Source: a candidate division WOR-3 bacterium (lineage in GTDB: Bacteria; Hydrothermota; Tepidihabitantia; Tepidihabitantales; DTDR01). Taken from it: a stretch of DNA of 45,377 bases. The position numbers were made by a program, and so were the translations under genes. The notes under the pieces are model-generated. The model was given only the letters and a program-made list of their open reading frames with translations, ran no database searches and had not been told where the DNA came from. How positions within the stretch are numbered: position 1 is the stretch's first letter; each line of letters opens with the position of its first letter. The stretch spans positions 1 through 45,377 of the forward strand of contig JBDRVN010000007.1 in NCBI GenBank assembly GCA_039801885.1, in the 5' to 3' direction. Below are positions 1 through 45,377 of this stretch, in pieces.

Positions 1-234
1 AATTGGTTTTTCAATCTCATTATCATAAAAAAGATTAGTGGTTGTTTCGTAACGGATAAGTTTCTTAAAAGGATAATCCGAACCCAAAATAAAGGGAAAG
101 GAAAAAATCCCCACACTTTCCAAAATGTTTGATTTACCGGTATTCGGCTCACCAATAAAAATATTTACTCTTTTACAATCTAATTTCAATTCCTTTATTG
201 ACTTAAAATTCCTGATTTCCAAATTTTTAACCAT
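1..234 (-). CDS. AAA/ABC-type ATPase (AAA_15/AAA_21, OLD/AbiEii-like), N-terminal part; runs off the left edge
   Basis: Not in the ORF track. Manual translation from ATG at 234 gives MVKNLEIRNFKSIKELKLDCKRVNIFIGEPNTGKSNILE..., the typical IxNFKS start plus Walker A GxxxxGKS; open to position 1. Confidence 0.85.
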   Translation of the reverse strand, partial: MVKNLEIRNFKSIKELKLDCKRVNIFIGEPNTGKSNILESVGIFSFPFILGSDYPFKKLIRYETTTNLFYDNEIEKPI

Positions 235-384
235 AATACTATCTTACCTAAAATATCTTATTTTATCAACAATTATATATATTTTATATCAAATTCTTAA
301 AACTTTTAATACTGGTTTAGTATATATTTTTTACCATCTTCGTTTTAAATTTAAAATTAAAAAGAGAACATTTTAGGGAGATTA

Positions 385-834
385 TTATTTTTTCTGGATT
401 TTTCTTTTGGGTAAGATACTATTCAATACCGGAAGTTCGCCATATTTTTCTAAATAATCATTTAAAGCCTCTCTTTCTTTTTCATCAATCTTAGTCTTAT
501 TTAATTTTTTAAAAGAGTATTGTAATCGGTAATTACTTTCATAATGTTTTTTAAAATTTTTTGTGCTTTTTATTAAATGAAACATCTTTCCCTCACTATG
601 AGGAGATATATTTTTTTCTACAGCCCTTCTAAAGTTATTCAATCTTCTTCTTAAATTTTCTGTTTTACCAATCATCAGAATGCCATTTTTATCCTTCTTT
701 AAAAAACGGGGTATAGTAATTGGTTTTCCTTTACAATTTGCCAAACGAATTTTATAAATTGCACTCTTCTCATAAGAACATGGTTCTTTCTCAATATACT
801 TCCATTGACTCCATTTATTCTTCCGTCTATCCAT
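385..834 (-). CDS. GIY-YIG nuclease-like protein
   Basis: AIYKI...ILMIGKTENLRRRL matches the GIY/YIG...NLxxR pattern, with a downstream helix Glu (EKEREAL) and a PVLN motif. Confidence 0.65.
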   Translation of the reverse strand: MDRRKNKWSQWKYIEKEPCSYEKSAIYKIRLANCKGKPITIPRFLKKDKNGILMIGKTENLRRRLNNFRRAVEKNISPHSEGKMFHLIKSTKNFKKHYESNYRLQYSFKKLNKTKIDEKEREALNDYLEKYGELPVLNSILPKRKIQKK

Positions 835-1542
835 TTTTATTTAAAATATTATAGAAATCTTTTTAAAAAGTCAAATATGTAAAGATTAATAAAAAAATTT
901 TTACCATATTTGAAAGCTTCTTGCTAAATATGAATTTGGTAATTTGTGAAAAAAGAAAACGAACTTTTTGATGGAAAAGAGTAAGAATATTGGTTTTGCC
1001 ATTTTTATTTTGGATCTTTAATAATTTTCGCAAAGAAAAATATAAAGAATTGGCTCTAACTCTGCCTTGGAGATTAGGGCTTAATAAATAAAGAGTAATA
1101 ACTTATAATTAGTCCAATTAGTTATGTTTTTAAATTCTTCTATTCTACCAGTTTTAATCTTAATTAAGAAAGACACTGATTTTTGAGTATTTCCTAAAAT
1201 ATAAGTATAAGGATTTTTAGGTTGATGTATCTTTACCTCTCTTCTCATATAACCTTCTTACACTCTTTAACTATTTCTTAACAGATTTACCTAAATAATT
1301 TAATTCTAATATAAAAGGAATTCTAAAAAGAAATATAAAAGCCTTAAATAATTTGAATGATTATTTAATAATCTAATTTATTTTTTATTGATTTCTTGAT
1401 TGTTAATTTTAATCATTATACCTTTAAAAACTAAATTAAAGACTAAATTCTATACTATCTCCTATACTGCTCCCTTCTCAATAGAAAGTAAAATCCTCCT
1501 GTTTTATTAATACAGATTTTAGAAAATATATAAAAGAAAGAT

Positions 1543-1752
1543 TTATTTAGGCATTAAATAAAGATAGGCAAAGACGCTAAACACCTCCTTTTTAGGTTTG
1601 TTTTTCAATAGCCCTTTCTTAATTGAATTACCTAAATCTAATACTATTTTTGTCCCATAATCCAAATCTAATAACTTTGGGTTACCTATAAGATATTGAG
1701 ATTTATTAACATAGATAATTATAACCCCTTTATTCTTATCTATTCTCCCCAT
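1543..1752 (-). CDS. Small hypothetical protein inside repeat copy A (paralog of 32514-32747)
   Basis: Start, stop and frame are conserved between the two copies, with several synonymous differences in KKGLLKNKPK. Confidence 0.45.
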   Translation of the reverse strand: MGRIDKNKGVIIIYVNKSQYLIGNPKLLDLDYGTKIVLDLGNSIKKGLLKNKPKKEVFSVFAYLYLMPK

Positions 1753-1758
1753 ATATAT

Positions 1759-1787
1759 ATGACGAAAAAAGACCCCTAAAGGTTACC
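1759..1787 (-). promoter_or_regulatory. Putative ECF sigma-factor promoter GGTAAC-N17-CGTCAT
   Basis: AAC...CGT spacing typical of ECF promoters; both boxes are kept in copy B while the spacer diverges. Confidence 0.5.
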
Positions 1788-1826
1788 ACTTTTTTTATTT
1801 ATTAATTTTTTATCTCTTAGGAATTT

Positions 1827-2633
1827 CTATAAACCAATCTTTAATTTGTATCTCTTTACTATTAAATATCCCCAATGGATATAATCACCAAAATCTTTTA
1901 GATAATGGGTATCGGAACCAATTAGAAATTTCTTTATCCCTATTTTTTTACAAAGCTTTATCACCTCTTCTGATGGATAAAGTTCTTTGAAAGGCTGGCG
2001 AAAACCAGAGGTGTTTATCTCTAAAGATATATTATTCTTTTTCATTAATTTTAAAATATCTTTTAAATATCTTAAACCAATATCTTTTATTTGGGAACCA
2101 AAAATTTTATAGCCAAATTTTTTGTAAATATCAATATGGGCAATATGGGTGAAGATTTTACTTTCTATCGCCTTTTTTAATAATTGAAAATATCTTTCAA
2201 GATATTGATTAATATTAGAAAAGGCTTTTATTAGTTTATCGTTCTCTTTTGATTCGGTAATGGAAATAGCATCTAAGGAATGAATGGCACCTAAAAGATA
2301 ATCAAAGGGGTATTTTTTTACTATCTCTCTTATCTCTTCTTCCTCTTCTTCGTAATAGCCAACTTCAATACCTGCCTTTATTTTTATCTCTTTATATTTC
2401 TTTTTTAAATTATCAATTTCAGAAAAATAAAAAGAAAGCCAATCAGAACGCATATCAACAATCTTGTTATTTAACTTAATATAGTCATCAGTCTCTTTTC
2501 TCTTTTTGGAGATTTCTAAATGGGGAGTAAAGCCAATCTCTTTATAACCAAGTTTTATTGCCAGTTTAATATAATCTTCTAAACTTCCTTCGGCATCCAA
2601 AGAATAACCAGGATGGATATGATAATCTTTCAT
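1827..2633 (-). CDS. PHP-domain histidinol-phosphatase (HisJ/HisK) family protein
   Basis: DYHIH, FTPH, GIEV, GAIH, IAHID, LEINTSG and GSDTH metal-binding motifs. Confidence 0.85.
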   Translation of the reverse strand: MKDYHIHPGYSLDAEGSLEDYIKLAIKLGYKEIGFTPHLEISKKRKETDDYIKLNNKIVDMRSDWLSFYFSEIDNLKKKYKEIKIKAGIEVGYYEEEEEEIREIVKKYPFDYLLGAIHSLDAISITESKENDKLIKAFSNINQYLERYFQLLKKAIESKIFTHIAHIDIYKKFGYKIFGSQIKDIGLRYLKDILKLMKKNNISLEINTSGFRQPFKELYPSEEVIKLCKKIGIKKFLIGSDTHYLKDFGDYIHWGYLIVKRYKLKIGL

Positions 2634-4003
2634 ATTTTAATTGATAAATAAATTATGTAATCAATCTCTTTATCAAATGAAAACTTTAATTTTAATAAAA
2701 AGTTCTTAAAATTGCAATTTATCTGGGAAACAAATCTTTTTCTTATATTCTCTTCTAAACTATGTTCGGCTAATATCTCTTCTTCAAAGTTATCTATTTT
2801 AAAATCTTGATTAAAATAGTTGAGATAGTAAGCAAGAATTATTTCTAAGTTTTTTACTCTTATGTTTATCCTTGGTGAGATTAAATATTTTCTTTTTAAT
2901 CCCTTATTTTCATAATAATTGTCCGAAAGAAATAAACTGAGAGAAATATCTTTTAGATTTTTATTTATTAAAAAGGAGTTTGACCATCTATTTATTCTTG
3001 TTAATTTTAAATAACGACGCAATTTTATCTGCCAAGAAAAATCATTTTCTTTTCTTTTGATAATAAAAGAAAGATTGTGAGGAAAAGAGTCATATTCATA
3101 ATTAAAGAAACTTAGATATTTAACTTGAAGGATAAAATTATTAATATCGGTTTTTAGATCAGTATCAAAATAGGGAAAATCCCTTTTTTGATAATAGGTA
3201 TAATTTGATAGATTTTTATTTAAATAGCCAAAATGAAGATTGTAAGTAAAAAATTCCCAACGATAAAATATTGAAAAGGTAATACCATATTCTTTTTTAT
3301 TGGTAAAACCAATTTCGGATGAGAAAGAACTATTTAGAAAATGTTTTTTAAAAAAATAACTGATACCCAATTTTTCTTTTAGAAAATAGAATAAATTTAT
3401 CTCGTTTTTAAAATCTTTTATTATTATATTATTAAAAATACCAAATACCTTATCACTTGTTAATAAAGAAAAATTCTTGTAATTGAAAAATAGACCGGTA
3501 AAACTCTTATTTTTACTATAACTTGTCGCCGGAGAAATTTCTTTTTTATAAAGATTTTTGTATTCTTCAATAGGAAGATAATTGGGATGGGAAAAGATTA
3601 AAGAAAGGGAACGGGAGAAAAGAAAATCGCCTAAATAAAAATTAAGATTTTTTATATTAAATTTTAAATAGTGAATAATTGTGCTATCTCTTCCTTCCCA
3701 GTGATATTCAAAAGATGAGAAATATTTAATTCTCTGCCTTAATCTCTTATCCTTGAAATATAAAGAATAATATAATCTTGGTTTCTTTTCTTCGCTAATT
3801 TTTATAAATGGCTTTATCTTTTGTTCAATTTCACCAATACTATCTTTTTCTATAATATTTTTTATGGTTATCTCATCTAAATAAGGAACTATTTCTATAT
3901 CTTTTATTTTTGTTATTGGATTTTCCTTTAAGAAGAAAATCTCTTCTTGGAGATAGTTATAATTCTCCTCTATTTGATTGAATAATAAGAAGAAAATTAC
4001 CAC
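2630..4003 (-). CDS. Hypothetical exported protein, probable outer-membrane beta-barrel with degenerate N-terminal helix-hairpin-helix
   Basis: Short hydrophobic N-terminus, IVPYLDEITIKNII HhH-like segment, FYLGDF motif, many amphipathic aromatic-rich strands. Confidence 0.45.
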   Translation of the reverse strand: MVIFFLLFNQIEENYNYLQEEIFFLKENPITKIKDIEIVPYLDEITIKNIIEKDSIGEIEQKIKPFIKISEEKKPRLYYSLYFKDKRLRQRIKYFSSFEYHWEGRDSTIIHYLKFNIKNLNFYLGDFLFSRSLSLIFSHPNYLPIEEYKNLYKKEISPATSYSKNKSFTGLFFNYKNFSLLTSDKVFGIFNNIIIKDFKNEINLFYFLKEKLGISYFFKKHFLNSSFSSEIGFTNKKEYGITFSIFYRWEFFTYNLHFGYLNKNLSNYTYYQKRDFPYFDTDLKTDINNFILQVKYLSFFNYEYDSFPHNLSFIIKRKENDFSWQIKLRRYLKLTRINRWSNSFLINKNLKDISLSLFLSDNYYENKGLKRKYLISPRINIRVKNLEIILAYYLNYFNQDFKIDNFEEEILAEHSLEENIRKRFVSQINCNFKNFLLKLKFSFDKEIDYIIYLSIKI

Positions 4004-4734
4004 TGAAAATAGAGACTTAAAGTATGGGTATCTTTTAAGTGATAATGAAAATTAAGAAAATAATAAATACCAAAAAATTCTTTTATTAATAAATCAAATT
4101 TAAAATTGGTACCAAAGGGAAGAAAATTAAATTCTTCGCCAAAAGATAGGTTTTTATTAACTCGGAAATCAAAACCAATCTTAAATCGCTCATCATCTTT
4201 TGTTTTTAAATAGCAAGAAGAAACTAAAAAATTTTTAATAAATTTTAAATCTATTCCGAAGATCAATTTTTCCTTTATCTCTTCATTCCAGATTTTTGGT
4301 TTATTAATATTAAATATTGCTAAAGAGAAAGATAACTTCTGCCAATTATAAAGAAAACCAAAATGATAGGTAAGAAAGAGATTGCCATTATTAGCAATCT
4401 TAAAATAACAGAAATTGGGTGAGAAACCATAAGAGAAATTTTTGATTTCCTTGGTATAAGTTAAAGAAAACCGATTCTCACTATAATTGGAATGATAAAG
4501 ATTTTGAATCAATAATCCAAAATTTCTAAATTTTGTTTGGCAATTAAAATAGTTTAAAGAAGCTATCTTATAGGGATTAGTATAAGATAATAAAAGAATA
4601 TTTTTCTTTTCTTCCTTAAGATAACTGGGATTAAGGTAAAAAGATTTATTTAGGGATTTACTGATAACTGAGGTATTGAGTTCCTCAATTTCAAAAAGAG
4701 CGATTTTAAATAAGGTAATAAAGAAAACGACCAC
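3997..4734 (-). CDS. Probable outer-membrane beta-barrel (PorV/PorQ-like)
   Basis: Hydrophobic N-terminus, FYLNPS (NPA-like), alternating strands, C-terminal aromatic signature LSLYFQW. Confidence 0.45.
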   Translation of the reverse strand: MVVFFITLFKIALFEIEELNTSVISKSLNKSFYLNPSYLKEEKKNILLLSYTNPYKIASLNYFNCQTKFRNFGLLIQNLYHSNYSENRFSLTYTKEIKNFSYGFSPNFCYFKIANNGNLFLTYHFGFLYNWQKLSFSLAIFNINKPKIWNEEIKEKLIFGIDLKFIKNFLVSSCYLKTKDDERFKIGFDFRVNKNLSFGEEFNFLPFGTNFKFDLLIKEFFGIYYFLNFHYHLKDTHTLSLYFQW

Positions 4735-5056
4735 AATTGGGACAGGTTTTTATTTCGGTTCGGCAGCGGGCAATTATTTCTGAAGGAAGTTTAATATAAC
4801 AACCGCTACAAAAACCTTTAATTACCTGGACAACTACTTTGCTTCCGTAATGTTTTTTTATTCGGTCGTATTCTTTTAAAAGGTTTTCATCGATTTTTTT
4901 GCGCAGTTTTGCTCTTTCCCTTTCAATCATTTTTACAAAATCAATATTTATTGGTTCGATAACGAAACCTAATTTTTGATACTCCTTTTGCTCAAAATCT
5001 TTTAGAATGGAATCAAACTCTTCTAACTCTCTCAAAAGCTCAATCTGCTTTTTCAT
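4706..5056 (-). CDS. C4-type zinc-ribbon protein (DUF164/zf-RING_7), short form
   Basis: YDRIK...CSGCYIKLP...TCPNCGRFLY. Confidence 0.85.
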   Translation of the reverse strand: MKKQIELLRELEEFDSILKDFEQKEYQKLGFVIEPINIDFVKMIERERAKLRKKIDENLLKEYDRIKKHYGSKVVVQVIKGFCSGCYIKLPSEIIARCRTEIKTCPNCGRFLYYLI

Positions 5057-5508
5057 TTTATCTTTTCTTCAATCTCTTTAATCATTTTAATAAAATCATT
5101 TGGTGTATTCGGGATAGCCAATTTTCGCCTTTTGGTCAATTGCTGACAGATGGCGGCAACCCTTCCTAAAGTCAAAAGATATTGATTACCAATATCGTGG
5201 GGTGGCGCGACAATCAGAAAGAAGAGATGGACCGGTTTTTTATCAATCGCATCAAAATCAACCCCTTCTTTCGAATAGCCAATCGCAATTTCTAATTTAT
5301 CAACTACTAAGGAACGACAATGGGGAATGGCAATCCCTTTACCAATACCGGTAGAACCAAGTTCTTCTCTTTTTAAAAGAGTTTCCACCAGTTTCTCGTC
5401 CTCTTCACCTTTGACCATTCTCACCAATTCCTTTAAGACACCAACTTTCTTTTTATTTTTTATATCTAAGTTTATGCGATCTGGTCTTAATAAAGGATAA
5501 AATAACAT
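5053..5508 (-). CDS. PTS sugar transporter EIIA (fructose/Ntr-type) domain protein
   Basis: REELGSTGIGKGIAIPHCR with the phosphorylatable His; VDFDAIDKKPVHLFFL. Confidence 0.9.
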   Translation of the reverse strand: MLFYPLLRPDRINLDIKNKKKVGVLKELVRMVKGEEDEKLVETLLKREELGSTGIGKGIAIPHCRSLVVDKLEIAIGYSKEGVDFDAIDKKPVHLFFLIVAPPHDIGNQYLLTLGRVAAICQQLTKRRKLAIPNTPNDFIKMIKEIEEKIK

Positions 5509-5518
5509 ATTACCTCCT

Positions 5519-7135
5519 TCACATTTTTTCTAATGGTTTAATTCCCAAAATTTCTAATGCTTTTTTTATTATCTTCCGACAACAAAAAGTCAAAAAAACT
5601 CTCGCCTTCATCAATTCTAAATCCTCCAAAATTACCCTTTCTTTCTCATAAAAATAATGAAATCTTTCTGCCAATTCTAAGAGATAGTAAACCAAAATAT
5701 GGGGAGCAAATTCTTTCACCGCTTGTCTAATAATATCCTTAAATTTGAGTATTGTCAACATTAAAGAACGTTCTTCTTTTGCCTTCAAATATTCTAAATT
5801 GATATTTTCTAAAAGTTTAGTAAATTGATAACCTTTTTCTTCGCCATATCTTTCAATACTACAAATTCGCGCATAAGCATACTGGACATAAAAATAGGGA
5901 TTTTCTTTTGTTGCTTTTTTTATTAATTCTATATCAAAAGTTAAATGTTGCGAAGGTTTTCTTAAAAGTAAGAAAAATTTTAATGGGTCGGCTCCCACTT
6001 CCTCCAATACTTCTTCTAAGGTAATAAATTCACCACCCCTTTTTGACATCTTAACTTTTTCACCTTCTCTTTCTAAGGATACCTGTTGGGCAATAATTAC
6101 TAAAAAATTATTGGGATCAAAACCTAAACTTTTTATTCCGGCTGCCATTCGCGAAATATATCCGTGATGATCGGGTCCCCAAATATCAATGATTATCTCA
6201 AAACCTCTTTTTATTTTATCATAATGATAGGCTAAATCGTTTAGAAAATAAGTAGCCCTCTTATCCTTGGTAATCAATACCCGGTCCTCGCTATCTTCAA
6301 AAAGAGAACTTTTGAAAAATAAGGCACCTTCTTTCTCATAAACCAAATTTTTCTCTTTCAGAATTTCTAAAATTTTTTTTTGATATTGAATTATTGAAGA
6401 TTCGTAGACAAAAGCGTCAAAATTTATACCAAATTTATCTAAAACTTCTTTCTGCCAAGAAACAATCCTTTCTAAAAGAAAGGAACGCCATTTATCTTCG
6501 GGTAGATTACTATCTAAAATTTTTTTAGCAATTTCAATTAAATATTCACCCGGATAGCCGCCTGGCGGAAATTCATCTTTTAGACCTTTTAACTCCTTTA
6601 TCCGATAGTTAAGACTTTTTTCTAACAAATCTATTTGGGTACCGCAATCATTAATATAATACTCAGTAAAGACATCGTAATTCACAAATCTTAAAAGATT
6701 TGCTAAGGCATTACCATAGGCACCGGCTCTTGCTTGCACAACCGAAAGGGGACCAGTTGGATTAGCCGAAATAAATTCCAAATTCACTTTTTTCTTTTTG
6801 CCAATATCAAAAAATAAATAATCTTCTAAAAATACTTTCTTTAATTCCTTCCTTAAAAAATCAAAAGAAAAGGTAAAATTAAGAAAACCGTTGCCACCAA
6901 TCTCAATCTTTTCGTAATCGGTATCATTTTTTATTTTTTTTATAACCTCTTTACCAATCTCCTCTGGACTTTTTTTAAATTTCTTGCTTAACAGAAAAAG
7001 AACATTGGAAGCATAATCACCAAACTTCTCTTCTTTAATAAATTCAATTTCGTGACCTTCCGGAATTTCAATTTGGGCATTTCTTAAACTCTCAATAATC
7101 TTCTCACTCAGCATATTTCTTTTGAGGAGCATCAC
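5519..7135 (-). CDS. argS: Arginine--tRNA ligase (start may be ATG at 7114)
   Basis: FGDYASN, GFLNF, EFISANPTGPL, WGPDHHGY, KMSKR, YVQYAYARICSI, terminal EKM. Confidence 0.95.
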   Translation of the reverse strand: MMLLKRNMLSEKIIESLRNAQIEIPEGHEIEFIKEEKFGDYASNVLFLLSKKFKKSPEEIGKEVIKKIKNDTDYEKIEIGGNGFLNFTFSFDFLRKELKKVFLEDYLFFDIGKKKKVNLEFISANPTGPLSVVQARAGAYGNALANLLRFVNYDVFTEYYINDCGTQIDLLEKSLNYRIKELKGLKDEFPPGGYPGEYLIEIAKKILDSNLPEDKWRSFLLERIVSWQKEVLDKFGINFDAFVYESSIIQYQKKILEILKEKNLVYEKEGALFFKSSLFEDSEDRVLITKDKRATYFLNDLAYHYDKIKRGFEIIIDIWGPDHHGYISRMAAGIKSLGFDPNNFLVIIAQQVSLEREGEKVKMSKRGGEFITLEEVLEEVGADPLKFFLLLRKPSQHLTFDIELIKKATKENPYFYVQYAYARICSIERYGEEKGYQFTKLLENINLEYLKAKEERSLMLTILKFKDIIRQAVKEFAPHILVYYLLELAERFHYFYEKERVILEDLELMKARVFLTFCCRKIIKKALEILGIKPLEKM

Positions 7136-7442
7136 CCCAGAGCCTTTCTAACCCATAAAACTCTCTTATCTCTTTTAAAAAAATATGGATAACCACATCA
7201 ATATAGTCAATCAAAATCCATTGGGCGGGATTATAACCTTCAATATGATGGGGTAAAAGACCAAAATCTTGCTTCATTCTCATTTCAATCTCATCGCACA
7301 ATGCCTGGGCATGGGGAATGGAATTAGCGGTAGCAATTAAAAAATAATCGGCAATTGGCGAAAGTCTTCTTAAATCCAAAAGTAAGATATCGCTCGCTTT
7401 TTTATCAACCAAAATCTTAACGATATAGTCAGTTATCTCCAT
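7104..7442 (-). CDS. rsfS: Ribosome silencing factor
   Basis: DKKA.DI, ADYFLIAT, WILIDYIDVVIHIF, REFYGLERLWGDA. Confidence 0.95.
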   Translation of the reverse strand: MEITDYIVKILVDKKASDILLLDLRRLSPIADYFLIATANSIPHAQALCDEIEMRMKQDFGLLPHHIEGYNPAQWILIDYIDVVIHIFLKEIREFYGLERLWGDAPQKKYAE

Positions 7443-7887
7443 TTTTTATTATCTCCGAATAATCTTTGCCTAAAATTATTGACGCCGATAAATTTAAAGT
7501 GGAATCCACAAAAAGATGGACTGGCGGATATTTTTCTTTATTAAAAAAGAATGATTTATTTATTTTCCAAAAAAGAAATCTTTTAGGTTTCTTATACCCT
7601 AAATACTTTTGAATTATTTTCCCATTTTTTAAATTTTTATCAATATGTTCAATCACAATTGTCTTTTCAAAAGTGTCGTTTATCTCTATTACATATGATA
7701 CTAAAAAATTATATTTTTGTAAATATTTATTAAAAAGAACTGAGGCTAATCTATCACCACTACCATTAATAATCGCAATTGATAGGTTTTGTAAATTTTC
7801 GTTTGGTAAATTCCTTTTAAAATTTCTTCTAAACAAAAAGAAGAAGAGAACAATTAAAAGGATAATACCTAAAATAATTTTTTTCAT
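7429..7887 (-). CDS. LytR C-terminal domain membrane protein
   Basis: N-terminal TM helix, IAIINGSG...LA, terminal IILGKDY; usual position upstream of rsfS. Confidence 0.75.
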   Translation of the reverse strand: MKKIILGIILLIVLFFFLFRRNFKRNLPNENLQNLSIAIINGSGDRLASVLFNKYLQKYNFLVSYVIEINDTFEKTIVIEHIDKNLKNGKIIQKYLGYKKPKRFLFWKINKSFFFNKEKYPPVHLFVDSTLNLSASIILGKDYSEIIKNGDN

Positions 7888-8621
7888 TTTTTAAGGGAAA
7901 GATATTCTCTGTAGGTATTAATTCCTTTTATCTCTTTACCGGAAGTTCTTATCCCCCTTAATTTTATCTCTTTTTTAATTGCCAATTCTATTAAATCGGT
8001 TAAATAATATTCTTTGGTTAGGGAATTCTCTTTGATTTCTGAAATCAAATTATTAACCACTCCTAAATCAAAAAGATAACAACCACTGTTAACTTCTTTT
8101 ATTCTCTTAATTTTTGGTGAGGCATTTTTTTCTTCAACAATTGCCAAAATCTCTCTCTTTTTATTCCGGAAAATTCTTCCATAACCGGTAGGATTTCTTA
8201 AAAAAGCGGTTAAAAGAATAATTCCTGGCTTTTCTTTTTCGTATAACCTAATCATCCTTTCTATTGTCTCTTTTTTAATTAAAGGGGTATCGCCACACAA
8301 GACAATTACCTTATCCTCTTCCTTTAAATAGGGCAAGGCTTTTAAAAAGGCATCGCCAGTTCCTTTTGGTTCTTCTTGGCAGATAATAAGAATCTTTTTA
8401 TTAGAAAAAAAATCCTGATATCTTTCCTTTGCCTCCCTTATCCCCTCTTCATTCAAAACAACAATAATTTTTTCTATCTCTTTTATTTTTAATAATTTTT
8501 TTAAAAGATAGATGATTAGCGGTCTCTTTTTATAAGGTAAGAAAACTTTAGAATAAGGAATGCCAATTCTTCTACTCCGACCAGCAGCCAGAACTACTGC
8601 TTGATAACAGTTTATTGACAA
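7884..8621 (-). CDS. NTP transferase similar to the GlmU N-terminal uridyltransferase domain
   Basis: VLAAGRSRR, QEEPKGTGDA, LCGDTPLI, PTGYGRI, EVNSG, EYYLTD, GIN; ends at 245 aa with no hexapeptide repeats. Confidence 0.85.
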   Translation of the reverse strand: MSINCYQAVVLAAGRSRRIGIPYSKVFLPYKKRPLIIYLLKKLLKIKEIEKIIVVLNEEGIREAKERYQDFFSNKKILIICQEEPKGTGDAFLKALPYLKEEDKVIVLCGDTPLIKKETIERMIRLYEKEKPGIILLTAFLRNPTGYGRIFRNKKREILAIVEEKNASPKIKRIKEVNSGCYLFDLGVVNNLISEIKENSLTKEYYLTDLIELAIKKEIKLRGIRTSGKEIKGINTYREYLSLKK

Positions 8622-8971
8622 TTATTTACTAATTGATTTTTATCATCAACAAAAATTTTTTTGGGAATATAAGTTATTGCTTGGGAAGACTCCACTAAAC
8701 AAGTAGAAATTATAATCAGTTTATCACCAATCTCTCCCCAACGAGCCGCGCCACCGTTCAATTCACAAACGCCACTTTTCTTTTTCCCTTTCATTACATA
8801 AGTTTCGAAGCGGGCACCATTATTAACATTAATCACGATTACCATTTCTCCTTCAATAATATCCGCTTTTTTCAATATTTCTTCATCAATCGTAATACTT
8901 CCCTCGTATTCTAAACTTTTGTTGGTCACCCTAATTCCGTGAATCTTACTTTTAACAATCTTCCTTAACAT
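8612..8971 (-). CDS. panD: Aspartate 1-decarboxylase
   Basis: KSKIH, YEGSITID (Gly-Ser cleavage site), NGARFETY, LNGGAAR. Confidence 0.95.
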   Translation of the reverse strand: MLRKIVKSKIHGIRVTNKSLEYEGSITIDEEILKKADIIEGEMVIVINVNNGARFETYVMKGKKKSGVCELNGGAARWGEIGDKLIIISTCLVESSQAITYIPKKIFVDDKNQLVNNCQ

Positions 8972-8973
8972 TT

Positions 8974-9339
8974 TTATTTAGCGGCACTTTTGGTAAACTG
9001 AATGATTGCCATTTGCGCATTATCACCAACTCTTGTACCGGTTCTAATAATTTGGGTATAACCACCGGTAGTATCGTTAAATCTTTTGGCAACATCTTCA
9101 AAAAGTTTTTTTACCAGTTTTCGGTCAGAAAGAAAGGCGAAAGCCCGTCGTCGATTAGCCACCGTATCCTTTTTGGCAATATCAATCAAATGCTCGATAA
9201 AAGGACGTATTGCTTTTGCCTTTACCAAAGTAGTTTCAATCTTTCCGTGTTTTAATAAAGAACGACAGAGATTTTTGATTAATGCTCTTCGGTGGTCAAC
9301 ATCCCTTTGGAGTTTTTTAACTTTCCTTTTGTGTCTCAT
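8974..9339 (-). CDS. rplQ: 50S ribosomal protein L17
   Basis: MRHKR..KKLQR...HR, IETTLVKAK, GGYTQI, GDNAQMA. Confidence 0.97.
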   Translation of the reverse strand: MRHKRKVKKLQRDVDHRRALIKNLCRSLLKHGKIETTLVKAKAIRPFIEHLIDIAKKDTVANRRRAFAFLSDRKLVKKLFEDVAKRFNDTTGGYTQIIRTGTRVGDNAQMAIIQFTKSAAK

Positions 9340-10369
9340 CTTCTTTCTTTATGTCTTTCAAAATATCACTCACATCCATCCCCAAACTTAATCCCCATTT
9401 CTCTAAGGTATTTTTTAATTCTTCTAAGGATTTTTTACCAAAGTTCTCAATGTTTAATATCTCCTTTTCAGTCAATTGCACTAAATCGCCAATCGTTCTC
9501 ACATTTACCTTGCCACCGTCTTTATATCGGCCATTTTTTAAACAATTGATTGCTCGGTTAGAAAGTTCTAAATCTTCAACATCCCGCACCAAAATTTCTC
9601 TTAACCTTTCTTTTTCTCGATCCGGCCTTTCTTCCGGCAAAAATTTCAATGCGGTTTCTTTCGGAATTAAATGTTCAAAACTATTTCTTAAAATATTTGC
9701 TGCTTGGATCAATGCCTCTTCCGGTGCCACTGTGCCATCAGTCCAAATTTCTAAAATTATCCGTTCCAAATCAGTTCTTTCTAAATATTGCATTGTTTCC
9801 ACCTGATAGTTTACCTTTTTTACTGGTGAGAAAAAGGCATCAAGAAAAATTGTCCCAATAGGCACTTCTTCGGTTACTTTTCTTAATTTTTCGGCAGGTA
9901 CATATCCCCGACCATTTTCTACTCTCATTTCCATTTTTAACTTTTTATCCGCCGTTAAAGTAAGTATCGGCTGTTCGGGATTGGCAATAATTACCTCCGG
10001 CGGAACCTGTAAATCCTTTGCCTTATATTCTCCTTCTTTTTCGGTATAAAGATAACAAGTTTTAGGAACTTCCGAATTTAAACGAAGCCTTACTTTTTTT
10101 AAATTCAAAATAATCTGGGGAACATCTTCTAAAACATCGGGAATACTAGAAAACTCGTGCGCTACACCATCAATTTTCACCTGCGTAATCGCCGCACCCT
10201 GCACCGAAGACAAAAGACTTCTTCTTAAAGCAGTACCAATTGTGTGCCCCCAGCCTCTTTCTAATGGTTCAATAAAAAATTTGGTATAAGAATCGGTCTG
10301 GGTTTCCTTTTCAACCTCAACTTTTTCTAAAATAATAAAATGTTTTAAATAATAAGTTTTTTCAAGCAT
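9317..10369 (-). CDS. rpoA: DNA-directed RNA polymerase subunit alpha
   Basis: EPLERGWGHTIGTALRR, HEFSSIP, GRGYVPA, DAFFSPV, NFGKKSLEE. Confidence 0.97.
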   Translation of the reverse strand: MLEKTYYLKHFIILEKVEVEKETQTDSYTKFFIEPLERGWGHTIGTALRRSLLSSVQGAAITQVKIDGVAHEFSSIPDVLEDVPQIILNLKKVRLRLNSEVPKTCYLYTEKEGEYKAKDLQVPPEVIIANPEQPILTLTADKKLKMEMRVENGRGYVPAEKLRKVTEEVPIGTIFLDAFFSPVKKVNYQVETMQYLERTDLERIILEIWTDGTVAPEEALIQAANILRNSFEHLIPKETALKFLPEERPDREKERLREILVRDVEDLELSNRAINCLKNGRYKDGGKVNVRTIGDLVQLTEKEILNIENFGKKSLEELKNTLEKWGLSLGMDVSDILKDIKKEDETQKES

Positions 10370-10388
10370 TTTTACCTCATAAAATTAA

Positions 10389-11000
10389 TTATCTTGAATA
10401 AAATTCAATAATATCTTTCACCGAAACCGGTATGGCACTTAAATCTTCTTCGCTCGGCATACTTATTACCTTGCCTTTCAAATTCTCCCGATCTAAAAGA
10501 AGCCAACTAACACCGGTACTTTCTTTTTCTAAAACTTCTTCTTTGATTTTAGAAATTAATCTTTCGGTGCCCATCGTAATCTCATCACCAACTTTTACCT
10601 GATAAGAAGGAATATTTACTTTTTTATTATTCACCCTGATATGTCCGTGAGAAACCAATTGTCTTGCTTGCGCACGAGAAGAAGCAAAACCTAAACGATA
10701 AACAACATTGTCTAAACGCATTTCTAAAAAAGTAAGTAAAGCACTTCCCGGGTTGGGTTTTTTTTGGGCTTTTTCGTAATATCTTTCAAAATGTTTTTCT
10801 AAAAGACCATACATAAATTTTGCTTTTTGTTTTTCTTTTAATTGGATAGCATAAACTGACATCCGTGATTGCTGTGCCTGTGGTTTTTCTCCTCTTTTTT
10901 GTAAGATACATTTATCACTATAACATTTCTCTCCCCTTAAAAAGAGCTTTTCACCAAAACGTCGACAAACTTTACATCTTGCTTCAGTAAATCTTGCCAT
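10389..11000 (-). CDS. rpsD: 30S ribosomal protein S4 (zinc-binding form); start revised to ATG 11000
   Basis: MARF...CKVCRR...C...C, QLKEKQK, LEMRLDNVVYRLG, ARQLVSHGH, IEFYSR. Confidence 0.97.
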   Translation of the reverse strand: MARFTEARCKVCRRFGEKLFLRGEKCYSDKCILQKRGEKPQAQQSRMSVYAIQLKEKQKAKFMYGLLEKHFERYYEKAQKKPNPGSALLTFLEMRLDNVVYRLGFASSRAQARQLVSHGHIRVNNKKVNIPSYQVKVGDEITMGTERLISKIKEEVLEKESTGVSWLLLDRENLKGKVISMPSEEDLSAIPVSVKDIIEFYSR

Positions 11001-11002
11001 AA

Positions 11003-11377
11003 TTATACCCTTCTTTTCTTTGGTGGTCGACACCCATTATGAGGAACAGGAGTAACATCTTGAATACTCAAAATTCCTAATCCGGCGTTTTGTAATGCCC
11101 TAATCGCTGCCTCCCTTCCCGGACCAGGTCCTTTTATTTTAATCTCTACTTTCCTCACACCCATTGCGTATGCCTCTTTTCCAACTATTTCACCTGCTTG
11201 TTGAGCAGCATAAGGAGTTCCTTTTTTTGTTCCTTTAAACCCTGCCTTTCCTGCGGATGCCCAGCATACAACATTTCCCTGCTTATCAGTAATTGTGATA
11301 ATTGTATTATTAAAGGTGCATTGAATATGGGCAATCATAATTGGGTCAACTTTCTTTTTTGATTTTGCTTTTGCCAT
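11003..11377 (-). CDS. rpsK: 30S ribosomal protein S11
   Basis: [42 protein letters not shown]. Confidence 0.98.
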
Positions 11378-11383
11378 AGTTAA

Positions 11384-11758
11384 TTAACTTTTAATTTTTA
11401 AAACTCCTGCTGTTTTCCTCGGTCCCTTTCTTGTTCGAGCATTCGTCCTTGTTCTTTGACCCCTAACAGGTAATCCTCTCTGATGTCTTATTCCCCGATA
11501 ACAACCAATTTCAATCAATCTCTTAATATTAGCTCCTACTTCTGACCTTAAAGCGCCTTCCACTTTATAATTAGTTTCAATCTCTTTTCTTAAAGCAGTA
11601 AATTCCTCATCAGTTAATTCTTTCACCTTTTTATCGCCAGAAATACCTAACTTCTCCAAAATAATTTTAGCCGTTGGTAAACCAATCCCATAAATCAAAG
11701 GTAAAGCATAAAGAATCTTCTTATTATCCGGTAAATCAACACCTACTAATCTTGCCAT
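11384..11758 (-). CDS. rpsM: 30S ribosomal protein S13
   Basis: [41 protein letters not shown]. Confidence 0.98.
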
Positions 11759-11856
11759 AGCTTTTAAATTTTAATAAAAATTTTTAAAATATCAACTAAA
11801 TAATTTATTATTATAATAAAAATTCATTAAAAATCAAGAAAAATATTAACCAAAGG

Positions 11857-12765
11857 TTAAAATAAAACTTCTAATTTTTCTTCATCAACATTTACCATTT
11901 TACAGAATTCAATAACTTCTTTTTCTACTTCTTTTTTACCAAGGACAATTTTTTTTGCTTTCTTTTCTAAATTAGGGGCAAAAAGATAATAATAATCTTC
12001 GTTGCTATCATAAAGCACTCCGCAAGCAAAATAATCATCATCTTTATCAACCAAACCACAAGGAACATTTAATTGGGTAATCTCGCCCTCCCAGATATCC
12101 CAACTTTTGTCAATCAAATATCGCTTTCCCTTTTTTAAATATCGCAACCAAGATTCAATTCGAAACTTCTTTCTTTTATTAGGCGACTTGGCTTTTATCC
12201 CTTTCGGAGCCGAAACTGTAAAAATCTTTCCCCCGCCTTCCATTTCCTTTTCTGATAAATATTCTTCATTATCTTGATTATTAGGAATATCTGTTGGTTT
12301 AATGATAATTACTACATATTTAGGTGAAATCACTTCCATTTCTAAAGAAAGAAGTAAACTCATAAAGTTTTTGTCACGGAGATAGGAGATAGATTCAATA
12401 ATAAATAAGTCTAAATCCAAATCCTTACTCATCAATTTTTTTAAGCCAAACAAGATGTTTTTTTGGGCAAAGGGATGGGACGGTGAAATGGTGCCGATAA
12501 AATAAATCTCTTTTGGCGCTATTTCATAAAGTCCTTCTCCTTCTTTTTCCAATATCCCAATTCCCATTGTGGTTGGTGGTCCAATATTTGACTGGCCAAT
12601 ATCCATATCCAAAACACCCGTCTTTAATTTTGCCTTATAACCTTGATTAGCTAAATAAGTAGTAAAAAAGGTTTTCCCAACATTACCCCGGCCTAATATC
12701 AAAACTTTTCCGGGCGAAGTCAAAATCTCTTCACACACCCTCTGCCAACTTTTCGGAATTTCCAT
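11857..12765 (-). CDS. Clp1/Grc3-family polynucleotide 5'-hydroxyl kinase-like P-loop protein
   Basis: EIPKSW, Walker A GRGNVGKT, DMDIGQSNIGPPTTMG, YFIGTISP, R...R...W..Y lid motif. Confidence 0.85.
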   Translation of the reverse strand: MEIPKSWQRVCEEILTSPGKVLILGRGNVGKTFFTTYLANQGYKAKLKTGVLDMDIGQSNIGPPTTMGIGILEKEGEGLYEIAPKEIYFIGTISPSHPFAQKNILFGLKKLMSKDLDLDLFIIESISYLRDKNFMSLLLSLEMEVISPKYVVIIIKPTDIPNNQDNEEYLSEKEMEGGGKIFTVSAPKGIKAKSPNKRKKFRIESWLRYLKKGKRYLIDKSWDIWEGEITQLNVPCGLVDKDDDYFACGVLYDSNEDYYYLFAPNLEKKAKKIVLGKKEVEKEVIEFCKMVNVDEEKLEVLF

Positions 12766-12823
12766 AGATTAATTTTAAAATTATAATAAGAAAATGTTAA
12801 AAATCAAGATGCTTCAGACTAAT

Positions 12824-12852
12824 TTGATTTTAATAGGTTTTTGGATTAAAAT
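12824..12852 (+). promoter_or_regulatory. sigma70-type promoter of the C25 peptidase gene (leaderless)
   Basis: TTGATT-N17-TAAAAT ending 5 nt before ATG 12858. Confidence 0.6.
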
Positions 12853-12857
12853 TTATT

Positions 12858-15800
12858 ATGGGAATTTTATTTTTTATTATTAATTTTCTTATTAATTTTA
12901 ATGGTGCTCGGTATTTAATTATTGCTCCCGATGAATATAAACCAATATTAGAAGAGTTAGCAAATTGGAAAAATGAAAAAGGAATAAAATCTTATATTGC
13001 CACCCTTTCTCAAACTGGTCATACAGTTGATAGTATTAAAAATTATATTGTTAATGCCTATAACAATTGGCCGATAAAACCGGAATTTATTTTGCTTGCC
13101 GGTGCTCCTAATTTTATTCCCAGTTATAATTCAAGAATTGATGACTATTACGGAGACCTTACCGGTAATTATTTAATTGAAATTCCTGTGGGTCGCTTAC
13201 CTTTTAGAAATTTTACTCAATGTTCAACAATGGTAAAAAAAATCTTAGCCTATGAGAAAGGAGAAATCTTTTCTCAAGATACGAGTTTTATTTTAAAACT
13301 GACAACAATCGTCAGGGAGGACCAGCCTCCTGATCCTTATTATCAAGTGGATGCACGATATATAAGAAATCTTGCCTTACAGAACGGTTTTATCCTTGCC
13401 GAAAGTCTTTTAAATCTTTTAGGACATAATGCTAATGATGTTATCAATAGTATGAATGATGGTCGAGCCTTTTTAGTTTATCGTGGGCAAGGAGTGGGTA
13501 ATTGGTGGTCGCCTTTTAATATTAATGTCGCTTTAGCAAATAATTTAAACAAACTACCAATAGTCATTTCTGCTACTTGTCAAACGATGGCATTAGGTGT
13601 GAATGAAAGTATGTTGGGCGAGGCTTTTATAAGATTTGGCAAACCTTGTTCTTTAAAAGGAGCAATTGCCTTTTTGGGCACCACTACTTCCGGTAGCAGC
13701 ATTTCTCAACAACGCGGTACCTATGCCCGAGCATTTTTTGATGCTATCTTTAATAATAAAATTTATAAATTAGGTTTAATCCATAAAAGGGCGAAATATG
13801 TTTTAGATTCAATTTTCCATAATCAAACCCGTTATCAAGAATGGAATTTTTATGGCTGTCCGGAAATGCCAATTTGGACACAAAAACCAAAAAAGTTAAT
13901 AATTGAGTGTGATACCATTGTCAATTTAGAACCCCAAGAATATGTAATAAGAATTAAAGACTTTGTAACCCAAATGCCCATTCCTAATGTTTTTGTCTGT
14001 TTAACAATGGATTCTACTATTTATCTTTTTGATTCTACCGATAATTCCGGCTATATCCGTTTTAATTTTTCTCCTTCTCATCTTGGCAATTTCAAAATTG
14101 TTGCCCATTATTATAATTATTTACCAGAAATCAAAATTGGTAGAGTGATTCCTGGAAATATTCCTTATTTACAATATCAAGGTATTACCATTAATGATTA
14201 TCCTCAGGGCAACGGTGATAATCAAATAAATCCCGGTGAAGAAATTTGGGGCTATCTTAAAATTAAAAATATCGGTCAATATCCGGCTTATAATGTAAAA
14301 GGTATATTAAGAAGTGAAGTTGTTAATATTTTAGATTCAATATTAAATTTTCATAATATTTTACCGAATGATAGTTCTTTTTCTTATTATCGTTTTTATA
14401 CTCCTCAAAATTGCACCGCCTATCAACAAATACCATTTAATTTAATTTTAAGAGATACTTTTAATAACCAATGGCAGATTAATTTCTCCTTAACGGTGTT
14501 CGCTGGTAAGATCAAAATAATCTCTTTCTTTATCAATGATTCACCACCGTTTGGCAACAACAACCATCAGTTAGGAAGAAATGAAGGAATAAAATTGATT
14601 CCCAAAATTAGTAATGTCGGTAATAGTTTCTTAAGAAATCTCGGATTAAAAATTTTACCAGTTGGTATTACCCGAAATTATATCAACATAATTGATTCTT
14701 TAACTAATATATCTTTTATAAATTCTAATGAAACAATCTTTAATCCCGAAAGATATTTTACTTTAACCAGTTCCGCCAGTTTACTAACAAATTATCCCTT
14801 TTCTTTTAAGTTATATATCCGTGCCTTTGGTGAAACCTATCAGGTTTTCGATAGTTTCGATTTTAATTTAGTATCAGAAAATTTAGGAAATATTGAACCG
14901 GTTGGTCCGGATAATTATGGTTATTATGCTTATGATGATGTCGATACCTTAACTGGGCAAGCACCAGTTTATGAATGGTATGAAATATCTCAAATTGGAA
15001 GACTGATACCGGAAATATCTAATCATGATGCCGCAGTAATCACTCTTCCTTTGCCTTTCCGTTTTAAATATTACGGAATCTGGTATGATTCAATCTCTAT
15101 TTGTTCTAATGGTTTTTTGGCAATGGGAAGAACCAATTATCGTTTTGGTAATAATGGACCAATTCCGGATACGAGCGGACCACCGGCAATGATTGCTCCC
15201 TTCTGGGACGATTTAAATACCGATGAGAATCAGAATAACGGTTACGGAGATATTTATGAATATTACGACCAAGAAAATCATCTTTATATTGTTGAATTCT
15301 ACCAAGTTGCCCATCACCGGCGACCAAATGTGCGAGAAACCTTTCAAACTATTTTCTACGACCCAAGATATTATCTAACACCCACTGGTGACGGTGAAAT
15401 ACTCTTCCAATATTATCTTGTTGCTGACCCAACGAGTTTAACCTTAGGAATTGAAAACCCTCAAGAAAATGACGGTATTCAATGCCTTTACAATAGTAAT
15501 TACCATCCTAATACTGCCTTACTTACTTCTCGTCGGGCAATCAAGTTTACTACTAAAAGACCAATAAACCAAAGACCTTATTTAACAATTATTAATATTT
15601 TTGCTTCTGATTCGTTAGGAAACAATAATGGGCTTTTAGAACCAAATGAGAGAATTTTGTTAACCTTTCAAATTAAGAATTTTGGTGATACTACTGCTTT
15701 TAACACCCTAGGGATTCTTAGAAATCTTGATAATAATGTTATACTGATTGACTCTATCAAAACCTTTGGCAACATACCGGTTGGTAATATTGTCTCTAAC

Positions 15801-16115
15801 TTTCCTCCTTATATTTTTGATATTATCTCTCAACCAAACGATTCAATTTTAGATTTCTCTCTTTCTTTAAATTGTGATAATTACTCAATCAATATTCCTT
15901 TCTCTCTACCGGTTGGTTATCAAAGTAAAATTAAAGAAAAATTTTCAATGATAATTAAAAAAAATTCCCAATTAAAATTTGATAAAAAGAATTCCTTAAT
16001 CTTAAATCCTTTAGGTCAAAAGATAAGTAATGGAAAATTAAAGAAAGGAATATATTATCTTTTAATTAAAGAGGATAAAAAATGGTTAAAAAGAAAATTT
16101 ATCTATTTACCCTAA
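12858..16115 (+). CDS. Secreted C25 (gingipain-family) peptidase-like multidomain protein with Ig-like repeats and C-terminal sorting-like domain
   Basis: YLIIAP, LANWKNEKG, FILLAG, IPVGRLP, ISATC, GAIAF, WNFYGCPEM; three N(G/N)D..INPGE-type Ig modules; GPDNYGY...IAPFWDDL domain; GQKI...LKKGIYYL tail. Confidence 0.85.
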   Translation: MGILFFIINFLINFNGARYLIIAPDEYKPILEELANWKNEKGIKSYIATLSQTGHTVDSIKNYIVNAYNNWPIKPEFILLAGAPNFIPSYNSRIDDYYGDLTGNYLIEIPVGRLPFRNFTQCSTMVKKILAYEKGEIFSQDTSFILKLTTIVREDQPPDPYYQVDARYIRNLALQNGFILAESLLNLLGHNANDVINSMNDGRAFLVYRGQGVGNWWSPFNINVALANNLNKLPIVISATCQTMALGVNESMLGEAFIRFGKPCSLKGAIAFLGTTTSGSSISQQRGTYARAFFDAIFNNKIYKLGLIHKRAKYVLDSIFHNQTRYQEWNFYGCPEMPIWTQKPKKLIIECDTIVNLEPQEYVIRIKDFVTQMPIPNVFVCLTMDSTIYLFDSTDNSGYIRFNFSPSHLGNFKIVAHYYNYLPEIKIGRVIPGNIPYLQYQGITINDYPQGNGDNQINPGEEIWGYLKIKNIGQYPAYNVKGILRSEVVNILDSILNFHNILPNDSSFSYYRFYTPQNCTAYQQIPFNLILRDTFNNQWQINFSLTVFAGKIKIISFFINDSPPFGNNNHQLGRNEGIKLIPKISNVGNSFLRNLGLKILPVGITRNYINIIDSLTNISFINSNETIFNPERYFTLTSSASLLTNYPFSFKLYIRAFGETYQVFDSFDFNLVSENLGNIEPVGPDNYGYYAYDDVDTLTGQAPVYEWYEISQIGRLIPEISNHDAAVITLPLPFRFKYYGIWYDSISICSNGFLAMGRTNYRFGNNGPIPDTSGPPAMIAPFWDDLNTDENQNNGYGDIYEYYDQENHLYIVEFYQVAHHRRPNVRETFQTIFYDPRYYLTPTGDGEILFQYYLVADPTSLTLGIENPQENDGIQCLYNSNYHPNTALLTSRRAIKFTTKRPINQRPYLTIINIFASDSLGNNNGLLEPNERILLTFQIKNFGDTTAFNTLGILRNLDNNVILIDSIKTFGNIPVGNIVSNFPPYIFDIISQPNDSILDFSLSLNCDNYSINIPFSLPVGYQSKIKEKFSMIIKKNSQLKFDKKNSLILNPLGQKISNGKLKKGIYYLLIKEDKKWLKRKFIYLP

Positions 16116-18397
16116 TTTTTTTATTATTTTTTTTAAAAGCCGAAGGGAAATTTCCTGAACGATATCATACTTATGGTGAAATGGTTAATGAAATACATTA
16201 TCTTAATGTTCAATATCCGGAAATTACTAAAATTTATGCCCTGGGCTATAGTCAAAGATTTAATTTACCCATTTGGGCATTAAGAATAACTTCTAACCCT
16301 AATATTGAAACACAGGATAAACCAACTATCCTTTTTGATGGGATTCATCATGCTTCAGAAATTCTTGGCTGTGAAATGTGCCTCTATCTTGCTAATAAAC
16401 TATGTCAAAATTATTCTACTGATTCATTAATAAAAAATTTTGTTGATAATTTAGACATTTGGATTGTGCCAATGGTCAATCCTGATGGTCATTATATAAC
16501 TGAATTAGGCTTAGATTCTATTTGGCGAAAAAATTTAAGGGATAATAATAATAACGGTAGGATTGATTTAGATTATGATGGAGTTGATTTAAATAGAAAT
16601 TATGATTTTCTATTTGAACGGGGAGGCTCAAACGAACCAAGTAATCGTTATTATCGCGGACCTTATCCTTTTTCCGAACCAGAAGTGCGCACAATAAGAG
16701 ATTTGGCATTAAATAAGAAATTTATATTAAATGTTTCTTTCCATTCCGATAAAGACTCCCATATGGGTGAAAGGATTTATTATCCTTGGCGTTGGGGAAA
16801 TAGTTTTTCACCCGACCATCAACATATTAAAGCTATCTGTGATACTTTTGCTTTAAATATTATCAATGATGCTAATAACGGAACCTATTTAAGTATTTAT
16901 GGAAATGCCCAGGAAGGCGGTTTAGAAAGAAATTACTTGTATTATACTTTAGGAACCTTTGCCTTTACCTGTGAAATGTGGCGGGGCTATTATCCGCCCG
17001 AAGAAAAAGTTGATACAATTTGTGAAAAAGTATTTACCGGTGCCCAATATCTACTTAAAAGAATCTTGCAATCCCACTTGGCAATTAAAGTATTAGATTT
17101 AAATACCAACGAACCTTTAAAAGCAGAATTAAGAGTTTTAGAAGCCTACGCACCACCGGAAACAATTTTGCCAAGATATACTGACCAAATTTTTGGTAGG
17201 GCAAGAAGAATATTGAAACCAGGTATTTATACTATTGAAATTCTAAAAGATGGCTACTATCCAATAAGATTTAGTATTGAAGTTCCAGCCTTTAATATCA
17301 AAGATACTACTGTTTATTTAGAAAAGATGCCTGGTTGGATTAAAAAACCAGACGTCCCTTCTTTAAGAAAAGTAAGAAGTGGCGGTGCTTTATGTGCTTT
17401 AGGAGACAAAATTTATGCATTGATCGGCAATAATATAAATGATTTATTCTGTTATGATATAAATTCTGATAGTTGGAAAAAAATAAGTGAAGTGCCTGAG
17501 GGAAATAGTAAAAAGAATGTAAAAAAGGGAGCCTCAATTTGTACAGATGGAAGATATCTTTATATTACCAAAGGAAATAATACAAGAGATTTCTTTCGTT
17601 ATGACCCAATAAATAATTCTTGGAAAGAATACGAGATTATTTTTTCTAAAGGAATAAGAGGAAGTTCAATGGCTTTTGATGGCGATTCTTTTATTTATAT
17701 TATCTGTGGTTCCAACAATAATGAGTGGAGAAGATTTAACATCTATACTGAAAAATTTGAATACTGCAATCCCCTGGCTCTTCCTAATGAAAAATGGCGG
17801 GCAGGTTCTTGGATTGTTTATGCTGAAAGTGCAATTTATGCTTTAAGAGTAGGTGGCAAAACAAACGATTTTTATAAAATAAAAAATGGTGAAGTAATAA
17901 GAAAAGAGGATATGCCATTAATTGGTTCAAGTGGCAAAACAAAAAAGGCAAGGGAAGGAAGTGCCGGAGTCTATGATTATAACAATAAATTAATCTATGC
18001 CTTAAAAGGTAATAATACATTAGAGTTTTTTTCTTATGACCCTGCTACTAATCAATGGAAAATATTAGAAGATGTCGGGATACCTTACGGAGTGCCCCAA
18101 AAGAGAATAAGAAATGGCGGTGCTTTGACTTATTCCAATTTTGCCCAAGGTCTTTTTGCTTTGATTGGTAATAATACAAATGAATTTTGGTTTTATCTTC
18201 CTTATTTTAATTTTACATTAAATTTAAAAAACCAAAATCTAATAACAAAAAAGGAATATAAAAAAATTCTTTCTTTAAAAGAAAAAGAGAGAAAAGGATT
18301 TAATATCGTAGGCAGAAAAATTGTTTTTCAACATTTAAAATCTGGAATCTATTTCTCACCCTTGGGGAAAAAAGTAATAATAAAAATTTCTGATTAA
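16082..18397 (+). CDS. Secreted M14 zinc carboxypeptidase with Kelch beta-propeller and C-terminal sorting-like domain
   Basis: Signal peptide, DGIHHASE, VNPDG, WRKN, GVDLNRNY, PFSEPE, SFHS, FTCEM; repeated IYALxGNNT.EF..YD Kelch motifs; GRKI...LKSGIYF tail. Confidence 0.9.
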   Translation: MVKKKIYLFTLIFLLFFLKAEGKFPERYHTYGEMVNEIHYLNVQYPEITKIYALGYSQRFNLPIWALRITSNPNIETQDKPTILFDGIHHASEILGCEMCLYLANKLCQNYSTDSLIKNFVDNLDIWIVPMVNPDGHYITELGLDSIWRKNLRDNNNNGRIDLDYDGVDLNRNYDFLFERGGSNEPSNRYYRGPYPFSEPEVRTIRDLALNKKFILNVSFHSDKDSHMGERIYYPWRWGNSFSPDHQHIKAICDTFALNIINDANNGTYLSIYGNAQEGGLERNYLYYTLGTFAFTCEMWRGYYPPEEKVDTICEKVFTGAQYLLKRILQSHLAIKVLDLNTNEPLKAELRVLEAYAPPETILPRYTDQIFGRARRILKPGIYTIEILKDGYYPIRFSIEVPAFNIKDTTVYLEKMPGWIKKPDVPSLRKVRSGGALCALGDKIYALIGNNINDLFCYDINSDSWKKISEVPEGNSKKNVKKGASICTDGRYLYITKGNNTRDFFRYDPINNSWKEYEIIFSKGIRGSSMAFDGDSFIYIICGSNNNEWRRFNIYTEKFEYCNPLALPNEKWRAGSWIVYAESAIYALRVGGKTNDFYKIKNGEVIRKEDMPLIGSSGKTKKAREGSAGVYDYNNKLIYALKGNNTLEFFSYDPATNQWKILEDVGIPYGVPQKRIRNGGALTYSNFAQGLFALIGNNTNEFWFYLPYFNFTLNLKNQNLITKKEYKKILSLKEKERKGFNIVGRKIVFQHLKSGIYFSPLGKKVIIKISD

Positions 18398-18439
18398 CTT
18401 TTGTAGATTCTATACCGCCTTTAATTTATCTTTAACTTC

Positions 18440-18468
18440 TTGACTTTTTTAAAAAATTTAAATAGAAT
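18440..18468 (+). promoter_or_regulatory. sigma70-type promoter for the GxxExxY gene
   Basis: TTGACT-N17-TAGAAT followed by AAGGAAAGG SD-like sequence before ATG 18494. Confidence 0.6.
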
Positions 18469-18493
18469 TTGAGAAAATTAAAGGAAAGGTTTT

Positions 18494-19305
18494 ATGGATT
18501 ATTTAAAAGAAGTAAAAGAAGCAGCCGGAGAAGTTTTAAGAGAATTAGGTAAAGGATATGAGGAAAAAGTTTACGAAGAAGCATTAGCCCATGAACTGAG
18601 AATAAGAAAAATTCCTTACGAAAGACAGAGAAATTTTGAAATTATTTATAAAGGCTACAAAGTCGGTGAAGGAAGGACGGATTTAATACTAAATCCTCTT
18701 TGGTATAAGAAAGGTGGTGAAGAAATTGTCTTAGAATTGAAAAAGGGAGGGAAGATTTCTGATGCCCACAGAAGACAGGCACAGGTATATATGATTTCTT
18801 TGAATATTAAGAGAGGGGCAGTTTTAAGTTTTGGTGACGAGATTATTTTAGAAGAGGTTAAGAGACCAAAAACAACTATGAACCTTTACGTTGCTAAAGG
18901 GAAAAAATCAAATAAACCAATTTTTACATTACTTAGAAAATCGGCAGAAGAGTTGTTCAAATATTTTGGTGTCGAATTTTTTACCGAGATAAAAGCGGCG
19001 TAGATATCTTTACCAATGCTATTGGCGTGGAAATGCGATTGAATGGCATTGAATATTCAAATGCTACTTTTCCTATTTGTTATAAAAACCATCAAGTAAG
19101 CGATTTTTCGTTTGATTTTGTTTTTCCCAATGGTGAAATTGCCAATGTTTACTCTTACAAAAATAAAGAAGAAATAGAAGAAAAATTAGAGGAATTTAAA
19201 ACCTATTTAAAATTATTTAATTTAAAGAAAGGTTATCTTATTTGTTTCCCTTTAATAGAGGAAGATAAAGTTTTAATAGAAGCGGTAGAAAATATAACAA
19301 AATAG
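18494..19305 (+). pseudogene. Tandem GxxExxY (PD-(D/E)XK-like) protein split by a -1 frameshift (ORFs 18494-19003 and 19027-19305)
   Basis: First domain LGKGYEEKVYEEAL...D...ELK...Q...Y; one extra T in the T6 run at 18977-18982 joins both ORFs into one frame. Confidence 0.7.
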
Positions 19306-19588
19306 GATTCTATGACTAAAACCAATAATTTATAGAAAATACTAAAGAAATAATTCAAGAAGAAAAAGAAATTTTTAATTTTAGTGAGTTAAGTAAATTA
19401 ATTATTGAAAATTACGAATCTCTTCAAGAAATATTAAATGCTTTCGAAAAGGATTGAAAATTTAATTCACAAATTAAGATACTATTAAGAAGTTAATTTG
19501 GTGGAGTTTAGTAAAAGAGAAAAAGGACAAAACTTTAGATGAAATTGCCCAAGAAATTGTAAAAATAATTACACAAAAAAATAAAATT

Positions 19589-19617
19589 TTGACTTTTTAA
19601 TTTTTTCTTTATATAAT
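19589..19617 (+). promoter_or_regulatory. sigma70-type promoter (leaderless)
   Basis: TTGACT-N17-TATAAT ending 5 nt before ATG 19623. Confidence 0.7.
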
Positions 19618-19622
19618 TTCCT

Positions 19623-20246
19623 ATGCTTTTCCTTATTTTCCTTTTATCTATTTCCCAAATTTTTTATTGTGATAGTGATACCGATTGTTTTTATATACCG
19701 AAAAAGAAAACAAAAAAGAAATTGCCTGCCTTACTTGTTTTAAGTTGCACAGGTGCGAAAAAGGAAGATTTGGATTCCTTAATTTTTATTGCCGAAAGTC
19801 TTGGCTTTATTTTGTTCTCTTGCCATAAAAGTAGAAATCACCGAGATTTCCTTTTAAACGATAAGGATATTTTAAAAACTTATCAAAAATTAATAAAAAA
19901 ATATCCTTATGTTGATACTTCTAAGATTTTTATTTATGGCTTTTCCGGAATGGGTGCCCAGGCATTACTTTCTAATTTTTTACATCCGGAAATCTTTAAG
20001 GGTGCTATTTCCGTATGCGCTCCTTCTTTACCATTGTCTCTTATTAAACCTGATAAACTTAAAAAACATATATTTTATTTAATAACCCGAAAAAGAGATT
20101 GGAACTTTTATCATAATATAAATTTACACGAATATTTTAAGAGAAATAATATCAAAGATACATTAGTTATCACTGAAGGTGAACACCAAATCGGTAATAA
20201 ATTTGAGTTATATAAAGCATTATCCTGGCTTAAAAATAAGTTCTAA
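19623..20246 (+). CDS. Exported alpha/beta-hydrolase fold protein
   Basis: Signal-like N-terminus, VDTSKIFIYGFSGMG nucleophile elbow, PEIFKGAI, GEH catalytic His. Confidence 0.75.
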   Translation: MLFLIFLLSISQIFYCDSDTDCFYIPKKKTKKKLPALLVLSCTGAKKEDLDSLIFIAESLGFILFSCHKSRNHRDFLLNDKDILKTYQKLIKKYPYVDTSKIFIYGFSGMGAQALLSNFLHPEIFKGAISVCAPSLPLSLIKPDKLKKHIFYLITRKRDWNFYHNINLHEYFKRNNIKDTLVITEGEHQIGNKFELYKALSWLKNKF

Positions 20247-20306
20247 TACTCTACTAATTTCAATATCTTATGCTTTGAGTAATTTTATGAAATTAGCCAC
20301 TACTTG

Positions 20307-20406
20307 TAAGTTATTGATATTAAATTACTTAGGACAAAAATTTTCCTATAAGGAAACTTTTTATTTTGTCAATCTTTTATATAAGTGATATAAAGTCAAT
20401 AACTTA
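20307..20406. repeat. 100 bp nested inverted repeat with TAAGTTATTGA-N9-ACTTA arms
   Basis: 20307-20331 and the reverse complement of 20382-20406 share the motif; inner pairs GACAAAA/TTTTGTC and TTTCCT/AGGAAA. Confidence 0.7.
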
Positions 20407-20707
20407 AATAAAATTAGCCTTTCGGATAGGGGACTATATAGTATACCACCTTAGAGAGCACCTTGGAGTTAATTTTTAAGAAATTTTTAAATATAATTTA
20501 AATCATTTTTAATTTGAGATATTAAAATGTATTCTGAGATTTTATTAAAAAAGAGTTATTATTAAGGGTAAGGATTTTAACAATCTAAAAATAGTGCTAA
20601 AGAGATGGGAAATAATTTAAATCAAACTTTCTTAGTTTCTTAAAGGCTTTCTATCTCTCTTATTCTTTTCTATTGATTTTTTAAAAATTTTTATTATAAA
20701 TTAAAGT

Positions 20708-22411
20708 ATGGGATTTATATTATTTTTAATAAGCGTTGTTTGGTTTATTTTAATGTATCATTTTTACGGCCGATTTTTAGCGAGAAAGGTTTTTAAACTT
20801 GACGATAATAACAAAACACCTGCTCATATTTTGCGAGATGATACTGATTATGTCCCAAGTAATCGTTGGGTAGTTTGGGGACATAATTTCACTTCTATTG
20901 CCGGCTTAGGACCGATTGTTGGACCGGCGATTGGAATAATTTGGGGTTGGGTACCGGCGCTTCTCTGGATAGTTTTGGGAGCAGTTTTTTTAGGCGGTGT
21001 TCACGATTTTGCTTCTTTGGTTTTATCTTTAAGAAATAAAGGTCTTTCTATTGGTGAAATAACTACCCAAATTATTGGCAAAAGAGCAAAATATCTTTTT
21101 ATGTCAATAATCTTTTTTGAATTATGGGTGGTGATTGCAATCTTCGCAATGATAATGGGAATTCTATTTGAAATGTATCCAAGTTCAGTTTTCCCTATCT
21201 GGATGGAGATACCAATTGCTCTTACTTTATCTTATATGGTCTTTAAAAAAGGTAAAAGTTTAGAACTCTGGTCTTGGTTTGCCCTTATCGCAATGTATGT
21301 TACGGTTGCGATTGGTGTCTTAATACCTATAAAAATTCCAAGCCCGAATGCTATTGTTATTTGGATTATAATTTTAATGATTTATTGTTATATCGCTTCT
21401 ACTTTACCCGTTGAGACATTGCTTCAACCAAGGGATTATATCAACTCTCACGAATTGTTGGTTGCTGGCTTATTAATTTTTGTTGGTGCGGTCGCTGCTT
21501 TTATTTCTGATCCAGGACATCTCGGTTTTGTTGCGCCCGCCTTTAATTTTTCAGTAAAAGATGCGCCACCAATCTGGCCTTTTCTCTTTGTTACGATTGC
21601 TTGCGGAGCAATTTCTGGTTTCCATTCTCTTGTTGTTTCGGGAACAGCATCTAAACAGATTAATAAAGAAAGTGATGCAAAATTGGTTGGCTATGGCGGT
21701 ATGATTGCTGAAGGAATTCTTGCTTCCCTTGTTATTTTAGCAGTCGCGGCTGGTTTTGGAGCAATGGGAAAAGGACTAAATATTGGAATAAAGGAATGGG
21801 CTAACCACTATAAAGATTGGTCTTCTGCCAGTGGCTTAGCGGCAAATATTAAAGCCTTTGTTGTTGGCTCGGCAAATATGATGAGTTATATCTTTGGCAA
21901 AAGCAAATATATGATGGAGTTGATGATGACAATAATGGGTGTCTTTATTGTCTCTTTTGCTGGCACAACAATTGATACAGCAACAAGAATCCAAAGATAT
22001 ATTGTCCAGGAATTTGGTCAAAGCACCCATATAAATCTCCTAACCAATAAACATATTGCCACTTTGGTGGCGGTTGGTTCTGCCTTTGGTTTGGCGATGA
22101 TAAAACCAGGGGGAAAAGGTGCTTTAATCCTCTGGCCTCTTTTTGGTACTATTAATCAATTACTTGCTGGGTTGGCATTGGTTGTCGCCACTTTATATTT
22201 AGTATATAGAAAAACAAAACCAATGATTGCAGCAATTCCTACGATCTTCTTAATCACTATGACCGGTTGGGCAATGATAAATAATATTCAAAACTATTTT
22301 AAAACCCATAATTGGGTGCTTTTTATTATCGGATTAATTGTCTTTTGTCTAATGGTTTGGTTAGTTATTGAAGGTATCACTGCTTTATCAAAAAAGAAGG
22401 TGCTCTCTTAA
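20708..22411 (+). CDS. cstA: Carbon starvation protein A family transporter
   Basis: TPAH...DYVP, GHNFTSIAGLGPIVGP, GGVHDF, LLQPRDY, TIACGAISGFHSL, LWPLFGTINQLLA. Confidence 0.95.
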   Translation: MGFILFLISVVWFILMYHFYGRFLARKVFKLDDNNKTPAHILRDDTDYVPSNRWVVWGHNFTSIAGLGPIVGPAIGIIWGWVPALLWIVLGAVFLGGVHDFASLVLSLRNKGLSIGEITTQIIGKRAKYLFMSIIFFELWVVIAIFAMIMGILFEMYPSSVFPIWMEIPIALTLSYMVFKKGKSLELWSWFALIAMYVTVAIGVLIPIKIPSPNAIVIWIIILMIYCYIASTLPVETLLQPRDYINSHELLVAGLLIFVGAVAAFISDPGHLGFVAPAFNFSVKDAPPIWPFLFVTIACGAISGFHSLVVSGTASKQINKESDAKLVGYGGMIAEGILASLVILAVAAGFGAMGKGLNIGIKEWANHYKDWSSASGLAANIKAFVVGSANMMSYIFGKSKYMMELMMTIMGVFIVSFAGTTIDTATRIQRYIVQEFGQSTHINLLTNKHIATLVAVGSAFGLAMIKPGGKGALILWPLFGTINQLLAGLALVVATLYLVYRKTKPMIAAIPTIFLITMTGWAMINNIQNYFKTHNWVLFIIGLIVFCLMVWLVIEGITALSKKKVLS

Positions 22412-22415
22412 AAAT

Positions 22416-23408
22416 ATGAGGTTAGTTATTTTAGGAATTACTGGTTTAGTAGGTAGAAAAATCTGCCAAATTATTCAAGAGAAAAAATTAGAATTTTCGG
22501 AAATCCTTGGTTTTGCTTCGCAAGAAAGTGCCGGCGAAAAGATATTGATAAATAATAAAGAGATAGAGGTTAAGGAATTGAAAGAGGTCTTTAACTACCT
22601 TGGTGAAAATACTTATGTCTTATCTTCCTTAGAAGAGAATATTACGAAAGAGATTATTCCTCAAATAAGCGAGAAGGCAATCGTGATTGATAATTCCAGT
22701 ATTTTTAGATTATGCGAAGATGTTCCCTTATGTGTTCCGGAGATTAATAAAGAGGTCTTAAAGGAGCACAAAAATTTAATTGCCAATCCCAATTGTACGA
22801 CAATCCAATTGGTCTTGGTTTTGCATCCTTTAAGAAGGTTGAGTGAATTTAAAAAAGTAGTTGTAACAAGTTTACAATCGGTTTCTGGTGCTGGTGAAGA
22901 TGCCTTAGAAGAATATTATTATGAGACAGAATTTTTGGCAATCGGCGAGGAAATTGAAAAAGCAACTGATTCACCCTTTCCTTTTCTCATTGTTGATAAT
23001 ATCATACCTTTTATTGGTGAAATAAATGAAGATGGCTATTGTAAAGAGGAGTTAAAGATTATTAATGAATCAAGAAAGATTTTATCTTATTCCAATTTGG
23101 ATATAACTGCCACAACAATTAGAATACCAATTGCCCATTGCCATTCAATATCTTTATATGTAGAATTTGAAAAAGAAATAGAAAAAGAGAAAATAATTGA
23201 AGAATTAGAGAAAGAGAATTATTTGAAAGTATTAAAAGAAGAAATTCCAATGCCAATTATTGCTAAAGAGAGAGATTTAGTTTATGTTGGTAGAATAAGA
23301 AAGATTGATAATAATAGATATTGGTTCTTTGTTGTTGCCGATAATTTAAGAAGGGGTGCTGCCACTAATGCAGTATTGATCTTAGAGGAAGTTTTAAAGT
23401 TAAAATAA
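22416..23408 (+). CDS. asd: Aspartate-semialdehyde dehydrogenase; start revised to ATG 22416
   Basis: GITGLVG, VIDNSS.FR, VPEIN, IANPNCTT, QSVSGAG, DNLRRGAATNAV. Confidence 0.93.
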   Translation: MRLVILGITGLVGRKICQIIQEKKLEFSEILGFASQESAGEKILINNKEIEVKELKEVFNYLGENTYVLSSLEENITKEIIPQISEKAIVIDNSSIFRLCEDVPLCVPEINKEVLKEHKNLIANPNCTTIQLVLVLHPLRRLSEFKKVVVTSLQSVSGAGEDALEEYYYETEFLAIGEEIEKATDSPFPFLIVDNIIPFIGEINEDGYCKEELKIINESRKILSYSNLDITATTIRIPIAHCHSISLYVEFEKEIEKEKIIEELEKENYLKVLKEEIPMPIIAKERDLVYVGRIRKIDNNRYWFFVVADNLRRGAATNAVLILEEVLKLK

Positions 23409-23411
23409 AAA

Positions 23412-24065
23412 TCAATCTGTTTTCTCCAAAATTAGAAGGCTTCTTACTAAACGGATATGTTCGTAACGAAATTTTACCACATCTTTTAGTTGATAACCAG
23501 CTTTCTTAATAAGTCTCTCGCTCTCTTTTAATTCCCTTTCAATAACACGGGTTTTTTTGTAAAGGATAAGCATTTCTGGTTTTAAATCATCTAAACTCAT
23601 AAGCCATTTTAAAGTCTTTTTCAAAGAAGCAACCAAACGAGAAACAATAATATCAAACTTTATATTTCTTATCTCTTCAAACCTTTTATTAAGAACAATA
23701 CAATCTTTCAAATCTAAATCTAAAATTACTTTTTCTAAAAATACCGCCTTTTTATGTTTTGATTCAATTAGATAAACTTTTAAATCCGGCCGAAAAATTT
23801 TGATAATTATTCCCGGAAAACCAGCACCACTTCCTAAATCAGCAATAACCTTATTTTCCGCCAGAAGATTAACAACGACTGCTGAATCAACAAAATGGTA
23901 TTTAATCAATTTTTCATTATCCTTTAAAGAATATAGATTTAATCTCTGCCTTTCGCTGATAAGTAATTTGTGATATTTTACTAATTTATCAAGTTTCTCA
24001 TCGTCTAAGGAGATATCAAAGGAGTTAAGAATTTTATCAAAGGCACTCCAAGTTATATCGGCCAT
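23412..24065 (-). CDS. rsmG: 16S rRNA m7G527 methyltransferase
   Basis: LNLYS, HFVDS, DLGSGAGFPGI, LIES..KK..FL, FDIIVSR. Confidence 0.92.
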   Translation of the reverse strand: MADITWSAFDKILNSFDISLDDEKLDKLVKYHKLLISERQRLNLYSLKDNEKLIKYHFVDSAVVVNLLAENKVIADLGSGAGFPGIIIKIFRPDLKVYLIESKHKKAVFLEKVILDLDLKDCIVLNKRFEEIRNIKFDIIVSRLVASLKKTLKWLMSLDDLKPEMLILYKKTRVIERELKESERLIKKAGYQLKDVVKFRYEHIRLVRSLLILEKTD

Positions 24066-24067
24066 TC

Positions 24068-25207
24068 TTAAGGATGGATAGTGGCGACATAACAGGCTTT
24101 GCCATTTTTATATTGCATAACCACCGCATCTTTTATTGGATTACCATTCTCATCAAAAACAATTTTACCAGAAACAGTATTAAACTCTTTTATCTCATTT
24201 AATGCTTCTCTTATCTTTTCCGGTTCAAAAGAATTGGCCTTTTGAACTGCCGTCAAAAGTAAAATTGTTGCATCATAAGCAAGGGTTGCTAAAGCATCAG
24301 GAACTTTTCCATATCTTTCTTGATATTTTTTAACCCATTCTTGAACTTCTTCTCTTGGATCTTCGGGCGAATAGTGATTAGTAAAACAACCCCCTTCAAT
24401 TGCCTCACCGGCAATTTTCGGAAGTTCCGGTGAATCCCAACCATCGCCACCCATTAAAATAGAATTTATTCCCAATTGCCTTGCCTGCTTAGCAATCAAA
24501 CCAACCTTTGTATAATAATCAGGTAAAAAGAGAATATCCGGATTTAATTGTTTTACTTTTGTTATTAAAGCAGAAAAATCCACATCGTCCTTTTGATAAG
24601 ATTCAAAAAGCACTATCTTGCCACCTCCTTCTTCAAAGGAGGTTTTAAAGAACTCCGCAAGCCCTTTTACATAATCATTACCAACATCGTAAAGCACAGC
24701 AGCAGTTTTAGCCTTTAGATTATTTAAAGCAAAACTGGCTGCTACCTTTCCTTGAAATGGGTCAATAAAACAAGCACGAAAAATATATCTTTTTCTTGTT
24801 CCATCTTCTCTTACTGTTACCTTCGGATTGGTAGAAGTAGGAGTAATCATTACAATCTTACTTTGCTCACAAATTTCAGAAACCGGAATTGATGCTTTAG
24901 AAGCAACCGAACCAATTATCGCGTTTACCTTATCTTGATTAATCAATTTATATGCCGCATTAGCTGCCTCAGTTGGATCATTTTTATCGTCACATATTAC
25001 ATATTCAATCTTTTTCCCAAAAATACCACCCTTCTGATTAGCTTCTTCAATCGCCAATAAAAAGGCATTCTTTACCGACTCACCAAAAGTCTTCACATCA
25101 CCAGTTAAAGGAGCAATTAAACCAATTTTCAATTTCTTTTCACCGGTTTGACAAAAGAGAAAGAAAATTATTGTTAAGATTAAAAGGTACTTCATAAGAT
25201 TTCTCAT
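24068..25207 (-). CDS. Branched-chain amino acid ABC transporter substrate-binding lipoprotein (LivJ/LivK-like)
   Basis: Lipobox-like FLFC, KIGLIAPLTG, FRACFIDPFQG, GGDGWD, LAYDA; AGGAGG SD and TTGACT-N16-TATAAT upstream. Confidence 0.92.
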   Translation of the reverse strand: MRNLMKYLLILTIIFFLFCQTGEKKLKIGLIAPLTGDVKTFGESVKNAFLLAIEEANQKGGIFGKKIEYVICDDKNDPTEAANAAYKLINQDKVNAIIGSVASKASIPVSEICEQSKIVMITPTSTNPKVTVREDGTRKRYIFRACFIDPFQGKVAASFALNNLKAKTAAVLYDVGNDYVKGLAEFFKTSFEEGGGKIVLFESYQKDDVDFSALITKVKQLNPDILFLPDYYTKVGLIAKQARQLGINSILMGGDGWDSPELPKIAGEAIEGGCFTNHYSPEDPREEVQEWVKKYQERYGKVPDALATLAYDATILLLTAVQKANSFEPEKIREALNEIKEFNTVSGKIVFDENGNPIKDAVVMQYKNGKACYVATIHP

Positions 25208-25355
25208 TTTTTTTCCTCCTTTTTTTAAAAAAGAAATTATAAAAAGAAATTTATAAAAGTCAATCTTTTAAATATTTGGGCAAATTTTTTCACATTTTTT
25301 CTTTTATAATTGTGAAAATTACTTTAAAAACCTTAAAAAGCAATAGTTTTAAAAA

Positions 25356-25384
25356 TTGAAAAATGGCACAATTTTTGATATAAT
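25356..25384 (+). promoter_or_regulatory. Overlapping sigma70-like and sigma54-like promoters of the pgs operon
   Basis: TTGAAA(25356)-N17-TATAAT with extended TG; TGGCAC(25364)-N5-TTGAT nested inside. Confidence 0.6.
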
Positions 25385-25392
25385 AAAAACAA

Positions 25393-26571
25393 ATGCTTTT
25401 TCTCTTTTTTTTGTTAATCTTCTTTCTTTTCTATCTTTTTTGGGAATATAAGACTCACCAAAGAAACTTAAAAAAAATAAAAATTAGAATTTTAGTTAAT
25501 GGCACAAGAGGAAAATCTTCTACTTGTCGATTAATTGCTGGTGGTCTTTTAGGAAATAATAAAAGAGTTACCTGTAAAACAACTGGCACAAAACCAAGAT
25601 TAATAATTAATAATCAAGAATTTCCAATTATCCGATTAGGAAGAGCAAATATCATTGAAGAGAAGAAAATTTTTAAAAGGTTAATTAAAGAAGAAATAGA
25701 ATTTAGTATTACCGAATGCATGGCATTGGTTCCGGAATATCAGACGATTTATAACGAAAAACTCGTTCAACCCCAGATTACAGTTATCACCAATGTAAGA
25801 AATGACCACTTGGATGTTATGGGACCTACTTTAAAAGATGTGGCAATAAATTTAGCAAGAACAATACCCAAAAGAGGAGTTTTGTTTATTTTTGAAGAAG
25901 AAAATTATTTAGAAATATTTGAAAAGAAAGCGAAAGAGAGGGATTGTAAAATAGTTTATGTAAAAAAAGATAGTGTAAATGATGAGATGATGAAAGGCTT
26001 TTCTTATTTAGAACATAAAGAAAATGTTGCCTTAGCCTTAGCAGTATGTGAATATTTAGGTTGTGAAAAGGATAAAGCCCTTTGGGGAATGAAAAAGATT
26101 AATCCCGACCCAGGAGTTTTAAGGGTGTTTGAGATAAAGATTAATGATAATTATGCTTACTTTGTCAACACGATGGCGGCAAATGACCCAGATTCAATTC
26201 TTTATCTTTGGGAAAAATTTAATAATTTAAATTATGATTACAAAATTGTTCTAATGAACTGTCGAGCAGACCGAATTGAAAGGTCAGAACAATTGGGAGA
26301 TTTAATTAATGGTAAATTTCTTGCTGATTATTATGTGGCAACTGGTTTTTTAACAAAACCTTTTATTAATAAATTGAAAAAAGAAAAAGTCTTAGATTTA
26401 GAAAAAAAAGAACCCAAAGAAGTTTTCTCAAAAATCGGTGAAATTATTAAAAGTAAAGATAAAAATAAAAAATGGCTAATCTTTGCCACAGGTAATATTG
26501 TTGGTTATGGTGAAGAACTGGTTAAAGAGTTTCAAAAATATAGTAAAGAAGTAGATTATAACTTATGGTAA
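25393..26571 (+). CDS. pgsB: Poly-gamma-glutamate synthase PgsB/CapB
   Basis: N-terminal TM, RILVNGTRGKSS, KTTGT, NIIE, ECMAL, TNVRNDHLDVMGPT, PDPG, AANDP, NCRADR..RS, GNI.GYG. Confidence 0.95.
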   Translation: MLFLFFLLIFFLFYLFWEYKTHQRNLKKIKIRILVNGTRGKSSTCRLIAGGLLGNNKRVTCKTTGTKPRLIINNQEFPIIRLGRANIIEEKKIFKRLIKEEIEFSITECMALVPEYQTIYNEKLVQPQITVITNVRNDHLDVMGPTLKDVAINLARTIPKRGVLFIFEEENYLEIFEKKAKERDCKIVYVKKDSVNDEMMKGFSYLEHKENVALALAVCEYLGCEKDKALWGMKKINPDPGVLRVFEIKINDNYAYFVNTMAANDPDSILYLWEKFNNLNYDYKIVLMNCRADRIERSEQLGDLINGKFLADYYVATGFLTKPFINKLKKEKVLDLEKKEPKEVFSKIGEIIKSKDKNKKWLIFATGNIVGYGEELVKEFQKYSKEVDYNLW

Positions 26572-27023
26572 TAATTGAAGGAATTGGCTTAGGAATGTTT
26601 TTAAGTTTTTTTATGACCGAAACAATCGGTCTGGCTGCCGGCGGAATTGTTGTTCCTGGTTATTTAGCTTTAAATCTTCATCATCCTTTTAAAATTATTT
26701 TAACCTTTTTTATTGCCTTATTAGTATATTTAATTAATCTTTTCCTTTCCAAATATGTAATCCTTTATGGAAGAAGATTACTTTTAATTTCGGTAATCTT
26801 AGGTTATCTTTTAGGTTATTTCTTTAAATTATTTCCACCGATAACTTATCAAAAACAAATATTAAATTGGGAAGTTATTGGTTATGTTATTCCTGGCCTT
26901 TTAGCTTATTGGTCACAAAGACAAGGAATTATTGAAACCTTTTCTACGGCAATTGTTGGTAGTGTGATTACTCGCTTAATTTTAATATTAATTAACAGTG
27001 GAAAAGTTTTTATTTTTAAATGA
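26565..27023 (+). CDS. pgsC: Poly-gamma-glutamate biosynthesis protein PgsC/CapC
   Basis: E..GLAAGGIVVPGYLAL, ILYGRR, IGYVIPGLLA...RQG. Confidence 0.95.
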   Translation: MVIIEGIGLGMFLSFFMTETIGLAAGGIVVPGYLALNLHHPFKIILTFFIALLVYLINLFLSKYVILYGRRLLLISVILGYLLGYFFKLFPPITYQKQILNWEVIGYVIPGLLAYWSQRQGIIETFSTAIVGSVITRLILILINSGKVFIFK

Positions 27024-28021
27024 GAAAAAGAGTTGGTAAGGTAGGAAAAAGTATCATAATTATTTATGCTATCTTAGCAGTTATTTTCTTTCTTATTCTC
27101 AGTCTCACAGTTAAAGAAGAAAAAAGTAAATATTACGAAGAAAAAATTGAAGCAGTAAAAAAAGCAAAAGAAGCAATGGAAATAGTAAAAAAAGCAAGGC
27201 TAAATTACGGAATTCCTATTGATATTATTAATGACCCAAAAGAGACGGGCTTGATTTTTCATCCTTATTCACTATTAACTTATGAAAGAACAAATTTGGC
27301 TTTATCCCAAGCATCCCTTTCACCAAATTTTGCTGCCCTTTTTATTGAGATTTTAAAAAATAAAAATTTGAAAGAGAACGATACCATTATTATTTTTTTA
27401 GATGGTAGTTTTCCGGCTTTAAACCTTTACCTTCTTTCTGCCTTAGAAATTCTTAAAATTAAACCGATTATCTTCTTACAAGTGGCTTCCATCTCTTATG
27501 GTGCGAATGACCCAAATTTTACTTTTTTAGAAATTCTTAAAATTTTAAAAGATAATAATATATTTAATTTCACTTGTGAATATGCCTCTCTCGGCGGAAA
27601 TAACGATTTAGGTGAAGGACTATCCCAAGAAGCAAGAGAATTTATTAAAGAAAAAATTAATTATTATAATATAAAGCCAATTATTACTGAAAACGAATCT
27701 CTACAAATTTTATTGAGAAAAGATCTGTTAAAAAACTACTATTACAAAGGAATTATTGCTATTTCTTACGATTTATTCTTCAAAGAAACTGATAAAAAAA
27801 TATTTTTCTATCACTTTAATAATCCCCTTATTTTAAAAGAAGAATACGAAATTAAAGATGAATTATTCAAAGGCAGATTATTCTTAGAAAAAAGATATTC
27901 TCTTTTTTATACAACATTATTTTTAATTATTTTGCTTGTTTTATTATATATCATTATTAAATATGATTTAGAATTCTATTTAACAGGAAGAAAAGAAGAA
28001 ATTTATGAGGAGGGAGTATGA
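27020..28021 (+). CDS. pgsW: Poly-gamma-glutamate system protein (PgsW-like)
   Basis: N- and C-terminal TM helices, NDPKETGLI, PNFAA, GSFPALN, SYGANDP, ASLGGNND.G; directly after pgsC. Confidence 0.8.
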   Translation: MRKRVGKVGKSIIIIYAILAVIFFLILSLTVKEEKSKYYEEKIEAVKKAKEAMEIVKKARLNYGIPIDIINDPKETGLIFHPYSLLTYERTNLALSQASLSPNFAALFIEILKNKNLKENDTIIIFLDGSFPALNLYLLSALEILKIKPIIFLQVASISYGANDPNFTFLEILKILKDNNIFNFTCEYASLGGNNDLGEGLSQEAREFIKEKINYYNIKPIITENESLQILLRKDLLKNYYYKGIIAISYDLFFKETDKKIFFYHFNNPLILKEEYEIKDELFKGRLFLEKRYSLFYTTLFLIILLVLLYIIIKYDLEFYLTGRKEEIYEEGV

Positions 28022-28734
28022 AAAAATTTCTAATATTTTTATTTTTCTCTTTTATCTTTGCCGAAACCTTAGAAGTCAAAAAATCACCCACTATCAAAAT
28101 TCGGGTTCTAAAACCAATTGAAGAGGAATATTATCTTTTAACAAAAAATACACCAATTAAAATCAAAGTAAAAGGGCCAAAGATTTTAAAGATTTATACA
28201 AGACTTTTATTTTTACCCTTAAACCATCCTCAATTTCAAAATAAAAGCAATTATAAAATCCTTCTAAAAACCGATGATAAAGAATATATTTATCATTTTA
28301 CAACAGAAATCTCTAAACAGACTTATGATAAAAGAGGAAGGTATTATGGAAAATGGCGTTCAATAAACTTTGAAGTTCCCTCAGGAATTCACGAATACCA
28401 ATTATTCCTTTTTGATGTCCAAAAAGAAACGGTGGCAGTAAGATTAGAATTAAAAAAACCGAGTGAATTTAAAGAAATAAAAGTTATTTCCAAAATTGAT
28501 ACGATACCAATAAAAATAAAACTTAACGGTCCTAATCAATTTCAAATCCGATTTCTAACAAAAGAGAAAACTAATATAAATTATCAAATAATAAAAAATG
28601 GCGAAATTATTTTAAAGGATACAACGAAAAAAGTTCTTTTAAATATTAATGAAGAAGAGGCAGAAATTTTAATTGATATCAAACCTTATGAAAAGATAAG
28701 TAAAATTAGAATTTATGAAAAAAGGAAACTTTAA
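28018..28734 (+). CDS. Hypothetical exported beta-rich protein
   Basis: Signal peptide ending IFA; overlaps pgsW stop by 4 nt; repeated PIKIK(V/L).GP motif suggests two related domains. Confidence 0.7.
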   Translation: MKKFLIFLFFSFIFAETLEVKKSPTIKIRVLKPIEEEYYLLTKNTPIKIKVKGPKILKIYTRLLFLPLNHPQFQNKSNYKILLKTDDKEYIYHFTTEISKQTYDKRGRYYGKWRSINFEVPSGIHEYQLFLFDVQKETVAVRLELKKPSEFKEIKVISKIDTIPIKIKLNGPNQFQIRFLTKEKTNINYQIIKNGEIILKDTTKKVLLNINEEEAEILIDIKPYEKISKIRIYEKRKL

Positions 28735-29638
28735 ATTTCTCATTATTTTATTATTAATCAATTTTATCTTTGCCCATATTTTTGAATTCCAACAAGCCTT
28801 TATTTATGACGATAATATCTTCAAATTTTCTCAAAAAGATTTTGAGTTATTTAATAAAGGTAAAAAAGATAAAGATTATAAAACTGCTGACGATTTAATA
28901 ACCTCTTTCAGTTTAAAACTAAATTTCTATCTAAAAAATCTTTTGCTCGTTTTCCAAACTGAATACAAAGGTTTCTTACAAAATCGGAAGAAAAGCTATC
29001 CAGAATATCAAATATCAACAAAATTTTCTAAATTAAATCTTGGTTATACCTTTTTACCCAATTATTATCTTCGTAATTTTTATCAAAAACCTTGCGTTTA
29101 TAACGAACATTCTATCTTTTTAAGAGTTAATTTAGAAGATTTCAATATTGGAATAAAAAACGAAATTGATTTATACAATGAAGATTTTAAATATTACAAT
29201 TCTAACTCTTTTTCTACCGCTTTCGGATACAAGAAAGATATGAAATTATTTTATCAAATAACCGATAATCTAATTTTAACAAAAAATTGGTTAATCAATA
29301 AATTGAAAGAAAATGAACCAGATATTTCCTATTTTCAAATAGGCAATGAATTAAAACTAAGAAGACGGGGAGAAATTTTTGATCTTATATTAACTTTGGA
29401 ATTAAAAAAAAGGAATTATTTAACCAAAATTGACTTAACCCATAAAAATCGGGTTGATTATCTTTATCTTATCTCTTTTCAAATACCGATAAAATTTAAA
29501 AGAGATTTATCAATTATTTTCGGATATAGTTTTGAAAAAAGAATCTGCCAAATTCCCTACCAAGAAGAATTTGAAGATATAAAAAATTACCAAAAAAATA
29601 TTTTCTCTTTAAAATTGATGAAGGGAGGTAAATTATGA
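28715..29638 (+). CDS. Probable outer-membrane beta-barrel protein
   Basis: Signal peptide, N-terminal YDDNIF motif, amphipathic strands, C-terminal Y..NIFSLKL. Confidence 0.6.
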   Translation: MKKGNFKFLIILLLINFIFAHIFEFQQAFIYDDNIFKFSQKDFELFNKGKKDKDYKTADDLITSFSLKLNFYLKNLLLVFQTEYKGFLQNRKKSYPEYQISTKFSKLNLGYTFLPNYYLRNFYQKPCVYNEHSIFLRVNLEDFNIGIKNEIDLYNEDFKYYNSNSFSTAFGYKKDMKLFYQITDNLILTKNWLINKLKENEPDISYFQIGNELKLRRRGEIFDLILTLELKKRNYLTKIDLTHKNRVDYLYLISFQIPIKFKRDLSIIFGYSFEKRICQIPYQEEFEDIKNYQKNIFSLKLMKGGKL

Positions 29639-30846
29639 AAAGAATTTATTTTCTTTTTCTTATTCTTCTTTTCTGTCATTATCCTTTAAGAGAAAAAGAA
29701 GCACCAGAAATTTTTAAACCTTCTTTTGATGAAATTTTCTCTCCTTTTTCCCAAATTATTTTTGGATGGGAAAAGATTGTTAACGCTATCAATTACCATT
29801 TTGTTTTGGACGACACTAATACCTTTAAGACCCCAATCATTGATACAATAATCTCAGAAAATACTCTGACATTAAAGGGTTTAAAAGAAGGAAATTATTA
29901 TTTTAAAGTTAGATATTTAGATAAAGATTCAATCTATTCTCAGTGGAGCGAAACAAGAAGATTTAAAATTAGATTTTTAAATTTCTTTAAATCTTTTAAG
30001 ACCGAAGGTTATCCTACCGATATTCTTTTTTATAATAACTATCTTTATGTTGCCGGAAGCCAAGTTGGTTTAGAGATTTTTAATGAAAATGGTAAAATTA
30101 AATCTTTTTCTGATAGTAGAAATATTCTTTATGCTCTTGCTCCAGATAGTGTTCGAAATTTCCTCTATTTAGCTTACGGTGAAAAAGAAATAAGTGTTTT
30201 AAATCTCAATCTTTTACCTGATACAATTTATGAAATAAATTCTTTATCCTGGCCTATTGCTTATGCCTATGATTTGAGTATTTTAAATGATACTATTGTC
30301 GTCGTAGCCGCGGATAAACAATTTTTAGTAATAAATGTAAAAGATACCTCTTTTTTATATTTAGTTAACCAAATTTATTTTCCTTCTTCTTTAAGGGGAT
30401 GCGCTACTTTTAATAATCTTATCTTTCTTGCTTGTGAACAAGAAGGAGTGTATATTTATCAATTGGCAGACACCGTTGCTTTTCTATCGAAAATTGATAC
30501 ACCAAATAATGCCCGCGATTTAGTTAGTAATGATTCTCTATTATTTGTGGCTGATGGTCGAGGAATAAGTATTATTGATATAAAAGACCCTTCAAGACCG
30601 ATTTTCAAAAAAGAGATAGAAATAAGTGGTTATTGTAAAAAATTATTTTTAAAAGATTCATTATTATTTACTGCCTGTGGTTCCGGTGGTTTAAAAGTTT
30701 ATAAAATTATTAGCGAGCCTGATTATTTAAAAATATTATCGGAAATTAAATTTAGTGATTGTCGGACAGTATTTGTTGATAAAAATTATCAAATTTATGT
30801 CGGCACAAGAGACGAAGGGATATTAATCTATCAAATAAATTTTTAA
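29635..30846 (+). CDS. Lipoprotein with FN3-like domain and LVIVD-repeat beta-propeller
   Basis: Lipobox-like LLFC; GNYYFKVR...SQWSE; repeats YLYVAG...GLEIF, LLFVADG.GISIIDIKDPSRP, LLFTACG.GGLKVY. Confidence 0.8.
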   Translation: MKRIYFLFLILLFCHYPLREKEAPEIFKPSFDEIFSPFSQIIFGWEKIVNAINYHFVLDDTNTFKTPIIDTIISENTLTLKGLKEGNYYFKVRYLDKDSIYSQWSETRRFKIRFLNFFKSFKTEGYPTDILFYNNYLYVAGSQVGLEIFNENGKIKSFSDSRNILYALAPDSVRNFLYLAYGEKEISVLNLNLLPDTIYEINSLSWPIAYAYDLSILNDTIVVVAADKQFLVINVKDTSFLYLVNQIYFPSSLRGCATFNNLIFLACEQEGVYIYQLADTVAFLSKIDTPNNARDLVSNDSLLFVADGRGISIIDIKDPSRPIFKKEIEISGYCKKLFLKDSLLFTACGSGGLKVYKIISEPDYLKILSEIKFSDCRTVFVDKNYQIYVGTRDEGILIYQINF

Positions 30847-30847
30847 A

Positions 30848-31981
30848 TTAGGGCTCAAAAAGGGCACCGATAAAAAATATCAAATTGCTTTCTTTTTCAG
30901 TAATTAAAAATAAGAAAGGTCTATTACATATCATTTTAAATCTCTCTCTTACTGCCGTTAAGGCAACCTCTACCGAAGTTGCTGCTGCTGCCTCAGTTCC
31001 TTCTTCTGATACATCTAAATAACTTTTATGTTTCACCTCAGAAATAAAAAGATTGTAAGGCTTTACCTCAGCCATTTTAGAAAAATCGGCTTCGTAAGGA
31101 TTGAAAGCAATGCTTAAATTTAGTTCCTTTAAAACCTCGTTTAAACTTTTCTCATACTCAATCTTAAATTTTGGTAAAATTATCTCACCCTCTTTTTTAG
31201 AAAGAGAATTTAAATAATTTTTTAAATCACCATAATTTAATTCATTAATAAATTGAATAATAGAATATTCTTCTTTTGGCAAAAAGATATAAAAACCAAA
31301 TTTTTTTGAAATATAAGGAAGATAAATTGCTTGTAATATATCATTTTCATAATATAAAAAATCACTATCCCTTCTCATAAATAAAACCTTCTTTTTTCTT
31401 CCGTCAATTAAATTAAAATCACCTTCAAAATTATTTTTCCTATCAAATTTTTCTTCCCATAATCCTTTAAAATAAATGGCATTTATTAAATATAATACCG
31501 CCATCGGATTTATCAAATCAATTATTTTCTCTATCTTTCCTTTAGTCTTTTCTTTAACCCAATTATTAATTATTTTTATGGTTTTTGGATTATTAAAATC
31601 TACACTTCTTATTTCCGCATAATAATAATCTTTATTTGCCTTAAAAAAATTCTCTTTAAATTTAATCTCTTTTCTACCGAATAAACCATTGGCAATTTTC
31701 AATTCAATACCTTTTTCTTTTTTTAGATTTCTTAATAATTTCTGATTAATTTTATTAATACTATCTAATTTTAAATCTTCTAAAAATAGAGATTTCTTAA
31801 AGGCTTCGGCTGTTTTACCATCAGCACCATTATAGGTCATTAACAAGGCTTCAAAAATACTAAAAGGAGAAATAAAAGTATTCGCTTTTTTTTCTTTTAT
31901 TAAAGATTGAAAGACCTTTAAACCAAATTGATTATTAGCGTCAAAAAAATTTAAAAAAAAAGTCAAAATTATTAAGATCAT
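30848..31981 (-). CDS. Serpin family serine protease inhibitor
   Basis: NNQFGL, NTFISPFSI, INNWVKEKTKGKI, NAIYFKGLW, EEGTEAAAAT hinge, NRPFLFLI. Confidence 0.95.
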   Translation of the reverse strand: MILIILTFFLNFFDANNQFGLKVFQSLIKEKKANTFISPFSIFEALLMTYNGADGKTAEAFKKSLFLEDLKLDSINKINQKLLRNLKKEKGIELKIANGLFGRKEIKFKENFFKANKDYYYAEIRSVDFNNPKTIKIINNWVKEKTKGKIEKIIDLINPMAVLYLINAIYFKGLWEEKFDRKNNFEGDFNLIDGRKKKVLFMRRDSDFLYYENDILQAIYLPYISKKFGFYIFLPKEEYSIIQFINELNYGDLKNYLNSLSKKEGEIILPKFKIEYEKSLNEVLKELNLSIAFNPYEADFSKMAEVKPYNLFISEVKHKSYLDVSEEGTEAAAATSVEVALTAVRERFKMICNRPFLFLITEKESNLIFFIGALFEP

Positions 31982-31995
31982 TTGAATTTGAATTA

Positions 31996-32022
31996 AGGGG
32001 GCGAGTCGAAACCCGCCTCCCT
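31996..32022 (-). terminator. GC-rich hairpin with UUCG loop (terminator or mRNA stabiliser)
   Basis: Minus strand AGGGAGGCGGGT-TTCG-ACTCGCCCCCT, about 17 nt after the lipoprotein stop; U-tract is weak. Confidence 0.6.
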
Positions 32023-32038
32023 ATTTCTTATTAATTAA

Positions 32039-32377
32039 TTATTTAGGATTTCCTTCTATCTCAACGGTTCTGGTCGTAATCGTAAATACGCTTAAGAAAG
32101 AAGAAATTAAGTAATCAACTACATCGTATTTGGTTTTAACTCTTATAGATCCAAGATTATTTTCTTTAATAATCGGGGCTGTTGAATTATTGGTAAGTGG
32201 AACTAAGCCGTAAACAGCGTACCACACTTTTTTAGTTACTTTAAAAGAAGCGGGATCCGAATCCGAAAGAAGTGTGATTTTCTCTCCGGGTGGTGCACTT
32301 ACAATTACGGTAGCACAACCGAAAAAGGTAGAAACTAAAAATAAACCAATTAAAGAAAGAAGTAATGTCTTTTTCAT
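32039..32377 (-). CDS. Bor/Iss-like small lipoprotein
   Basis: Lipobox FFGC, WYAVYGLVP, terminal TRTVEIEG; AGGAGG SD and TTGACA-N16-TATACT promoter. Confidence 0.7.
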   Translation of the reverse strand: MKKTLLLSLIGLFLVSTFFGCATVIVSAPPGEKITLLSDSDPASFKVTKKVWYAVYGLVPLTNNSTAPIIKENNLGSIRVKTKYDVVDYLISSFLSVFTITTRTVEIEGNPK

Positions 32378-32463
32378 ACTTCCTCCTTTTTAGTCATAAC
32401 TTTTGAGTATAACAAATTTATTCTAAATGTCAATAAGAAAGAATAGACATTAAGAGATGTTAG

Positions 32464-32890
32464 ATAAATAAAAAAAGTGGTAACCTTTTGGGCTATTTTT
32501 CCGTATTATATATATGGGGAGAATAGATAAAAAGGAAGAGATTATGATTATTTATAGTAATAAATCCAAATATGGTATGAATAACTTAAAGATAATGGGT
32601 TTAGATTATTGGGAATTAAAATATCGGTATTATAGGATAAAAAAAGAATTAGATTTTGGAATTTTAGTTAAGAAGGGGTTGTTGAAAAATAAACCTAAAC
32701 TGGAGGTGCTTAAAGTCTTTGATTTTCTTTATTTAATAACTAAATAAATATCCCTTTTATATACTTTCTAAAACCTACATTAATAAAACAGGAGGGCTTT
32801 ATTTTCTTTTGAGAAGGGAGCAGTATAGGAGATAGTATAGTATCCAATATTTAAAAGTATAATAATTAAAGATCAATATTGAAAAATCAT
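32464..32890 (+). repeat. Dispersed ~420 bp repeat, copy B
   Basis: Aligns to the reverse complement of 1388-1802; carries GGTAAC-N17-CGTATT at 32479-32507. Confidence 0.9.
32514..32747 (+). CDS. Small hypothetical protein inside repeat copy B
   Basis: Paralog of 1543-1752 with a net in-frame 8-codon insertion. Confidence 0.45.
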   Translation: MGRIDKKEEIMIIYSNKSKYGMNNLKIMGLDYWELKYRYYRIKKELDFGILVKKGLLKNKPKLEVLKVFDFLYLITK

Positions 32891-32911
32891 AAAGTTTTTG
32901 GTTTTGATATT

Positions 32912-33511
32912 TCAGAATAAAACAAAAAGCATTTTAATACCAAAGTAAATTATTATAATCCCTAAAATAAAAAGAAGATAACGATAAATTTTCTTTTTGG
33001 CAAAAGAAGATAAAGTAGCAATAAAAATAAGCCAAAAATAATCTAAGGAAACATGAAAGATATATAAAATAGAAAGACCAATAAAACCGCTCTTTTTTAT
33101 CGCTTCGTAAATTAAAGGCATACCTATTCCCAACCACCAGATAAGAAAGTAAGGATTAAAAAGGGATAAACCAATACCTGTTAATAACGGAAAGGAAAGT
33201 TTTTCTTTAACATAAGCAGATGGGTTGTAACTTAATGCATCTTTAATAGTTAAAATTCCAAAAAGAAAAAGAAAGAGACTACCAAAAATTCCTAAATAGA
33301 AATAAAGCTTTTCTGATTTCAGAAAATTCATTAACCCCAAACCAATCAATAAAACTATCGGAAATTCAACAAAAGTATGGCCGAGGCTTATTTCTAAACC
33401 GGCTTTCCATCCTCTTTTTACTCCCCAGGAGGCGGTAGCAGCAGTTAAAGGTCCTGGTGCTAAAGCACCAGAAATACTAATAATCATTACTTTTAAAATT
33501 AATTCAACCAA
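32912..33511 (-). CDS. LysE/RhtB family translocator
   Basis: SGALAPGP, G..AG....GH...E, SLFNPYFLIWW; multiple TM helices. Confidence 0.9.
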   Translation of the reverse strand: MVELILKVMIISISGALAPGPLTAATASWGVKRGWKAGLEISLGHTFVEFPIVLLIGLGLMNFLKSEKLYFYLGIFGSLFLFLFGILTIKDALSYNPSAYVKEKLSFPLLTGIGLSLFNPYFLIWWLGIGMPLIYEAIKKSGFIGLSILYIFHVSLDYFWLIFIATLSSFAKKKIYRYLLFILGIIIIYFGIKMLFVLF

Positions 33512-33516
33512 ATTTT

Positions 33517-33557
33517 ATTCTAATTAAAATTGACTTTATTATCAATTTATTTAAAAT
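33517..33557. promoter_or_regulatory. Overlapping divergent sigma70-type promoters (LysE and MoxR genes)
   Basis: Plus: TTGACT(33530)-N16-TAAAAT, 5 nt before ATG 33563. Minus: TTGATA(33545)-N17-TAGAAT, 5 nt before TTG 33511. Confidence 0.6.
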
Positions 33558-33562
33558 TTATT

Positions 33563-34540
33563 ATGGAAAGCGAAGAAATAATTTTAAAATTAAGAGAGGC
33601 AAAAAAGGCGATAGAGAATGAGTTAAAAAAAGTTATTGTTGGTCAAGAAGAGGTAATAGAAAAAATTTTAATTACTTTAATCGCTAATGGTCATGCTTTA
33701 ATTATCGGTGTTCCAGGCTTAGCAAAAACTTTAATTGTAAATACTTTAGCTCAGGTTTTAAATCTTTCTTTTAAAAGAATCCAATTTACTCCCGATTTAA
33801 TGCCTTCTGATATAACGGGAACAGAGATAATTGAAGAAGAGAAGGCAACAGGTAAAAGGGAATTTCGCTTTGTTAAAGGTCCAATATTTGCTAATATCAT
33901 TCTTGCTGACGAAATAAACCGAACGCCACCAAAAACCCAAGCTGCTTTATTACAAGCAATGCAAGAATATAAAGTAACTGTTGGCAATGAAACCTATCCT
34001 TTACCACAACCCTTTTTAGTCTTAGCAACTCAAAACCCAATTGAAATGGAAGGAACCTATCCTTTACCAGAAGCCCAATTAGATAGATTTATGTTTTCCA
34101 TAAATATCACTTACCCATCGAAAGAAGAAGAAAAAGAAATTGTAAAAACAACAACTTCTGCTTATACTCCTTGGATCACGCCAATACTTTCGGCAAAAGA
34201 GATATTAGAATTACAATCCCTTTTAAGAAAAGTACCAGTTGCCGAAGAAGTTTTAGATTACGCCATTACCTTAGTAAGAGCCACAAGACCTCAAGAAAAT
34301 AGTTATAAAATTATTAAAGATTATGTGAGTTGGGGAGCTTCGGTTCGGGCATCCCAATATCTTGTTTTGGGAGCAAAAGGAAAGGCTATTTTGGATGGTC
34401 GACCAACACCAACCATTGAGGATATTAAAGAAATGGCTCCCTTAGCATTAAGACACCGAATTGTTTTAAACTTTGCTGCTGAAGCTGACGGTATCACTGT
34501 CGATTATCTTATTGAAAAACTATTAAAAGAAATAAAATGA
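33563..34540 (+). CDS. MoxR family AAA+ ATPase; start revised to ATG 33563
   Basis: IVGQ, GVPGLAKT, RIQFTPDLMPSDITG, LADEINRTPPKTQAALL, ATQNPIEMEGTYPLPEAQLDRF. Confidence 0.95.
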   Translation: MESEEIILKLREAKKAIENELKKVIVGQEEVIEKILITLIANGHALIIGVPGLAKTLIVNTLAQVLNLSFKRIQFTPDLMPSDITGTEIIEEEKATGKREFRFVKGPIFANIILADEINRTPPKTQAALLQAMQEYKVTVGNETYPLPQPFLVLATQNPIEMEGTYPLPEAQLDRFMFSINITYPSKEEEKEIVKTTTSAYTPWITPILSAKEILELQSLLRKVPVAEEVLDYAITLVRATRPQENSYKIIKDYVSWGASVRASQYLVLGAKGKAILDGRPTPTIEDIKEMAPLALRHRIVLNFAAEADGITVDYLIEKLLKEIK

Positions 34541-35037
34541 AAAAAATTAACAAAAGGTTTGTTTTTATTGTTGGTAATTTAAAAGAAGGTGATAATAAAA
34601 TTGAAATGGAATTTTCACCGGAGGATGTTTTGTCTTATTACGAAAATAAAAAAGTTAATATAAAGGATACCAAAAATAAAAAAATGCTAATTTATCTCGC
34701 CTGTTTTTTAGGCTTTGGTAAAACAATCAAATTAAATCTTAATCTCTTTAAAAGTGGCGATAAAGTAATTGCTCAAGGTAATATGCTTTACGCAGTTAGT
34801 TTAATTTGTGCTTTATGTGGTAAAGAATTTAATTTAAACCTTAATGAAAAAGTTTATTGCATTTATTTAAAAGAATTCAAAAAAGAATATCTGCCTTCCG
34901 AAAAAGAAATAAATAAAGAAGAAGCCTCCCAAGAATATTATACTTCCCAAATAAATATTTTACCATTAATTTATGATACTTTAATTTTATCAATTCCTAT
35001 TGCTCCTCATTGCCCAGAATGTCAAAAAAATCTTTAG
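34537..35037 (+). CDS. DUF177/YceD family protein
   Basis: CALC, INILPLIYDTLILSIPIAPHCPEC. Confidence 0.8.
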   Translation: MKKINKRFVFIVGNLKEGDNKIEMEFSPEDVLSYYENKKVNIKDTKNKKMLIYLACFLGFGKTIKLNLNLFKSGDKVIAQGNMLYAVSLICALCGKEFNLNLNEKVYCIYLKEFKKEYLPSEKEINKEEASQEYYTSQINILPLIYDTLILSIPIAPHCPECQKNL

Positions 35038-35696
35038 ATATTCTCAAAAAAAAATTGCCACCACTTCTTCTTTCTTAATATTTTCTCCATTATAAAACTA
35101 CCTTCTTGGATAAAAGGACGAAATTCCGAAGCATAATAAAGTCTTCTTTGGGAAGCATCGTGAGAATACCATCTTCTTCCTTGCCGCAATATTCGATGTA
35201 AAGTGGCATCAATCATACCAGTCTGGGTTTTAAAACCATAGTCTAATAAAGTAACCAACATTGCCACATGTCGGGGATAGGCGACAACCGAATAAGCAGT
35301 ATTCGCTTTCGCTAATTCTATTCCCAATTCACACCATAAACGAGAATATCCATGCCCACGGAATTTTGGTCGAATATAAGCCCGGGTAATTTCCCAACGC
35401 TGCTCTTCCTTTTCCTTCAATCCTTCTTTCCAATCTGGGTCTAAACGCACATAACCAATCGGCTCATTTGGATAACTTAGCCAGATTTCTAATAATTTTT
35501 CATTAGTAATGATATCAAGATATTGATAAAGACCAATAACAAATTCATCGATCTGAAATTTCTGAGGAGTTTCCATTGTGATTTTTGCTTGCGGCAAATC
35601 ATTAATGAAATCTTTAACCATTTGTAAATTTTTGGTAGGCACCATTAATAGAACTTTCCTTATTATTTCATCCATTATTTCTCTTCTCATTTCCAA
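35034..35696 (-). CDS. GNAT-family acetyltransferase-like protein
   Basis: PIGYVRL, EITRAYIRPKFRGHGYS acetyl-CoA binding motif, YGFK. Confidence 0.75.
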   Translation of the reverse strand: MEMRREIMDEIIRKVLLMVPTKNLQMVKDFINDLPQAKITMETPQKFQIDEFVIGLYQYLDIITNEKLLEIWLSYPNEPIGYVRLDPDWKEGLKEKEEQRWEITRAYIRPKFRGHGYSRLWCELGIELAKANTAYSVVAYPRHVAMLVTLLDYGFKTQTGMIDATLHRILRQGRRWYSHDASQRRLYYASEFRPFIQEGSFIMEKILRKKKWWQFFFENI

Positions 35697-38011
35697 TTCT
35701 CCCGCAAAGAGTTCAAAATTTTATTTAACTCCTCTTCAGTTTCCACTAACACCCTTCTTGACTTTGAACCAACAAAAGGACCAACAATTCCTGCTTGTTC
35801 TAACTGGTCAATAATCCTTCCGGCTCTTGCCCAACCAATATCCAATTTTCTTTGTAACATTGATACCGAAGCCTCCCGAGCAACAAAAACAATTTTCGCT
35901 GCCTCAAAGAAAAACTCATCTAATTCTCGCAATTTCCCTTCCATTTTTTTCTCCTTCTTCTTTTCAATCATTTCTTCTTCCGATAATGGTTGATGATAAG
36001 GAATTGCTAATAAATTTTCTAATACTTCCTCACCAACAATTTTGGAAATTTTTTTCCTTTCCTCTTCAATGCTTGCCTTTTCTTTATTTATCAAAATATC
36101 TAAAGCCTCCTTTTTAAAAATCTCCTCCGCCTTTTCTTCCGGGTTATCAAAGAAGGGCGATAATAATTCTTCTAAATATTTTTTTGTCCATAAATTAACT
36201 ATTCTTTTGGTTTCTTCTACCGAAATGAAGGCGCCGTGTAATCTTATTGGGTCTCCTTTTCCTGGTGGTAAAAAGAGCATATCCCCTTTGCCCAATAAAC
36301 TTTCCGCACCATTCATATCTAAAATTGTTCGTGAATCAGTCTTAGAGGCAACTTGAAAAGCGATCCGACAAGGAAAGTTGGCTTTTATCAATCCGGTAAT
36401 CACATCCACGGAAGGCCTTTGGGTCGCCAAAATTAAATGAATTCCTACTGCCCTTGACATTTGTGCTAACCGGGTGATCTTCTGCTCAATCTCTACCGGT
36501 GCCCTGAGCATCAAATCTGCCAATTCATCAATAATCACAACAATATAAGGTTTTTTGGGTAAAGAAAGTTCCTTAGCCTTTTGATTAAAACCTTCAATAT
36601 CGCGGACTCCTAAACGGGCAAACTCACCATATCTTTCTTCCATAATTAAAATTATTCGGTCCAATTGTTCAATTGCCATTTTCGGGTCAATAGTAGTAGG
36701 TGAAAGAAGATGGGGAATTGGGTCATAAATTGGCAGTTCTAACTGCTTTGGGTCAATTGTCAAAAATCGGACATCGTGATAGTCAGAATGAAAAATAATA
36801 GAAGAAATAATACTATTGATACAAACGCTTTTTCCTGAGCCGGTAGTTCCGGCAATCAAAATATGAGGCATTTCTCTTAAATCAGCAAAATAAGGTTCGC
36901 CAGTGATAGTCTCACCTAAGGCAAAAGTTAAAGCACCGGAAGAACTTTGAAATGCTTGGGAAGCTAATACTTCTTTTAAATAAACTATTCTTCTTTTTTT
37001 ATTAGGAATTTCTATTCCTACTGCAGATTTTCCGGGAATCGGAGCAAGAATTCTAATTCTTTCCGCTTTTAAAGAAAGTGCTAAATCATCAGCCAAACTT
37101 TCAATTTTTTGAATTTTTATTCCCGGAGCTGGTTGAAATTCAAAACGAGTAATTACTGGTCCCGTAACATAAGAAACAATATTTCCCGTAATATCAAACT
37201 CTTTTAATTTATTCAGCAAAGTTTCTGCTTCTTCTTTTAATTCTTTTTCGTCTTTTCCCTGTTCTTCTTTTGGCGATGTTAAAAGTGATAAAAACTCTCT
37301 TTGAAATTCATCTCTTATAAGTATTTTTTCCCGCTTCTTTCTTTCTAAAATTTTATCTTCTTCCTTTATCTCTCCAATTATAATTTTCTCTGCCTCTTTA
37401 ACCTTGGGCACCTCTTCTATCTTTATTTTTGAACTTTCGCTTTTTATAATAGTAAACTTTTTAAAATTTTTAATAATCCACCTAATTAACTTATTAAATT
37501 GGAAAAGAAAAAATTTTAAAAAAGATATGAATTTTTCGCCAGTTAACACAATTATTAGAATTAAAAAAATCCCAATAATTAAAATATAACTACCTACTAT
37601 TCCAAAAAAACTTACCAAAAGATTACTGAGCTCCCAATTTATTCCGGAAAGATAATAATCAATTCTCCCTAAGGTTAAAGTAAAATATTGAAGAATAATC
37701 AAACTAAAAGAAAGAGTAAATATTGTAATCTTTATTAGTTTATTTTTATATTCCCTTTTTTTAAAAGAAATTGCAAAACCAGTAAGAAAAAGCACAAAAA
37801 TTATTGGAAAAGAAAGTAAACCAAAGGCTTTTAAAAAAAATTCAGAAAGATAATAACCAATAACTCCGCAAAAATTTTTTTCTTTTATATCGCCATTAAA
37901 AAAATAAAAAGAAATAACGCTTAAAAACAAATAAATACTAAAAATAAATAAAAGAACAGTTAGCAGATAGGGTTTCTTTTCTTTCTTTATTTTCCGATTA
38001 TTATTTTTCAT
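35687..38011 (-). CDS. ftsK: DNA translocase FtsK; start revised to ATG 38011
   Basis: N-terminal TM domain, GPVIT, PIPGKSAVGIEIPN, PHILIAGTTGSGKS, IDELADLM, ATQRPSVDV, gamma domain SMLQRKL.IG..RAGRIID. Confidence 0.96.
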   Translation of the reverse strand: MKNNNRKIKKEKKPYLLTVLLFIFSIYLFLSVISFYFFNGDIKEKNFCGVIGYYLSEFFLKAFGLLSFPIIFVLFLTGFAISFKKREYKNKLIKITIFTLSFSLIILQYFTLTLGRIDYYLSGINWELSNLLVSFFGIVGSYILIIGIFLILIIVLTGEKFISFLKFFLFQFNKLIRWIIKNFKKFTIIKSESSKIKIEEVPKVKEAEKIIIGEIKEEDKILERKKREKILIRDEFQREFLSLLTSPKEEQGKDEKELKEEAETLLNKLKEFDITGNIVSYVTGPVITRFEFQPAPGIKIQKIESLADDLALSLKAERIRILAPIPGKSAVGIEIPNKKRRIVYLKEVLASQAFQSSSGALTFALGETITGEPYFADLREMPHILIAGTTGSGKSVCINSIISSIIFHSDYHDVRFLTIDPKQLELPIYDPIPHLLSPTTIDPKMAIEQLDRIILIMEERYGEFARLGVRDIEGFNQKAKELSLPKKPYIVVIIDELADLMLRAPVEIEQKITRLAQMSRAVGIHLILATQRPSVDVITGLIKANFPCRIAFQVASKTDSRTILDMNGAESLLGKGDMLFLPPGKGDPIRLHGAFISVEETKRIVNLWTKKYLEELLSPFFDNPEEKAEEIFKKEALDILINKEKASIEEERKKISKIVGEEVLENLLAIPYHQPLSEEEMIEKKKEKKMEGKLRELDEFFFEAAKIVFVAREASVSMLQRKLDIGWARAGRIIDQLEQAGIVGPFVGSKSRRVLVETEEELNKILNSLRENWK

Positions 38012-38622
38012 ACACCAGTTCCCGTAAAAATTTGATAAAAAAAGTTGATAAAAGGCGAAATGATTTTCCAAAGTATGGGAATACCAATTAATGAACCAAG
38101 AAAAATTAAACCAATAAGAATATAAAATCCGTAGCCTTCTACTTCCATATAACGCTCCCGGTATTTATAAGGTAAAATATACATAAAAATTTTTGAACCG
38201 TCAAGAGGCGGAATTGGTAAAAGATTGAAGAAGGCAAGAATTAAATTATAAATAACAAAACTCCTAAGAAGTAAATCTAAAAAAAGAGAAGATGGATTAA
38301 TTAACCGATAAAAAATACCAAAAACCATTGCTGAAAAAAAATTTGCCGCTGGACCAGCTAAGGAAGTTAAAATCACACCCTTTTTAATATCTCTAAAATT
38401 ATAAGGATTAATCGGAACTGGTTTTGCCCAACCAATACGGAAAAAGAAAAGGGCAATTGTTCCAATAAAATCCAAATGTTTTAAAGGGTTCAAAGTTAAA
38501 CGCCCAGCTAATTTAGCAGTGGGGTCGCCAAATTTGTAAGCCACATAGGCATGCATAAACTCATGAAAGGAAAGTCCAAAGAGAATTGCTGGTGCTGAAA
38601 TAATTAATGTCCTTGCGTCCAT
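38008..38622 (-). CDS. Site-2 protease (M50) family protein
   Basis: HEFMH, GDPT...GRLTLNPLKH, GWAKPVP, AGP..N, FNLLPIPPLDG. Confidence 0.95.
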   Translation of the reverse strand: MDARTLIISAPAILFGLSFHEFMHAYVAYKFGDPTAKLAGRLTLNPLKHLDFIGTIALFFFRIGWAKPVPINPYNFRDIKKGVILTSLAGPAANFFSAMVFGIFYRLINPSSLFLDLLLRSFVIYNLILAFFNLLPIPPLDGSKIFMYILPYKYRERYMEVEGYGFYILIGLIFLGSLIGIPILWKIISPFINFFYQIFTGTGV

Positions 38623-39830
38623 TTTATAACCTCTCTTATTTCCTCTTCTTTGTCTTTTAATTTTCCATCAATCTTTTTTAATTTCAAATGTAACAAAATC
38701 TTTGAAAAATCTTTCTCTTTCAAATTTTTAACTATTCCCATCGCAAGCAATTTTTTTAACTCCCTTCCATCAATCAAAGGCTTTGTTTCTTTAATTTTTT
38801 CATAAATTTTTATTTTTTTTCTTAAAGAAGTATCCAAGACATAAATAATTTTTAGGGTGGAAAAAGAAAACAAAGATAATAATTGATAAACCTCTGAATA
38901 TCTTTTTGTTTTCAATAATCTTTTTTTTATTTTTTTAAAATACCCTAACTCTTCAATAACTTTTACTTCTTCTTTTTTTAATACTTTTGCTTCTTTAAAA
39001 TTTAAAAGATAAAGAAGATAAATAAAAACAAGTTCGAAAGGTATTTTAAAGTTTTTTAATCTTTTTAATTTTTTAATATCTTTATGATAAAGAGATTTAC
39101 CAAAAATTTTTTTTAAAATTCCTAATTGAGAAAGGGAGAAAAACATTTTATCAAAATTTTTTTCTTTTAAGATTAAATTTAATTCATGAAAAACTCTTTG
39201 ATAAGAGATAGTAGTAAGATAACTTTCTTCGATTGCTTTTTTTAATAAAAGCGATGTTTTTCTCTCAATTTTAAAATTGAACCTTTTGGCAAATCTTATC
39301 GCCCGAAAAATCCTTGTTGGGTCATCAATAAAACTTTTTTCGTGCAAAACTCTTATTATTCTACTTTTCAAATCATTAATGCCAGAAAAAGGGTCGATTA
39401 TTTTATTTTCCAATAAATCATAGGCAAAAGCATTTATTGTGAAATCTCTTCTTTTTAAATCAACAACAATATTTTTTATTGGTATCACTTTTGGTAAGGC
39501 ACCGGGCCGCTCATAAATCTCATCTCGGAGATGAGCAATATCTAAATAGTTAGAATTATAAATTACTTTACCAGTTAAAAATTGGGAGTAATAAACAAAT
39601 TTACCCTTTAATTTATCAGCTAACAACATACCAAACTTTTTTACATTACCATCGATTGCCAAATCAAAATCCAACACTTTCTTCCTTAAAAAAATATCTC
39701 TTAAAGGACCACCGACTAAAAAAATTTTTATATTAAGTCTCTTTGCTAATTCAATTGCCTTAACAATAACTGACTGAGTTTTAAAATCCAAAAGGTTTCT
39801 TCTCTTGTTTATGGTGTTTAATTTCGCCAA
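38604..39830 (-). CDS. Class II tRNA nucleotidyltransferase (CCA/A-adding); true start possibly TTG 39791
   Basis: VGGPLRD, DFDL, DLKRRDFTINA, DPFSG..DL, SFIDDPTRIFRAIRF. Confidence 0.9.
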   Translation of the reverse strand: MAKLNTINKRRNLLDFKTQSVIVKAIELAKRLNIKIFLVGGPLRDIFLRKKVLDFDLAIDGNVKKFGMLLADKLKGKFVYYSQFLTGKVIYNSNYLDIAHLRDEIYERPGALPKVIPIKNIVVDLKRRDFTINAFAYDLLENKIIDPFSGINDLKSRIIRVLHEKSFIDDPTRIFRAIRFAKRFNFKIERKTSLLLKKAIEESYLTTISYQRVFHELNLILKEKNFDKMFFSLSQLGILKKIFGKSLYHKDIKKLKRLKNFKIPFELVFIYLLYLLNFKEAKVLKKEEVKVIEELGYFKKIKKRLLKTKRYSEVYQLLSLFSFSTLKIIYVLDTSLRKKIKIYEKIKETKPLIDGRELKKLLAMGIVKNLKEKDFSKILLHLKLKKIDGKLKDKEEEIREVIKWTQGH

Positions 39831-40068
39831 ACTGACTTTCGTATTTCTTGATGTTATCTTCCAAAGCCGAAAGTAATAATTTTGCGTGAGCTGGTGTTAA
39901 AATTACTCGGGTAAAAACTTTCGCTTTAGACAATCCAGGAAGCATTCGCGCAAAATCAATAATGAACTCGTGCGGTGAATGGGCAATCAAAAAGAAATTG
40001 CTATAAACCCCTTCAGCCTCTTTTTCATTAATCTCAATATTTATCTGATGTTTTTCATTCTCCGACAT
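39781..40068 (-). CDS. DUF3467 domain protein
   Basis: AEGVYSN...HS..EFIIDF, RVILTPAHAK, NIKKYE..FGEI. Confidence 0.9.
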   Translation of the reverse strand: MSENEKHQINIEINEKEAEGVYSNFFLIAHSPHEFIIDFARMLPGLSKAKVFTRVILTPAHAKLLLSALEDNIKKYESQFGEIKHHKQEKKPFGF

Positions 40069-40074
40069 ATCTAA

Positions 40075-40138
40075 ATTTTAATAAAAATTAATTATAAAGT
40101 CAATCTGTAATTGACAAAGTAGTTGATTTTTATATAAT
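40075..40138. promoter_or_regulatory. Back-to-back sigma70-type promoters, both leaderless
   Basis: Minus: TTGACT(40103)-N17-TAAAAT, 6 nt before ATG 40068. Plus: TTGACA(40111)-N16-TATAAT, 6 nt before GTG 40145. Confidence 0.7.
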
Positions 40139-40144
40139 TTATAA

Positions 40145-40828
40145 GTGAGAATGACCTTTAGTATTTTCTTTATCTTTATAAGTTTCCTTTTTTTCTTTTT
40201 GAGCGAAATTATCTATCCTTTTACCGAATCAATAAATTTTGATATTTTTATCAATACCCAAAAAATCTACCGTTTAAGAAAAGAAGAAGAAAGATATCGT
40301 AAAATTATTGAAGAGGATAATAGGCTTTTGAGATTAAAAAAAGAGGAATTTTCTTTATTTAAAGAAGAGGAAGGAGAGAATGAAGAATATTATTGTGTAA
40401 TTGACCTATTTTCTCAGATACTCTATTTAAAAAGAGGCGAAAGAACCGTTCGCGAATTTAAAATTTCTGGTGGTTCCGGAAAGGTTTTAACGACTCCTTT
40501 TGGCAAAAAATGGCGGTTTGTTACTCCAAAAGGAGTTCTAAAAGTTTTGAGAAAAATAAAGGAGCCAATCTGGTATAAACCGGATTGGGCTTTTATCGAA
40601 GAGAAAAAACCAATTCCACCAAAAGATTCGCCCCTCAGAAGAGTAAAAGGTATGCTTGGAGATTATGCCTTGGATTTAGGCGGCGGAATTATGATTCACG
40701 GTACACCTTATGAACACCTATTAGGAGAACCAGTAACTCATGGCTGTATTCGATTAGATAAAGAGGGAATTAAAATGCTTTATGATTCGCTGAAATTGGG
40801 TGCGAAAGTATATATTTACGGAAAATGA
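40145..40828 (+). CDS. L,D-transpeptidase (YkuD family)
   Basis: N-terminal TM, TPKG, PIWYKPDW, MIHGT...GEPVTHGCIRL. Confidence 0.93.
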   Translation: MRMTFSIFFIFISFLFFFLSEIIYPFTESINFDIFINTQKIYRLRKEEERYRKIIEEDNRLLRLKKEEFSLFKEEEGENEEYYCVIDLFSQILYLKRGERTVREFKISGGSGKVLTTPFGKKWRFVTPKGVLKVLRKIKEPIWYKPDWAFIEEKKPIPPKDSPLRRVKGMLGDYALDLGGGIMIHGTPYEHLLGEPVTHGCIRLDKEGIKMLYDSLKLGAKVYIYGK

Positions 40829-41445
40829 AAAAATTTTTTAATATCTCTTTAATCCTTTTTACTCTTTCTCTTATTCGCTTTAGTGATAGTATTATAAAGA
40901 AAACAATTTTAATGGAGATTAAAAATAAAGAGAATGAATTAGAAGAATTAAAATCTTTAAATAATAGAGTCGAAAAAGAATTAAAAGAAATAAACCAAAA
41001 AATTGCCTTGCAAAATTTTAAAAAAGAATTGAAAGAACTAAAAGAATTTTATTTAGAAGTAGATAGAAAAAATAATATTGCCTATTTAAAAATTGAAAAT
41101 AAAGTATTAAGAAGAATGAGTTTTGATATTTTCTTGCAAGAAGATTTTTCTTTACCAATGGGAATTTTACAGGTGATTGCTAAACAAGAAACAACCTATT
41201 TTATAATTCCCGATTATTATTACGAACTCCTCGGTAAGAAAATACCCGAGGAAAAAGAAAGAATAATAAAAAATGGCCTTTCTCCCTATCTTCTTTTTCT
41301 TTCGGAAAATTTGATAATTTGCGGTCCTGTTTTGGAAGAAATACCAAAAGATTTAATTAGTTTTAATGCCTTAATTTTTTCGCTTGAAGATATAAAAATT
41401 ATCTTCCATTCTTTAAAAGAAAATAGTAATGTCTTCTTTTATTAA
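40825..41445 (+). CDS. Degenerate YkuD-like paralog with coiled coil, catalytic residues absent
   Basis: Collinear with the upstream gene (LPMGILQV, YFIIPDY, LSPYLLFL) but has IICGP...ISFNALIF in place of IHGT...THGCIRL. Confidence 0.65.
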   Translation: MKKFFNISLILFTLSLIRFSDSIIKKTILMEIKNKENELEELKSLNNRVEKELKEINQKIALQNFKKELKELKEFYLEVDRKNNIAYLKIENKVLRRMSFDIFLQEDFSLPMGILQVIAKQETTYFIIPDYYYELLGKKIPEEKERIIKNGLSPYLLFLSENLIICGPVLEEIPKDLISFNALIFSLEDIKIIFHSLKENSNVFFY

Positions 41446-42372
41446 TTATCTAACACCTTTTATTTTTAACTTGTTAAGCAACTCCTGGGAATAAAAAGTG
41501 TAGGGTGTTAAGGGATGGTTGAAAACAATATCTTCTAAAAGTAAAATTGCCCGACTTTCATCTTTTTCTAAAAGGAGAGAAGCCAAGTAATATTGGGCTT
41601 GGGAACGAAAATAATCATTCTTTGTTTTTAAAGCATCCTCTAAGGTACTAATTGCCAATTGAGTTTTGTTTTCTTTTTGATAAATTTCTGCCAATTTGAT
41701 TAATGAATAATCTTCATTAATCTTTTTTAAAATATCTATTGCCTTTTCTTTTTCCCCAATTGTTAAAAGAATCAACGAATAAAAATAATCTTTCATATCT
41801 TTACCACTACTCAAAAGCAAACCAAATTCCTGAACTTCTTCTTTTAACGGACTTTTTTCAAAACGAATAAGAAAATCAAAAATGTAAACTAAAGTAGAAT
41901 CAACAAAACCAAGATAGGCGGATAACAATATTTGGTAATAAATTCTTAGTTCTCCTTCTGGTAAAAAATTGGTAAACTCTGCTGCTTTTTTTAAGTTGTT
42001 TTTTTTGATTAAAGAAATAAAACTCAAAAAAGGATAACTTTTATCTTCCACTTCTATCTTATACTTTTCTAACAATTGGGAAACGAAAGAATTACTTTCC
42101 TTGGATATTCGCAATGCCTGTTCTAAATAGAAAGAACCCGATTTAACATTTTTGTTGACAATCTCTATTTCTCCTAAAGTAAGTAAAATTAAAGTTTCCC
42201 TTGGATATTTTTTCAAAAGCTCCAAAGAGAAATTTTTAAGTTCCTCATATTTTTTTTCTTTTATCTTTTCTTCTCGATATTTTAAATAAAGGGAATCTTT
42301 AAAACCTTCTTTTAAAAGTTTAGTCTGCCAATCATTGTTTAAAATAAGAAATAATAAAATTAATCCTTTCAT
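41446..42372 (-). CDS. Exported tetratricopeptide-repeat protein
   Basis: Short hydrophobic N-terminus; LLTLGEI...YLEQAL, LAEIY...AI, AQYYLA...AI....IV..HP.TP motifs. Confidence 0.75.
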   Translation of the reverse strand: MKGLILLFLILNNDWQTKLLKEGFKDSLYLKYREEKIKEKKYEELKNFSLELLKKYPRETLILLTLGEIEIVNKNVKSGSFYLEQALRISKESNSFVSQLLEKYKIEVEDKSYPFLSFISLIKKNNLKKAAEFTNFLPEGELRIYYQILLSAYLGFVDSTLVYIFDFLIRFEKSPLKEEVQEFGLLLSSGKDMKDYFYSLILLTIGEKEKAIDILKKINEDYSLIKLAEIYQKENKTQLAISTLEDALKTKNDYFRSQAQYYLASLLLEKDESRAILLLEDIVFNHPLTPYTFYSQELLNKLKIKGVR

Positions 42373-45300
42373 TCTTCTAATAATTTATAAAAGTATTCTT
42401 TGATTAATGGATAATATTCTTGGGGGAAATCTTCTTTTAAGATTTTCAAAAGTTCTTCTTGGAGATATTTCTTTCTTTCGCCATAATCCTTGGGCAATAA
42501 AATCTTCTCCTTTATTTCGTATTCCTTACCCACTTCTGCTTCATATTCTTCTTTCTTTTCTTTCTTTCTAATACTTCTTTCCACATCTAACAGTCGTCGA
42601 TATATTCCGGCAGTTCTTTCAACCAATTCCCTTTTAACATTTAACTTATTTAAATCTTCTTCAACTTTTTTCATTTCTTCCAAAATTCCTTCCATACTAC
42701 TTGTTAATCCTGGCTCGGAAGAAAGACCTTTTAAAGCTTGCTCTAACATTTCTCTAATGTAACGCAATTTACTCATCATTTCTTGTAATCTCTGTAAATC
42801 CATTCCACTCATCGGCATTGGTATTGGCAAACCACCCATTTCTGATAACATCTCACCGAGCATTTCGCTCGCTTGCTGTAAAGCATTTAAAAAATCTTCT
42901 ATCCCTTCTCCACCTTTTGTTTTTTGATTTAAAAGATAGATAATATTCAAAATAGTCTTATCAATATTTAACTTAACACTTCCCAAAATACTTTTGGCAT
43001 AATTAAAATTCTTCTCGGCAATAAGTTTACTTATCCTTTCTAAATCGCTATTACTTTTGATTAACCCCTGGGCTAACTTTGGTGAAATGGTTAAAGATTG
43101 ATTACTTAAAGAAAGCAAAGAATCAGAAAGTAATTTTATACTATTATTAAGTAAACTAATTTTCTTGCCAAAATCTTTCTCACTCTCTTCATCTTTAATA
43201 GAAAAATTTATCAAATTTTTACTTTCTTTACTTAAATCGTTTAGGGCTAAACCAATTTTAAAAAGGTTATTAAAAATCTTTTCTTTATTTTTCTCACTTA
43301 TGCTCTTTTGAAAATTCTTTAAGCGGTCTGCCAAATTTTTTAAATCTTTTCTTAAAGAAGAAGATAACTTTTTTGCCAAAGAGAGATTTTTTCTTTCCAT
43401 TTCTTCGGCAATCTCACCGGCTCTTTCTTTTAAATCCAATTTTTCTAATAGTTCCTTTAACTCTTTTTGGAATTCTTGATAATCCTTATCTTCAAATTTA
43501 TATTCTTTTATCTCTTTTTCTAAATTTGTTATTGTCTTTTCTATATCTTTTTGCTCCTCAATGGGTAAATTATTTATCTTCTTTTCAATCTCCTCTTGTA
43601 GTCTCGCCAATTCACTTAACTTCTTTTCCCATTCTTTTAATTTTGCAGAACTTAATAAATTTTTCAAAAGTTTTTCAGCCCTCTCCATCATTTTTTGCAA
43701 CTCTTCGCTATTCAGTTTTAACTGAGAAAAGTATTCTTTCCAGTTTTTTGATTTTTCCAATTCTTCCCTCAACTTCAATAATCTTTCTTTTAGTTCCTGA
43801 GGAATTATTTCATCCAATATTCGAAATAGTTCCATAAGTTTACTTAAAGTTGCCTGGTCAAATAAAGGATATTCTTCCAATTCTTTTAAAAAATTTTCTA
43901 CCTCTTTTTTTAACTCCGAAATACTATTTATCAATTCTTTATTTTTATCTAAGATATTACTTAACGCCTTTTTCTCCTCATAAGAAAGTTCCCTTTTTTC
44001 TTTAAAAGATTTCTCCAATTTCTCCATTTCTTTTAGAACCTCTTCCATACCGGTTTTTTCTCTATTTACTTCCGAATAAACATCTTCAATTCTTTCGGTT
44101 GTCTTGGTAAATATCTCTTCAATGGTAGGAAATCTTATTTTATAAATATCAGTTTTTGAAGATTTGGGACCTTTAATAATATCGTTATCAAAACAGATAG
44201 CATAATAAAAAACTTCCTTACCAGGTAGAAGGTGTAAATTAGTTAAATCCCAAACAAAATCAATTGTATCACTTTTTTTATTAACACCAAAGCTTTTAAC
44301 CAGAAAGGTATCATTATCTTTTATTCCATAAATCTTAGCCTCTTTCACTTGAAAATCATCTAAAAGATAAATTCTTAAAGGAATTTTCATACTTTCCGGA
44401 AGGTCAATATCTTTGTTGGGAAAAAGAAAAGTAATATAAGGATATTCATCAGATAGAAAATTTATCCGGATATTAGCCGTCTCACCATTAAAAACAATCA
44501 TTATATTCTTTTCTTCTTCCTTTAAGAGAGAAAAAAAACAGGAATCGCTATTTTCACTAATAATCCTTTTTTCTGTTAATATTTGGCTAAAAGGAGGTTT
44601 TGTTTTTAAGATTATTAAAGAACCTAACATTGCCGAAATCTCTTTAGGAAAAGAGTACTCGGTTGGTGAAAGCTGGGTATAAGAAGGTGGAATTACTTTT
44701 AAATTTAAAAGAGATAGCTCTTTTATTGGTAAGAAACTAACATTATAAATTGGTGATTTTAAAGAAAGGATTTCAAAATAATAATCAAAATCCTCTTTTG
44801 GAAAAAGGGTAATTTTTGTTGAATCTTTAACCAATTTTAATTTCATTCTTTTTTTAAAATCCTTACCATAAATAAAATTAATTTTCTTAAATTTGAAAGG
44901 TGAAATTAATTTTGCTTTTATCTCAACTATCTCTCCTTTTTTGATAAATATATTTTTAGGCTCAATCTGAAATTGGATTGGCAATCTACTTTTATTAAAG
45001 ATTGTATAGAACCCAATCTTAAAAGGAATAGGAAAAATTAGGAAATAAGAAAGAAAGATAATTAAAGAGAATAAGAGGGTAAGGAAATTCTCTTTTAATC
45101 TCTTTTTTATTTCTAATTTTTTTAATAAGTTTTTTTTGATAAAAGAATAGTTTTCTTTAAACTTCTTTTCTCCCTCTTTTATTGCCCAATTAATTAAAGA
45201 GAGAGAATATTTTTCTTTACTTTCTTGATATTTTTTATAATCTTTTAAAAAAGAAACGGCTGGTGTTAATTCTTTATTTAAAGCATCAAAATTTTCATCA

Positions 45301-45377
45301 AGGATTTGGGCAATTTTGATTAGTGAATAATCTTTAAAAAAGGGAAAATAATTCTTTCTTTTAATAAAGAGATAGAA
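42369..45377 (-). CDS. Large membrane-anchored coiled-coil protein (DUF4175-like); 5' end beyond the window
   Basis: Frame stays open from 44984 to 45377 with a TM segment; PPSYT, DEYP.I, YYA...DND...GPK, long coiled coil, C-terminal P.EY...I.EYF.KL. Confidence 0.8.
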   Translation of the reverse strand, partial: FYLFIKRKNYFPFFKDYSLIKIAQILDENFDALNKELTPAVSFLKDYKKYQESKEKYSLSLINWAIKEGEKKFKENYSFIKKNLLKKLEIKKRLKENFLTLLFSLIIFLSYFLIFPIPFKIGFYTIFNKSRLPIQFQIEPKNIFIKKGEIVEIKAKLISPFKFKKINFIYGKDFKKRMKLKLVKDSTKITLFPKEDFDYYFEILSLKSPIYNVSFLPIKELSLLNLKVIPPSYTQLSPTEYSFPKEISAMLGSLIILKTKPPFSQILTEKRIISENSDSCFFSLLKEEEKNIMIVFNGETANIRINFLSDEYPYITFLFPNKDIDLPESMKIPLRIYLLDDFQVKEAKIYGIKDNDTFLVKSFGVNKKSDTIDFVWDLTNLHLLPGKEVFYYAICFDNDIIKGPKSSKTDIYKIRFPTIEEIFTKTTERIEDVYSEVNREKTGMEEVLKEMEKLEKSFKEKRELSYEEKKALSNILDKNKELINSISELKKEVENFLKELEEYPLFDQATLSKLMELFRILDEIIPQELKERLLKLREELEKSKNWKEYFSQLKLNSEELQKMMERAEKLLKNLLSSAKLKEWEKKLSELARLQEEIEKKINNLPIEEQKDIEKTITNLEKEIKEYKFEDKDYQEFQKELKELLEKLDLKERAGEIAEEMERKNLSLAKKLSSSLRKDLKNLADRLKNFQKSISEKNKEKIFNNLFKIGLALNDLSKESKNLINFSIKDEESEKDFGKKISLLNNSIKLLSDSLLSLSNQSLTISPKLAQGLIKSNSDLERISKLIAEKNFNYAKSILGSVKLNIDKTILNIIYLLNQKTKGGEGIEDFLNALQQASEMLGEMLSEMGGLPIPMPMSGMDLQRLQEMMSKLRYIREMLEQALKGLSSEPGLTSSMEGILEEMKKVEEDLNKLNVKRELVERTAGIYRRLLDVERSIRKKEKKEEYEAEVGKEYEIKEKILLPKDYGERKKYLQEELLKILKEDFPQEYYPLIKEYFYKLLEE

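Follow-up and report, generated by a model that had tools for sequence, protein, structure and literature searches.

Two promoter-bearing repeats in a candidate division WOR-3 bacterium: probable remnants of a chromosomal gene pair resembling archaeal virus coat proteins

Pneumococcal BOX elements and MITEs are intergenic repeats of modular build, in which the ends are conserved and the interior varies. Promoters recognized by ECF (group 4) sigma factors, for example those of the Bacillus subtilis sigma-W/X/M type, contain an AAC and a CGT box 16 or 17 nt apart. Lipothrixviruses carry two paralogous capsid genes side by side. For the major capsid proteins (MCPs) of the realm Adnaviria we used as references SIRV2 ORF134 (3J9X), SSRV1 (6WQ0), AFV1 ORF132 and ORF140 (3FBL and 3FBZ) and SFV1 VP4 (6D5F); the Pfam families are PF12193, PF21660 and PF25647. 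Review passages treat the capsid protein of rod-shaped and filamentous archaeal viruses as peculiar to these viruses, and the realm as unconnected to bacterial viruses; among the listings and abstracts retrieved from the literature there was no paper on bacterial or cellular homologues.

The window, that is the whole stretch of DNA analysed, comprises 45,377 nt of a candidate division WOR-3 bacterium (contig JBDRVN010000007.1). As originally predicted, it contains two homologous copies of a cassette in opposite orientation, copy A (1388-1802, minus strand) and copy B (32464-32890, plus strand), with ca. 80% identity. A repeat search of the window recovered them as two pairs of arms (1436-1674/32616-32854, 239 nt, 81%; 1654-1802/32464-32612, 149 nt, 80%), and a two-copy nhmmer profile scored the copies at E 1e-128 and 1e-130. 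Both keep GGTAAC-N17-CGT, with an ATG 9 nt past the T of CGT (equivalent to the 8 nt after CGT(C/A) given earlier) which opens frames of 69 and 77 codons in copies A and B, respectively. Comparison likewise bore out the 24-nt in-frame indel between the copies, and the synonymous changes (AAA/AAG, CTA/TTG, AAC/AAT) in KKGLLKNKPK. The features of the two copies are:

1762..1806, minus strand: copy A promoter module, comprising an A-tract, GTGGTAAC, the spacer and CGT; the module recurs 31 times in the genome
1787-1782, minus strand: copy A -35-like GGTAAC within GTGGTAAC, followed by a 17-nt spacer
1764-1762, minus strand: copy A -10-like CGT
1752-1750, minus strand: copy A start ATG
1543..1752, minus strand: copy A 69-aa frame, putative remnant of an ORF2-type capsid-like gene, homologous over its last ~37 residues
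1450..1542, minus strand: copy A conserved 3' tail, with AACAGGAGG, CTTTC and GGGAG
1470-1450, minus strand: copy A near-invariant tail end GCAGTATAGGAGATAGTATAG
1383..1449, minus strand: copy A 3' extension, common to copy B and 100% identical to the G005 orthologue
1420-1415, minus strand: copy A TATAAT hexamer in the 3' extension
32446..32504, plus strand: copy B promoter module together with the flank of the insert on the 5' side (TAAGAGAT...)
32479-32484, plus strand: copy B GGTAAC, followed by a 17-nt spacer
32502-32504, plus strand: copy B CGT
32514-32516, plus strand: copy B start ATG
32514..32747, plus strand: copy B 77-aa frame from the ATG at the predicted start, C-terminus homologous to ORF2
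32748..32840, plus strand: copy B conserved 3' tail, with GCAGTATAGGAGATAGTATAG at 32820-32840
32841..32923, plus strand: copy B 3' extension, to the end of the segment absent from G003
32858-32863, plus strand: copy B TATAAT in the 3' extension

In addition, the 3' extension of copy A includes a 12-nt tandem duplication, and the old Shine-Dalgarno (SD)-led ATG of this copy is now ATA; copy B has an in-frame inner ATG (32544) which retains an SD-like AAGGAAGAG.

Sequence comparison places both copies in a modular family found only in this genus. The expectation of many copies genome-wide proved right: nhmmer matched the 5' module 31 times (26 at E<1e-5) and the tail 17 times, so that the genome holds the promoter module at about 26 places and the tail at 17. 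The full-length form is seen at locus G000:C2: after the same promoter and an SD leader come the genes ORF1 (120 aa) and ORF2 (105 aa), which overlap, and then the same 3' tail. Comparison with the window cassette picks out the two ends of this locus, namely the 5' module (E 6e-10) and the end of ORF2 plus the tail (E 5.6e-17), which establishes the homology of the window cassette to the full one and its deletion architecture. The neighbours of G000:C2 (PriA, TamB, an aminotransferase, aspartokinase and ScpB) indicate a chromosomal context. Intact ORF1 and ORF2 genes with an ATGA overlap are present in G000, G005, G003, G004 (two) and G002, and they are under purifying selection, with dN/dS values of 0.06-0.25 (ORF1 0.07-0.25; ORF2 0.06-0.21). 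The two genes are themselves related, the ORF2 profile matching the ORF1-family profile with a probability of 94.8 (E 5.6e-8). Searches with the ORF1 profile revealed 345 proteins at E<=1e-3, and the capsid-like family occurs, in several copies, in 19/19 sampled genomes of the order. The same promoter module also precedes an HTH_17 gene and another capsid-like paralogue. Neither the window ORFs nor ORF2 gave a match in Pfam, PHROGs or PADLOC.

The intact cassette appears to encode a protein pair resembling the coat proteins of rod-shaped archaeal viruses. Among 48,161 chains compared with the ORF2 model (pLDDT 77.7), the six best are Adnaviria MCPs without exception (Z 9.2-12.3), including AFV1 ORF140 (Z 12.3, rmsd 3.8 over 93 residues), AFV1 ORF132 (Z 12.0, rmsd 1.5 over 73 residues) and the SIRV coat protein (Z 11.6), and the next unrelated chain has a Z of 7.1; these are comparisons of models rather than structures, and helical bundles reach Z values of ~13 through a common arrangement. 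The ORF1 model (pLDDT 64.4) likewise has Adnaviria MCPs as its top 7 chains (Z 8.4-11.5). A long N-terminal helix followed by a C-terminal four-helix bundle is predicted for the intact ORF1 and ORF2 only. Foldseek gave E-values of 0.3-1.2, and against BFVD no match at E<=0.001, with rudivirus coat proteins among the weak rows.

At the sequence level, the link to the MCPs is transitive, via a 70-sequence profile and other family members. The profile matches the capsid chains of SSRV1 (6wq0), SFV1 (6d5f) and SIRV2 (3j9x) with E-values of 2.5e-6 to 8.7e-6, and 10 of the 70 aligned members match Pfam PF12193, Sulf_coat_C (best E 4.6e-12), among them P0041 with 39.7 bits over a cut-off of 25.2. ORF1 alone falls below the cut-off for PF12193 (E 0.044), and a narrow 8-sequence ORF1 profile matched no capsid chain among the PDB sequences. 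Taken together, models and profiles point to a capsid-fold relationship of the intact genes. A heterodimer test of ORF1 with ORF2 supports their pairing weakly (score 0.48, best control 0.00), this level being reached by 116/157 solved complexes and 2/215 mismatched pairs, with 18/157 solved complexes and both mismatches lying at that level but <=0.60; the lower bounds were 0% for agreement between runs and 62 for partner pLDDT. The intact genes have no PHROGs match, and no other virus genes were seen alongside them.

Our preferred reading, which we judge to be moderately probable, is that each window copy belongs, as a decaying paralogue which has lost internal parts, to a small gene cassette that this WOR-3 genus has fixed at many sites of the chromosome. 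The intact cassette would consist of an ECF-type promoter (AAAAAAAGTGGTAAC, 17 nt, CGT, then TATATAT), an SD leader, the overlapping paralogues ORF1 and ORF2, whose products are predicted to share their helical fold with the MCPs that wrap the DNA of archaeal filamentous viruses, and a conserved tail of ~110 nt. In the window copies deletions at short repeats would have taken out ORF1 and most of ORF2, leaving the promoter, the former leader, the last two ORF2 helices and the tail, and the former leader would now form part of the reading frame, whose ATG lies where transcription is predicted to start. The promoter is presumed active and ECF-dependent. Promoter and tail may persist as selected parts, or through protection by gene conversion, and the remnants would at most be expressed as short, fast-evolving peptides unable to build the fold.

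Profile alignment of the short ORFs with ORF2 (hhalign) gave a probability of 94.8% (E 4.9e-8) over 37 columns, corresponding to ORF2 residues 67-103 (helices 4 and 5, preceded by the end of helix 3). On this alignment the window ORFs represent the 3' remnant of a capsid-protein-like gene, namely the last ~37 residues of ORF2. The rest of the 69 and 77 residues is leader-derived or unalignable, and the window ORFs do not contain the capsid fold. Constraint on them is relaxed or weak, whereas on the intact genes it is strong. Copy A and its G005 orthologue give a dN/dS of 1.8 (2.7 synonymous and 18.3 non-synonymous changes); for copy B and its G005 orthologue the value is 0.21, from just 6 changes (3 synonymous, 3 non-synonymous), and for copy B against C27b about 0.2, while most short-ORF pairs lie at 0.5-1.0.

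These data bear on the proposal that the short cassettes are a functional family in their own right, encoding stress-induced (ECF-driven) leaderless proteins of 40-83 aa which share a basic-hydrophobic C-terminal helix pair of capsid-like origin and might modulate or cap full-length assemblies. From the ATG at the predicted start the frame reaches the conserved stop in 6/8 copies of the subtype despite differing internal deletions, and it is open in 11/16 tail-bearing copies. This exceeds survival at the roughly 8% stops per codon of a 31% G+C genome, and some selection for translation may thus operate. Insertions and deletions, whether they separate copies or orthologues, leave the frame intact; three copies have ATA in place of the former SD-led ATG but keep the upstream ATG; and the two comparisons of copy B at about 0.2 point the same way. 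However, the remaining two of the eight copies (C19 and C31) are frameshifted, most pairs have the high ratios given above, the N-terminal two thirds cannot be aligned between copies, and the remnant lacks helices 2-3 of the bundle. The conserved small protein of the original prediction is therefore upheld as to its open frame in most copies, and becomes doubtful, for copy A at least, on account of the frameshifts and the dN/dS values near 1; overall we regard a functional short-protein family as unlikely. A type I toxin-antitoxin system was also considered and rejected, the peptide being highly charged and without a membrane-spanning stretch.

Comparison with the sister genomes is informative on how the short forms arose. 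The minimal promoter-plus-tail form G000:C17 has both flanks in common with the full-length G004:C22 and G002:C11, and the short cassette G000:C19 occupies the same orthologous position as the full-length G003:C13. In all, three loci keep their position between species while the short form replaces the long one there. The short forms at G000:C17 and G000:C19, standing where sister genomes have full-length copies, stem from internal deletion or from conversion at the site itself, and not from transposition of a small element. The 24-nt indel is a recent deletion in copy A, as the G005 orthologue retains these nucleotides, and in metagenome contigs the stretch directly behind the start (32514-32529) is joined to a variety of points farther downstream, which is what further deletion variants would look like.

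It had also been suggested that the cassette is a non-autonomous mobile element, in which case an enzyme from another locus would recognize its conserved ends, the 5' module and the tail, and the element could do without its interior. The conserved ends and variable interior, down to the promoter-plus-tail forms, would fit, as would copy numbers which vary widely among sister genomes, the many copies at contig ends, and the loss of synteny with G005 precisely where copy A has its 5' end. Site B differs cleanly between genomes by presence or absence, and insertion is another way to account for this: G003 lacks window positions 32446-32923 (478 nt; boundaries from BLAST coordinates, the global MAFFT alignment having misplaced the left flank), so that the copy B insert begins at 32446, and AGAATA (32440-32445) is repeated at the other end of the difference (32914-32919). 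Yet in DNA of 31% G+C a 6-bp direct repeat, here at the one site compared, fits microhomology deletion equally well, and breaks at repeats are expected from homologous recombination. As had been noted originally, no transposase gene adjoins copy A or B, and neither a transposase nor an integrase lies beside any of the copies examined. Terminal inverted repeats are lacking too, the only candidates being AT-rich chance pairs, none at both termini in both copies. With these ends missing, and with short forms replacing full-length ones at two other sites, the suggestion of mobility was not borne out, and we hold it to be quite improbable.

Six of the G000 5' modules lie directly against the beginning of a CRISPR repeat (GTCGC...), which would also suit an inserting element. 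The junction, GTCGC-N8-22-AAAGTGGTAAC, occurs at 2 places in G005 and at none in G001-G004, and because of this absence the CRISPR repeat was ruled out as a general insertion site. Like BOX elements and MITEs, the cassettes exist in dozens of copies and in variants of different length, with conserved modules at the 5' and 3' ends; they differ in having no inverted termini, in an interior which is a decaying protein-coding operon, and in the presence of long and short forms at the same orthologous sites.

The reading of the 5' module as an ECF-like promoter is supported comparatively. The pattern GGTAAC-N16-18-CGT-N1-3-TATAT occurs 23 times in the genome and 0 times in the reversed genome, and in 23/23 of these strict copies the spacer is 17 nt with a variable middle, as predicted, so that a putative -35 containing AAC and a -10 containing CGT stand at the 16-17 nt typical of ECF promoters in every case. 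The GGTAAC and CGT boxes, the fixed spacing, the variable spacer core, the T-run before CGT and the upstream A-tract are all in keeping with promoters of this class. Conservation of the module is in part common descent, because it was copied together with its flanks. Three ECF-like sigma genes were found (C23, C22 and C19) in an assembly which is 91% complete; in contrast to an autoregulated cognate sigma, none carries the motif within 250 nt upstream, and the comparison yielded no cognate sigma. At ten loci inspected in other genera the motif was not found upstream of capsid-like genes; an eleventh, in G002 of this genus, has the near-match GGTAAG-N17-CGT. Contigs from one RNA run (X10) extend over the serpin and Bor-like genes nearby but not over the cassette, a result which indicates neither transcription nor silence of the cassette.

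The tail might alternatively be the functional domain of a regulatory RNA, for example through two alternative hairpins around an SD-like AGGAGG. Its core is kept in sister species though the synonymous sites of the adjoining genes are saturated. Two mutually exclusive small helices (GGAGG/CTTTC and CTTTCT/AGGGAG) show 94% and 91% pairing over 25 tails, with some double changes such as CTTTC/GGGAG to CCCCC/GGGGG in the copy A orthologue. Shuffled controls, however, are paired nearly as well (88-91%), the consensus energy is only -2.4 kcal/mol, and the invariant GTATAGGAGATAGTATAG, which stays unpaired, has the look of a DNA site built as a direct repeat. Rfam 15 gave nothing at the gathering score in the window, and at E<=1 only a chance-level IS009 match outside the tail (17 bits vs 117); a terminator scan found none in copy A or copy B. 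We therefore consider an RNA function very unlikely, the least probable of the readings discussed. Sigma-70-like sequences inside the tail (TTGAGA-N16/18-GATAGT/TAGTAT) are no more frequent than in shuffles and were discarded.

Taken by themselves the two window copies are gene remnants of modest significance, in which the decay of the cassette can be followed. The wider setting is that a whole WOR-3 order carries the capsid-like family and that in one genus the genes form a recognizable cassette, which has a promoter type and a 3' element of its own. This makes the origin of a virus capsid protein testable in a concrete case, and hints at what may be a new kind of bacterial DNA-coating protein; it also accounts for a class of repeats which breaks the assemblies of these genomes. 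More speculatively, and with little confidence, the cassettes may be read as the traces of decay in a branch of the Adnaviria capsid-protein family which is cellular and belongs to bacteria. An ECF-type stress promoter would drive DNA-coating pairs which protect the chromosome of a hot-spring bacterium, and truncated, promoter-bearing copies would be retained for C-terminal fragments or tail transcripts that tune or cap assembly; the viruses would have taken the capsid protein from cells, or bacteria would have domesticated it. Such a DNA-coating role would parallel the packaging of A-form DNA in the viruses and the small acid-soluble spore proteins (SASPs) in spores.

The closest described relatives of the intact genes would thus be the Adnaviria MCPs. 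ORF1 and ORF2 do not lie in a virus genome and, judged by their chromosomal context, would not be components of a virion around A-form DNA. They differ from the MCPs in having a bacterial host, in their chromosomal location among housekeeping genes such as priA and tamB, and in being multicopy at positions conserved across species, and the window copies retain only the last two helices. What they would share with them is the helical fold, by model comparison, and a sequence relationship reached through the family profiles; and, as in the lipothrixviruses, the two paralogues are adjacent.

Copies A and B, the two small repeats of the window, are homologous over approximately 420-445 nt with about 80% identity, as found by alignment, repeat search and nhmmer. 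Alignment also bore out the in-frame 24-nt indel and the synonymous differences which the original prediction had described between its two homologous copies. The features in and around them are:

1388-1802 (-): copy A; AAAAAAAGTGGTAAC, 17-nt spacer, CGT, TATATAT run, and an ATG 9 nt after CGT opening a frame of 69 aa
32464-32890 (+): copy B; the same elements at the same spacing, with a frame of 77 aa
385-834 (-): 149-aa T5orf172/GIY-YIG-like endonuclease gene downstream of copy A (Pfam E 0.007; PHROG endonuclease E 0.002)
1082-1246 (-): 55-codon frame downstream of copy A
32406-32433 (-): TTGACA-N16-TATACT with TG (11 of 12 matches), the likely promoter, as predicted, of the Bor-like lipoprotein gene 32039-32377

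The rest of the window is ordinary chromosome, encoding ribosomal proteins, RpoA, ArgRS, FtsK, a serpin and a LysE-type exporter. The whole left arm (1-1797) is placed elsewhere in G005, one of five other genomes of the genus (G001-G005), beside a nucleotidyltransferase/HEPN-like pair, and may for this reason be part of a variable island. An apparently conserved TGTCAAT upstream of copy B is the complement (TGTCAA) of the TTGACA of the Bor-like gene, and is present at the empty site of G003 too.

The expectation of many copies genome-wide proved correct. The source genome, G000 (1.555 Mb in 70 contigs, 30.9% G+C, 91% complete), contains 31 nhmmer matches to the 5' promoter module (26 at E<1e-5) and 17 to the conserved 3' tail. 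All but one of the tails lie on the same strand as a 5' module and 130-744 nt downstream of it, while the seventeenth (contig C17) has its own minimal promoter. Many 5' modules are situated 100-200 nt from contig ends; therefore the repeats break the assembly. At the DNA level the cassette family occurs in all five other genomes of the genus, and among 35 genomes of the order's other families there were only two marginal matches (E ~2-4e-4).

GGTAAC-N16-18-CGT alone is not enriched (31 occurrences versus 25 in the reversed genome), but when followed by TATAT it occurs 23 times versus none, in every case with a 17-nt spacer and variable central positions. ECF promoters are of the "AAC ... CGT" box type, a pattern matched by the boxes of the 5' module, and an ECF-type promoter is a plausible prediction. 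The motif was found upstream of none of the three ECF-like sigma genes of G000. It precedes several kinds of gene: capsid-like genes, including another paralogue at C2:24315-24644, and an HTH_17/excisionase-like gene (Pfam E 6e-9) in five copies, mostly at contig ends. At 10 inspected capsid-like loci of other genera it is absent. In other genera of the order (loci L077-L083; G008, G012, G010, G014, G022) the capsid-like genes follow long G+C-rich leaders rather than the AT-rich module; these contain hairpins such as GCGCCATCTCC...GGGATGGCG and CGGCAG...CTGCCG, and may represent a conserved structured 5' UTR. A single RNA run gave contigs on neighbouring genes and none on the cassette, which shows neither transcription nor silence.

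The DNA of the window copies matches both ends of a longer cassette on contig C2.

Intact cassette and deletion forms
G000:C2:48761-49661: intact; same promoter, SD leader, ORF1 (120 aa), ORF2 (105 aa), same tail
C40: deletion form with ORF1 and a 36-aa ORF2
C9, C41: deletion forms, in-frame fusions of 28-31 aa
C14: degenerate cassette
C17, C20:26697, C21, C5: promoter joined almost directly to tail

ORF2 overlaps ORF1 by ATGA. Both genes are also intact in G005:C2, G003:C13, G004:C22 and G002:C11; at G004:C55, where a tRNA-like sequence lies directly upstream (L048), ORF1 is intact and ORF2 is shortened to 81 aa. Since their dN/dS is 0.06-0.25, with dS often saturated, ORF1 and ORF2 are real genes. 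Word-indexed searches returned only eight close relatives per gene, the named ones all from "candidate division WOR-3 bacterium". The C2 cassette neighbours priA, tamB, an aminotransferase, aspartokinase and scpB and, judged by these genes, its setting is chromosomal, not proviral.

The window products align with ORF2 over their last 37 residues only (hhalign probability 94.8, E 4.9e-8), corresponding to ORF2 residues 67-103, a stretch that covers helices 4-5 and the last part of helix 3. The first ~10 codons of the window frames derive from the earlier leader: AAGGAAGAG-N5-ATG persists in frame at codon 11 of copy B, and this ATG has become ATA in copy A, C27a and C15 (the latter two being other short copies). 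The original prediction of a coding small protein held only in part. The predicted starting ATG is common to eight copies, six of which are open to the conserved stop (40-83 aa), but C19 and C31 are frameshifted and most short-ORF pairs have dN/dS of 0.5-1.0. For copy A and its G005 orthologue dN/dS is 1.8 (2.7 synonymous and 18.3 non-synonymous changes); the 0.21 for copy B and its orthologue derives from just 3 + 3 changes. These values show weak constraint, and a conserved small protein is the less likely reading. The 24 nt missing from copy A are retained between ATTAG repeats by its G005 orthologue, indicating that the deletion is recent and microhomology-mediated. We consider, with moderate confidence, that copies A and B are paralogues, internally deleted and in decay, of a cassette specific to the genus and built on capsid-fold genes.

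A mobile element had also been proposed, and several sites are in keeping with it. At site B, G003 has 2 nt in place of window 32446-32923, with AGAATA at both ends; G002 lacks both cassette and LysE gene there; and the 5' end of copy A is the exact point where synteny with G005 breaks off. However, neither copy has terminal inverted repeats, and short forms stand where sister genomes have long ones. The minimal form on G000:C17 has both flanks 75-85% identical to those of the full-length cassettes G004:C22 and G002:C11, and the flanks of the short, frameshifted C19 likewise match those of full-length G003:C13; G000:C2 corresponds in site to G004:C55 and G005:C2. Mobility is thus less likely, and decay in place is preferred over hopping. 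Because C19 has the typical features of the window subtype at a site where a sister species has a long form, the copies have probably undergone gene conversion with one another; the patchy divergence of copy A orthologues, whose ends are identical and whose changes cluster in the 3' half of the ORF and the tail, fits this. In DNA contigs from hot-spring metagenomes, depth over the cassette is raised and positions 32514-32529 are joined to a range of points farther downstream; these joints appear to be other deletion variants.

The tail core, GCAGTATAGGAGATAGTATAG, is near-invariant across 25 distinct tails and still recognizable in G003, G004 and G002 even though the genes' synonymous sites are saturated. 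Its two mutually exclusive small helices are 94% and 91% paired versus 91% and 88% in shuffles, a modest indication of structure. A scan revealed no terminator in either copy and no Rfam family matched; action as an sRNA is considered less likely than decay of a capsid-like cassette. The tail may function as a direct-repeat DNA site, as a weak promoter directed outward or as an RNA switch.

A further repeated module, composed of CCTTTACTTGTCAAGGTATTT..GCTATATTATT followed by an SD and small Asn-rich repetitive ORFs (MNNNTFINGNNNTSIKVINNAF...), is often located just downstream of an HTH_17 gene with the GGTAAC-N17-CGT promoter; on C12 this promoter is fused directly to it. Its positions are:

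G000:C12:37100-37267
G000:C13:34349-34560
G000:C39:2018-1947
G000:C59:7852-7910

A small CRISPR array (region G000:C31:3775-4186 and 4480-4811; repeat GTCGCAATCCCTTTTTAATCAGGGAAGGAATTTTGAC, ~4 copies) and a short cassette are ~300 nt apart. In front of six other G000 5' modules (C36, C40, C44, C41, C20, C6) stands GTCGC(A/T)A..., the start of this repeat, an adjacency found in only one of the five sister genomes.

The AlphaFold models of ORF1 (pLDDT 64.4) and ORF2 (pLDDT 77.7) are all-helical. Among 48,161 PDB representatives, the six best for ORF2 are all major capsid proteins (MCPs) of archaeal filamentous viruses (Adnaviria).

Structural matches of the ORF2 model
AFV1 ORF140: Z 12.3, rmsd 3.8, 93 residues
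AFV1 ORF132: Z 12.0, rmsd 1.5, 73 residues
SIRV coat: Z 11.6
SSRV1: Z 10.6
5w7g virus: Z 10.4
SIFV: Z 9.2
Next, unrelated chain: Z 7.1

The seven best for ORF1 are likewise Adnaviria MCPs (Z 8.4-11.5; next chain 7.8), and Foldseek ranked the same entries first, though at E 0.3-1.2. As helical bundles can reach such Z scores by common arrangement, the weight rests on sequence tests. With a profile of eight ORF1 sequences, a search of 1.84 billion representatives yielded 345 proteins at E<=1e-3. An alignment of 70 was built from P0001 (the query's first row) and 69 of the 150 listed matches, chosen at ~115-150 aa; ten members match Pfam PF12193 "Sulfolobus virus coat protein" (best E 4.6e-12), two SFV1_VP4 and two MCP_C. 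One member, P0041, which fits the ORF1 profile at E 8e-12, exceeds the PF12193 cut-off of 25.2 bits with a score of 39.7. The 70-sequence profile finds the capsid chains of SSRV1 (E 2.5e-6), SFV1 (E 7.4e-6) and SIRV2 (E 8.7e-6), whereas ORF1 alone reaches only E 0.044 with PF12193 and its eight-sequence profile matched no capsid chain among PDB sequences. As judged from these profiles, the sequence link of ORF1 to capsid proteins is transitive. The capsid-like family is present in all 19 other sampled genomes of the order (3-25 matches each) and in none of 101 sampled elsewhere in the phylum. Weaker profile matches at G000:C16:9410-9679 (E 2e-7) and C4:28843-29112 (E 3e-6) lie inside open frames of ~300 aa without the GGTAAC-N17-CGT module.

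A full-text literature search, at the level of listings and abstracts, found no paper on homologues of the Adnaviria capsid protein in bacteria or other cellular organisms, and a 2024 review describes this MCP as unique and the realm as having no connection with bacterial viruses. By hhalign (probability 94.8, E 5.6e-8), ORF2 and the ORF1 family are paralogous. Complex prediction for ORF1-ORF2 scored 0.48 (best control 0.00; run agreement at least 0%, partner pLDDT at least 62). Of 157 solved complexes 116 attain this mark, as do 2 of 215 mismatched pairs, but at 0.60 or under it is attained by only 18 of the 157 together with both mismatches, so that the heterodimer is predicted tentatively. 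Lipothrixviruses possess MCP1/MCP2 gene pairs, and these resemble the adjacent paralogues ORF1 and ORF2 described here.
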